From assembly GCF_006345805.1 (NCBI RefSeq), contig NC_042999.1:136214001-136278000 (forward strand): a DNA stretch of 64,000 bases. Reading direction: 5' to 3'. How positions within the stretch are numbered: position 1 is the stretch's first letter; the number at the start of each line of letters is the position of its first letter. The position numbers and the translations under genes are program-made. Below the pieces are notes generated by a model. That model saw only the letters and a program-made list of their open reading frames with translations. It searched no databases and had not been told where the DNA came from. Positions 1-64,000 of this stretch are shown here, piece after piece. Origin of the DNA: Octopus sinensis (lineage: Eukaryota).

Positions 1-385
1 GAGTGGCTGTGTGGTAAGTAGCTTGCTAACCAGCCACATGGTTCCGGGTTCAGTCCCACTGCGTGGCATCTTGGGCAAGTGTCTTCTGCTATAGCCTCGG
101 GCCGACCAATGCCTTGTGAGTGGATTTGGCAGACGGAAACTGAAAGAAGCCTGTCGTATATATGTATATATATATATATGTGTGTGTCTGTGTTTGTCCC
201 CCTAGCATTACTTAACAACCGATGCTGGTGTGTTTACGTCCCCGTCACTTAGCGGTTCGGCAAAAGAGACTGATAGAATAAGTACTGGGCTTACAAAGAA
301 TAAGTCCCGGGGTCGATTTGCTCGACTAAAGGCGGTGCTCCAGCATGGCCACAGTCAAATGACTGAAACAAGTAAAAGAGAGTAT
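1..385 (+). mobile_element. tRNA-derived SINE family A (head, internal (TA)/(TG) microsatellite, 3' module)
   Basis: Head GAGTGGCTGTGTGGTAAG...GGTTCAGTCCCAC with A/B-box-like motifs, CTTGGGCAAGT (CORE-like), then a (TA)/(TG) run, then a 3' module ending ACTGAAACAAGTAAAAGAG. Near-identical copy at 55925-56300. Resembles octopus OR-type SINEs (recalled, not searched). Confidence 0.85.
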
Positions 386-419
386 ACACATATATACACA
401 CATAAACAAATATAGAGAT

Positions 420-571
420 ATATGCACACATTTATATATATATATGTGTGTGTGTGTGCGTATGTATGTATATATATATATGTGTGTGTGTATATATATA
501 TGTATGTATGCATGTATGTATATATATATGTGTGTGTGGTTGTGTGTATATATATATATATATATATATTA

Positions 572-603
<32 letters not shown>

Positions 604-661
604 GTGTGTGTGTATATATATCATCATCATCATTATCATTTAGCGTCCGCTTTCCATGCTA

Positions 662-728
<67 letters not shown>

Positions 729-765
729 TGAGGGAATATTATTCCAAACTTAGAGGGAAAAATTC
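420..765. repeat. Compound microsatellite (TA)n/(TG)n/(CAT)n/(TAA)n enclosing a tiny RTE-tail remnant (~620-662)
   Basis: Directly visible. TCATTTAGCGTCCGCTTTCCATGCTAGCA is the reverse complement of the RTE 3' end at 6661-6700. Confidence 0.9.
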
Positions 766-959
766 AATTTAAAAATACTAAATCAAAATTTTACATAATA
801 TAATATATATATATATTAAAAAAAACCCACCCTTTATCAATCCAATAATGAAAAATTAAATTATATCATTTAGAAAAATTACCGATTATAGAAAGATTAA
901 ATATGAGGTAAAATATATAACGATGATTAAGTAATGTGCACATATATACATATATATAC

Positions 960-1009
<50 letters not shown>

Positions 1010-1171
1010 ATATATATATACACACACACACACACACATATATATGCATAAAGTGCACACACATATATAAACACATACACACCCATACATACATATACAT
1101 CTACATATGTTTGCATATGCATATATGTATATAAATACATATACACATGTACTCATAGACACATGCACACA

Positions 1172-2457
1172 TACGAGGGGCGTAATGCCCCTGACCCACT
1201 TCCCATAGCAGTAGAGCAACGAAACTTGGCACAGTTATTAGTCTTTTTCTACATAGGAACCACCCAGAGTTACGCATTTCTCCCATCGTTTGATGCGGCT
1301 CTGGAGACCGTTTTTGTAGAAGAACCCAGCTTGGTCCTCCAACCTCAACATGACTTCAGAAATCAAGGCTGCATCATCTGGGAAACGTTTTCCATTCAAA
1401 AACAACTTCATGATTGGGAAGAGGTGAAAATCAGAGGGTGCAAGGTCAGGAAAGTAGGGGGGATGGGGAGGAGTTCATAGCCATATGCCTGTGCTTCTGA
1501 TCTGGCGACAAGTGAGTTGTGGACCGGAGCGTTGTCCTGCAGGAGGAGGATGCCTTTGCTGATCTTGCCCCGCCTCTTGATTTTGATAACTTCTCTTAAT
1601 TTCCTCAAAAGTGAAGCATAATAGGCTCCTGCAATTGTGGTACCCTTTGCCAGGAAATCTGTCATCACTACTCCGTCCTGATCCCAGAAGACTGTGAGCA
1701 TGACCTTGTCAGCGGAGGGCTGCACCCTTGCCTTCTTTGGAGGGGATGAGTCACGGTGCTTCCTCTGCATTGACTGGGCTTTGGTCTCTGGATCATCGTG
1801 ATGGACCCAGGTTTCATCCTGTGTAATCAGTCTTTTGAAAAATTTTGACTCATCTTCTTGGCACATCTCCAAATTCACCCTCGAGCACTCGACGCGTTCT
1901 TGCTTCTGGAAAGGCGTGAGCAGCCTGGGAATCCATCTGGCAGACACCTTTTGCATATGCAAATGGTCATGAATGATAGTTTCCACAGACCCGGTACTAA
2001 TCTTGACCTCATGGGCTATTTGGTGAATAATTATGCGTCGATCTTCCAAAATGTCAGCCTCAACTTGACAGACAGATGCCTCATCAATCGCAGAAGGGGG
2101 CAACCAGATCTGGGAGCTGTTTCCACAGAGTTCCGACCATGTTTGAATTCACGATGCCAGCGTTTTACAAGGTCATATGATGGGGTATCATCACCATAAG
2201 TTACTTTCATTTCATCAAAAGTCTCCTGTGGTGTGCGTCCTTTCAAATACAAAAACCGGATCACTGCTCGACACTCAACAGGCTCCATTTCACACTTGAC
2301 TCGGTTCAAACACCTGTAAATCAGAGACCACAATTAATTCAGAGCTGTAATTTGCCACTTACTCTATAGAGATATAAATGATTGCACATGCAAAATTTCA
2401 GCTAGATCAAACAACTGCAAGTGGGTCAGAGGCATTACTTATTGAACGTCCCTCGTA
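1172..2457 (-). mobile_element. Mariner DNA transposon (DD34D), near full length, non-functional
   Basis: TA-flanked TIRs: TACGAGGGGCGTAATGCCCCTGACCCAC (left, short internal deletion) and GTGGGTCAGAGGCATTACTTATTGAACGTCCCTCGTA (right). Transposase on the minus strand. Confidence 0.95.
1238..2288 (-). pseudogene. Mariner transposase pseudogene (~350 codons, two frameshifts near 2105 and 1470)
   Basis: MEPVECRAVIRFLYLKG... N-terminus, WIPRLL (WVPHEL equivalent), TQDETW, LLQDNAPVH, and after a frameshift PHPPYFPDLAPSDFHLF. There are 34 residues between the 2nd and 3rd Asp. Confidence 0.93.
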
Positions 2458-2491
2458 TACATATGAATATATATTCTTCTGTTTTTTTACA

Positions 2492-2700
2492 CCTTTTACT
2501 TGTTTCAGTCATTTGACTGCAGCCATGCCTTGAAGGGTTTTAGTTGAACAAACCAACCTCAGACTTTATTTTATTTACTTTTTTTTAAGTCAAGTACTCA
2601 TTCTATCGATCTCCTTTGCTGGGGATGTAAACACACCAACACCAGTTGTCAAGTGGTGATAGAGGAACAAACACAGACACAAAGACACACACTCATAGAT
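2492..2700 (-). mobile_element. SINE family A 3' module
   Basis: Reverse complement of the 180-385 module, degraded. Confidence 0.75.
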
Positions 2701-2715
2701 ACATACATACATACA

Positions 2716-2751
<36 letters not shown>

Positions 2752-2756
2752 TTTAT

Positions 2757-3562
2757 ATATAGGTGAGAAAGTTGGTGTGTGAAAGCACATGGTTGAATAT
2801 ATAGAAAATAGTAAAAAGTGAAAAAACTACAGAAGGCTTGTTTTAAAAGGTTAAAAAATATATATTTGAGTCATTATATCAGAAGAATGTTCTTTTTTTT
2901 TTTTTTTTTTTTTCATACAGTGACATAGTTTTTGAAGAAATTGTAGTTTTATCCGAGGTATTAGTCTTCTGTGGCATTTTCGGTCTCATGTGTTTGAATT
3001 TATAGAAAATAGTAAAAAGTGAAAAAACTACAGAAGGCTTGTTTTAAAAGGTTAAAAATATATATATTTGAGTTTATGTCAGAAGAATGTTATAAATTTT
3101 TTTTTTTTTTTTCATACAGTGACATAGTTTTTGAAGAAATTGTACTTTTATCCAAGGTATTAGTCTTCTGTGGCATTTTCGGTCTCACGTGTTTTATATA
3201 TAGGTGAGAAAGTTGGTGTGTGAAAATTTATAACATTCTTCTGACATAATGACTCAAATATATATTTTTTAACCTTTTAAAACAAGCCTTCTGTAGTTTT
3301 TTCACTTTTTACTATTTTCTATATATTCAACCACGTGCTTTCACACACCAACTTTCTCACCTATATATAAAACACGTGAGACCGAAAATGCCACAGAAGA
3401 CTAATACCTCGGATAAAACTACAATTTCTTCAAAAACTATGTCACTGTATGAAACCCCCCCCCCCAAAAAAAAACATTCTTCTGACATAATGACTCAAAT
3501 ATATATTTTTTAACCTTTTAAAACAAGCCTTCTGTAGTTTTTTCACTTTTTACTATTTTCTA
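2757..3562. repeat. Inverted array of ~100-250 bp units related to the Penelope-like 3' terminus
   Basis: GAAAATAGTAAAAAGTGAAAAAACTACAGAAGGC starts at ~2804 and ~3004 on +, and its reverse complement ends at ~3320 and ~3560. The same motif forms the 3' end of the Penelope element at ~29070. Confidence 0.8.
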
Positions 3563-3585
3563 TATATATATATATATATATTATT

Positions 3586-3776
3586 TCGAACAAATCGTTA
3601 ACGAAGCTGTTCATTATGACCTTGGGTTTGTTGGATATTCCAGTATTGGGATGGACCTGTTTCATAACCTTATGGATGTAGTTCAAACAGCTTTCCTTTC
3701 TCTTTACTTTCTTGCTTTTCGATCCGGCTAAATTTGGCTTGATGGATTTCTTGAGATTTTCACTGTCTGACATCAT
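3586..3776 (-). pseudogene. H2B: Histone H2B-like pseudogene, 5' half (inverted)
   Basis: [64 protein letters not shown] aligns to canonical [40 protein letters not shown]. Confidence 0.9.
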
Positions 3777-3845
3777 CTACGATCACTGCAAACTCAACAA
3801 AAGCTTAGCTGATCTCAGTGAGAAGGTTCCCCAGGCCTGGGGAAC

Positions 3846-3942
3846 CTTTGTTAACGATTTGTTCGAGAGAATTGCTGTCGAAGCCAGTCGTTTGGCTCAC
3901 TACAACAGATGTTTGACCATCAATAGACAAGAAATTCAAACT
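3846..3942 (+). pseudogene. H2B: Histone H2B-like pseudogene, 3' part (truncated after EIQT)
   Basis: [32 protein letters not shown] aligns to canonical [32 protein letters not shown]. The C-terminal helix and stem-loop are absent. Confidence 0.9.
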
Positions 3943-3961
3943 ATAGATATATATATATATA

Positions 3962-6705
3962 TGGGTAGATAAAGTAATTGAGGTAATCAGAGTATGCGAC
4001 AGAATACTTAAGATTAGATTAGCGCTTCATCATAGTTTAGCAACCATTATATCAGCCTATGCTCCTCAGTCGGGGCTACCTGATGGACAGAAAGACCGAT
4101 TCTATGACACTCTACTGCAGACTACCTCGTTGACGAACGACAGAGACCTTCTCTTTGTGGCTGGTGACTTCAATGGTCACGTTAGACGACATGCTGGGGG
4201 CTTCCATGGCGTACATGGAGGCTATGGCTCTGGTTCCCACAACGAGGAGGGAACCAGGCTGCTGGAGTTCTGTGATGCAAATAATCTTATGATTTGCAAC
4301 ACTAACTTCAGGAAACCTACCAGCCATCTAGTCACCTACCGATCGGGCCAACATACCAGCCAAATTGACTACATCCTAGCCAGGCAAAGGGAGAGATGGC
4401 TACTTATAAATGCCAAAACCTTCCCAGGCGAAGAATGTACCCCACAACATAGACTGGTAGTTAGTGACTTTAGGATCAGGAGTAGGAGGACAACCAGAAG
4501 ACGACCAACATGGAGAAGAAGGATCTGGAAGCTTAAGGATCCTGTGAATGGACAGAGATTTAGAGACATGTTACTTGAAGCCTGTGACGAAGTAGAAGGG
4601 GATAGAGTATCACATGGGGTAGAGGACAACTGGACGTTTCTAAGGGACAACCTGCTGAGAGCCACTAACCAGATCTGTGGCTGGTGCAAAGTCCCCTCTC
4701 GTCCCAAGGTAACGTAGCGGTGGAACAGTGTCGTAGACAGGGCTATTAGAGAAAAGAGACAGACTTGGAAGCACTGGAAGAATGGTGGTAGCAGGAATTG
4801 TATCAGACTGCTAAAAGGGAAGCTAGGAGACAGGTCTATCTAGCCAGAGGGGAAGCAGATAAGAAAAAATTTGCCAATGTTCTGCACCGTGAGGACCAAA
4901 GACTGGAGGTGTTTCGCGTTGCAAGACAGTGTGTGAGAGAGAATTGTGATGTGGTGGGAGAGAAGTGTGTTCGCATGGAAGATGGCTCACTTGCGCTAAA
5001 CGAGGATGCAAAGAGAGAGGCTTGGAGACGCCACTATGAAAGGTTGCTGAATAAAGAAAATGAATGGGATAAAGAGAGTCTGCCGAACGTTGACCCAACA
5101 GAGGGACCAGCTATCAGGGTTGATAGTTCCTTAGTAGCTAAGGCAATTAGAAGCATGAAGACAGGGAAAGCCCCAGGCCCATCAGGTATCACTGCAGAGA
5201 TGCTCAAAATATCTGGTAGTGTCGGCTATTAGCCTAGTCACCTGTATAGTTAATCAGGTGATACATGAAGGAGTCATACCCAATGACTGGTGTGGCAGCA
5301 TAATAGTCAACTGCTACAAAGGTAAAGGTGATGCCCTAGATACAAATAATTACAGAGGTATCAAGCTGTTGGATCAGGTGATGAAGGTTACAGAGAGGGT
5401 CATAAGCCAACTAATTAGAGAGAGAGTTAGTTTAGATGAGATGCAGTTTGGTTTCGTGCCAGGGAAAAGTACCACCAGGCAGCTGCAGGAGAAATACCTA
5501 GCCAAAGATAAGCCCCTGTACCTGGCTTTTGTTGACATGGAGAAAGCCTTCGACAGGGTCCCCCGATCCCTCATATGGTGGTCAATGAGGAAACTAGGAA
5601 TAGATGAATGGTTAGTGAGAGCTGTGCAAGCCATGTACAGGGACGCTGCTAGTAAGGTGAGGGTTGGCAATGAGTACAGTGAAGAATTCAAAGTAGAGGT
5701 AGGGGTCCACCAAGGCTCAGTCCTCAGCCCCCTCCTATTTATCATAGTCCTCCAGGCAATAATGGAGGAATTCAAGACAGGATGCCCCTGGGAGCTCCTC
5801 TATGCTGATGACCTTGCTCTAATTGCTGAGTCATTATCAGAACTGGAGAAGAAGTTTCAGGTGTGGAAGCATGGTTTAGAATCAAAGGGCCTTAGAGTCA
5901 ACCTAGCTAAAACCAAAGTCCTAATAAGTAGGAAGGTAGACAAATCACAAACGCCTTCAGATAGATGGCCCTGCTCGATCTGTAGAAAAGGTGTAGGTAG
6001 AAACTCTATAAGATGCACCAAGTGTAAGCTATGGACACATAAGAGGTGCAGCAATGTCATAGGAGGCTGTCAGCTTCGTCTGGCACCCGTGCCGGTGATA
6101 CGTAAAAGCACCATTCGCTCGTGGCCGTTTGCCAGCTCTGCCTGGCCCCCGTGTCGGTGGCACGTAAAAGCACCATCCATTCGTGTTCGTTGCCAGCCTC
6201 GCCTGGCCCTGTGCCGGTGACACGTAAAAGCACCGTCTGTTCATGGCCGTTTGCCAGCTCTGTCTGGCCCCGTGTCGGTGGCACGTAAAAGCACCATCCG
6301 TTCGTGTCCGTTGCCAGCCTCGGCTGGCCCCCGTGCCGGTGACACATAAAAGCACCGTCCGTTCGTGGCCGTTTGCCAGCTCTGTCTGGCAACCGTGTCG
6401 GTGGCACGTAAAAGCACCATCCGTTCGCGTCCGTTGCCAGCCTCGGCTGGCCCCCGTGCCGGTGACACGTAAAAGCACCATCCGTTCGTGGCCGTTCGCC
6501 AGCTCTGTCTGGCACCAGTGCAGGTGGCACGTAAAAAACACCCACTACACTCGCGGAGTGGTTGGCGTTAGGAAGGGCATCCAGCCGTAGAAACACTGCC
6601 AGATCTGACTGGGCCTGACGAAGCCTTCCAGCTTCACAGACCCCAGTTGACCCGTCCAACCCATGCTAGCATGGAAAGCGGACGCTAAATGATGATGATG
6701 ATGAT
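3962..6705 (+). mobile_element. RTE-clade LINE, 5'-truncated within the APE domain, internally deleted after ~6065, with 3' UTR and (GAT)n tail
   Basis: Frame from 3962 reads [20 protein letters not shown]...IISAYAPQ...AGDFNGHV...SQIDYIL (APE). RT motifs GKAPGPSGI, NYRGIKLL, QFGFVPG, AFVDMEKAFDRV, GVHQGSVLSPLLF, LLYADDL. Stop at 4715, frameshifts at ~4795 and ~5228. Tail CCATGCTAGCATGGAAAGCGGACGCTAAAT(GAT)n. Confidence 0.95.
6070..6545 (+). repeat. GC-rich ~61-bp tandem array (8 units, alternating A/B) in the RTE 3' UTR
   Basis: Units of the form CCGTTCGTG..GCCAGC..CTGGC..GTG(T/C)CGGTG(G/A)CACGTAAAAGCACC are directly visible. Confidence 0.9.
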
Positions 6706-6734
6706 ATATAAATATATACACACATATATAGATA

Positions 6735-6880
6735 TACAGTTTCTGTCTATCATATCCACTCGCAAGGCCTTGGTCTGCCTGAAACTAGTAGAAGACACTT
6801 GACCAAGGTGCCAAGAATTGGAACTGAACCCAAAAAGATGTGGTTGAGAAGCAAGCTTCTTACCACACACCCACACCTGC
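6735..6880 (-). mobile_element. SINE family A head
   Basis: Degraded reverse complement of 1-150. Confidence 0.75.
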
Positions 6881-6924
6881 ATGTTTTGTCTCACATGTTA
6901 ATGATTCTGTTAGCTTGCAAACTT

Positions 6925-7524
6925 AACAAGCCTACTATAGGTGCAAAACCTGGAATTTTGTGAAAGGAGATAGTCAATTACATCAACCCCAGTACTCAAT
7001 TGGTACTTCTTTTATGAACCTTGAAAGGATGAAACGTAAAGTTGATCTTGGCGGCATTTGAACTCAGAACATAAAGGTGGGCAAAATCAGTGTGCTAACG
7101 ATTCTACTAACTAGCTCTCCACCTTAGTTAATCTTTTCTTCTATAGGCACAAGTCGACCACAGCAGAATTTGAACTCAGAATGTAGCAATGGATAAAATG
7201 CCGCTAAGCATTTCATCTAGTATGCTAATGATTCTGCCAGCTCACTACCTTAGCGATGATAATAATAATAATAATAATATAATAATAATAATAATAATAT
7301 AATAATAATAATCCTTTCTACTATAGGCACAAGGCCTGAAATGTGGAGGGAGGGGTTAAGTTGATTACATCGACCCCAGTACTCAACTGGTACTTAATTT
7401 ATCAACCCTGAAAGGATGAAAAGCAAAGTTGACTTCAGTGGAATTTGAACTCAGAATGTAAAGATGGATGAAATGCCTCTATGCATTTTGCTCAGCACAG
7501 TAACAATTCTACCAACTCACCACC

Positions 7525-7567
<43 letters not shown>

Positions 7568-7870
7568 TAATCTTTTCTACTATAGGCACAAGACCTGAAA
7601 TTGTGGTGGTGGGGGCTTGTTGATTACATTGACTCCAGTGATCAACTGGTACTTATTTTATCAATCTCAAAAGGATGAAAGGCAAAGTCAACCTCAATGG
7701 AATTTGAATTCAGAACATAAGAATAGACATTTTGCCACCAAGCATTTTGCCTGGCATGGTAATGGTTCTACCAACTCGTCTTTCTTAATAATAATAATCA
7801 TAATAATATTTTCTAATATAGGCACAACGCCTGAAATTTGGGGGGAGGGGTCTAGTCATTCTCATAGACC
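6925..7870 (-). mobile_element. Cluster of 4-5 tandem tRNA-derived SINE family B copies separated by (AAT)n
   Basis: Repeated CTTTCTACTATAGGCACAAGGCCTGAAAT...GGATGAAAGGCAAAGT...GAATTTGAACTCAGAA...CTGCCAGCTCAC, the reverse of the copy at 20108. Confidence 0.85.
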
Positions 7871-7874
7871 CCAG

Positions 7875-8099
7875 CTTTTGAGCAGGATGGGCTACCCGAC
7901 CAGAAGAAAATTCTAACTGGGTCCCACCTGCAAGGTCATGCGCTGTTTATCTTGATATGAGATCACCATATTGTGCACATATGGTTGTGATGCATGTACC
8001 TGGTGTACCCTTATCATGACGGGTAGTCACGATGGGTTGACTGGGCTTCGTATATTTTACCCCAGTGTCACTTTGATGGCATGCACTGCTCTCTCATTC

Positions 8100-8150
<51 letters not shown>
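7875..8150 (+). mobile_element. 5'-truncated copy of (AAT)n-tailed retroposon family F
   Basis: Matches the 3' part of 44115-44700 and ends CTGCTCTCTCATTC(AAT)n. Confidence 0.8.
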
Positions 8151-8154
<4 letters not shown>

Positions 8155-8652
8155 GCTTCAAATTTTGGCACAAGGCCAGTCATTTTATGAGAGCAGGTTT
8201 AGATGATTGCATCAACTTCAGTATTCAACAGGTATTTATTTTATCAATCTCTTAACCTCAGCAGAAGTGACTCAGAATGTAAAGAGCATTAAAAAATAGA
8301 AATGAATGTCACAAAACATTTTTGTCCATCCATGCTAACAATTTATGGTGGATTACATCTTTTTGTTTGGACAGGCAACCAAATATACACCATGAAATTA
8401 TTAACTCCATACACACACACACATACACATACATGCATACATACATACATACATACATACATACATACATACATACATACATACATACATACATACATAA
8501 GTACGTACGTACATACATACACATCAAGATTGTTTAATGGAAGCATTTTGAATATGCATTTAAAAGCTCCTATTCCTTTATGCTGGCTACAACTTAATGA
8601 TACCAGTTTTTTTATGTTGCACCGAGCTGTGCTAATATAATGTACAATAAAT

Positions 8653-8683
<31 letters not shown>

Positions 8684-9044
8684 TGATCCTTGGATGGAAT
8701 TTATAAACATTTAATGCTTTACGATGCATTTAATTTTTATAAATTCTATCCAAGGATTATTGTTATTATTATTATTATTACTAGCTGGACCTGTGAAAAC
8801 TTCATGATAAACATAAAAAATGTGAACATTTGTAAACTGTGTGCTGGTGCCATGAGAAATGTTTCTATATTGTGACAGTTGCAGAATATAGAAAGATGTT
8901 TAAAACCGCTAACTATATTATCCATCCAAAATATCTCAGTTATGCAAACATAAACAGAATTACAATTTAGCCTTAAAATACATCGTACTTATTCAAAGAA
9001 CCTTCTTGGTTTAGTGGTATGGCACGTTCTTCTGGTATTCTTTT

Positions 9045-9230
9045 ATTCTTTTACTTGCTTCATTCATTTAACTGTGGCCATGCTGGACCACTGCCCTTTA
9101 GTCGAAGAAATCAACCCTTGGACTTATTCCCTGTAAGCATGGTACTTATTGTATCAGTCTCTTCTGCTGAACAGCTAAGTTATGGGGATACAAACACACC
9201 AACATCAGTTGTCAAGCGATGGTGGTGGTA

Positions 9231-9282
<52 letters not shown>

Positions 9283-9400
9283 ACAAACACACACACACAC
9301 ACATACATACATATATGATGGGCTTCTTTCCGTTTCTGTCTATGAAATCCACTCACGAGGCTTTGGTCAGGCTGAGGAAAAAGTAGAAGACACACTTTAA
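9045..9400 (-). mobile_element. SINE family A with internal (CA)n
   Basis: Reverse-complement 3' module, (CA)n, and a truncated head. Confidence 0.75.
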
Positions 9401-9889
9401 AGTACAGAGTTGAATTTCATGTAGCCATCTGCTGACAACTTTTGTAGGGGGTATTACCCATTTTACTTGGCTCTTTTCACAGCTATACCCTGTTCGAAAT
9501 TTGCATTAGTTTTTATATATATATATAAAAAAAAAGCGAGTGGGACTTGTTTGTAGTTTGTAGAGGAAACATTAAACATGCCTGAAAAAAAAAATGGTTT
9601 TTCCCACCAACTGAAAGACATGAAGAACTATGAAAGAAGGTGAATAAGTACCGGGGGTGAGGGGAAAGAAGAGAGAACTAACAGTCGATCATTTTAGAAG
9701 TCCTAGAATGAAAACGTAAACACCTGAAAGACTTTCTCTCCATTCATTACTAAATGTCTTTCCATCTTCTTCATTGTTAAAAGTAAAGGTGCTAGAAAAG
9801 ATCGATCGTATTTCAGGCCAGTTTTCATTTTAAGTGACTGGAGCTTTCCTGTCTCTATCACTTCACTCCTACGGTTAAGAAAGTGAAAG

Positions 9890-10208
9890 TGTGTGTGGCA
9901 CATTGGTTAAGGGTATTTGGCTTATGATCATAAAGTCATGGGTATGATTCCCGGTGGCTTGCTGTGTTATTGAGCAAGGTACTGTACTTCTCTTTGCTGC
10001 AGTTCACTCAGCTGGCAAAAATGAGTCATAGCTGTAATTTAAAGGGGCCAGCCTTGTCACATTCTCTGTGAGGCTGAATCCCCCTGAGAACTATGTTATG
10101 GTATGCATGTCTGTGGAGTACTCAGCCACTTGCGTGTTAATTTTATGAGCAGACTCTCCCGTTGATCACATAAACAGGAACCTCATTGTCGTAAGTGATG
10201 GAGTGCCA
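9890..10208 (+). mobile_element. tRNA-derived SINE family D (partial second copy at ~10535-10680)
   Basis: tRNA-like head TGGTTAAGGG...GATTCCC, TTGAGCAAGG, CAGCCTTGTCACA, GTCTGTGGAGTACTCAGCCACTTGC. Homologues at 28415-28790(-), 37935-38160, 39197-39445 and 62085-62215. Confidence 0.75.
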
Positions 10209-11535
10209 TTTTAAAAAAAGTGTGAAAGAAAAGGAAATGTTCCATATCGTAAGGCAAAAATGTCATGTGTTAAGTATAAGCAGTGAAAGCTAAGACGAAA
10301 TAATTGCTATTCTGTCATGTAGTGACTTCACCCTGGACTCAAGCTCAGTTTGACTACAACAGCCTGCACATTGGTGTTTATTTGGGGGCTTGACCTCCAG
10401 ATCTGAGAGACCCACAAATGCTGCTGTTAGGACTGGATTAACACCTATAGTGACCCTAACGACTAAAAAGCTTTTCCTGCCCCTATATAGGCTCCTTTTT
10501 CATTTTCTTCCAACTATTTGAAGGTTTATCTTGCTCCAGTCCACTCAGCTGGCCAAAATGCGTTGTAGCTGTAATTGAAAGGGGCTAGCCTTGTCATATT
10601 CTGTGCGAGGCTGAATCTCCCTGAGAAGTACGTTAATGGTATGCATGTCTGTGGAGTACTCAGCTACTTGTGAGTTAATTTTTATCCTCATGTGGTAATG
10701 AAAAGTGAAAGTGACATCTAATATATGCTGTAGTTATTTGTCTTTGATTTAACAATGTGTCTGTATCTATGTATCAACTTTTCTTTTGATCTATGTATCT
10801 ACTGTCTCTCTCACTTTCTCTATTTCTCACTCACTTCCCCTGTGTTTCTCCTCTCCCCCACTTTTAATTAACAATTTATGTATGTATCTATGTATCTACC
10901 TTTGTTTCGATGTATGCATCAGTTTAACTGTAGAAAAGTAACAGTAACATCCACAACTACTTGCTGAGAGACAGAGAGAGTGTGTTAAAGAGAGAGGGCA
11001 GACAGATAGATAGATAGGCAACATTACTTTTTGCAATTATATATTGGCTTTATCATATATCATCGAAAACGGAAAGTTTTCCAGTGTTTTCACTATTATC
11101 CTCTATCTACCCCCTTCCTTCACTCATCTATCTCTCTAAATCTCTCTCTTTTTCCTCCTCCCTCCTCTATGTCTCCTTGCCTCTAACTGTCCTCCTGTGT
11201 TTAACATGTTATATTTCTTGCTTTTAATGTTATATTTTTCTTACCTCTCAGCACTCTATCAATCTTCCACCCTCTCTCTCTCTCTTTCTCTTTCACTCCC
11301 TTTTACTTTCTCCTCTTTCTTGCTTAGCCTCTCACTATACTTCCTCTGCTTCTGTCCTTCTCCTCTCTCCCGCTTGATACCTTTTATTTCTCTTTTTCTT
11401 TGTACCGCTCCCTTCAACCTTTTTACCTCTTCCTTTGAAGTAAGTGTGACACACACCACAGGTACAGGCAAAAACAAACAAAACTAAATATATTAATATT
11501 ATTGATTTTAATATTATTGATTTTATTATTATAAT

Positions 11536-11585
<50 letters not shown>

Positions 11586-12494
11586 CGGTAGAATCAACAT
11601 AAAAACAATACTCCAATCAGTGAGAGATAAATATCAATTTAATACATTATCATGAATGAGCTACTAATAGTTTCATGCTTTTATGATATTCTAAATTGGC
11701 AGATTTATTAAACATGCCACGTATCTCCAAGCAATCTTTCAGGCTCTGTTCATGTGTTAGATTTATTTTAGAATAAGTTCACATGTTCACTATTTGAGTA
11801 ACAAACCTCAAATTACTTTCAACTTACTCTTAAACAGAATTAATCAATACAAGATGAATAAAACTCGATTATTTTTAAATAAATCTAATGATTGAACAGA
11901 ATCTGCAAGATTGCATGCAGATAAATGGTGTTTTATAAATCTGCAAATTTAAAGTATTGTAAAAGCATGAAACTAACTATTAGTAGCTCTTTGTAATTGT
12001 GCATTAAATTGATATGCATGCATGTCTGTATGTATGTATGTATGTGTGCATGTAAGTATGTATGTAGATGTGCATGTGATAATATATATGTGTGTGTGAA
12101 TATATGTATATATGTGTACATATAGATACAAACACACACACACACACACATACACACATATGTTTTAAATTTGTTTATGAGAAATGTTGTGGATATACAA
12201 ATAAATCTCCTGTTCCATTATGCCAGCTACAGTCTAATGATGCTGATGGGTGAACCAGTTTTGGGTGGCTGCACTGAGTTGTGCCAATACAACCTTCAGT
12301 TAAACACCCATTAATTCAATATCGCCTGAACAAATGAATCCATGAAGATGATCTACCCAATGCTAACAGATACGATGGACTACACTGTAATCATCCCAGG
12401 AATATGGACTGTGACCTTAAGAGACATGATTTGTGGAAATGCACATAGTAATGCATTAAAATAAATTCCATCCAAAGATTATTGTCATCATGAT

Positions 12495-12710
12495 CATCAT
12501 CATCATCATCCTCGTTTAATATCTGCTTTCCATGCTGGCATGCGCCAGACTCCAATCTAATCTGACAAGGTTTCTACAGATGGATACCCTTTCTAATGCC
12601 AACCACTCAAAGAGTGTAGTGGGTCCTTTTTATGTGCCACCAGCATGAGAGTAATTCAGGTGGCATTGGCATTGACCATGTTCAAATGGTGCGTTTTATG
12701 TGCCACCCAA
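12495..12710 (-). mobile_element. RTE 3'-tail fragment
   Basis: (CAT)n, then TTTCCATGCTGGCATG...GCCAACCACTC..AGAGTGTAGTGGG. Confidence 0.75.
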
Positions 12711-13851
12711 ACAGATAGGTCAAAATTGTGTTCAGTTGTCAAATTCACATGTTCACTCGCCAAATAATAAACCTCAAATTACTTCAACCTATTCTTATGT
12801 AGAATTAATCTATACAAGATGAATAAAACCTGATTACAACGTGTATAGACCTGACAACATTGCAACAGGTTGAGACTCATCAGAACTGTGATAGTTTCAT
12901 TGCCAGACCAACTAATGCACCTTGCAGTGTGCTGTGTAATTAATGTTATGATTATAACAAATTTTGAGAGATTTTTCTATTCTGTATATCATAGAGCTAT
13001 AGAAACTCTCTTGTCTTTGCTGCAAGAAGCAACAACAATATGAATCAAACATAAAAAACTAATGTATATTACTACCATATGATAGTCTGAACTGTGATTA
13101 GAATAACACACACACACACAGATATATAGATTTCAAATTTTGGCACAAGGCCATCATTTTCGAGGGGAGGAGGTAAGTCAGTTGCATCGACTCCAGTGCC
13201 CAATTGGTACTTATTTTATTGACGAGAGGATGAAGAGCAAAGTTGACCTAGGAGGCATTTGAACTCAGAACATAAACAAACACACAAGGATATATACACA
13301 CACATGCACACATGTACACAAACAGATATATATATATATATACACATGCACATGTATACACACACAGATATATACATACGTAATATAGTTATATACACAT
13401 ACACAGATGTATATGTGTGTGTGTGTGTGTGTGTTATGGGGGAAAGGAACAGTGGTGATTGTTAACCACAACAATTGGCTGTCCAGTCATGGGAAGATGT
13501 GGGCACGTGTCTTTTACTATAACCCTAAGTCAATCAAAGCCATGTGAGTGATTCTGGCAGATGGAAACTAACTCATCTTTTAGCTCTCTCTGTTGTACCA
13601 TTTCATCAGAATATCACTTGCAAAATTTCATCTAATAAGTGCTATCTAGACTATAGAGATGTATAATGCAGATTGAAAGATTTGTGCACCCCAAGGATTG
13701 AGTTTTCCTGTAAGCTAGCATGAACTTGTCATCAAGTGAGCACAATTAAAAAAAGGGCAATTCTGATATTTTAGCAGTTAGAGCTTTTCAACGAAGTTTG
13801 CATTTTCTTATCCCATTAGTTTAAGGTCTGAACCTTTTGAGAATTTTCCAC

Positions 13852-14059
13852 CTGATATTGTAATTTGCACTGAACTCTCTCATTTTCCAAGTAAGATTGG
13901 TCAGTGTCAAGAAAGTATCAGAAGGCATGTTGTGGTGATACAACCTCTGAGTGAAATTACCCTCAACCATACTTATGTCATGCTTCTTCTCAAATGGCTG
14001 ATGTGGTATAGTTGGGGTAACTTTAGTGTCATATAAACAACTGATCCTACATTGTATAC
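13852..14059 (-). other. Weak candidate host exon (unidentified)
   Basis: Acceptor tgctttttaaaccAG, weak donor GTGGAA. Open phase-1 frame IQCRISCLYDTKVTPT...DTFLTLTNLTWKMREFSANYNI. No recognised homology, so it could be chance. Confidence 0.2.
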
Positions 14060-14925
14060 CTGGTTTAAAAAGCACATTTCAATCTTCCAGCATGAAAAAC
14101 TTAGAACATAATGTTTGAATGGCTCACTAGTGGTATTTTCATGAGCAAAGAGCAGCTGTAGCTGATTAAAATAAAAGTTTGTTGAAAATCTTTCTCTATC
14201 TATGATTTATCAAATAATACTTAGCTATAAGGGCCAGAAATTTCTTACCTACATTAGTTTTAAGATTTAAGGAGAAAGAGACCTGAACCAAATGATTTTC
14301 CTGGGTCCATGAGGGCTGTGCATTGAAACTCACTAAAACTTCTTTCTGTGAGGAGGGGGTTAGAAATTCTGTTCATATTTTTTATCAAATTTCTAAAAAC
14401 TATAAGAACTAAGAGGAGTATTTATTTTTGATAACTTGGTTCCTCAATAGCTTTATGGAATGGTCTGTAAATATCTGATTCTAAGCTAAGTTAGACATCT
14501 AAGAAGTTTACATTAGGAAAATTGGTAGCTGCAGTAGTTTTAAATGCTAAGGTATAGAATGTAATGAGAATCTATATAAAGGCAACTAGAGTATGACTGT
14601 CCTTATGATATGATACTTAGTATATTCAGAAGCTGGAGTTAATGAATTTAATCTTTAATAGGGTTAGTATATTTGCATATCTATAAGCTTGCAATCATAT
14701 GAACCCATACTGATGCTGGAAAAGCCTGTAAGTTCTGAGAAATGTCTAAGGACTGGGACATGAAACTTTGAGTAGCAGAATATGGCAAACTGGAAATATA
14801 AACCTGTATATTAAAACTTTACTTTACCTTAGCTACTGAGTTTCTTTATTTTATTACTATATATATATAATCGCACTTATACACTGCTAACTTTGTATGC
14901 ACACATACATACACACATACACAAA

Positions 14926-15008
<83 letters not shown>

Positions 15009-15876
15009 CTTTATAGCATTCTATTTTGGTATATGTACTGCTGAATATACACATGTGTGTGTGTATGTGTGTGAACATATGTATGTATGAATATTCAGCT
15101 AGCTTTCTGGATATGATATATTTCTTTACATGTATTATGTTTGTGTGTATAACACAGATATTTCACACATAAAAAATGTCTCATATATATATTCACATGC
15201 TCTCACACACACATATTCAGGAGCATGTATATAAATATATAGTAACAGTCCAACCCATTACTTGCAGTTGGTTTGTTATTTTTTCTCCCAACAATGTGTA
15301 CTTTATACAGTAAGAGCAGAAGCAGACTGACACAAGAACAGTTGCTATTTAAAAATGTATTTCTCTACCGCTTCCTACTTACATTTGTATTTCTAACAAC
15401 AGTTAGTTACTAAAACTGCAGAGCCAAATCTAGACTGAAACAGCCACACCCAATATCCACCATCCACAGTTAAATGTTAACAGATGGAGTCAACTCGTCT
15501 CTTTTATATTAAATAATTATTTCCTGCAGTGCATAAAGACTAAAGACAACACTTTAGAAGCACTTAGCTAAAACTGACGGAAGTATGACAACAGTGCATG
15601 CCTGGTACTCATTGCATTGGCTACTGAGAAATGTGTTTTTTTTTTAGTCAGAAGGGGAGGAGATAATCCATGACATTTCTAGGCCTTCCTAGAATGAAAT
15701 AGATGCTTACTTAGTCTGAACTAACAAGCTAGGTAAAAGCAAGTCTGAGAAACTAGAAAGTGTAAAATAATGGTTGTGATTGAGAAAGACACTGATGTTT
15801 TTGTTGGTAACAAGGGTTGTTTTTCTTTTACTATTACAAAAGGTAAACTGTATGAAATGTGTATAAGAGAGAAATG

Positions 15877-16295
15877 TGATGTTACAGAATACTGATTTGA
15901 AATTTTCATACAAGACCAGCAATTTCAGGGGAGCGGGTAAGTTGATTACATCAATCTCAGTACTCAACTGGAACTTATTTTATCAAGCAGAAAGAATGAA
16001 ACACACAGTTGACCTCTGTGGGATTTGATTTCAGAACATTAAGACAGACAAAATGCTCGATGCACTAACGATTCTGCCAGCTTGCCACCTTGATGTTACA
16101 AAATACTGGTTCCAAATTTTGGCACAAGACCAGTATTCAGCTGGTACTTACTTTATTGAGTCAAAAGAATGAAAGACAAAGTTGACTTTAGCAGGATTCA
16201 AACTCTTGAACTCAGAATGTTAAGATGGACAAAATGCTGTTCAGCATTTTTCCTGGCATGCTAATGATCTACCACCTTGATGTTACATAATACTG
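15877..16295 (-). mobile_element. Two tandem SINE family B copies bracketed by three copies of an 18-bp host sequence
   Basis: TGATGTTACA(G/A/T)AATACTG at 15877, 16091 and 16278, with a SINE B body in each interval. Confidence 0.8.
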
Positions 16296-16911
16296 ATATA
16301 TGGTATTGAATGCCGACAATCTGTGCAGACTGAGTCATTAGATTGGTAATGTCAACTTGTATCATTAACGGAGAAGTATAAGCAAAGTGAGAAGGTTTCA
16401 AGTTTAAAGTCATCAGTAGCAGAAGGATGGCAACACTTGTATAGAAAAGTGACATGAATTGACAATGAATATGTGTTGAAGTGCCATGTGCTGACAATAG
16501 AGGGTACTATTAGATGACAAGGGTAATGTGAATATGTGGGCCTTACAGATAAGATAGAAAATACTGAAATAAGTGGTAACAGATTGCATTGCATACATGT
16601 CTACTTGTCTTATTCATGACTACATATAAAGATAGTCACTAAAATAGAATAAAAATTATGATTCTCACACACACACACACACATACACGCTATCTTTCTC
16701 TCCATGCATGCATACACACACACACACACACACACACATACATACATAATTACAGATTAGATTCAGAGATTCTCTGTATATAAGATACTTAGTAGTGCTC
16801 AAAAGATTCAATCTTAAACTCCGATGTCTTTACAGGGTCTCATTCAAAAAGGTAAAGAAAGGCTATAAGAGGGATCAAGTTTATCTGCATAATTGTCTCT
16901 GTACATACATA

Positions 16912-17199
16912 TATTGGGTCAGCCCATAAATAATTCGGTTCTTCAATTGCATGAACTAAAAGTTGGAGGAGGATGGGATAAACTACCTTCATCAACTTGC
17001 TATAAAAGCAGATAGTAATCATTTGGATGGAAAAAGTATGACTTTTGGAAGAGGGGGCTCGAAAGTCTACCAGATAGATGGAAAAGCATTGTAAGAAAAC
17101 GAAAGAGAATATATTTTAGATTAAAAAAGAACTTTGTCTTAATTTTGAAAACTAAAAGAAGTATAAAAAAAAACACATTATTTATGGGATGACCCAATA
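16912..17199 (+). mobile_element. Internally deleted mariner (MITE-sized)
   Basis: TIRs TATTGGGTCAGCCCATAAATAAT / ATTATTTATGGGATGACCCAATA. C-terminal transposase remnant DFWKRGLESLPDRWKSIV. Confidence 0.85.
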
Positions 17200-17813
17200 T
17201 ATGGATGCTGGTATAGCTGTGTGACTCCGTCGTATGTGGTTCTGCATTTGATACCACTTCACATCATCTTAGGCAAATGTCTTCTACAGTAGCCTTATTG
17301 AGTAGAATTTGGTAGACAGAAACTGTACAGAAGCCTGTTGTGTATGAACCATCATCTTTTTTATGACTTTTTTTTCTTTTTTTCCACTCTCTCATGAGTT
17401 GGATTTCTTGAGGTAATATTCAATGGATAGATACCCTTCTTGATATCAGCAGATAGTTTTGTAAATAAGGTACTTCATTCTAATGTTCTTTGCACATCAG
17501 TCACCAAACTATGGCTTATTGTTTTTGTAGGACATAACAAAATGTCACTACTGCCCAACTGGTGTGTGTGTATATATATATATATAGGTGTGTGTGTATA
17601 ATAAAGAAGAGATATTGAATCTGTGAGTGTGTTATTATTATTGGTGAAATGACTCTCCCAAGGTACAATAAAATTTGTTTCAACACACAAATTCACATCA
17701 AGAATCTTGCTAACCAAATGCAAAAATGAAGTATATATGTGTGCATAGATCCCGTCAAACCATCCAAACTATGCCAATACAAAAAGTGGACATTAAATGA
17801 TGACAATGATATA

Positions 17814-18209
17814 TCTTTATATATAAAAGTAAGGTTGTGTGCTGTCTGTCTCCTACGATTTAGATTCCTAACTACTCCCACATTTTGCGGTGCAGTTTAA
17901 CCAAAACAGGGTATCTTATAGTTGTGATTCATATCGAGCCCTTCTGGGTATTAGCGTGTGTCTATGATGAGTCTACGATTTTAAAAAGAATTTACCATTA
18001 ATTTTTCCCATTTTTAATGCATTTTTGGCATATATAAGGGAAGTAACTCTCTAAAAATTTATTATTAAATCTCAGAGTGTAAAAAGCTACAGTAACACCC
18101 CGCCTTTGTGGTTAGCCATATTGAGATGGCTATTATACTTTACATCTCTAAAAATGCTTATATAGTTATTTCCCTTACAAACCCGAGCAACGCCGGGCGA
18201 TACTGCTAG
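17814..18209 (+). mobile_element. Non-autonomous Helitron
   Basis: 5' TC (TCTTTATATATAAAAG), 3' hairpin CCCGAGCAACGCCGGG followed by CTAG, inserted between A and T. Confidence 0.8.
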
Positions 18210-18224
18210 TATATATATATAGGA

Positions 18225-18374
18225 ATAGATATTGCTGTATGACAAGAAGCTTGCTTCCCAGCCACAGGGTCCAGTCCCACTGTCTAACACCTAGGCCAAA
18301 TGTCTTCTACAATAGCCTTGGGCTGACTAAAACCTTGTGAGTGCACTGGGTAGGTAGAAACTAAAAGAAGCCCA

Positions 18375-18413
<39 letters not shown>

Positions 18414-18630
18414 TTTGTGTTTGTGTCAGTGTCCCCACTACCACTTGACAACTGGTGTTAGTGTGTTTATGCCCCTGTAACTTAGTGGTTCGGCAATAGA
18501 AGACTGATAGAATAAGTACCAGGCTTAACAAAATTAAATACTGGGGTTGATTCATTTGACTAAAAACCCTTCAAGATGATGCTCCAGCATAGCTGGAGTC
18601 TAATGACTGAAACAAGCAAAAGAATAAAAG
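18225..18630 (+). mobile_element. SINE family A (degraded head, (TG)n, 3' module)
   Basis: Homology to 1-385. Confidence 0.8.
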
Positions 18631-19232
18631 ATAAATGATATATGTATAAGATACATGGGAGATGACTAAACTAGTATCAAGATGTAACATGACTTGACAA
18701 AGAACACATTTTAAAAAGGAATCATGTACTGTGAGTTGAAAATACTGGTTAAAAGAGGAAAACTGAGGAAGATATGGGAAGCTATGGTGAAGTGAAATCT
18801 CAGGATGCTGGGCTTCATGAATAAGATGACAAAGAATCATGACAAGCAGCAATGAACTGCATACAAGGTTAAACAGGTCTAGAATAGTAGATTTACAGAG
18901 TCTTCAAGACAGAGAGAAAACCTACATTATTGGCAGAAATAAGCACTGTTGAACTGCCTTGCTAACCAATGACATGTAATATATAAGTTAGAGAGAAATG
19001 AATTCACAAAAAAAAAACCCCACAACAACAACAAACCAATGATAAATGTATTGGATTTGCTGAAGCATAGCTTCAGGTCAGGTAGGCATAAATCCAATAA
19101 CAAATGTCAAAGGTCAAAGTATGTGTGTTCATAAATATATACATTTATATATATGCATTATATATATATGTGTGTGTGTGTATGTATACATATATACACA
19201 TCATATATACATGATATATATGTCTGCCTACG

Positions 19233-19288
<56 letters not shown>

Positions 19289-19920
19289 ACAAAAACATGC
19301 ATAATATGAAGGATGTCTACAAAACAAAATATATCAGGAAGAAAAATGAAAAATATAGTTGGTTAAGACAGCTGAGAATTCTTTTTTTTACAATGTTTTC
19401 TGTATATTCTACCATAAAAATCTCTTCCAACCACTCTCTTCAGAATTGTCAATTGATCACTGATAACTAAATGAGATTAACTGAAACCTATTTCTGACAG
19501 TTAAGTGAACTGAGATAATGTAGAAAAATGTGCTTCATACCAGATTTTTGTTTTTTTCTGGAAAAAAGTCTGGAAGAAATAGGAATGTACCTATAACCTT
19601 CAGTGTTGTCTGAGACTGACAAAATCAAATCAATGTTGTTACCAGCTCACTAAAACTGATGCAGATTGCTGCAGGAAAGATATGTGCAGAGAGAGAATTC
19701 CAAAAGGCTGACATTCTGGGAACACAATTCTGGGAATAGTGATTTTATCTTGGTACCAGGGGGAAGAATATGAGATGTTTTGGTACAGCTGTTTAGGTAT
19801 TGCCTATTTAATGTTGCTGATTTCAACACTGACATATTTGATATCAAATGTTTCAATGTTTCTCTTATTTTAATATCTTCTCTCATATAGGGTGGCAAGC
19901 TGGCAGAATTGTTAACATAG

Positions 19921-20344
19921 ATGTAGGAGTGGGTGTGTGGTAAGTAGCTTGCTTATGAACCACATGGTTCCGGGTTCAGTCCCACTGTGTGGCACCTTGG
20001 GCAAGTGTCTTCTACGATAGCTTTGGGTTGACCAAAGCCTTGTGAGTGGATTTGGTAGACGGAAACTGAAAGAAGCCCATTGTATATATATATATATATA
20101 TATATACAAGGCGGCGAGCTGCCAGCAAAGTTAGCATGCCAGGTGAAATGCTTACCAGTATTTCATCTGCCGTTATGTCCTGAGTTCAAATTCCGCCAAG
20201 GTCGACTTTGCCTCTCGTCCTTTCGAGGTCAATTAAATAAGTACCAGTTATGCACTGGGGTCGATGTAATCGACTTAATCCATTTGTCTGTCCTTGTTTG
20301 TCCTCTCTGTGTTTAGCCCCTTGTGGGTAGTAAAGAAATACGTA

Positions 20345-20420
<76 letters not shown>

Positions 20421-20635
20421 CGTGTGTGTATATGTGTGTGTCTGTGTTTGTCCCCCCAACATTGCTTGACAACCGATGCTGGTGTGTTTACGTCCCCATA
20501 ACTTAGCAATTCAGCAAAAGAGACCAATAGAATAAGTACTAGGTTTACAAAGCATAAGTTCTGGGGTCGATTTGCTCGACTAAAGGCGATGCTCGAGCAT
20601 GGCCACAGTCAAATGACTGAAACAAGTAAAAGAGT
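19921..20635 (+). mobile_element. SINE family A interrupted by a SINE B copy in its internal (TA)n
   Basis: Head 19921-20082, (TA)n, SINE B 20108-20342, (TA)n(TG)n, 3' module ~20440-20635. Confidence 0.85.
20108..20342 (+). mobile_element. SINE family B with alternative 3' tail
   Basis: AAGGCGGCGAGCTG...GAGTTCAAATTCCGCC head, then tail TTTGTCTGTCCTTGTTTGTCCTCTCTGTGTTTAGCCCCTTGTGGG. The same variant occurs at 27985-28199(-). Confidence 0.85.
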
Positions 20636-20639
20636 ATGT

Positions 20640-21060
20640 TGGACACAATGCTTAGCAGCATTTCATGTCTCTATGTTCTGAGTCCAAATTCTGCTATGGT
20701 GGACTTTTCTTTTCATCCTTTTCAGGCTTAATGATATAAGTACTACCAGTTAAACCCTGGGGTGGGGGGGGGTCAATGTAAACGACTTGCTCCCTCCCTG
20801 AAATTGCTGGCCTTGTGCCAAAATTTGAAACCAATATTTTTCTCATACAATGTGGTGAGCTGGCAGAATTATTACTATGTGGGGCAAAATGTTTTGTGGC
20901 ATTTCTTCCTACTTTACATTCTGAGTTCAAATGCCACATGGGTCAACTTTCCATCTTCTGTGGTGGATAAAATAGTACCAGTTGAGCACTGGGGTTAATG
21001 TAATCGACTTACCTCAGCTCACGATATTGCAGGCCTTGTGCTAATATTTGAAACTAGTAT
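20640..21060 (+). mobile_element. Two further SINE family B copies
   Basis: Homology to the other B copies, ending GCCTTGTGC..AATTTGAAAC. Confidence 0.75.
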
Positions 21061-22365
21061 TTCCCTCATACTCTTCCTTCCTCTTGCTATCTCCCTCCAC
21101 CATCTCTCTCTCTATTTTGGTCTTTATATGTGTAAATGAATTTCTCTTTGTGTATTTGAAGAGATGGAAGGTGTTTATGTTAGTCATGTTTAGCTAATAA
21201 ATTGTAACATCTCTCTTTTCCTCTCTCTGTCCCCCTCTCCCTTTGTCTGTCTGTCTGTCTGTCTCTCTATGTGCATATTTCTATCAGTCTCTATTGCTGA
21301 ACTGCTAAGTTGTAGGGATGGAAATGCATGAACACCAGTTGTTAAGTAGTAGATGGATTGGAGACAGACACTGATACAGACATACACACTCAAATATATA
21401 CACAATAGGCTTCTTTCAGTTTCAGTGTGTGTGTGTGTGTGGTGTGTGTGTGTGTGTGTGTGTGTGCGCGTGTGTGTGTGCAGGTGTGTTTGTATGTTTC
21501 CCTCCAGTGTCAAAGATTACTGACACCAATACAGGTTTAATAACCACTCACCTCTGCCAAATTACCAGCAGCCGCACTTAATCCAGACAGCCGCACTTAA
21601 TCATCTCATTCCACCTGAAGAGAGCTGGATAAGATAATGAGTGACCAGTGAGTCTCTGAATGGAAGTGGCAGTAGAGTAGCCATCTATCTCCAAGGAGCA
21701 GAGTTCATTGTAAGTGTGGTTGTAGAATGCAAGGCTAGAATGTGTTTGTGAGTGATTTTATGCCAATCAGTTGAGGTACCTTTCAAACCCAAGGTTGGTA
21801 GGAAATTATCAGATGTTGGAGGGGATGGGCTGCTAATGACCAGATGTTACATGTATATATAAATACAGATATGTACATACACACACACGTTCCCACAAAC
21901 ACACACACACACACAAACACATGTTCACACACACACATACATGCCAAGCTTCTTTGAGTTTCCATCTACCAAATTGATATACAAGGCATTGGTCAACTGG
22001 AGGCTATAGAAGATATATCATGCAGTGGGACTGAACCTACAACCATGTGGTTGGGAAGCAGGCTTCTTACCACTCAGCAATACTGTGCCTATATCTATAT
22101 CTATATATATATATATGTATTGAACTGTTAATCCCTATACATTTTTCTCTGTTTTTTTTCCATTCTCTCTCCATTTTTTCCCTCTCATCTCTTTCTGCCG
22201 ATGAGTGTTGGCTCAAAATGTCATAGACTTCTCCATTTTCCTGAGTGTCAAACTAATACACCTGCTTGTTCTTCCCTCACCTGTCTTCGTCTTTTGCTTT
22301 CTGTAAATTTGAACTATATATATAATATATATATGTGTGTGTATGTGTATGTGTGTGTGTATGTG

Positions 22366-22397
<32 letters not shown>

Positions 22398-22433
22398 TAT
22401 ACATACAATTATATTTATATATATATGTATATG

Positions 22434-22470
<37 letters not shown>

Positions 22471-22488
22471 ATAGATATACATACATAC

Positions 22489-22574
<86 letters not shown>

Positions 22575-22848
22575 ATAGATAGATAGATATAGATACATAT
22601 ATATGCATATACATATACTGATGCACATAAAACCTATACGAATATGCTAGTATACACAATAGCTAACAAACTTGTTGGTGGGGACTGATTGGATTGAAAT
22701 ATTTTCTAGCTCTAAAGAGAAAGGCCAGTCTTTGCGATGCAATCTTTGCTTTGCTAAGGATGCATATGTTTGCCTGCAGAGAATCTCATTATTAGAGACA
22801 ACTACTGTTTGAAGTAAACATGGAGGTTCTTGATATATGTTGCTCAGG

Positions 22849-23068
22849 TTAACCCTTTAGCATTCAGATAACTCTATGAAATCTGAAGCTTATTTATTCA
22901 TATTGTTTTGAATTAATCATACATTATCTCACAGCTTCAAAATTTTGATGATGTGATTAAATATTTATAGAATGACATTGTAGAATAGGTGTGAGAGGGC
23001 AGATCTGTCCAGTTTCAACATAAAACAGGTTGAATATTTGGGCTGGATATGTCAATGGATTAAGGGTA
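22849..23068 (-). mobile_element. TTAA-flanked piggyBac-like MITE (degenerate right end)
   Basis: TTAACCCTTTAGCATTCAG start. The interior is the reverse complement of the 41155-41383 element. Confidence 0.6.
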
Positions 23069-23827
23069 GTAGGTTCAATAATACTTTCTTGACAGGTGAA
23101 GTGATTACATTTTTTTTGTTGTAGAAAGAGGCAAGAGTCATGTAACTTCATTGGTTTTTGTTTGTGCCCAGTTCACTGAATTGAAGTGTAATAGGTTTAA
23201 AAAGTAGGGTACTGTGTAATAGATAACTGTGATAACAGAGCGGATGAATTATGCTGTCAGTTGACCACTGGTAACATTGCAGGTATTCCTGATAATTCAG
23301 TGAATAAAGTAGAGAACAAAATATTCTGCTCAGAAACAATGCAGTGACACCATTGAAGAATAAGAGTAGATAGCTCAATATCTAATATCTAATGTTGCAC
23401 AAGAATAATACATGCTAACCATTAGAGTACATAAAAGCATATTAACCAGTTTCACAAGAATAATTCATTCTAACTATTACGTTATAAAACTGCATTAATT
23501 ATTTACACTACAGGAATATATGTTAAACATTAAACTATATTGCAGTGCCTATGTAGGCTGAAGGTTTCAATAGTACCACATGCCTGGAAGCAACATGTGC
23601 TCTTTTTCTCCAGGCATTCTTTTATAGAACTGTTACAACCTGCAGGGTCAATAACTAAGTTTTACTTTATGGAATCTGAAAACTCCATTAGTGAGAAGAG
23701 GTGAACATTTTAATAAAGCACTACATATACACATACATACATAAACACACACATGAATCTATATATATCTATACATATCTATATAAATCTATCTATCTGT
23801 CTGTCTGTCTGTCTGTTTGTCTATCAG

Positions 23828-23863
<36 letters not shown>

Positions 23864-23940
23864 ATATATATATAAACATGGCTATATATATCTATATATA
23901 TCCCTCTAAAGTCACAAGCACACATGCACACACACACACA

Positions 23941-23987
<47 letters not shown>

Positions 23988-24462
23988 GATGATGATAATG
24001 ATATATATATATAATTCTGAACTATTTTTCATTATTTTTTCTAAAAATGCCCTAGTAAACACGGTTATAGAGCGTGCATACTGATGTAAACATTGGCAAA
24101 AACACACCTTTAGTTGATATAAGTAATCTCTATCATTATATATAATTTAAACATTAATTTTCTTTTATATTAACATTCACTAAAAATATCCCTCCTCTTT
24201 CTATAGGCTACTTCTGATGTTAGATCATATAACGTTTTTTTAAACAATATTAATAGTGTTCAGTAAATCACTATACATATCCATCGTTTTCTGTTAAAAT
24301 GTCTTATTGACGAGTTTCATTTCTTCACTTCCCTGAAGAGAAGATTACATTGTTTTACACCATTTATTCCTTTGGAATAATATCAGTGAAATCTTCAAAA
24401 CATGTGTCGGAAGTAAAAGTATTTGAATTATACCTGCATTAAACTCCATCTATTTATTTATT

Positions 24463-24515
<53 letters not shown>

Positions 24516-24521
<6 letters not shown>

Positions 24522-24820
24522 CTTAGAAAGCACCATCCGAATGTGGCCGATGCCAGCGCTACCTGGTTGGTGTCCGTGTCAGAGACACATAAAAAGCACA
24601 AACCAATCGTGGCCGTTTGCCAGCTTCCTCTGGCCCCTGTGCCAGTGACACATAAAAAGCACCCACTACACTCACAGAGTGGTTGGCGTTGGGAAGGGCA
24701 TCTAGCTGTAGAAACACTGCCAGATCAGACTGGAGCCTGGTGCAGCCTCCTGGCTTCCCAGACCCCAGTCGAACCATCCAACCCATGCTAGCATGGAAAA
24801 CAGACGTATGATGATGATGA
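24516..24820 (+). mobile_element. RTE 3'-tail insertion with 2-3 UTR repeat units, in (TA)n
   Basis: Homology to 6400-6705, with a (GAT)n tail. Confidence 0.85.
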
Positions 24821-24830
24821 TATATATATA

Positions 24831-25658
24831 CAGGGTGTGGCCAATAAATTGTCACCTAAATTATGAAAGAATGAAAATAACACTGACATCTCATTATCAC
24901 AGATATATCAAAATTACATAAAAATATCTTGAAATACTAAAGAGTAAATTTATTCAATAAAATTGCCAATGGCTTCAACCACAGCCTCCAGACGACTTCG
25001 GAATCTCCTGCAACTCTTCTGGATGGTCTCTTTGTTTAAGTTGGTGAATGCTGCCATAATCCTTGCCTTCAGTTCATCTTTGGTGTTACAAGGAGTTTTG
25101 TTGGTCTCTCACTTAACTGCGCTCCACACATATAAACCAAGGTGGCCAGATGTTAGGGGTCATATGGTCGAAGAAATTGTCTGACAGCCATGTATGGGTT
25201 CTCCTGCTTCTGTGGCATGATGCAAAGTCCTGTTGCTAGACATAGGGTCTTCCAACAGCCATCCACTTGATCCGGAGCAGCACTTCCTCCTCCAGGCACT
25301 TGATGTATGCCTCTGTGTTGGGTCTGAGGCTGTGGGAGAAGATGGACACATAACATCATCATCACTAGTGATCACTCCAAACACCATGATGTTGACTGGG
25401 TGTTTGATTTTTATCAAACTCAGTACATGTCCTCAGACTGACACCCAAACACTCTGAAATGTTCATATTGGAGCTTCTGGTGCGAATGACAAGCAGTACA
25501 GCATGTCCTTTTCAAATTTCTGGCAGAGTGAATTGTGTCATGGTGCTAGTTTTCTCACAGATGGTGCCCAACTGACCCTACTATACTGTGTCAATAAAAA
25601 TACAATGCGCATGTGCAAAATAAAAAATATAAAATGGTGACAATTTACTTATCACACC

Positions 25659-25661
<3 letters not shown>
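24831..25661 (-). mobile_element. Internally deleted Tc1/mariner element, maT(DD37D)-like
   Basis: TA-flanked TIRs CAGGGTGTGGCCAATAAATTGTCACC / GGTGACAATTTACTTATCACACCCTG. Remnants KHPVNIMVFGVITSDDDVM, GRPYV*QQD, WPP, CRRFRSRLEAVVEA. The D-D spacing cannot be counted because of a deletion. Confidence 0.8.
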
Positions 25662-25705
<44 letters not shown>

Positions 25706-26379
25706 TATACATTATTAAATAAATAAATATATATATACATATATACACACACATAAATATATATATATGTATATACACACAGACATGTATGTATATATAT
25801 ATATATGTATATAATTTACAATTGATTGATCATTTCTCTAGAGCAATGGTAAAATGCTAAAGTTTTAGTTTCATATATATAAATCTATTCATCATTGTTT
25901 ACTACTATTTTCTCAACCGGTAATCAAGCATAGTAATTTTTATAGAGATAAGCGCGTATAAAATATTGTTTCATCACCAACACACCAGACAAGCCACACA
26001 GTACAAAGAAAATTAAGGGAAACTAGTAGACTAGCAGACGAAACAATGAATAGTTATCATGAATGATCAGGAAAAAAAAAAATTATAGTGGCTAAGTAGA
26101 TGGCAGAGAATATTCTTTACTTGCAAGTAGAATTCGTTGGCAACAAATGAAGAAAATAAAAGGAATTTGAAGGTGGGTGAGAAGTTTCAAATGTAGAACT
26201 GCTGTGTTTTGAGCAAAATAAATAATATAAATAAATAAATAAAATGCCCAAAAAAGAAAAACAATTCTAGCTCTGGAATAGTTTCTTCAGACAATATCTT
26301 CAGTGCTAATGGTGTACTCGTGACCAGACATTAGCTACTTGTAAGTTGCCAGGCAACTATTTTAATGCATACATACATA

Positions 26380-27260
<881 letters not shown>

Positions 27261-27937
27261 ATTAACGAAAGTACTTTAATATTTAAAGTAGCAAGGAGAA
27301 AATTTATTGCTTTTGGTAGTCTTGGGAAGAAACTAAAATGAAATAGGATATGTGATTGAAAGCAAATGAGTTCTTCATTAAAAACGCAATCCATTATGTA
27401 TGCGAACATATGAACCATTTAAAACCTTTCTGAATAGTAGGAAGCATATTTATATTCAGTCTCCTCAAATTTAATTGGGGACATTGCATAAAGCAATGGT
27501 TTTCTAGGCCGTGCATTTCACTAGAGCCTTCATTTAAAGTAATTTCTTGAAGTTAGAGAAATCAAAAAAACTGTTTCATTATAAATTTAATCTTCATTCT
27601 AACATTTCACACACACTCATACATGCATGCATGCTGTAATCTCGTTGTCATTGTTTTAACATCCACTTTCTGATGCTTGTTGTGTGGGGCAGATGTAATT
27701 CGTTGAGGCAAATTTTCTATGGCTGGATGCTGTTCTTGTTGCCAACACTTACTTGTTTCCATGCAAGGTAATATTTCCCCATGGCTGGGCATATTTTCAC
27801 ACAAGATTGGAAACGAAGGACAATGCTTGTGTGATGGTGACACTTGTTTACAAATTCCGCATGATTTCAGGACAAAGGGTCACAAACATAGACACACACA
27901 CACATATACCCACACAGATACAAGAATATTTACATAA

Positions 27938-27984
<47 letters not shown>

Positions 27985-27986
<2 letters not shown>

Positions 27987-28199
27987 ATTTCTTTATTGCC
28001 CACAAGGGGCTAAACATAGAGGGGACAAACAAGGACAGACAAAGGGATTAAGTTGATTACATCGATCCTAGTGCATAACTGGTACTTAATTTATCGACTC
28101 CGAAAGGATGAAAGGCAAAGTCAACCTCGGTGGAATTTGAACGAAATACCGCTATGCATTTTGCCCGGTGTGCTAACGATTCTGCCAGCTCACCACCCT
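27985..28199 (-). mobile_element. SINE family B, alternative-tail variant, abutting (TCTA)n
   Basis: Reverse complement of 20108-20342. Confidence 0.8.
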
Positions 28200-28414
28200 A
28201 ATCTATCTAAAGAGAGAGAGAGAGAGATACATATATACACATGTAAGTATGTATGTGTCTATATGTATCTCTCTGTCTTTGTAGATATGTATGTATGTAT
28301 TTATGTATGTATGTATATGGCTTCCTTCAAAGCTAAACAATGTGAGGAAGGAAGCACATTGTGACCAGCAGCGTATAACAACATCCAATAGTCTGGTCAA
28401 TACAGTGATATAAG

Positions 28415-28790
28415 TGGCACTCCATCGGTTATGATGATGAGGGTTCCAGTTGATCCAATCAACAGAACATGAAGTTAACATGCAAGTGACTGAGCACTCC
28501 ACAGACACGTGTACTCTTAATGTAGTTCTTGGGGACATTCAGCGTGACACAGAGTGTGACAAGGCTGGCCCTTTGAAATACAGGTACAACAGAAACAGTG
28601 AGAAAGAGTGAGAGGAAGTTGTGGTGAAAGAGTACAGCACGGTTTGTCACCACCCACTACTGGAGCCTCGTGGAGCTTAAGGTGTTTTTGCTCAATAAAC
28701 AATCACAACACCCAGTCTGGGAATCAAAACCATGATCCTATGACTGTGAGTCCGCTGCCCTAACCACTGGGCCATTGCACCTCCACACAG
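28415..28790 (-). mobile_element. SINE family D
   Basis: Minus-strand head GGAGGTGCAATGGCCCAGTGGTTAGGGCAGCGGACTCAC. The body matches 9890-10208. Confidence 0.8.
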
Positions 28791-28835
28791 TGATATAAAT
28801 ACATATATGTATGTGTACATATATATATGTGTACA

Positions 28836-29031
28836 AAATGTGACCGCGTGTGTACCGTTGGCGATTTTTTTTCCTCTGTCTTCCCTTCTCTGGATCTTTC
28901 CTTCTCCTATGTTTCCGACAAAGAGCTCCACTTGAAACGTTAAACCCTCCTTCTTTCCTGAGCGTCCAATAATACTATATTTGTTCCACATCCTTGCGCT
29001 GTTGTGTTTTTCCGTGCTTTCATGTTTGGAT

Positions 29032-29036
<5 letters not shown>
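28836..29036 (+). mobile_element. Solo Penelope-like terminal repeat with degenerate hammerhead fold, ending at (TA)n
   Basis: GTTT-CCGACAA-A-GAGCTCCACTT-GAAACGTT-AAAC at 28911-28944. The assignment to PLE is inferred from this motif. Confidence 0.55.
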
Positions 29037-29069
<33 letters not shown>

Positions 29070-29071
<2 letters not shown>

Positions 29072-30482
29072 AAAATAGTAAAGAGTGAAAAAACGACAGA
29101 AGGCTTAAATGTTAAAAAATATATATATTTGTGTCAAAATGTCTGGAGAATATTGGAAAAATTTTTTTTCCTTTCCTTAAAATGACATAATTTCATAATT
29201 TTTAAAGAAATACCGGTTTCGCGTGTAGCTTTTCAAATTTCTTGTGACGTTATGTTTATATTGCATGGAGTTATCATTGTGTTTATTTTCAGGAGATTTC
29301 TAAATAAGGGGAGGTAGTGAGTGATTTCTTCCGGTGTAAGGGAGATAATCGCTTAAAAATTTTTTTCCTTTCCCTTGTTAATTTCTCTGTGTCAGTATGT
29401 TCGGATGGTTGAGTCTGGGTTTGTACTTTTCAATGAAGAATGTTTCCTTGTTCAGTCTCATTTGTGTTGATGATCCGAAAGCACATTGGTAAAATGGGAA
29501 GATTAAAAATTGTGGCAGTAGTTGCTTTGCGCATTTCTCAATGTGTTCACTAAAAGGTATCATTCTATATTCTGGGAATGCAATCTGTTGTCGATGCAGT
29601 GTGCATCTACGCCTGAGTGATAGTCCCGTGGAACCCACGTAGTCTTGGTGGCAGCCCGAGCATTTAATGACATAAATTATGTTTTCAGAGGCACAAGTAA
29701 AGTTAGATTTGATCTTGAATTTCTGTCCCTCTTTAAAGAAGAATTCTGATCCTTCCAATAGGTTAGGACATGTTGCACAGTTCGATCTACCACATTTTTT
29801 TACTTTTGCATCCGTAATTTCAGAAGACAATTTTGCCTTTGTGAGAATCTTTTTAAGTGATTTAGGCTGTTTGTAGCTTTTAATGATTTGGTGTATGTTT
29901 AGAATTTCCTTTAATTTTGGGTTTTTATGAAGTATTGGTAAATTCTGGGTGATGATGGTGAAGGCTTCTTTGTTTCTGGGGTTGTATGTAGATATGTAAG
30001 GTAGTATTTTCGGGGAAGGTGTGTTGTTGTGTTGAACTTTTCTTAAAGTTTCTATGTTGATTTCTGTTGCACGTCTGATCCCATCCTCTATGAGTTGAGC
30101 TGGGTAATGTCTGTCAATTAGGGTGTTTTTGAGTTCTTGCAGTCTAAAGTTCCTGGTATTTTGTTCTGACACTATTGTGCATATCCTTCTTGCAAGGTTG
30201 AAGGGGATGTTTGTTTTAGTGTGTCTTGGGTGGCATGAATTAAAAAGAAGGTATTGTTTGGCGTCTGTGGCTTTGTAAAAAATGTCTGTTTCTATTTTAA
30301 GGTTAATTTTTTTAATTAGTATATCCAAGAACGGGAGCTCCTTTTGGTTGTATTCCATTGTGAACTGTATATTTGGGTTTATGCTGTTCAATAGGTTTTT
30401 AAATTTTAGGAGTTTATCTATGTTTTCATTCCAGAGAATGAAACAATCGTCTAGGAATCGTTTCCAATTCTCTTTTATGTTT
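29070..30482 (-). mobile_element. Penelope-like retroelement (Neptune-type), 5'-truncated, 3' end at (TA)n
   Basis: RT motif WKRFLDDCFILW, IQFTMEY, LPFLDILI, RHTKTNIPFNLARR. Cys linker KKCGRSNCATC. GIY-YIG NIIYVIKCSGCHQDYVGSTG...RCTLH. Confidence 0.93.
29378..30482 (-). CDS. Penelope RT C-terminus plus GIY-YIG endonuclease, uninterrupted partial frame
   Basis: ORF 29378-30391 stays open upstream through FLDD to the truncation point. Confidence 0.85.
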
Positions 30483-30530
30483 ATTTGTGTTGCAAGGTTC
30501 CTGATGTATGTTGAAGCAGATATTGTATTT

Positions 30531-31102
30531 GTGCAACTGAAACCTGACTGTCTTTTTGGTCAGCTGAAAGCAGTTTTGGCACAAACTTAGCAGACACATG
30601 TCTCATACCCAAATCTTCAGTGATAATGGACTGAACTGTACTGTAACCAATCTGCACATCCTCTGATAACTCACGAATGTTGATCTGATGATTTCCCCTC
30701 ACAGCTGCACACACATCTGCGATGTCTTTCTTAGTTCTGCTGGTTGCAGGTCTCCCAAGAACATTCGTCACTATCGACAATTTTTCACCCATCTTGGAAG
30801 TGTCTGAACCACTCGTACACTTGAGTGCAGCTTATATACTCCCCTACATACACTTTCAGCAACTTTGCATAGGCCTCTGAACAGGTATCAGCATGACAAC
30901 TTTCTCTGTCATGGTCAACGCAATGATCACAGGTTACATGTGTTACTTCAAAGCACTGCTGTAAACAGCTGAAGTGAGCCAGAATGTTAAAACTTAGGGC
31001 ACATGTACAATAGAGGTCAAGGTCAATCTGTGCTAAGTAGCTTCACACTGCATGCTTTAGCTTTGTTACTATGACAACAGTCTGGATACTTATTAATCAG
31101 AC

Positions 31103-31108
<6 letters not shown>
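30531..31108 (-). mobile_element. 5' half of a mariner element (degraded transposase N-terminus)
   Basis: TIR TATGAGGTCTGATTAATAAGTATCCAGAC at (TA)n. Peptide GRPATSRT...IITEDLGMRHVSAKFVPKLLSADQKD is cut off at 30531. Confidence 0.88.
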
Positions 31109-31152
<44 letters not shown>

Positions 31153-31155
<3 letters not shown>

Positions 31156-32145
31156 AGAATTCACAGAAAAACAAAAGATGAAGACAGGTGGTGTAGAAAG
31201 CAAACAGATGTATTAGTATAATGCTCGGGAATTGAAAAGGTCTTTTATGTTTTGAGCCTACACTCTTCCACAGAAAGGAACACAGAAAGAAACAAGGAGA
31301 GAAAAAAAATGTGTGTGGTGGCTACCGATCTACCATGGCGACTATATATATATGTATATATAGATATATAAATATATAAATATATACAAATATATTCTTT
31401 CATTCTTTTACTTGTGTCAGTCATTTGACTGTGGCCATGCTGGAGCACTACCTTTTGTCAAACAAATTGACCCCAGAACTTATTTTTTTAAAGCCTAGTA
31501 CTTATTCTATCATTCACTTTTGCCAAACTGCTAAGTTATGAGGATGTAAACACACCAACATCAGTTGTCAAGCGAGGGTTGGGGGACAAACACAGACACA
31601 CAAACATATATACATACATATATAAGTATATATATATATATTATATATATATATATAATATATATATATATATAGGGAGAATTCACAGAAAAACAAAAGA
31701 TGAAGACAGGTGGTGTAGAAAGCAAACAGATGTATTAGTATAATGCTCGGGAATTGAAAAGGTCTTTTATGTTTTGAGCCTACACTCTTCCACAGAAAGG
31801 AACACAGAAAGAAACAAGGAGAGAAAAAAAATGTGTGTGGTGGCTACCGATCTACCATGGCGACTATATATATATGTATATATAGATATATAATATATAA
31901 ATATATACAAATATATTCTTTCATTCTTTTACTTGTGTCAGTCATTTGACTGTGGCCATGCTGGAGCACTACCTTTTGTCAAACAAATTGACCCCAGAAC
32001 TTATTTTTTTAAAGCCTAGTACTTATTCTATCATTCACTTTTGCAAACTGCTAAGTTATGAGGATGTAAACACACCAACATCAGTTGTCAAGCGAGGGTT
32101 GGGGGACAAACACAGACACACAAACATATATACATACATATATAA

Positions 32146-32189
<44 letters not shown>

Positions 32190-32200
32190 TTATATATATA
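31153..32200. repeat. Near-perfect ~520-bp tandem duplication (PLE-like terminus plus SINE A 3' module)
   Basis: GGGAGAATTCACAGAAAAACAAAAG at 31153 and 31675. The two units are almost identical apart from microsatellite length. Confidence 0.9.
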
Positions 32201-32365
32201 TATATACGACGGGCTTCTTTCAGTTTCCGTTTACCAAATCCACTCACAAGGGTTTGGTCAGCTTGAGACTATAGTAGAAGACATTTGCTCAAGGTGCCAC
32301 ACAGTGGAACTGAACCCAGAACCATGTAGTTGGGAAGCAAGATTCTTACCACACAGCCACGCCTG
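31915..32365 (-). mobile_element. SINE family A complete copy
   Basis: Reverse-complement 3' module, (TA)n and head. Confidence 0.85.
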
Positions 32366-32407
32366 CATATATATGTGTGTGTGTGTTTGTATACATATAT
32401 ATATATA

Positions 32408-32438
<31 letters not shown>

Positions 32439-33084
32439 TATCCATATTCATGCTCATACTGATATACACATATATATATTCTTTACTGCAAGTGTGTTTT
32501 CCATGAAGCTCGATATGGTTTCATGATGATGTAGAGAAGTGGTGAATCAGATCCCAGCAGAATGAGTGTCACAGAAAATATGACAAAAGACCAAGATGAT
32601 TGTTAACATACTGCATACTACTAGCCTTGTCAAACACATAACAAAAAGTAAAAATAACAGTTAAAAGATTGACAATAGTGGTGAAGATCAATGTGATACG
32701 GTGATGTGTGTGTAAGAGTGTATGTATTTGAGTGTATAAAACTGACAGCTCACATATGCTTGACTAAAAAACACAAACATATTTTACCAAAATTCAGTAG
32801 AAATTTTGAGATTGGAGCGTGCTAACACAAGTGATAGTTTATTATGTATGACATGTGTCATATCAATTGTCTAACATAAATATTCAAAATGTTTGTCTAT
32901 GTCTTGCTTGTGTGTGTCTTATAAGGAAATAGTTTTGGATAGCAGTTTCAACGATTATTTCCGATCTATATTAACACGCACACTGCTGATTTTAGATATA
33001 ACTCTTTTTAACCTTGACTATATTATTATTACTAAAGGAGACTCTGGTTTTTACATTTTATTATTTTTTCATAAATTAAAGCAG

Positions 33085-33485
33085 CAAGCTGGCAGAATTA
33101 TTAGCATGCCAGGCAAAATGGCATTTTGCCCACCTTTTAATTCTGAGTTCAAAACCTGTTGAAGTTGTCTTTGTCTTTCATCCTTTCAGGGTCATTGAAG
33201 TAAGTACCAGTTGAGTACCACCTGAAATTGCTGGCCTTGTGCCAAAATTTGAAATCATTATTTCTTTGTAAATAAAGTGGTGAGCTGGCAGAATTGTTAC
33301 TGTGCCAGACAAAATGCTTAGCAACATTTCACTCATCTTTACGTTCTGAGTCCTATCAGGGCTAACTTTGCCTTTCATCCTTTTGGGGTCAATGAAATAT
33401 GTATCAATCGAGCACAGGGGTTGATGTAATCAACTATCTCCCTCCTACAAAATTTCAGACTTTTTGTCCATAGTAGAAAGGACTA
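33085..33485 (+). mobile_element. Two SINE family B copies
   Basis: GCTGGCAGAATT...GAGTTCAAA heads with B bodies. Confidence 0.75.
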
Positions 33486-33954
33486 CATTTTGTTTTTATA
33501 AATCAGTACAGTCAGTAAATAGTACATATCAACAGCCCCAAACATCAGTTACAGGTGCACAAAGACAAAGTAAGACATTTAATTAGCTCCTTTCAATTAC
33601 TAATAAGTGCAGCTGTGTGGCTAAGAAGCTTACTTTCCAACAACTAGGTTCTGGGTTCAGTCCCACTGTGCAGCACATAGTCTCATGAATGGATTTGGTA
33701 GATGGACACTGAAAGTAGCAAATCACACACACATACATGCACACACACACGCACACACACAAACACACATAAAATAAAAGAATTTGTGAATGCAGGAAGG
33801 CTGCGAGGGCAGCTTAGAGAATTGGATAAATACCTTTTAGAAGATGGAAAAAGTGGTCAGCAAGCCTCACAACCTTTTGCAAATTCCTTTATTTTCTGTA
33901 GATTACTAACACATGTGGCACTTATAAGTTTGTTTACAATATATATATATATAT

Positions 33955-34224
33955 GTTGCCTGGCCCCATGCCGGTGGCACATAAAAAGCACCATCCGTCT
34001 GTGGCCGTTTGCCAGCTCCGTCTGGCACCTGCGTGGGTGGCACGTAAAAAGCACCCACTACACTCACGGAGTGGTTGGCATTAGGAAGGGCATCCAGCCG
34101 TAGAAACACTGCCAGATCAGACTGGGCCTGATGCAGCCTTCTGGCTTCACAGACCCCAGATGAACCGTCCAACCCATGCTAGCATGGAAAGCGGATGCTA
34201 AATGATGATGTTGATGATGATGAT
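33955..34224 (+). mobile_element. RTE 3'-tail insertion with ~2 UTR repeat units, after (TA)n
   Basis: Close match to 6430-6705. Confidence 0.88.
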
Positions 34225-34403
34225 ACACACACACAAAAACACAGGTATGTTGATGCAAACAAGAAAAAGATTCAACATATGAGTATACGTATATGTTTAA
34301 TAATATATTGTATTTCAGGATGGTCATTTTTTTTTTGTTTGCCAAATGAACACATGCTCTATATACGATTTGTATACGATTCGTATTTGTTCTTTACTCA
34401 TTT

Positions 34404-34641
34404 ATTACTGTTCTTATTCTAACTCATGTCCATTGTCTGGAAGTCTTTTGTCACACATTTGTGACCTCCTCAGCATGCATTCCGTCTTTGTGTGTGCTCT
34501 TGCTCTACTTATTCCATTCCAAGAACAAAATGAAATAAGCAGAGCAAGAGCACATATGAAGACAGAAAGTGGTGCTGAGGAGGTCATAGATGTGTGACGA
34601 AAGAGTTCCAGAAAATGGACATGAGTTAGAATAACAGCAAT
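34404..34641. repeat. Long imperfect hairpin (~110-bp arms, ~10-nt loop)
   Basis: TTATTCTAACTCATGTCCATT...GTGACCTCCTCAGC...GTGCTCTTGCTCT pairs with AGAGCAAGAGCAC...GCTGAGGAGGTCAT...AATGGACATGAGTTAGAATAA. Confidence 0.85.
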
Positions 34642-34995
34642 GCATTTATTTGACAAAAAGAAAAAGAAAAATTGACCCTCTCGAAATACAATATCTGCTT
34701 CAACATACATCAGGAACCTTGCAACACAAATTCACAAATGTTTATTAATATATATTAATAAACTATATCAAAGGAGTAAGGGTGAATAAATATATTTAGC
34801 AAATAACAGAGTAACTCAATGTCCAAGAGTTTTGTGCATTGGCGCTTATAAAACTGCCACAAGTCGAAGGCCTGTGAATTTAGACCTTCAACCTGTGGCT
34901 GGTTTGATAAATGTCAATGCACGAAACTCTCAGACCTTGAGCCACTCTGCAACTTCTAGTAAACATTAATAAAAATATATATGTATGTATGTATG

Positions 34996-35055
<60 letters not shown>

Positions 35056-36175
35056 TGCGTGTAAATGTGTGTGTGTGTTGTGTGAGCTGGTGTCCTCTTG
35101 TATGCACAAACCTCACTCCCCCACACAACGGGCTTCTTTTAGTTTCCTTCTATTAAATCTACCCACTTGCCCAATGTGTCGTGTAGTGGACTGAACCTGA
35201 GCTCACAAGGTTGGAAAGTAAGCGTCTCAACCACTCAGCACTATTTGCATCTACAAGGGAGTTAATATGACACACCATCAAATAGCATATTTTGAACCAA
35301 CAAGAGTGGGGTACTTACATGGTTACTTGACCTATTAGAATTAGAAGACAAACTTCCTTTAAACTACACATAGAAGGAATGATGCACAGAATCACATACA
35401 ATAAATTAATGACTGGAATACCCGTATGGTCTTCTGCTAGAAGGCGATAAGGTATATGTGAAACAATATATCTGTGGATAGTGTTTAGTCAATTGATTGA
35501 ATGCCTATATGACCCCTTGTATAATAGGTTTGCTTGATCAGGACTGACCTGGGGCTAAACAATAACCACAACAATATCAAACTTATATTTCACCCTTAAA
35601 CATCACATAACCAAAGATTTAATCAGCATTCTCTATTGCTTAGCAACTTGATAAAAGTTAATGCCTGTTCATCACTCAACCGTATCTAATTATGGCATAT
35701 TAGCTATCACTAGCCATTGGAACATGATAGCAATTGAGTATCTACTGACAGACGCTAATCAAAATTTGATTACCATTCTGGATAAATGAATAGCTGTTTG
35801 GCACCATCAATAAAACATGTAAATAATTCATCTGACTTTAGAACTACATCATAATGCATACATTATCAATCGTTCATTAATGAAGAATCCTAACAGACTG
35901 TCTTTCATATACTAAATTATACGAAGCCTATTAGTAACTGTTTGGTTTGAGGTGTCTTTCATTATAATAGTATTAGATAACATAGCTGCTAAAGTATTCC
36001 ATATACTGAAGACATTGCGAATGTTTATTAAATAAATGTTTTAAGCTAAGACGAGAATTATCTATTGATGGACAACTCTTAGATGGAAGGAAGACAATGT
36101 CTTTCTAAAGATGTCCCATTAGGTTTGTGATTTAACGGAGTTAGTTTTAATGACACTTGAAAGATATCAAATGTG

Positions 36176-36243
<68 letters not shown>

Positions 36244-36418
36244 CATATATATATATACATACACCACATACATATATGTATATATGTATGTATATACATA
36301 CACACACATACATATATATAGATATATATATATATAGATATATATGATTGATAAATATATACATGCATGATTGATATATACATATATGTATGCATATATA
36401 TATGAATATGTGTGTGTG

Positions 36419-36483
<65 letters not shown>

Positions 36484-39400
36484 ACACACACATAACTATG
36501 TACAAAGGCAGCGTATTCTTTAACTGTTTCATTTCACAGATAAATGTTTTCATTGAAGAGAATATAAATATTTTCATCATCTTTACATCAGTGCACACTC
36601 ATACATGTAAAAATACATTTACATATAAACATGCACAAACACACACTTCTAGATAACAGATAAATGCTAACAATTGAAAAAAATATAATGGAAAAATAAA
36701 AAGACTTAATAATGCATAAAATCATAAAAAATAACCCATAAAAGGACACAGAAATAGCAGTTTAATTCTCAATGAAAAGATTTATTTAAAGAATGAGCAG
36801 AATTTGATATTAGATGTAAAATATATCATTAAACTTGTATTAATATGGATATGGGAATGGGAAGATGATAACATAGAGTATGAGAGATATGTGAATTGTA
36901 TAGATCAATATAACACTGTTAGATTTGACAAGAGAATGTAGTTTTATTGATGTAGTTTTACTGGGGGGAAAAAATACTTTCATTTCTGAAGTTGGAAAAT
37001 ATTCTATATTCCACTTCCTTCATAACCCCATAAGTTTAGTTCCATGCTATTCCACAAATGTCTTGTCAATCTCATAAACTTATTTTATCTCAAATGTTTT
37101 GGTTTTTTTTCCCCTGGTTCACTTGACACTGTAGAAGTGGTTCAATAAATTGTTATAATGTAGTTTCAGTATTATTTCAGAAAACTTACTTGAAACACTA
37201 GTTTATTGCAAACCTTTACCTTTGTTCTTATATGTGATGGCAATTTATTAGTCGGAGCTAATGTGTAAAGAAAACAGCCATCTTACTGATAAAATACGAC
37301 TGGCCTCACCTCAACAGTTTAAAGTGATTGCCTTGGTTAGTCTATGCAATGATGTAGAAGCAACCATTAGATCATACAACAGTCTTATAGTATTATAGTT
37401 GAAAATCTACAAACTAGAGTTCTGCTGTATTTTTAGTGAAAGTAAAAGCCACGTAGAAGAATACTTTGTTGAGTAATAAATGTGGTGATCTAATTTATTA
37501 CTTGGTAACTTTTAAACAATGGTATTATTTCTGCAAGAGAGCTTAAACAAAGCTGAGCGATATTTTATAATAACTGCTATGATCAGAATTTCTAGTGAGG
37601 AAGAACATATAAATAATAAATTTCATTTGAAATAGTTCAAAACCAATGACAACCCTGGCTGTGATGATTATAATCAGATGTGCATTACCTTTCCCTATGG
37701 AAAATTCTTTTGGGCCTATCTTTTTGAAAAGTAAGACAAAATCCTAGGAGGGGCCTTCAGGGTCATTGCACTTTCAAGGTAGGCAAACATATGATGAAGA
37801 TGATGATGACAAGGTGGAGGGGAGGAGGAGAGGGGTAGAGAAAAAGGAAAAAGAATGTAGTCATAATATATCTTAAATAATTCATAGTGAGTAGCAACTG
37901 CTTAATTTGCTAATCTATTAGTAGTGTTAGTGAAGGGGTATGGCTTAGTGGTTAGGGTATTTGGCTCATGATTGCAAGATCATGAGTTTGATTCCTGGTG
38001 ACACATTGTGTCCTTGAGCAAGACGCTTTATTTCATGTTGCTTCAGTCAACTCAGTTGGCAAAAATGAGTAGTATCTGTATTTCAAAGGACTGGTCCTGT
38101 CACACTCTGTGTCATGCTGGATCTCCCTGTGAACTACATTAAGGGTACACATGTCTGTGATGTGCTTTGCCAAGAACACAAGGCACTGCCCATTCCAGGA
38201 ATCGATACTATATTGTTGTGCTTTTAGTCCATGTATATATATATAATAGTTACTAATCATTATATACTTGGTGCATATGTAGGTATGTATATATGTGTAT
38301 GTGTGTGTGTGTGTTTGTGTGTGGGCATAATGTTTACATTCTGTGTGATGTTGCAGGACATTGCTTGTGTGTTTGTGTAAAAAAAACAAAAAAAAAAACA
38401 AAAGACAGTGATGTCATGCTCATGTGAATAACACATCCTGTCTCTTTTGTGTTTTACATTGGTGACATCCAATGGAATCCAAAATCAGGTGAGAGCCAGC
38501 AACGAGAAAGGCATATTACCTCAAATATATCTCTGTCCACCCATGCCATTATGGAAAAAAAATAGACATTGTCATCATCATCGTTGTCATTGTTGCTGTT
38601 GTTGTCATCATCAACAACAGCATTTTAATATTCACCATTCCATGTTTGCATAGATCAGAGTTTATTAAGGCAGATTTTTGACTATTGAATGACTTCATGT
38701 AACCAACCGTTACATGCCCAAGGTGTGAGATAAACCTGAAATGATGTGGTTGGAAAGCAAACTTCTTAACTACACAGCAATTCCTGCACCTCATAGAATG
38801 AAACAACAGTCAAATCTCCCTCAAGTCACATCCTACTGTCTTGAGAAGGAAGGACACATCAAATAATGTACTTGTAAATATATGTCTGAACAAAAAGTAT
38901 GAGCTAGTCAAATACAACTGGAACACTAGTAGTGATTGGTTTATTGGCTCTGACTAAGGATTAATTATAAATTAAGAGTGAAAGGTGATTGTAAATGCAG
39001 AACCAGAAGTATCTCAGACTTCTGGATTTTTTCAGTTTTCTGGAGACAGTCTAAATATACTTAAAATATAAAATAAACTATGAAAAGTAAAGAACTAAAT
39101 TGTATTTAACAAATTCAAATTAACACTCTTTTAAAGCAGGGTCAGTTTGGTATTTATGAATTCACTTAAAATTCTTGAAATATATCATACTGTACTAGGA
39201 GGTGCATGGCTTAGTGGTTAGGGTGTTGGACTCATGATTGTAAGATTGTGGTTTCAATTTCTGGACCATGGCATGTATTGTTTTCTTGAGCCAAACACTT
39301 AATTTCAAGTTACTCCAGTCCACTCAGCTGGAAAAAATTACTAATTCTGTGACAGACTAGTGTCCCATCCAGGTGCAGAATATATACGCCAAGGAAACCA

Positions 39401-40129
39401 GGTAACTCGCTCTCATGAATTGACATGACTCCAGAAGATAACTTTACCTTTATGTATACAGTATAATGTTTAGAGGATGAAAATTAAATGAAGTAAAGAA
39501 CATGATTTTATTTAACCAATACAGGTACAAATTAATACAATTCTAATATAGAGTATGTTTAATCTTTATCAATCCATTTAAAAAAGTAGAGAACAAAACT
39601 ATTTTTAACACACTGGATGCAAATCAATGAACTTCAAAATCAGGGTAGATTTACTCAACACAGGGTACAGTATGTTGCATGATATTGCACAGTGTTCCCA
39701 GATATCTGGAAGTCGGCTAAGTGGTCCAGTACTGTATACACATTTTATTTATTGTAAATGTAAGCTGACTAATGGAGGAAATATGTGACTAAGATGAATC
39801 AAACTATAACAAAACACAACTGTTTTGTTGTTCTGGACATTTTCCAGAGATATTCTTTTGTTGTTGTTGCTTTTTCATTCTGAGAATAAAATGAGAATTC
39901 AAAGAAAACTGAAATGTTTTTCTGGAAAAGAAAAGAGTTCACAAGAAACAGATTGTTTTCTTTCTTTAATTTCTTTTTTCTGTAGTTGTATAAACGGATA
40001 GAATTATACTTTAATTATCGATCATCAGATGGTTATCTCACATGTCCAAACATAAGACTTTTTACTTTATCATTGGTAGAACCATTAGCACATTGCACCA
40101 AACGCCTTGCAATATTTGTTCTGGCTGTT

Positions 40130-40835
40130 TACATACGGAGTTCAAATCCCATAGAAAAAGTGAACTTTGTCTTTCATTCCTTTGGAATCAGTGAAATAAA
40201 GTGCCAGTTTAGTACTAGAGTCAACAGTATCAGCACCCTCCCCTCAAAATTGCTAGCCTTGTGCCAAAATTAGAAAGAACTACTACTACTACCACCACCA
40301 CCACCACCACTACTAGAGTAGTGAGCTGGCAGAATGGTCGGCGCATTGGGAAAAATGCTTAGCACCATTTTGTCCCACTTCATGTTTTGAGTTCAAAATT
40401 GATCAAAGTTGACTTTGCCTTTCATCTTTTTTGGAGTTAAATACCAGTTAAGCACTGGGTTTGATGTAATCACTGTTCCTGCCTCTCCTATAAATTTCAG
40501 GCCTTGTACCTATAGTAGAAAAGATTATGCTTATCATTATTAGTTGACGAGCTGACAGAATTGTTAGCATATCAGACAATATGCTTAGTGATATTTCAGC
40601 TGTCTTTATGTTCTGGGTAGTGAGCTTGGCAGAATTGTTAGCATGTTGGGTGGAATGCTTAGCAGTATTTCATCTGCCACTACGATCTGAGTTCAAATTC
40701 CATCAAGGTCGACTTTTCCTTTCATCCTTTCAGGGTCAATAAATTAAGTACCAATTGAGTACTGGGATCAATGTAATTGACTTAACCCCTCCCCGCCAAA
40801 TTTCCGGCTTTTTGCCTATAGTAGAAAGGATTATT
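40130..40835 (+). mobile_element. Cluster of ~4 SINE family B copies/partials
   Basis: Repeated B heads and ...GCCTATAGTAGAAAGGATTATT tails. Confidence 0.8.
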
Positions 40836-41154
40836 ATTGAAGAATTTATTAAAATAAAGTTGTTATTATTAGGTTAGTGTCTGAAATACAAATTAACAAG
40901 AAATTTTGATGGTGGTTTTAATTTAGACCACTTTAAGACAGTGAATTTGTATCAGAGAACCATGGGCAGTTTGAGGCAGGTTGGTATCAAAAGGGTTAAC
41001 TATGTTTCAGATATTTTAATTTAAAGAATACAATCCAGATGAAAAACTAATTTATTTTTCATTTTCAATTTTATGGCATCCAGTTTAAAATAGCAATCAT
41101 CCAGTTGTTAAAGACGAGAAGGAAATACATTTAAAAGCTATTTGGTAGAATACT

Positions 41155-41383
41155 TTAACCCTTTAGCATTTAATCCGGCCATATCCAGCGCAAATTTTCA
41201 ACCTGTATCATGTTAAGAACTGACCAGATCCAACCTCTCACACCTCCCCTGCAATATCATTCTGAAAATGTACAAACACACCATCGAAAGCTTGAAGGAG
41301 CAGGATATTGTGTGATTAATTCAAGACTATGTAAATAAATAAGCAATACATGTAACAAAGAAATCTGAATGTTAAAGGGTTAA
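41155..41383 (+). mobile_element. TTAA-flanked piggyBac-like MITE
   Basis: TTAA-CCCTTTAGCATT ... AATGTTAAAGGG-TTAA. Confidence 0.75.
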
Positions 41384-44114
41384 GGGCTTCAAAAGGATCA
41401 ACATAATCACATGTTTCATTTTATATCCAAAACAAATACATTACAATTACTCTATTAAAGGAAATAATTCCAGGGTTGCACTAGGATAATGTGGGTTTTG
41501 GCTGTGTTGAGCAGTAGCTAAAGTGACCATCCCCTTTCTTAAATGTATTAAATGTAGCATACTTTCAAATGCAACAAACACACATATGTAAAGTGGCCAC
41601 ACTGTGTGCTACCCCACACTATGCTACTGCAGAGTTGTTACTCATAACATGTAGTATATATAATAGTATGTTTTGTCCCTGGGCCAATTATACTACCCAT
41701 CTAATAACCTGAGTCTCAATGCCTATGACTATGTAAAACATTTTTGTACCCATATAACATTCCATAGGGGGGTATACAGATATTTTGAAAATACATGTGA
41801 TGGCCTGTATAGTTATGGTCTGCCCTTTGGTAAGTTATAGCACCCACTCAGCTGCCAGGGATGACAACATCATGGGACTGCAGCATGGCTGATTGTGAAA
41901 AGATAGTGGAAGAGCTCAACTGAGCCAAGAGTGCTTCCTACATTGATCAACTGTCAGGATCACCAAACTCTATCAAGAGAGTAACTGCAATGCATCCATA
42001 GGGTTGGCATCCATGGTTGTATAATCAGCTAATGAAAGATTCACTATGACTCAAGCTCCCAATTCAAATTCATAATAATGGAATTGAATGACGACACAGT
42101 GATCGGAATCCAGGAAAGCAGTGCGACCAAAAAAAAAAAAAAACATTCCACAGAATTTACTAATATATAATTTTTAAATGTCTGCTAATCAACCTCAATA
42201 ATTAGGATGCTAAATGTGTTCATGGCAAGTAAGAAAATTCCATAACTAACTATGGTGACAAATTCAACAAAGAAATACATGACAGAAGTACAGATTACTG
42301 GATAGGTTTTCAAGATCAGTATTGATTTTCAGACTTAGTAATAATCTCTTTGTTTAATTATTTCTTCATAGAACTAGGTCCCTTTGTAGCTTCCTATCAG
42401 CCAATGTTTCCTCCATATTACTAACATAAGTTTAAGTTAAATATTATCCACATATTTCTTACTTAGTTTTCTTTATACCCCAGGATAGGAGGCTTTGAAA
42501 AAGAAAGAAAGGAAGGAAGGAAGAAAGAGACTTTCTCTTCCTAAATCTCACCATAGCTTTGTGTGCTATATCCCTGTCAAGTCACATGACTCTTTCTGTT
42601 CTAGTTTTGCTTGAAAACAAAAGTGGGAGGGAAAAAACTGGCTCCATTACTACTCTACAGTTGAGTGGTTAGCAGTAGGAAAAACATCCATCCAGCTGTA
42701 AAGAAAATTATTCCAACATAAGCCAACTCATCCATGCAAAGCATGGAAAAATGGATGTAAGATACTAAACAACAAACAAACAAAACTAAAAGCAAAAAAC
42801 AAGAAAATAAGCATGTGGGTGGGAAGAGCATTAAAGTAGGATGTTTCAAATCTTCAGTTGAGGCTGTTTTTAAGAATATGTTTATCTGAAAGAAGATTTC
42901 TGATAAGGAAATACATTATCATTGACATATAATATAAAATCTGAGTGAACAAAAGAATTCTTCCTCAAATTCTTGAATATTTGTTGGTTGGAGATAATAT
43001 GTAGTATCATAAAGTTGGGTTACCCGTACCCCACCCAGAAAAATATGGGAGTCAGAAATGATAGTGAATACATATATATATATATATTGGTGAAAGGAGT
43101 GAAAAGGCATTTAATTTATTCACAAGGATAGTCATGTGCTTGACAGTGAGAAGAATAGTTTTTTTCTCCTGTCTAGCAAATTAAACATGGCTGAAACTGA
43201 AGGATTCCTTCCAAAACTTCTAAAACATTCCAAACAAAATCTTCATGCTGATATAGCTTTCCTGTTTCTCAACAGCCATCTTAAAACAGTCTTCACATTC
43301 TAACTGTGAGGATCTTGCTTCCTAGCCACATAGTTTCAGGTTCAGTCCCACTGCAAGGCACCTTGGGCAAGTACCTTCTGCTATAGCCTCAGACCAACCA
43401 AAGCCTTGTGATTGAATCTGGTAGGTGGAAGTTATTGTCATGTGTGTACATGTGTGTGTAAGTGCATGTGACTCCTAACAGAGAGGGGAAAATGCATTCT
43501 TCCTTACAAACTAAAGACAAAGGAAATTACCTGAGAAATTTTAGCAACTAAAGAACTGATACATGTAGTTGTTTTCAGGAGAATTTTGAAAATGGAAAAC
43601 ATTTCTGTGATATTTCTAAACTGTATTTAAGGTAATTTAAAAGATAGCTTGTGTAAGCAAACATCACCTGAATGTGATAAGCAGAGATATAAACAGATAA
43701 AATATCGGAGTTAATATGGCATACAATAGCTTGTATACTTTAGAAATCTCAGTCTAATAGAAATCAATGTTATAAAACAATGATGTTGTTGCCATTATCT
43801 CAAAAGCAATTAATATTTGTACAACATTGGCTATGTTGTCAGATTTATGAGCGGCTTTCTTAATGAAGTGAAGCATGAAAAATTTGCCACAGATGGCCAA
43901 AAAATTTTTGAAACGTAGAAAATTGCCTGAGATGACTAAAACTTTAGGATGTGATATTACCACTAATGTAAATTTTATGTCAATAGATTCAAATGATGTG
44001 AAAGAATTAAGAAATATAAGGATAGCCAAAATATTAACAATAATAATAATAATAATAATATTAATAACAATAATAATAATAATAATAATATAATAATAAT
44101 AATAATAATAATAA

Positions 44115-44669
44115 TGCCCTGATGCAGTACCAGGCAGTGGCTCTCATGGCTTCTGATCTTAACTGATTGGAAGTGTTATCATGTACATTGTTTTGTCTTG
44201 GTATAAAAGATGGGCTACAGCAAATATTCTGCTCAATACCACAGATTTGCTTGTCAGTTGCTTGACCTTAACCAGTTGAGCATGTCCCTTAGTGGCTGAC
44301 GATATGTGCATCTCTGATCACGAGCAGAAGTAGTGGGGGAGCATCATAGCCATATGTTGAGAGGGATTCTTTGGGGTTTGAATAATTCACCTCTGAAAAC
44401 ATGGGTGGTTTTTTCAACATCCTTAAACAATCCTTATTCAGGGACCGTTTGAGCGGGATGGGCTACTCAACCTGAAGAAAATTCTAACTGGGCCCCACCT
44501 GCAAGGTCATGTGCTGTTTATCTTGATATGAGATCACCATGTCGCGCACATATGGTTGTGATGTATGTGCCTGGTGTACCTTTATCAGACGGGTAGTCAT
44601 GATGGGTATATTGGGCTTCGTATATTTTACCCCAGTGTCACTTTGATGGCATGAACTGCTCTCTCACTC

Positions 44670-44700
<31 letters not shown>
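44115..44700 (+). mobile_element. Non-coding (AAT)n-flanked retroposon family F, longest copy
   Basis: Starts GCCCTGATGCAGTACCAGGC after (AAT)n and ends CTGCTCTCTCACTC(AAT)n. 5'-truncated copies at 7875 and 54007 share the 3' end. Confidence 0.8.
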
Positions 44701-44701
<1 letters not shown>

Positions 44702-44915
44702 TTTCAAATTTTGGTAGAAGGTCAGCAATATCAGGGGTGGGGGTAAGTTGATTACATCAACCCAGTGTTTAGCTAGTACTTATTTTATGAACCCCAAAAT
44801 CAATGAAAGGCAAAGTGGAGCTTGGTGGAATTTGAACTCAGAATATAAAGACGAATGAAATGCCACTAAGTATTTTCTCTGGCATGCTAATGATTCTGCC
44901 AGCTTGCTGCCTTTA
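44700..44915 (-). mobile_element. SINE family B
   Basis: Homology to the other B copies, between (AAT)n tracts. Confidence 0.8.
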
Positions 44916-44965
44916 TAATAATGATAATAATAATAATAATAATGATAATAATAATAATAATAATA

Positions 44966-45659
44966 AATGAAAAGAAATATTACAAGTAACTGCAGAATAT
45001 GTGGAGATGGACAAGAAACAATAAATCATATTATCTCTAGCTGCCCAGTCCTGGCTAAGAAGGAATATATTCACAGACATGACAGAGTTGGAACTTACAT
45101 ACATTGGAAGCTATGCCAACATTATGGAATAACAACAGAAAAAAGATGGTATAGGCACACACCAGAAAAGGTCACAGAAAACGAGAAAGCAACCATACTC
45201 TGGGATATGCCGATACACACAGATAGAGAAATTAAGGCCAACAGACCAGATATAGTTGTCAGAGACCATGAAGAAAAAAAATGCTTTCTAATTGATGTAT
45301 CAATACCGGCAGATGACAACGTGTCTCTAAAAGAAATGGAGAAACTCTCAAAATACAAAGACCTGGAAATAGAGGTAACTAGAATGTGGAATCTGAAAAC
45401 AGAAACAATTCCTATTATAGTAGGTGCATTAGGCATGATAAAAAATATTCAGACAAATACATAACAAAAACACCAGGACTTACAAACACATATAACATAC
45501 AGAAAATTGCACTACTAGGCACTGCACACATCCTACGCAGAACACTTTCCATACAATAACCATCAGAGCATCACAACAAATCACAGCACATACCCAAGGC
45601 ACACAGAGCTGCGCTCGATAGTGAAGTGAAAGCACGCTATAAAAATAAAAATAAAACTA

Positions 45660-45662
<3 letters not shown>
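44966..45662 (+). mobile_element. R4/Dong-clade LINE 3' fragment (CCHC knuckle plus restriction-like endonuclease) in (TAA)n
   Basis: CRICGDGQETINHIISSC, RHDRV, LWD, NRPDIVV, LIDVSIP, EKLSKYKDL, PIIVGALG. Frameshift at ~45445, then KIALLGTAHILRRTL. (TAA)n on both sides. Confidence 0.92.
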
Positions 45663-45700
<38 letters not shown>

Positions 45701-47327
45701 TGATGATGGTGATGATGATGATGATAATAAGGATAATTTTTAAAGATTTTTGAAACACTGTGGTGCAAGTATGGTTATAAGCATAAATTTGGCTATGTAG
45801 TAAGAAGTTTATTTCCCAACCACATGGTTCAAAGTTTGAACACACTGCATGACTTGGGAAAGTATTTTCAGCTATTAGCCCCAGGACGACCAAAGCCTTG
45901 TGAATGAATTTGGTAGATGGAAACTGAAACAAGCTCATCATGTGTGTGTGTCTCTCTCTCTCTCTCTCTCTGCATGCACAAATGTGTATTACTGTCTTTT
46001 TGCCTTGCCATTTCAGGATAGTTGGAAATGAATGTCACCATCATGGAAGAAGTGTCCTCCATGTCTGATCATTCATGATGTCTGGCCATGGGGAAATATT
46101 ACCTTACTTATAGACAGGTGATGGGTGTTGATAGGAAGAGGATCTGGCCATAGTAAATCTACCTCAACAAAAATTCTATCTGACCTATGCAAGCATGGAA
46201 AAAGGGAAAGTGTAAAGAGTAAAGACTCCTTTCAGTCATGAATGACCATGGGACCACACGTAGAAAGTTCCCTCTGAAGTACAAGTCCAGACAAAGTTGT
46301 TTATAGAAGACCAGCAGTTGCCTATGCATACCAGCATCCTCTCTCCATGCCACTAATGATGTCCAAAGGAAAGGCAAAGGCTGATACAGCTTGGCACCGG
46401 TGATGTCGCAACTCATTTCTACAGCTCAGTGAACTGGTGCAACATGAAATGTCTTGCTTGAGGACACAACACACAACCCAATCCGGAATTGAACTCACTA
46501 CCTCATGATTGTGAGCCCGAAGTTTTAACTGCTGAGCAGCATGGAAAAGGTGGACATTAAATGATGATGATGATTATGATGATGTTGCCTTCAACATTTA
46601 AAATGGAATGGTTTATAATTTTTGAGAGTGTATTTTGAGTTAACACAGAAATTTTCACCAAAGCTAAACTATGTATCTGAGATAATAGCAGCACCTACAG
46701 CATTGTTTACTCTGCAAGAATTTAAATTATATTTGTCGTATGCTGAGCATTCTAGAGTTTACAATCTCATCCAGTGTTGAATTTGCAGCAATAGCAATTT
46801 GAGTTTACACTTTAGACATAACCAAGTAGTGATAGCATGTACTTACTGCTTTCTAGATTATCTCATTTACACCTTATGTCTTGGATAATATCATATTTGC
46901 AGCTTTTATTTCCATGCTTACCAACAAACCAGGAGCTATACATATGGCTTATATCACATATTTATACAAAGTGGCATCTACTTTATCTAATGAGAATATA
47001 TTCATCCTATATTCAACAATTATTATGCTTTGCAAAAACAAAACAAAAATGCAATACCACTCACATTTCATAGCGACTTACTTTTATTATTTTGAGCCCT
47101 AAAAATACATTTTTCATCTTTTCAGTTGCTGAAGTTATATAGATACAACACATATATATATATATTTATATACATTTATATATATTTATGCACATACATA
47201 CATACATGCATGCATGCCTACAACACATATATGTATATATAGGTATATTTATATATATTTATGCACATACATACATGCATGCATGCATGCATGCATGCAT
47301 ACATACATACATACATACATACATACA

Positions 47328-47358
<31 letters not shown>

Positions 47359-47529
47359 GGAGAGAGAGAGAGAGAATATGTTTGTTTTTATTTTAAATTG
47401 TAATAAAAACAATCTTAAATTAATCTGATGGGTAATACTATTGTAGAATACAAATTTGTTGTTTTGACAATGGCTTAATTGGCTGAAACTTTGAAGTCAC
47501 TGTCACTAACATTTTTGTTTAAGAATATT

Positions 47530-47564
<35 letters not shown>

Positions 47565-48244
47565 TATTTAACATCTGTTGTCTATGCTGGTATGGGCTGG
47601 ATAGTTTGACCAGAGCTGGTAAGCTGGGATTCTTCACCAGACTCTGATCTGATTTGGCATGGTTTCTACAGTTGGATGCCCTTCCTAATGCAAACCACTT
47701 TACAGAGTGTGCTGGATGCTTTTATGTGGCACCACACAGATGCTTTTATGTGGAACTGCATGGGTGCTTTTACATGGCACCACATGGGTGTTTTTATGTG
47801 GCACCACCACAAATGCTTTTCACAACCAGAGGGACTGGTCTTATCATTTCTGCTGTGGAGTCTGGGTCTTCTTGAGTACAGCAACGCACCAGGTATTCTG
47901 GTCCATTGTCATCTCACCTGAAAGCTTCAGCATCCTGAGATCATTCTTCTGTAATTCTTCCCATGTCTTCCTGGGTCTCCCACTTCCATGTGTTCTATAT
48001 TCTTTAAGAGATCGGCACTTCCTTATGGAGCTGTCGGTATCCATCTGTGTCACATGACCATACCAATGTAGTCTTCTCTCTTGCACACAGCAACTAATTC
48101 CCTCTTATGCCTAACTCCTCTCTCAATACACTAGCACTTTGTCAAACATGTACACTTACATTACACATCCAGCAGTGCATACTAGCCTCATTCTTTTTTA
48201 ATCTTCACATGTCCTCTGCATTCCAGTCCCATGTCTTCTCACTA
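47530..48244 (-). mobile_element. Older RTE LINE 3' fragment (ORF end plus 3' UTR plus (GAT)n)
   Basis: LREELGIRGI..VQERRLHWYGHV...GRPRKTW, then a UTR with short CAC(A/G)TAAAAGCACC-type repeats and a tail homologous to 6540-6705. Confidence 0.88.
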
Positions 48245-48256
48245 CATATATGTATA

Positions 48257-48710
48257 TCATCATCATCATCATCATCATTTAACGTCCGCTTTCCATGCTA
48301 GCATGGGTTGGACGGTTCAACTGGGGTCTGGGGAGCCCGAAAGTTGCACCAGTCCAGTCAGATCTGGCAGTGTTTCTACAGCTGGATGCCCTTCCTAACG
48401 CCAACCACTCCGAGAGTGTAGTGGGTGATTTTATGTGCCAACGACACAGGTGCCAGACGAGGCTGGCAAACGGCCACGCTCGGATGGTGTTTTTTATGTG
48501 CCACCGACACAGGTGCCAGACGAGGCTGGCAGACGGCCACGCTCGGATGTGTGTTTTTAGTGCCACCGACAGGTGCCAGATGAGGCTGGCAAACGGCCAC
48601 ATCGGATGGTGTTTGTTACGTGCCCACAGCACAGAGGCCAGTCGATGCGGTACTGGCTACGGCCACGTTCGGATGGTTTTCTTGTGTGCCACGTGCCACC
48701 GGCACTGGTA
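48257..48710 (-). mobile_element. Younger RTE 3'-tail insertion with 4-5 ~60-bp UTR units
   Basis: Reverse complement of the 6070-6705 type sequence. Confidence 0.88.
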
Positions 48711-48749
48711 CCACAAAGATACAAATTCCATTGATGTTCATATATTATA

Positions 48750-49090
48750 TGGGCTCTTAGGAGCATAGTTCGATTTGGTTTTTGCTCCGCCTCGTTCTGT
48801 TTTTGTTTCTTAACGGATTTCCTTTTTTCTTCCTGAAGAGAAAGACACAATATGGTCCATTATTCGATCGGATTTTGGTAATTTGTGCCTTTCGAAACAC
48901 GTGTAGAATGAATAAAACGATTTTGTTCAATCTGCGTTCAGCCCATTTCCTCAATCACCAATAATGTTTTAATTTCAATTATCCGCACCAACGCCGGTTG
49001 CAACGCCAGATGGTTTGTACCTCCAACCGTGCTGTTTACAGCTGTGATTTTTGCTACTAAGGTATCGGTTAACTTTTGATTAATCTACAA
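48750..49090. promoter_or_regulatory. Unique CpG-rich segment, possible promoter/first exon
   Basis: CpGs are visibly retained (TTCGATCGG, CCGCACCAACGCCGGTTGCAACGCC) in otherwise CpG-poor DNA, and there is no match to other repeats in the window. Function is inferred. Confidence 0.3.
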
Positions 49091-49139
49091 CAAATTATTC
49101 ATCTTTCTATTTCACATATATATATATATATATATATAT

Positions 49140-49414
49140 AAATATATTTGCTAATTCATGGAACACAGAGTTAATTCTTTTATATATATATATATAAGGA
49201 ATTTCTACTCTCTGATATATATATATATAATATATATATTCAGAGAGTAGAAATTCCTTATATATATATATAAAAGGAATTTCAACTCTCTGATATATAT
49301 ATATATATATATTATATATATAATATATATATATATATTATCAAGAGTAGAATTCCTTATTATATATATAAAAGGATTTTCAACTCTGTGTTCCATGAAT
49401 TAGCAAATATATTT
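49140..49414. repeat. Nested AT-rich foldback
   Basis: Perfect 33-bp outer inverted repeat (49140-49172/49382-49414) and a perfect 25-bp inner one (49191-49215/49240-49264). Confidence 0.9.
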
Positions 49415-50015
49415 AGCTTGTCCAACAGTCATACTTGGCGAATTAAGAAAATCCCACCTGATTCCAGTATAAATGAATGTAGAATTCAATGTCAATCATT
49501 CTTCTTTCAGTTAGATTGAGGTAAAACTCATTCTGAAGAACGCTGAAGTTTATGTAATCATATGGATGAGAGTTCTAATTCAGTACATCCATATGCTTTC
49601 TTCGGAAAACTAATGACCTACTTGTCAGCAAATCTTGATCTCCATCCACAACATACAAGAAGACCAAACAATTTGAAAGTCTCAACAACAGCTACCGGAT
49701 ATTGATAAAGCTGATTACAACATTTTCTTTCCATGCTGACATTTTAGGATGTGTCTAATTGTTTCCTCCTCTTTTCTTCTTCAATTCTCCCTCCCACCAC
49801 CACCACCACCACTACCACTACCACACGCCGCCTCATGTAATATTCAATCAATGTCTCACCATTTCTCATCACTTTATTCCAATTCTGTCTTCACCATCTG
49901 ATTCTTCATCCAAGATAATAAGTAGTTCTATACTAAAACTTGTGTCAATCTTCTGCCTCAACGTATAGAAACAACACCTGTTAATACCTAACTGCTTCTT
50001 CAGGTTATCGGCACC

Positions 50016-50560
50016 TAGTATCTGTAATTAGCATTGGAAAACCTCTTTCATTTACTCAGTTACAATGTCAATTACACACCAAAAACTTTATATAGTCTAA
50101 AAGTAATAGTCTCAACATAAATACAGTGAAGTTTGTGAATTTGTATAAGTTATGGTCAAAAGGTCATTCAAAAAACATCAATGTTGTCTTTCCTGTGTGA
50201 TATCTTTATCATTTACATGTTTCAGTCATTACACTGCAGCCATTCTGGGGCACCACCTTGAAGAATTTATTGACCCCAGTACTTATTTTTTATATTTTGT
50301 TTTGTAAAGCCAGGTACTTATTCTATTGGGGTCAGTTGTCAGGTGGTGGTGGGTAACAAAGACACACACACACACACACACACATAAACACACACACACT
50401 TATAGACCCTTAGTATCTGTAATTAGCATTGGAAAATCTCTTTCACTTACTCAGTTACAATGTCAGTTACACACCAAAAACTTTATATAGTCTAAAAGTA
50501 ATACAGTCACAACATAAATACGGTGAAGTTTGTGAATTTGTATAAGTTACAGACAAAAGG
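50016..50560 (+). repeat. ~148-bp direct duplication flanking a SINE A remnant
   Basis: TAGTATCTGTAATTAGCATTGGAAAA...TATAAGTTA at 50016-50163 and 50411-50560. Confidence 0.9.
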
Positions 50561-50729
50561 TGAAGATTGTTTTTGTGTGGAGGAATAATTAATTCTAATT
50601 CAAATTTATTCTTTCTGTACAGCCTAGTACTAAATGATTTATGGCCCTGTACCGGCCTGTGACCCTGTGGTAGGAGATCACTAACGTAAGACTTATGATT
50701 CCACCAATCTACTGTCATAAACTACCTAC

Positions 50730-51168
50730 CCGCATGTTCTTGGTCTCAAGCATTTGTCTTATGAAGAAAGGCTGAAGATGCTCGACCTTTATTCTCTAAA
50801 AAAAACGCCGCCGCCGTGGTGATCTCATTCTTGCTCACAACATCATAAGCGGAAAGTGTAACCTCTCGAAAGAGCTGTTCTTCACTCCTGCTCCAGAGCA
50901 TCGGCTGCGGGGTCACTCCCAAAAGCTCTATCTGCGACGATTTCATCTCAATCGAAGGAGGGGCTTTCTCTCATCCAGGTTGCGGATCTGTGGAATAAGC
51001 TGCCGGACGAGATAGTGAAGATGCCGACGACCGCTCGGTTCAAAGTATCCCTTGACCACAAGTGGCCTGAACTCTTTACATGAACACTACCCTGTACATA
51101 ACTCCATGTCCCCCTACATGGCCTTGCGTTTTGCTTTTTGAGCCAAAAAATTAACTAACTAACTAACT
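50730..51168 (+). mobile_element. CR1-clade LINE 3' fragment with (AACT)n tail
   Basis: GLKHLSYEERLKMLDLYSL / RRRRGDLI...RLRGHSQKL / VADLWNKLPDEIV...FKVSLD across two frameshifts. Confidence 0.9.
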
Positions 51169-51446
51169 GAGAAAAGACGAAAGAGTGAAGATGTTCTAGG
51201 TAGGATTTGAACTCAGAGCATAACATCAGAACAAACAGTGTGAGGCATTCTATACAAACATTTAACAATTGCCAATTCACTGCCTTCTAACATAATACAA
51301 TCTAACATAACAGAATTTATAATTCTAAGGGCAATATACAGTATAATAGGAAGTCAGTAGTAATACTATCACTAGATATGCTGGAGGTGTGAGTGTATTT
51401 CAATAAACTGATAGTGAATCAATATGCGCAGATTTAATTAATACAG

Positions 51447-51531
51447 GTGTGAATGTCTGGGTAGATGATGTGAAGAACCTAGCAGAATAACTTGCTGAAG
51501 GCATAAATTTATTAAAGGAGAAGTGCTGTGG
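51447..51531 (+). other. Weak exon candidate with strong splice signals but an in-frame TAA
   Basis: tttaattaatacAG ... TGG|GTGAGT. Best frame reads VNVWVDDVKNLAE*LAEGINLLKEKCC. Confidence 0.15.
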
Positions 51532-51761
51532 GTGAGTTAAAAATAACAAAACAACTTGAGGCTTACATTGTCTAATATGTTTAATGAAATAGAATGGTGC
51601 GTATGTGTCATAACAATGGAGTTGTGTGTGCATATGATAAAATGGGTGATGAGAATATGATAATGGAGAATGGAGATGTGCACATATGGAATAAAATGAA
51701 GTGGTATGTATAGGTATACAATAAAATAAGGAGTGTGTGTGTTAATATCTATCTATGTATG

Positions 51762-51817
<56 letters not shown>

Positions 51818-52399
51818 CTCTCTCTATATATATATATATATATCAGAGAGAGGGGGGGATACATATCTATGGATACCTACATGCATGCATAGAGATAATG
51901 CATATTCATACATGGCTATAATAAAATGGTATATGTGTATGACATAATGAGCTGAGGTATATATGTTGAAATGGCGTACATATATATTATATACATATTT
52001 GATAAAATGAATGGTGTCTAGATATATGTGTATACACTACATCATTATTTCATGTTGTATGCTCTTCTTCATTACATGATGTGTCTGCATGATATAATGA
52101 TTCAGTGTGTATATATGATAAAATTAACTACTCTCTCTCTCTCTCTGTCTCTGTAAATGTGTGTGTGTGTGTGTCTGTCTGTGTGTTCATGTGTGTGTGT
52201 GTACACATATATACATATGTAGTTTTAGAAAGAAGGCCCTGTCACAGTTTTAACAAGATCATTTTGAGGGAGCTTTTCCAATGCTTAAGGCAAAATAAGC
52301 ATATTTTTTTTTTTACATTCTAACATTCATCTTCTTTCTTTGCAGATTACTTTATACAAACAACAGTGGTAAAATTCATACCAAATTTACATTTTTAAA

Positions 52400-53229
52400 A
52401 TGAGTTTTGATCAGAACCATATCAGATACAGCTTGCTGTATGAATTCAAAAAGGGTTCTTAAGTAATGGAAGCAGCAAGAAATATTCATTCCGTATCCAG
52501 AAATACCAACAGTAGTTTAGCCATTTTCACTCAGGAACCTTTTCTCTCACAGGCTATCCTTGTTTTGTCAATACTGAGTGTCTGAAAGCCATAGTTGCAG
52601 AAGGTTCAAAGCAATGAGAAAGGAAAAAAATAGTTCAAGTCACACATTGATCATAAAAAACCTTTCATGAAGAAGGAAAACTGTTGAAACTAGGTCAGTG
52701 GGAACCTCATCATTTGACTGCTTTTCAGCTTCATCAAAGTGTTGCCCTCTGTTTGTCATTGAAGAATAAACTTGCTACAGAACCTCTTCTTGATAAAAAC
52801 ATCACAAATGATGAAAAGTAGGTTCTCTATAGTCATATCCAGTGAAAAACATCAATGGTTAGCACCCAATGACAAAGAAGAATCTATACCCAAACTAAAA
52901 CTACACCCCCAAAAAGTTATGCTCTGTGTTTTGTGACATACGAAGGGCATCAGCTATCATGAAGTGTTAAACCCTAATAAAACAGTTAATGCAGAGAAGT
53001 ATTGCTGACAACTGGAAGCCTCTCTTTATCTTTTATCTTTTACTTGTTTCAGTGACTAGACTGTGGCCATGCTGGGGCACCACTTTGATGCATTTTAGTC
53101 AAAAGAATTTACCCTTGTACTTTCTTTTAAAGCCTGGTACTTATTTTATAAGCCTCTTATGCCAAACCACTAACTTACAGGGTTGTAAACACACCAACAC
53201 TGGTTGTCAGGAGGTGGTGAGGGACGAAC

Positions 53230-53263
<34 letters not shown>

Positions 53264-53720
53264 CTCTCACACACACACACACACACACACATGTACAATG
53301 GGTTTCTTTCAGTTTCTGTCTACCAGATCTTCTCACAAGGCTTTGGTTGGCTCAAAGCTATAGTAGAAGACACTTGCCCAAAGTGCCACACAGTGAGACT
53401 GAACCTGGAATCATGTGGTTGGGAAGCAAGCTTCTTACCAGACAGCTACACCTGTACCTATAAAGCCTAGCACAAAAATCTGCAGAAAAAAGTGCCCATC
53501 ATTAGCTAATCATAAAGGTGTGTTGCTCTTAGGCAATAATGCAGGTCACATATTACCCAAGTCATCCAGCCACTAAATATAGAAGTTTTGCCTTATCTTC
53601 CTTAATCTCCAGAACTTCAGCCATGTGATTATTTTCTTTTCAAATCACTGCAAACCTTGTTTAGAAAGAAAATTTATTTATTGTGAAGAGGTTAAAAATG
53701 ATATTGAGTTGTTTCTTCAA
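52400..53720 (+). mobile_element. Ancient mariner transposase relic split by a SINE A (53025-53460, minus)
   Basis: MSFDQNHIRYSLLYEFKKG, GQWEPHHL, ITNDEK*VLY, LHPQKVMLCV. After the SINE: GVLLLGNNA and LP*SPELQPCDYFLFKSL. Confidence 0.82.
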
Positions 53721-53739
53721 AACCTGAAGATCTTTATTA

Positions 53740-54450
53740 TTATTTCAAATTTTTGCAGCTTGGGGGAGGTGGGATGAGTCGATTACATCGACCCCAGTGT
53801 TCAATTGGTACTTATTTTATTGACCCTGAAAGGACAAAAGGCAAAGTTGATCTAGGCGGAATCTAAACTCAGCACATAGCAACGGGCAAAATACTGCTAA
53901 GCATTTCATCCAGCATGGTAACGATTCTGCCAGCTCACTGCCTTACTATATACTACTACTACTAATAATAATAATGATAACAATAATAATAATAATAATA
54001 ATAATAGCTTGTCAGTTGTTTGACCTTAACCAGTTGAGCATGTCCCTTAGTGACTGACGATATGTGCATCTCTGATCACGAGCAGAAGTAGTGGGGGAGC
54101 ATCATAGCCATGTGTTGAGAGGGATTCTTTGGGGTTTGAATAGTTCACCTCTGGAAACATGGGTGGTTCTTTCAACATCCTTAAACAACCCTTATTCAGG
54201 GACCGTTTGAGCGGGATGGGCTACTCAACCTGAAGAAAATTCTAACTGGGCCCCACCTGCAAGGTCATGTGCTGTTTATCTTGATATGAGATCACCATGT
54301 CGCGCACATATGGTTGTGATGCATGTGCCTGGTGTACCTTTATCAGACGGGTAGTCATGATGGGTATATTGGGCTTCGTATATTTTACCCCAGTGTCACT
54401 TTGATGGCATGAACTGCTCTCTCACTCAATGATAATAATAATAATAATGA
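53740..54450. mobile_element. SINE B (minus, 53740-53945) and 5'-truncated family F copy (plus, 54007-54430)
   Basis: Homology to 44115-44915, separated by (AAT)n. Confidence 0.85.
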
Positions 54451-54866
54451 TGTGAAATGTCAAATGTTTTGGTGCGTGATTTTTGGCCCACTCTGTATCA
54501 TATATTACATTATGAAGCAGTGTGTAGACATCATATAATGAAGTGATGTGTATACAGGATGAAATGAAATGGCTGTACATATGGTATAATGAAATGGTGT
54601 GTGTATAATTGATAAAATGCAAGGTAGGATGTCATTTCAATAACAATGCGAGTTGCTCATGTAAAGGAAGCTAAAGATAATGGGAATATATAATGATAAT
54701 GAATAAGGCAATGTCTTAGGATCATAGGAGATCATAAACAGAATAGCTACAGATAAATGTGATATTAACATGAGAGGAAGATAGATTAGAATTTTAGCAT
54801 GGAGTTACTAATACATGACTATAAACAGAAGGAGCCTTTATATCCCAATAAGGTGATAAAACAGAG

Positions 54867-54992
54867 TTACAACATAGGATATTTTATTCGGTTGAAATAA
54901 GGTTCAAATATATTATGGGTGTTTGCCACATCTTCAAGCATTGGCACATTAAAACTACCAGCTCTTTCATATGTTACATCATACCTTTGTCT
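54867..54992 (-). other. Weak candidate terminal exon (unidentified)
   Basis: taagtattttAG acceptor, then RQRYDVTYERAGSFNVPMLEDVANTHNIFEPYFNRIKYPML*. No recognised homology. Confidence 0.2.
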
Positions 54993-55127
54993 CTAAAATA
55001 CTTACTAAAATTTCTGTTTTTCTGAACTAGTTAGCTGTATACTACTTTTCTTTCTTTCATCCTCCTCACAATGCTTCACCCCACAAATGCTGCTCTAAAA
55101 TACCTCCTCCAATTCAAATTATGCAGT

Positions 55128-55287
55128 AGAAGCAGCTCTATGTGGTAAGAACCTTGCCTCCCAACCACCTGGTTCTGGGTTCAGTCTCACTGCATGGTAC
55201 CTTGGGCATGTGTTTTCTACTATAGCCTCAGACCAACCAAAGCCTTGTGAGTGGATTTGGTAGACAGAAACAGAAAGAACACCTGTC

Positions 55288-55343
<56 letters not shown>

Positions 55344-55346
55344 ATT

Positions 55347-55379
<33 letters not shown>

Positions 55380-55645
55380 CACACACACACACACTCATAT
55401 ACACATACATATATGTATGTATATATAATTATGTGTGTGTCTGTCCTCCCATCACCACCTGACAACCGATGTTGGTGTGTTTACATTCCTGTAACTTAGC
55501 AGTTTGACAAAAGACACTGATAGAATAAGTACTAGGCTTCAAAAATATAAGTCCTGGGTTTGATTTGTTTGGCTAAAACCCTTTAAGCCAGAGTTCCAGC
55601 ATGACTACAGTCAAATGACTGAAACAAGTAAAAGAATAAAAGAAT
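55128..55645 (+). mobile_element. SINE family A
   Basis: Head, (TA)/(CA) run and 3' module. Confidence 0.85.
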
Positions 55646-55924
55646 ATATAATTCTTAATGTATGTGTGTAGCTGAAAAGCCAGAAACTCTGGTTTTTATC
55701 TGAGAAAAATCCTTTTATAGATGTATTGTGCTAAAAAGAACACAGTTTTATTCAGAGCTTGGTGAAACAAACTTGCCTCAGAAATGACCACGATGCAGTC
55801 TCTTCTTGTATGATTATTTTGGAGTTATATGTCCATGCAAATAAGATTTCTTTTCTTTATTTGTTTGTATATACATGCTGGTTATGAATTATATCATGGT
55901 TTATATATAAATGTTTATATATAT

Positions 55925-56300
55925 AGGCGCAGGAGTGGCTGTGTGGTAAGTAGCTTGCTAACCAACCACATGGTTCCGGGTTCAGTCCCACTGCGTGGCA
56001 TCTTGGGCAAGTGTCTTCTGCTATAGCCCCGGGCCGACCAAAGCCTTGTGAGTGGATTTGGTAGACGGAAACTGAAAGAAGCCTGTCGTATATATATATG
56101 TGTGTGTGTGTGTCTGTGTTTGTCTCCCTAGCATTGCTTGACAACCAATGCTGGTGTGTTTACGTCCCCGTCACTTAGCGGTTCAGCAAAAGAGACCGAT
56201 AGAATAAGTACTGGACTTACAAAGAATAAGTTCCGGGGTCGAGTTGCTCGATTAAAGGCGGTGCTCCAGCATGGTCGCAGTCTAAGACTGAAACAAGTAA
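55925..56300 (+). mobile_element. SINE family A, young copy
   Basis: Nearly identical to 1-385, with CpGs retained. Confidence 0.9.
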
Positions 56301-57139
56301 AAAAAAAAAATAAAAAAATGAAATGTGGGATTAGTATTATATATTTTAACAATGTTAACAGGATTTGTAGGTGATGTTCTTCCTTGAAGTCAAATGTCCT
56401 GTGCACAGGATTTTGTAATGTAAATGTGTAAATTCAATATCACTACTAATTCCATGACATTCATTGATATACAGTTATTACAGTTTGTTAGTAATGGTGG
56501 AGGATCTGTCATTCAATGATGAAGATTCAGTGGTTCAATCAACTGAATTATCTGCTCCTGAATTATCACTTATGTGTTTGAGTATTCCACAGACATATGT
56601 ACTCTTATTGTAATTCTCAGGTAGACTCAGCACAACACAGTGAGTGACAAGGGTGTACCTTTTGAATCACCAGTACAATCCACTTGACAGGCTTCTGTAC
56701 AGTTTCCAACTACCTAATTTCACTCACAAGATACGTGTCAACCTAATGTTACAAAAATAAAATGACATTTGCTCAAGATGTCATACAGTGGAATCGAACC
56801 TAGAACCCAGTGATTGTGAAGTAAACTGTATCTACAATCTATGGGTAACATTAGTTCAAAAAAAGAAATTTACTATATGATTTGACATAGGAGGAAGTTA
56901 ATGGAAAGGTTGACATACTGAGTTACCACACTGGATAACACCAGCCCTGGTGATGCCAATGAGATCAACCACATCAGTCTCACCATTGTGCCAGGGCCTG
57001 AAAAGATATTCTCATCCATGGACTAAATAAATAAAAGAAATAAAGCATTCTGCACCTGAATCATTTAAGAAAACATAAAATATAACAAATTAAATAGTCC
57101 TGGAACATTGGGTAAGCAGTATGAAGTGTTTTACCTAAG

Positions 57140-57182
57140 ATCCGGCAGCAACACTTCCATTGGGATACAACATAACACAATG
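57140..57182 (+). other. Weak candidate 43-bp exon
   Basis: gtgttttacctaAG ... ATG|GTATGA. Open frames DPAATLPLGYNITQW or SGSNTSIGIQHNTM. Confidence 0.2.
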
Positions 57183-58624
57183 GTATGAGTACAGCATCTT
57201 ATTAACTGCATCTCCTGAATATAATGCTTTTTTAAAGTAAGACATTGTTAAATAGGTAGAGTTAAATGTCATGCTCAAGCACACAATACAACAGCTGTAT
57301 TGCAATACAAAGATACAGCTAACAGGCCAGAATAATTCTGATATTTTATTCATTATGTTAATCTATCATGTGTCACAGCTAGACAATTCATTAGACTGCA
57401 GACAATTGGCGAAAAGGCTGGCAATTTGCAATCCATAATCAGTGTGCTGTCTCTAAAATATAAATTTAACTCTGGTTCACTTTACTTTGTAAATAGAAAC
57501 AACAATAAGATACATAGAGTCTGCTGTTGTAAATAGAGAAATAATGGTAAAGCTAATGAATGTTTTGTTATTTGTAACACTGGCTTCAAGTCAATACATG
57601 GAACTATTGGTGAGGAGACAGCTCATGGCAATAGTCATATTGTTGCCAAAGACACACCAAGCTAGCATCCTCTGATTTCATTTAGCTACGGTAAAAAAAA
57701 AGTAATAAATCATTTTTTTTTTTTGTCTGGGAAGCAATGAAATAATTGCTTGAACTAAGCTCAATGATACTTGCTACAATGTTTCAAGATTGATGAAAGA
57801 CGAAGCTGATCCTGATGAGCTTTGATTTCAGAAATGTTAGGAATCAAACAAGCTACAATACACTTTCTTGACAAGCTTACCAATCTCAAACATGGTAGAA
57901 CACTGAAATAAATGTCTGAGAGTAACTAAGTTTTAATTCCCTGGATTCTGAGTTCAAAGCCTTCACTTTCATCTCTTTCAAGTAATTCCAAAAACAAGTA
58001 TCAATAATGTGATGGTGTATACACAATTAATGACACTTCCCATTTGCTTCATTAAAAGTAATCAATATTCTATTGTTTTTCATTCTTGCTACATCAATAA
58101 AATAAGGAGTTGTAATCTCCCGAGGATTGATTCAGTTGATTACTCTCTGCTACTATAAAAGCATTTGATATTTTTATTTTATGGAAGGAGAAAAATTAAT
58201 AAATAAATATCCAAAGAAAATGTTTTTCATTGTCTAATAACATTCATGGTTATTGGGTCTATAGACATTAATACTAATGCTTAGGGAGCTTAAGGATCCT
58301 GGTCATTGAACTCACAAAGGTTATTCTGCTCAAATAAGGATGTACTCTTATGCACACCCCAGCACAGATACATACTGTCAACTGTCCTGCAAAAATCTTC
58401 ATCAACTAGCAGCGTATAGACAGGGGATGTCAAACAGCTGACCTCCTGAATACAGTTCAAGATTGAGTTGGGTGGGGGTCATAATCAAATTGAGCAAATC
58501 CAAACAGGTTTGAGCAAATTATGACAACAAAAAATAAATAATTACATCATTATCATTATTTTTATTTTTATTTCTATTACCAAAATTCATGTCACTGAAT
58601 TTTAGAAGTAACCATCTAACAATA

Positions 58625-58785
58625 TTATGGGCAACCAGTAGCCTACGGGCCACATGTAACATGCAAGATTTTCTGTTTGGCAGACCTAATGAAAAATTAC
58701 CTTGAATTAAAAAAAAAAAAAGTGCAGTCTGCTTGATGATGAGCTATGTCTCATGCAGCCCACTTCTCATATAAAGGTTGCCTGT
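58625..58785. mobile_element. Possible degraded hAT-type MITE
   Basis: Ends TGGGCAACC ... GGTTGCC with interior GGGCCACATG / GCAGCCCAC. Confidence 0.35.
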
Positions 58786-59744
58786 GTTTAATCTGGCTAG
58801 GCATGAAACCCAGAGATCAGTGTAACTAACTAGTGGTGAACCACTTCAGCAAATATCAGTTAGTAATGCTGATAAACTTGAATAAATTTGTATGTCAAGG
58901 GAGCTGTGGATACTAACTTTTGGGGTAGGGCTGTTTCTTCAGAAACAGACAAAAGAAAAAAAAGAGAATAAAAAAGAAAATAAGTATGCAATTATTTTCA
59001 ACAAAATGGTTTATTAAGTACAGTCAAAAGCAATTTCATTTTCTACTCCAAATAGTCCTGCCCCAAAACATTAGTATTCCCTCAAACCATACACACTTCT
59101 TCAAACTTACAAACTTTGTTAACCAATTTTTGTCAATGCAGACACTAGTTTTCTCAGACTCTTGTATTATTATTTTTTTTATATATTTAGTATATGAGAT
59201 TGTTATTTGTTAAAATTAGATAATAGACACATTTTCATTTGTCTTCCCTATGGCAAACAAACTTATAATATAGTTATACATTATATAGATTTATGATGAA
59301 ATATAATACAATGCAGAACAAATCAGAAAGTAAATAACAACTAAAATGATTTTAGAAAATATAATCAACAGTTCATGGGAATATTCCAAAAAAAAAAAAA
59401 AACATTGATTACAACATCAAATTTTCTTAACAAAAGACGAAAGTCATTGCAATGAGATGTCATTATCCTTGTCCTTGTCTTTAACATCCACTTATCCATG
59501 TTTGTATGGGTCAGCTGGATTTTGTTGATGCAGATTTTCTATGGCCAGATGCTCTTCTTGTTGCCAGCCCTCACCAGATTCCAAGTAAGGTAGTATTTCC
59601 TCATGACCAGACATGATTTCATGGGAGATTGGACATGAAGGACACCACTTGTAGACAATGACACTCATTTACAACTAACATTCAATGTCAAGGTAAGGAG
59701 ATATTAACACACACACACACACACACATATATATACACATATAT

Positions 59745-59972
59745 CTTTTACCTTTTACTTCTTTCAGTCATTTGACTGTAGCCATGCTGAGGCACCTCCT
59801 TAAAGAGTTTTAGTTGAACAAACTGACTTCAGGACTTATTTTTTTAGAGCCTAGTACTTATTCTATTGATCTCTTTTGCCGAACTGCTAAGTTATAGGAA
59901 TGTACACATACCAACACTGGTTGTCAAGCAGTGGTGGGGGACAAACACAGACACAAAGACAGACAAATACAT

Positions 59973-60047
<75 letters not shown>

Positions 60048-60220
60048 ACACACATACAAAGGGCTTCTTTCAGTTTCTGTCTACCAAATCCACTCACAAG
60101 GTTTCGATCAACTGGAGCCTATTGTAGAAGACTCTTGCCCAGGATGTCATACACGGGAACTGAACTCAAAACCATGTAGTTGAGAAGCAAACTTCTTACC
60201 ACACAGCCATTCCTGCACCT
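59745..60220 (-). mobile_element. SINE family A with long (CA)n
   Basis: Reverse-complement homology to 1-385. Confidence 0.85.
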
Positions 60221-62439
60221 TATGAGCTGAATAGTATTTTTCTTGAAGAGTTCATGTGTGTCAGTATATGCCTGTATGTGTGCTTATATATCTGTGAATA
60301 TGTGCATGCTTGTCTGGATGAGTGTGTATGTGTGTTGGTTTTCGTTTTTGTGAGTGCATAATTGTTTGGACTGCATGCATGTATATTTGTGCATGAATGC
60401 ATGTCTGCAAGTGTGTGTAAGCATGCATCTATGACTACCTATAAGTACATTTGTATGTCTGAAAATCGACATGAGCTTGTGTGCGAGCATGTGTGTTCAT
60501 CTGTAAAGTGTATGCATGCTTGTGAGAGTAGGGAGCTGAGGGTTGGATGTGTCTTTTATTGCCCAACCACAACGGTCATCTACAAATATTGCTTGAGACA
60601 TGTATTCACAGAAGAGACAGGGCTCAGGATACTGACCCTCTAGTTGATATAATAAGAAAACAGATGAGTAGCAATAAACAACATGGCAGACTTGGTCCAA
60701 CCCATACCAGCTTAATAAATAAAACTGGCTTTAAGATATTGATGGTTGTTGTTGTTTTTGTTGTTTAGCCCTAGGTCAGCCTTGATTGAGCAGATCATTA
60801 TCACTATCATCATCACTTATTGTCTGTTTTCCATGCTGGCATGGGTTAGACAGTTTAACTGGAACTGGGAAGCTGGAGAGCTGTATCAGACTCCAGTCTG
60901 ATTTAGCTTGGTTTCTGCAGCTGGATGCCCTTCCTAATGTTGACCACTCCAAGAGTGTAGTGGGTACCTTTTACATGTCACTGGCACTGGTGACTTATTA
61001 CAGTTGTGATGATCCTGTCTTATTTTTATAGATAAAATATCTAAGACTACATTATACCTAATGTGTCCATTTTTTTAAGGAGGGTAAGGAGTGATTTGAG
61101 AGAGATTTGGTTTCTATTTTTAGCAGGGAAGTGACCACATAGAAGCTTCTTTGTTGGGTCATTGATGATGATGATGATGATGATGATGATGACAACAATG
61201 ACAATGGTGATGCTAGTGTGGTGGTGATGATCGTGGTGAGAATCATGGTGGAGGCGACAGCAACAATGATGACAATTGCAATTGTGAGGATGCTGATGAA
61301 CACAAATCAAATGTAATTTTTTTTTTGTTAAATAATTTGTACCATCATTACACACATTCTAAAATCCCTCCAGCTGACCTTTGGCAAGGGGTTGTGGACT
61401 TAGCACATCACTCTGTTTAACATCAATCCTCGGTCTTCCAATGCCTTTAGCTTGGGATGATAAACCAAACACAATGCCTTTTCATCACCTTCTTTCTGGT
61501 CTTTAAATACCTCTAGTTTGGAGTGGTAGGCTTAATATGACAATTTATCATTGACACTAGTTCTTATGTGGATTTGGTATAACTGATAGAAGTGATTCCA
61601 GTGCACTGCAGATACATATTTTAACAACCATAGAGAAATGCACAGTAAATTTAATCCAAGTATGAAATAAATTTGGAGTAAAGAATACTGCAACCAAAGC
61701 TTTTAGGTTGAGGAAGCAATTTAAAATATGAATTCAAATTTTGGCACAAGGCCAGCAATTTCGGACGATGGGGGAAAATCAATTACATTGACCCTAGTGC
61801 TCAACTGGTATTTATTTTATTGACCTTGAAAGGATGAAAGGCAAAGTTGACCTTGGCATAATTTGAACTCAGAATGTAAAGAAGGAGGAAATACCACTAA
61901 GCATTTTATGCAGTGTGTGAATGATTCTACCAGCTCACTGCCTTGGCCAGCAATTTAGCAATTTAATAATAAAAGTTATGAGTATGTACAGGGTTAGTGT
62001 GTGTATATGTGTAGTATAAGTTTATATATGTGTTGGGATTCCCCTGAGATAAGTGAACACACACACATGCATACACATATGAAGGCCCAAGGCTTAGTGA
62101 TTAGGGTGTTGCACTCATGATTGCAAGATTGTGGTTTTGATTCCAAGACTGGCTGATGCATTATGTTTTTGAGCAAAACACTTCATTTTACATTGCTCTG
62201 CAAAATTTCATCATCTGACATGTAGCATGTCATACACCTGTACAGTTAATGTCAGTTTGATGGAGGGAGTGAGCTTATATGAACACAAACATTTGATTAC
62301 TATAAACAAATCATCTGTGTGGTTGCTCAGCAAGAAATTGCAGGAAAATCATATGTTGTCTAATGATGGGAGAGTTCATTACATATATATACAAACACAA
62401 CACATGTGTGTGTATTTATGTTATATCTTTATGTATTTT

Positions 62440-62571
62440 GATGTGGCTGTGTAGTAAGAAGCTGGATTCCATACCACATGGTTCCAGGTTCAGTGTCTTC
62501 TGCTATAGCCTCAGGTGGACCAAAGACATGTGAGTGGATTTGGTAGATGGAAATTAAAAGAAGCCCATCAA

Positions 62572-62621
<50 letters not shown>

Positions 62622-62811
62622 ATGTGTGTGTGTGTGTCTTCGTGTCCATGTTTGTTCAACCCTCACAGCTTGATGACTGGATTCCCTACTACATGGTTCC
62701 AGGTTCAGTCCCACTGTGTGACACCTTGGGCAAGTATCTTCTACTATAGCCTTGAGCTGACTGAAGACATATGAGTGGATTTGGTAGATGGAAACTGAAA
62801 GAAGATCGTCG

Positions 62812-62852
<41 letters not shown>

Positions 62853-63120
62853 GTATATATATATACATACGCATGTCTATATCTGTGTGTGTGTGTCTTT
62901 GTGTCTGTGTTTGTTCCCCCCTCACAGCTCAACAATTGGTGTTGGTGCATTTATGTCCCTATAACTTAGCAGTTTGGCAATAAAGGCCGATAGAATAGGT
63001 ACTATACTTTAAAAAAATAGTCCTGGGTTCAATTTGTTCAGCTAAAAAAATTCTTCAAGGTTGTGCTCCAGCATGGCCACAGTCAAATGACTGAAACAAG
63101 TAAAAGAATAAAAGAATGTA
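62440..63120 (+). mobile_element. SINE family A with duplicated head
   Basis: ACATGGTTCCAGGTTCAGT head occurs twice (~62476 and ~62691), followed by one 3' module. Confidence 0.8.
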
Positions 63121-63128
63121 TACATACA

Positions 63129-63161
<33 letters not shown>

Positions 63162-63352
63162 TGTTGTTGTAAGAGACAAAAAAATAGCTTCAGGAAGGGT
63201 ATCTGGCCATAAGATACTGCTTTGCAAAGACCTATCTAAAAGCAGCCAACAATAAAAATGGAGTGAAAGTTGATGATCAGGATGATGATGAGGAGGAGAA
63301 GAAAAAGCATGAGAAAAATAATGATGAAAATTATACATACATACATACATAC

Positions 63353-63404
<52 letters not shown>

Positions 63405-64000
63405 TAAACCCAATAATAAGCAGTAAAAAATGCAGTAAGTATTTTTTATTGTGATAAAATATAGATTTAGATTCTTTTCCTTTTTTTAGTTCCACATTGA
63501 GCATTTTTTCAGAATAAAAGCCAAGCTGCTGCTCAAATAACAAGTGCATGACCTGTTGCAGTTTGGATTCTAGCAAATTGATTTAAGAGTACAATGATGG
63601 TATTTTTTCAACAAAGTCCTTGGTGTGTTCAGAATATTCATTTTCCACTATTGTACACACACACATATGTGCATGCGTGCACACACATTTATGTATATAA
63701 GTATGCATGTACATATGTATATGTGTGTATATGTATATGTGTATATGTGCATGAGTGTGTATATATGTATATATATATATATATATTATATATATATATA
63801 TACACACACATATATACATATATGTATATACATATTATACATATATACAAATATTTACAGATGTACATATATATATATGTACACTATATATATGCACACA
63901 TATATACATACATATATATACACACACATATGTATATACATATACACATATATACAAATATATACAGATATATATTTCTATATATGTACATTATATATAT

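Follow-up and report, generated by a model that had tools for sequence, protein, structure and literature searches.

How could a single histone H2B copy come to lie as two halves that point in opposite directions and meet at a perfect palindrome? This is the question raised by positions 3586 to 3942 of the DNA analyzed here, a 64-kb stretch from Octopus sinensis that we call the window and whose coordinates we use throughout. What looks to be novel at this locus is a twin-priming-like, LINE-associated inverted retrocopy that lies beside an RTE element, stems from a tail-less histone gene and carries a palindromic junction. The reading that we prefer, at a confidence slightly short of even, is that the two ends of a broken (TA)n tract, of the kind targeted by the RTE, each primed a cDNA on an H2B transcript and that these two cDNAs were joined head to head where the template had its 5' end. 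The features of the locus, from left to right, are as follows.

2752-3567, unstranded: left-flank mosaic, a ~200-241-bp unit in direct and inverted copies, ending in CTATATAT at the (TA)n tract
3561-3585, unstranded: left (TA)n tract and then ATTATT, the outer junction of the inverted half
3586-3773, minus strand: H2B-variant coding sequence from the parental ATG (3773) to FVNDLFE, from tblastn and alignment to the parental-type gene
3774-3816, minus strand: leader, 43 nt homologous to the region 5' of the parental ATG, ~14 nt of the 43 lying upstream of the predicted cap motif CATTCG
3817-3835, minus strand: leader extension of 19 nt, CCTGGGGAACCTTCTCACT, whose outer 13 nt are the left palindrome arm
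3823-3848, unstranded: perfect 26-bp palindrome centered at 3835/3836, its last 3 nt (CTT) common with H2B sequence
3846-3942, plus strand: H2B-variant coding sequence from FVNDLFE to EIQT, parental positions +174 to +270, the first 21 nt being an inverted duplicate of 3586-3606
3943-3960, unstranded: spacer of 18 nt, ATAG(AT)7, between H2B and the RTE
3961-6705, plus strand: RTE-like non-LTR retrotransposon, 5'-truncated and degenerate, with RT domain, 61/123-bp array (6071-6536) and (TGA)n tail
6706-6740, unstranded: TA-rich right flank past the RTE tail, ATATAAATATATACACACATATATAGATATACAG

The split H2B copy and its parental genes

A canonical H2B query, run by tblastn against the whole 64 kb, matches at the two halves only, and the rejoined protein matches the Pfam family Histone (PF00125) with E=6e-11. 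The left half, read on the minus strand from 3776 to 3586, translates to the N-terminal part of H2B and ends in NSFVNDLFE; the right half, on the plus strand at 3846-3942, translates to the part from FVNDLFE to EIQT. Both halves lie where the initial annotation had put them, with one correction: the ATG at 3776 is a GAAG-to-GATG mutation, and the parental ATG is at 3773. Aligned to a parental-type gene of O. sinensis, the left half corresponds to 9958-10200 of locus L001 with 86% nucleotide identity and the right half to 10174-10270 with 89.7%. The same alignment bears out the 21-nt stretch that had been noticed in both halves (L001 10174-10194), whose two copies differ by one CpG-to-TpG change.

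Canonical octopus H2B is more distant from the window copy than is a variant H2B of octopuses. Proteins annotated as "late histone H2B.L4-like" have the same N-terminal tail and histone fold, with 77% amino acid identity for XP_029632951.1 of O. sinensis and 80% for A0A0L8H502 of O. bimaculoides, each over 99% of the query; unlike them, the window copy is split, truncated at EIQT and a pseudogene fragment. A 13-residue stretch of the window copy is common to the O. bimaculoides variants and not to those of O. sinensis or O. vulgaris; taken with the best match of the neighboring RTE, this suggests an O. bimaculoides-like source. The comparisons make the copy a decayed piece of an H2B variant that is specific to octopuses and has a distinctive tail at its N terminus. 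As a separate observation, the O. bimaculoides model A0A0L8H5L6 (UniRef), of 64 residues, stops at NSFVNDLF, the same codon at which the inverted half ends; this may be a coincidence, an assembly gap or a recurrent breakpoint.

Five functional paralogues are invariant at 276 sites, and at 29 of these (10.5%) the window copy has a private change, 8 of the 29 being at CpG; conserved residues have also been substituted (Y to C, Y to H and D to N). It is because of these private changes and substitutions that we regard the copy as a pseudogene fragment. Its truncation at EIQT falls ~90 nt before the stop codon and ~115 nt before the stem-loop of the parental-type genes.

The parental-type genes with which we compared the copy are those of the O. 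sinensis cluster (four paralogues on CM016860.1; loci L001 and L002) and of the O. vulgaris cluster (locus L004); for the O. bimaculoides models A0A0L8H502, A0A0L8H5A0 and A0A0L8H5L6, no record with DNA was found. The genes compared are intronless and carry a histone 3' stem-loop (Rfam RF00032, E=8e-9), and their transcripts are therefore expected to lack poly(A), as had been assumed from the start. With no introns in the parent, their loss cannot serve to test for retroposition. In two paralogues, a TATAAA box lies ~60 nt 5' of the ATG. All functional paralogues become alignable from a CATTCG motif ~33 nt 5' of the ATG, as seen in the three functional O. sinensis paralogues (L001 9950-10000; L002 9850-9893 and 20370-20414), and 5' of the motif one paralogue (B) has wholly different sequence. 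CATTCG, the classical histone cap-site consensus, is the predicted cap site, and the divergent upstream sequence of paralogue B fits this prediction.

Both clusters include degenerate paralogues, and the window copy could on that account be thought a rearranged resident member of a histone gene cluster that decayed in place. We consider this a most improbable origin. No other histone sequence was found in the 64-kb window, the window as a whole was compared with L001 and L002 of O. sinensis and resembles them in repeats only, and homology to the parental genes stops 43 nt before the ATG on one side and inside the coding sequence on the other. A search of window positions 1-12000 for Rfam families found none.

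The palindromic junction and the origin of the insert

The inner junction is an exact palindrome, AAGGTTCCCCAGG/CCTGGGGAACCTT, with the 26-bp length and the CTT handover first described for it, and it is the longest perfect palindrome in the window apart from those made of A and T. None of 100 Markov-2 simulations reached a 13-nt palindrome arm, and we therefore do not attribute it to chance. The CTT at 3846-3848 belongs to both the palindrome and the H2B sequence, possibly as part of a longer, imperfect guide, GAAC..CTT.

The sequence that points inward from the left half had been taken as a leader of the H2B message. This is borne out for the 43 nt before the ATG, up to window position 3816, which are homologous to the parental upstream region and include GAGATCAGCTAA, ~14 nt upstream of the predicted cap site. 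It does not hold for the last 19 nt, CCTGGGGAACCTTCTCACT, a source for which was sought in the window, in the parental upstream and TATA regions and in loci L001-L004, and was found in none of them. We also considered whether the palindrome could have pre-existed in the parent's leader; this is possible, but for 26 bp to lie exactly at the junction by chance is very unlikely.

How the two halves came to be joined can be explained in several ways. First, and in our preferred reading, reverse transcription proceeded from two ends. The sequence itself shows the anatomy of the locus, the parental family, the RTE next door and the association of its family with (TA)n; for the H2B insert, we infer an RNA intermediate and the following order of events. 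One cDNA, the bottom strand, would have been primed from the right-hand DNA end and have copied the transcript leftwards from the codons for EIQT. The other, the top strand, would have been primed from the left-hand DNA end near FVNDLFE and have copied to the 5' end of the transcript. If the same 13 nucleotides at the end of the template were the last to be copied into both cDNAs, and the cDNAs were then connected end to end, either through blunt joining or because the reverse transcriptase made an end-to-end template jump, a perfect palindrome without a spacer would result. Non-LTR reverse transcriptases are known to make such end-to-end jumps. Most of the right arm, from leader position 14 to codon ~58, would then have been lost, either through a template switch during synthesis guided by CTT (possibly by GAAC..CTT) or through a later deletion that stabilized the palindrome. 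If the palindrome marks run-off at the template end, the parental transcript would begin at CCTGGGGAACC.

Several observations speak for copying from two ends. The two template segments are in opposite orientation, and the 3'-most base of the inverted 5' segment lies at the flank; homology to the parent stops, on its 5' side, no more than ~14 nt from the predicted cap site; all sequence in the dispersed copy comes from the transcribed part of the gene or from close to it; and the RTE is 18 nt away, in the same orientation as the direct H2B half. The twin-priming geometry seen by the initial annotation is thus present, with inverted 5' and direct 3' segments at opposite flanks, a duplication and a microhomology. 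Its further statement that an mRNA had been retroposed goes beyond what the locus offers: the parent is intronless, the copy lacks a tail, no positive mark of an RNA intermediate is present, and no unique repeat can be recognized as a target-site duplication where both flanks are TA-rich and of low complexity. The direct segment ends inside the coding sequence and not at the 3' end of the RNA, and a 3' end with a tail, as twin priming leaves, is found only if one assigns the RTE and its (TGA)n tail to the same insertion. The leader also exceeds the predicted cap site by ~14 nt and then continues for 19 unmatched nt, and the preferred reading therefore needs an unseen parent with a longer, different leader.

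Two details of the earlier account fare less well. A short foldback had been invoked at the inner junction; a foldback with zero loop is sterically implausible, and head-to-head joining fits the palindrome better. The left flank had also been said to mimic the continuation of the mRNA. It does so at four of six positions, but the context consists of A and T only and the match is weak (roughly p~0.06). We found no convincing complementarity between primer and template at either of the outer junctions.

Second, the insert may have originated at the level of DNA. A strand broken or stalled in the fragile (TA)n tract would have copied DNA of an H2B gene through microhomology-guided switches (MMBIR/FoSTeS or templated-insertion repair), or such switches would have rearranged an older, simple H2B fragment, and the same process would have built the mosaic on the left. 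We regard this as the main rival and a serious one, somewhat less probable than the preferred reading. The mosaic, which sits between a (CATA)n tract and the (TA)n tract, is a patchwork in which an AT-rich unit recurs in tandem, direct and inverted, with 96-100% identity between the copies: 3473-3567 equals 3232-3326 (100%), and 3232-3371 equals the reverse complement of 2752-2891 (98.6%). An AAA microhomology lies at its inversion junction, 3225/3226, and the last copy of the unit breaks off in its internal TATATAT, where the (TA)n tract starts. Near-identical inverted and direct duplications with such a junction show that template switching at the DNA level has acted recently at the same spot. 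The continuation of the interrupted unit (TCAACCACGTGC...), sought downstream of the RTE as a test for an empty site or target-site duplication, is absent there. A diverged relative of the unit lies at 29070-29193.

A DNA-level origin is also consistent with the CTT microhomology at the inner junction, with parental homology that reaches upstream of the predicted cap site, and with a missing tail and an unreadable target-site duplication. The age of the duplicated stretches points the same way. They differ at 1 of 34 positions (3 of 40 on a wider reading), compared with private changes at 29 of 276 sites, which would suggest a young rearrangement of old sequence. Because the duplicates are far more alike than the private divergence predicts, this weak test suggests a source that had degenerated beforehand or a rearrangement later than the decay; the comparison with overall decay gives p~0.03 on one reading and ~0.12 on another and is too fragile to decide. 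Against a DNA-level origin, fold-back priming leaves a loop and would hardly yield a palindrome without a spacer. The segments taken from the donor end before the TATA box and include no clear non-transcribed flank; the copy has neither this box nor downstream gene flank. The DNA-level account also gives no reason why the center of symmetry should lie at the 5' end of the gene. Moreover, templated repair insertions of ~350 bp from distant loci are rarer than LINE-mediated copies.

Third, the junction could be an artifact of assembly or reading, for example if two unrelated H2B pseudogene fragments had been brought together by a chimeric or palindromic read. Adapters missed in long-read libraries can give palindromic junctions, and a search with the window ORFs of 86 and 77 residues found no independent assembly of the junction on record. 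But the inverted overlap measures only 21+13 nt, whereas an inverted duplicate of this kind would be as long as a read, the halves complement each other as parts of one gene and have decayed similarly, and a CpG transition separates the overlap copies, as expected of real, aged DNA. An artifact is accordingly very improbable. We also tried capture by a Helitron and rejected it: the copy lacks a CTRR end at 3942 and a hairpin close to its 3' end, and TC is preceded by T, where insertion between A and T would call for an A.

The neighboring RTE element and its (TA)n tracts

Both outer ends of the H2B structure lie in (TA)n, as originally reported, with tracts at 3561-3581 and 3947-3962; tracts of (TA)n with n of at least 6 make up only 2.8% of the 64-kb window. 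The annotation had proposed RTE or Penelope machinery without noticing the element next door, and its guess of an RTE is strengthened by that element, which starts 18 nt to the right of H2B, is truncated, and belongs to a family enriched at (TA)n. Homology to an O. bimaculoides copy runs from 3961, at about residue 104 of the endonuclease. Between 3961 and 6705 the Pfam domains Exo_endo_phos_2 and RVT_1 follow in that order, in a reading frame broken by at least one stop and one frameshift; the element ends in (TGA)n at 6705, with TA-rich DNA beyond and no poly(A). Its closest relatives are annotated "craniofacial development protein 2-like," a name used for genes derived from BovB/RTE. With an AP-type endonuclease, a reverse transcriptase and a short-repeat tail, the element is RTE-like in its sequence features.

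In the family defined by the RTE tail, four of the seven window copies have (TA)n at the 5' junction (4 of 15 when fetched loci are included), and a random position lies at (TA)n in 4.7% of cases. Comparison of four in seven with this background associates the family with (TA)n targets. The four copies, each with (TA)8-25 at the 5' junction, lie at 615-665 on the minus strand and at 3961-6705, 24517-24828 and 33960-34218 on the plus strand. Two of them also have a run of (TA)n, with n of at least 4, after the (GAT)n tail, where 3961-6705 is TA-rich. This distribution suggests that the family prefers (TA)n as a target and leaves more of the tract on its 5' side.

A further possibility, which is a version of our preferred reading, is that H2B and RTE were inserted in one chimeric event. 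Reverse transcriptase would have copied RTE RNA from the (TGA)n tail to 3961 and switched through the (TA) spacer to H2B RNA, and priming from the opposite DNA end would have used this H2B RNA as well. The direct piece of H2B and the RTE are colinear on the plus strand, 18 nt apart, and the AT that starts RTE homology (ATGG, 3961) continues the (AT)n spacer and leaves the 5' breakpoint ambiguous by 2 nt, as at a microhomology junction. Chimeras at 5'-truncated L1 elements provide a precedent, those with sense cellular RNAs being attributed to template switching and those with antisense RNAs to twin priming (PMC13174262). Nevertheless, the 18-nt spacer resembles the ordinary 5' target tract of the family (8-25 repeats in three other copies), so that the RTE would seem to be a complete insertion in itself. 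The acceptor site lies within the coding sequence of H2B and not at the 3' end of the RNA, and chance adjacency would not be rare, given about one RTE-tail copy per 9 kb and the (TA)n preference. Taken by itself, a single chimeric event seems improbable.

Within the preferred reading of two-ended reverse transcription, we lean modestly, given the likeness of the spacer to the family's usual 5' target tract, toward two insertions into one target tract by the same machinery over one chimeric event. In the most specific form of this reading, a cephalopod reverse transcriptase of the RTE clade would have started from the two ends of a break in its (TA)n target and copied a histone mRNA that had a stem-loop and no tail, and the palindrome would be the in vivo footprint of an end-to-end template jump that connected two run-off cDNAs at the 5' end of the RNA. 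In this full form the proposal is tentative, and we think it unlikely on balance. RTE-type elements are believed to recognize their own 3' ends, and processed pseudogenes are not known among their products, which speaks against the preferred reading. In its favor, RTE-clade LINEs are the candidates for active LINEs in Octopus (PMC9115989).

Other repeats of the window and of the fetched loci are recorded here in their own right. The 61/123-bp tandem array inside the 3' part of the RTE (6071-6536) recurs in other copies, for example at 48424-48713 and at L002 7862-8263, as well as in short SINE-like elements that share the RTE tail. One such element, at L002 7790-8470 and L004 7860-8480, is flanked by a direct repeat of ~35 nt, cactatttcaacaaaaacatatcaatattattctt, which implies that RTE-mobilized elements of Octopus can make long target-site duplications. 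Between 6900 and 8200 runs a series of SINE-like repeats, each after (AAT)n or (ATA)n and containing ...CTATAGGCACAAGGCCTGAAAT..., a pair of which forms a 259-bp tandem at 7269-7808. A mariner-type transposase ORF occupies 1408-2103 on the minus strand (Pfam Transposase_1, E=1e-21); its relatives are dispersed family members, at most 92% identical, in short contigs of sequencing-run assemblies. A 337-residue ORF at 29378-30391 on the minus strand has a weak, sub-threshold match to the SIR2 family (E=1e-3) and is not a recognizable transposable-element protein.

Implications and comparison with known systems

Nearly all known cases of twin priming and of chimeras between LINEs and cellular RNAs come from mammalian L1, an element that works on poly(A) tails. 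If the specific RTE form of the preferred reading is true, both would extend beyond mammalian L1 and to non-polyadenylated templates. Its confirmation would have several consequences. First, an element of the RTE type, for all its supposed strictness about its own 3' end, could copy a tail-less histone mRNA. Second, priming from two ends would be a general property of target-primed reverse transcription. Third, head-to-head junctions could mark the 5' end of a template. Finally, the locus would bear on the scattering of gene fragments in cephalopod genomes. If the DNA-level account is true instead, the locus is another (TA)n-associated rearrangement, of little wider interest.

Three known systems offer analogies. 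Templated insertions of the MMBIR/FoSTeS type (PMC4215184) likewise consist of several short segments that come from one small donor region in both orientations, with a microhomology junction, a structure-prone repeat at the site and neighboring DNA that is similarly patchworked. Here, in contrast, the donor is a distant gene, the segments are confined, or nearly so, to its transcribed part, and the palindrome has no spacer.

In chimeric L1 insertions (U6/L1 and mRNA/L1; PMC13174262, PMC6789731), as at this locus, a piece of cellular RNA lies 5' of a 5'-truncated LINE, a sense piece fitting a template switch and an antisense piece fitting priming from the opposite end. The octopus locus differs in its 18-nt (TA) spacer between H2B and the LINE, in the presence of the same cellular RNA in both orientations, and in an acceptor point that is internal and not at the 3' end of the RNA; a target-site duplication for the whole structure is unreadable.

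The third system is L1 itself, whose 5'-inverted insertions were reportedly explained by twin priming by Ostertag and Kazazian in 2001 (cited in PMC13174262). The differences are several. The H2B part has neither poly(A) nor an element tail, and its 3' end lies inside the coding sequence; the target here is (TA)n and that of L1 is TT/AAAA; the candidate machinery is a cephalopod element of the RTE clade; and the junction is a perfect 26-bp palindrome, a 13-nt inverted repeat not being typical of L1 inversions. The likeness lies in the architecture. As in twin priming by L1, the 5' part of the template is inverted at one flank and the 3' part is direct, and a short duplication (here 21 nt) and a microhomology (here CTT) accompany the inversion junction.
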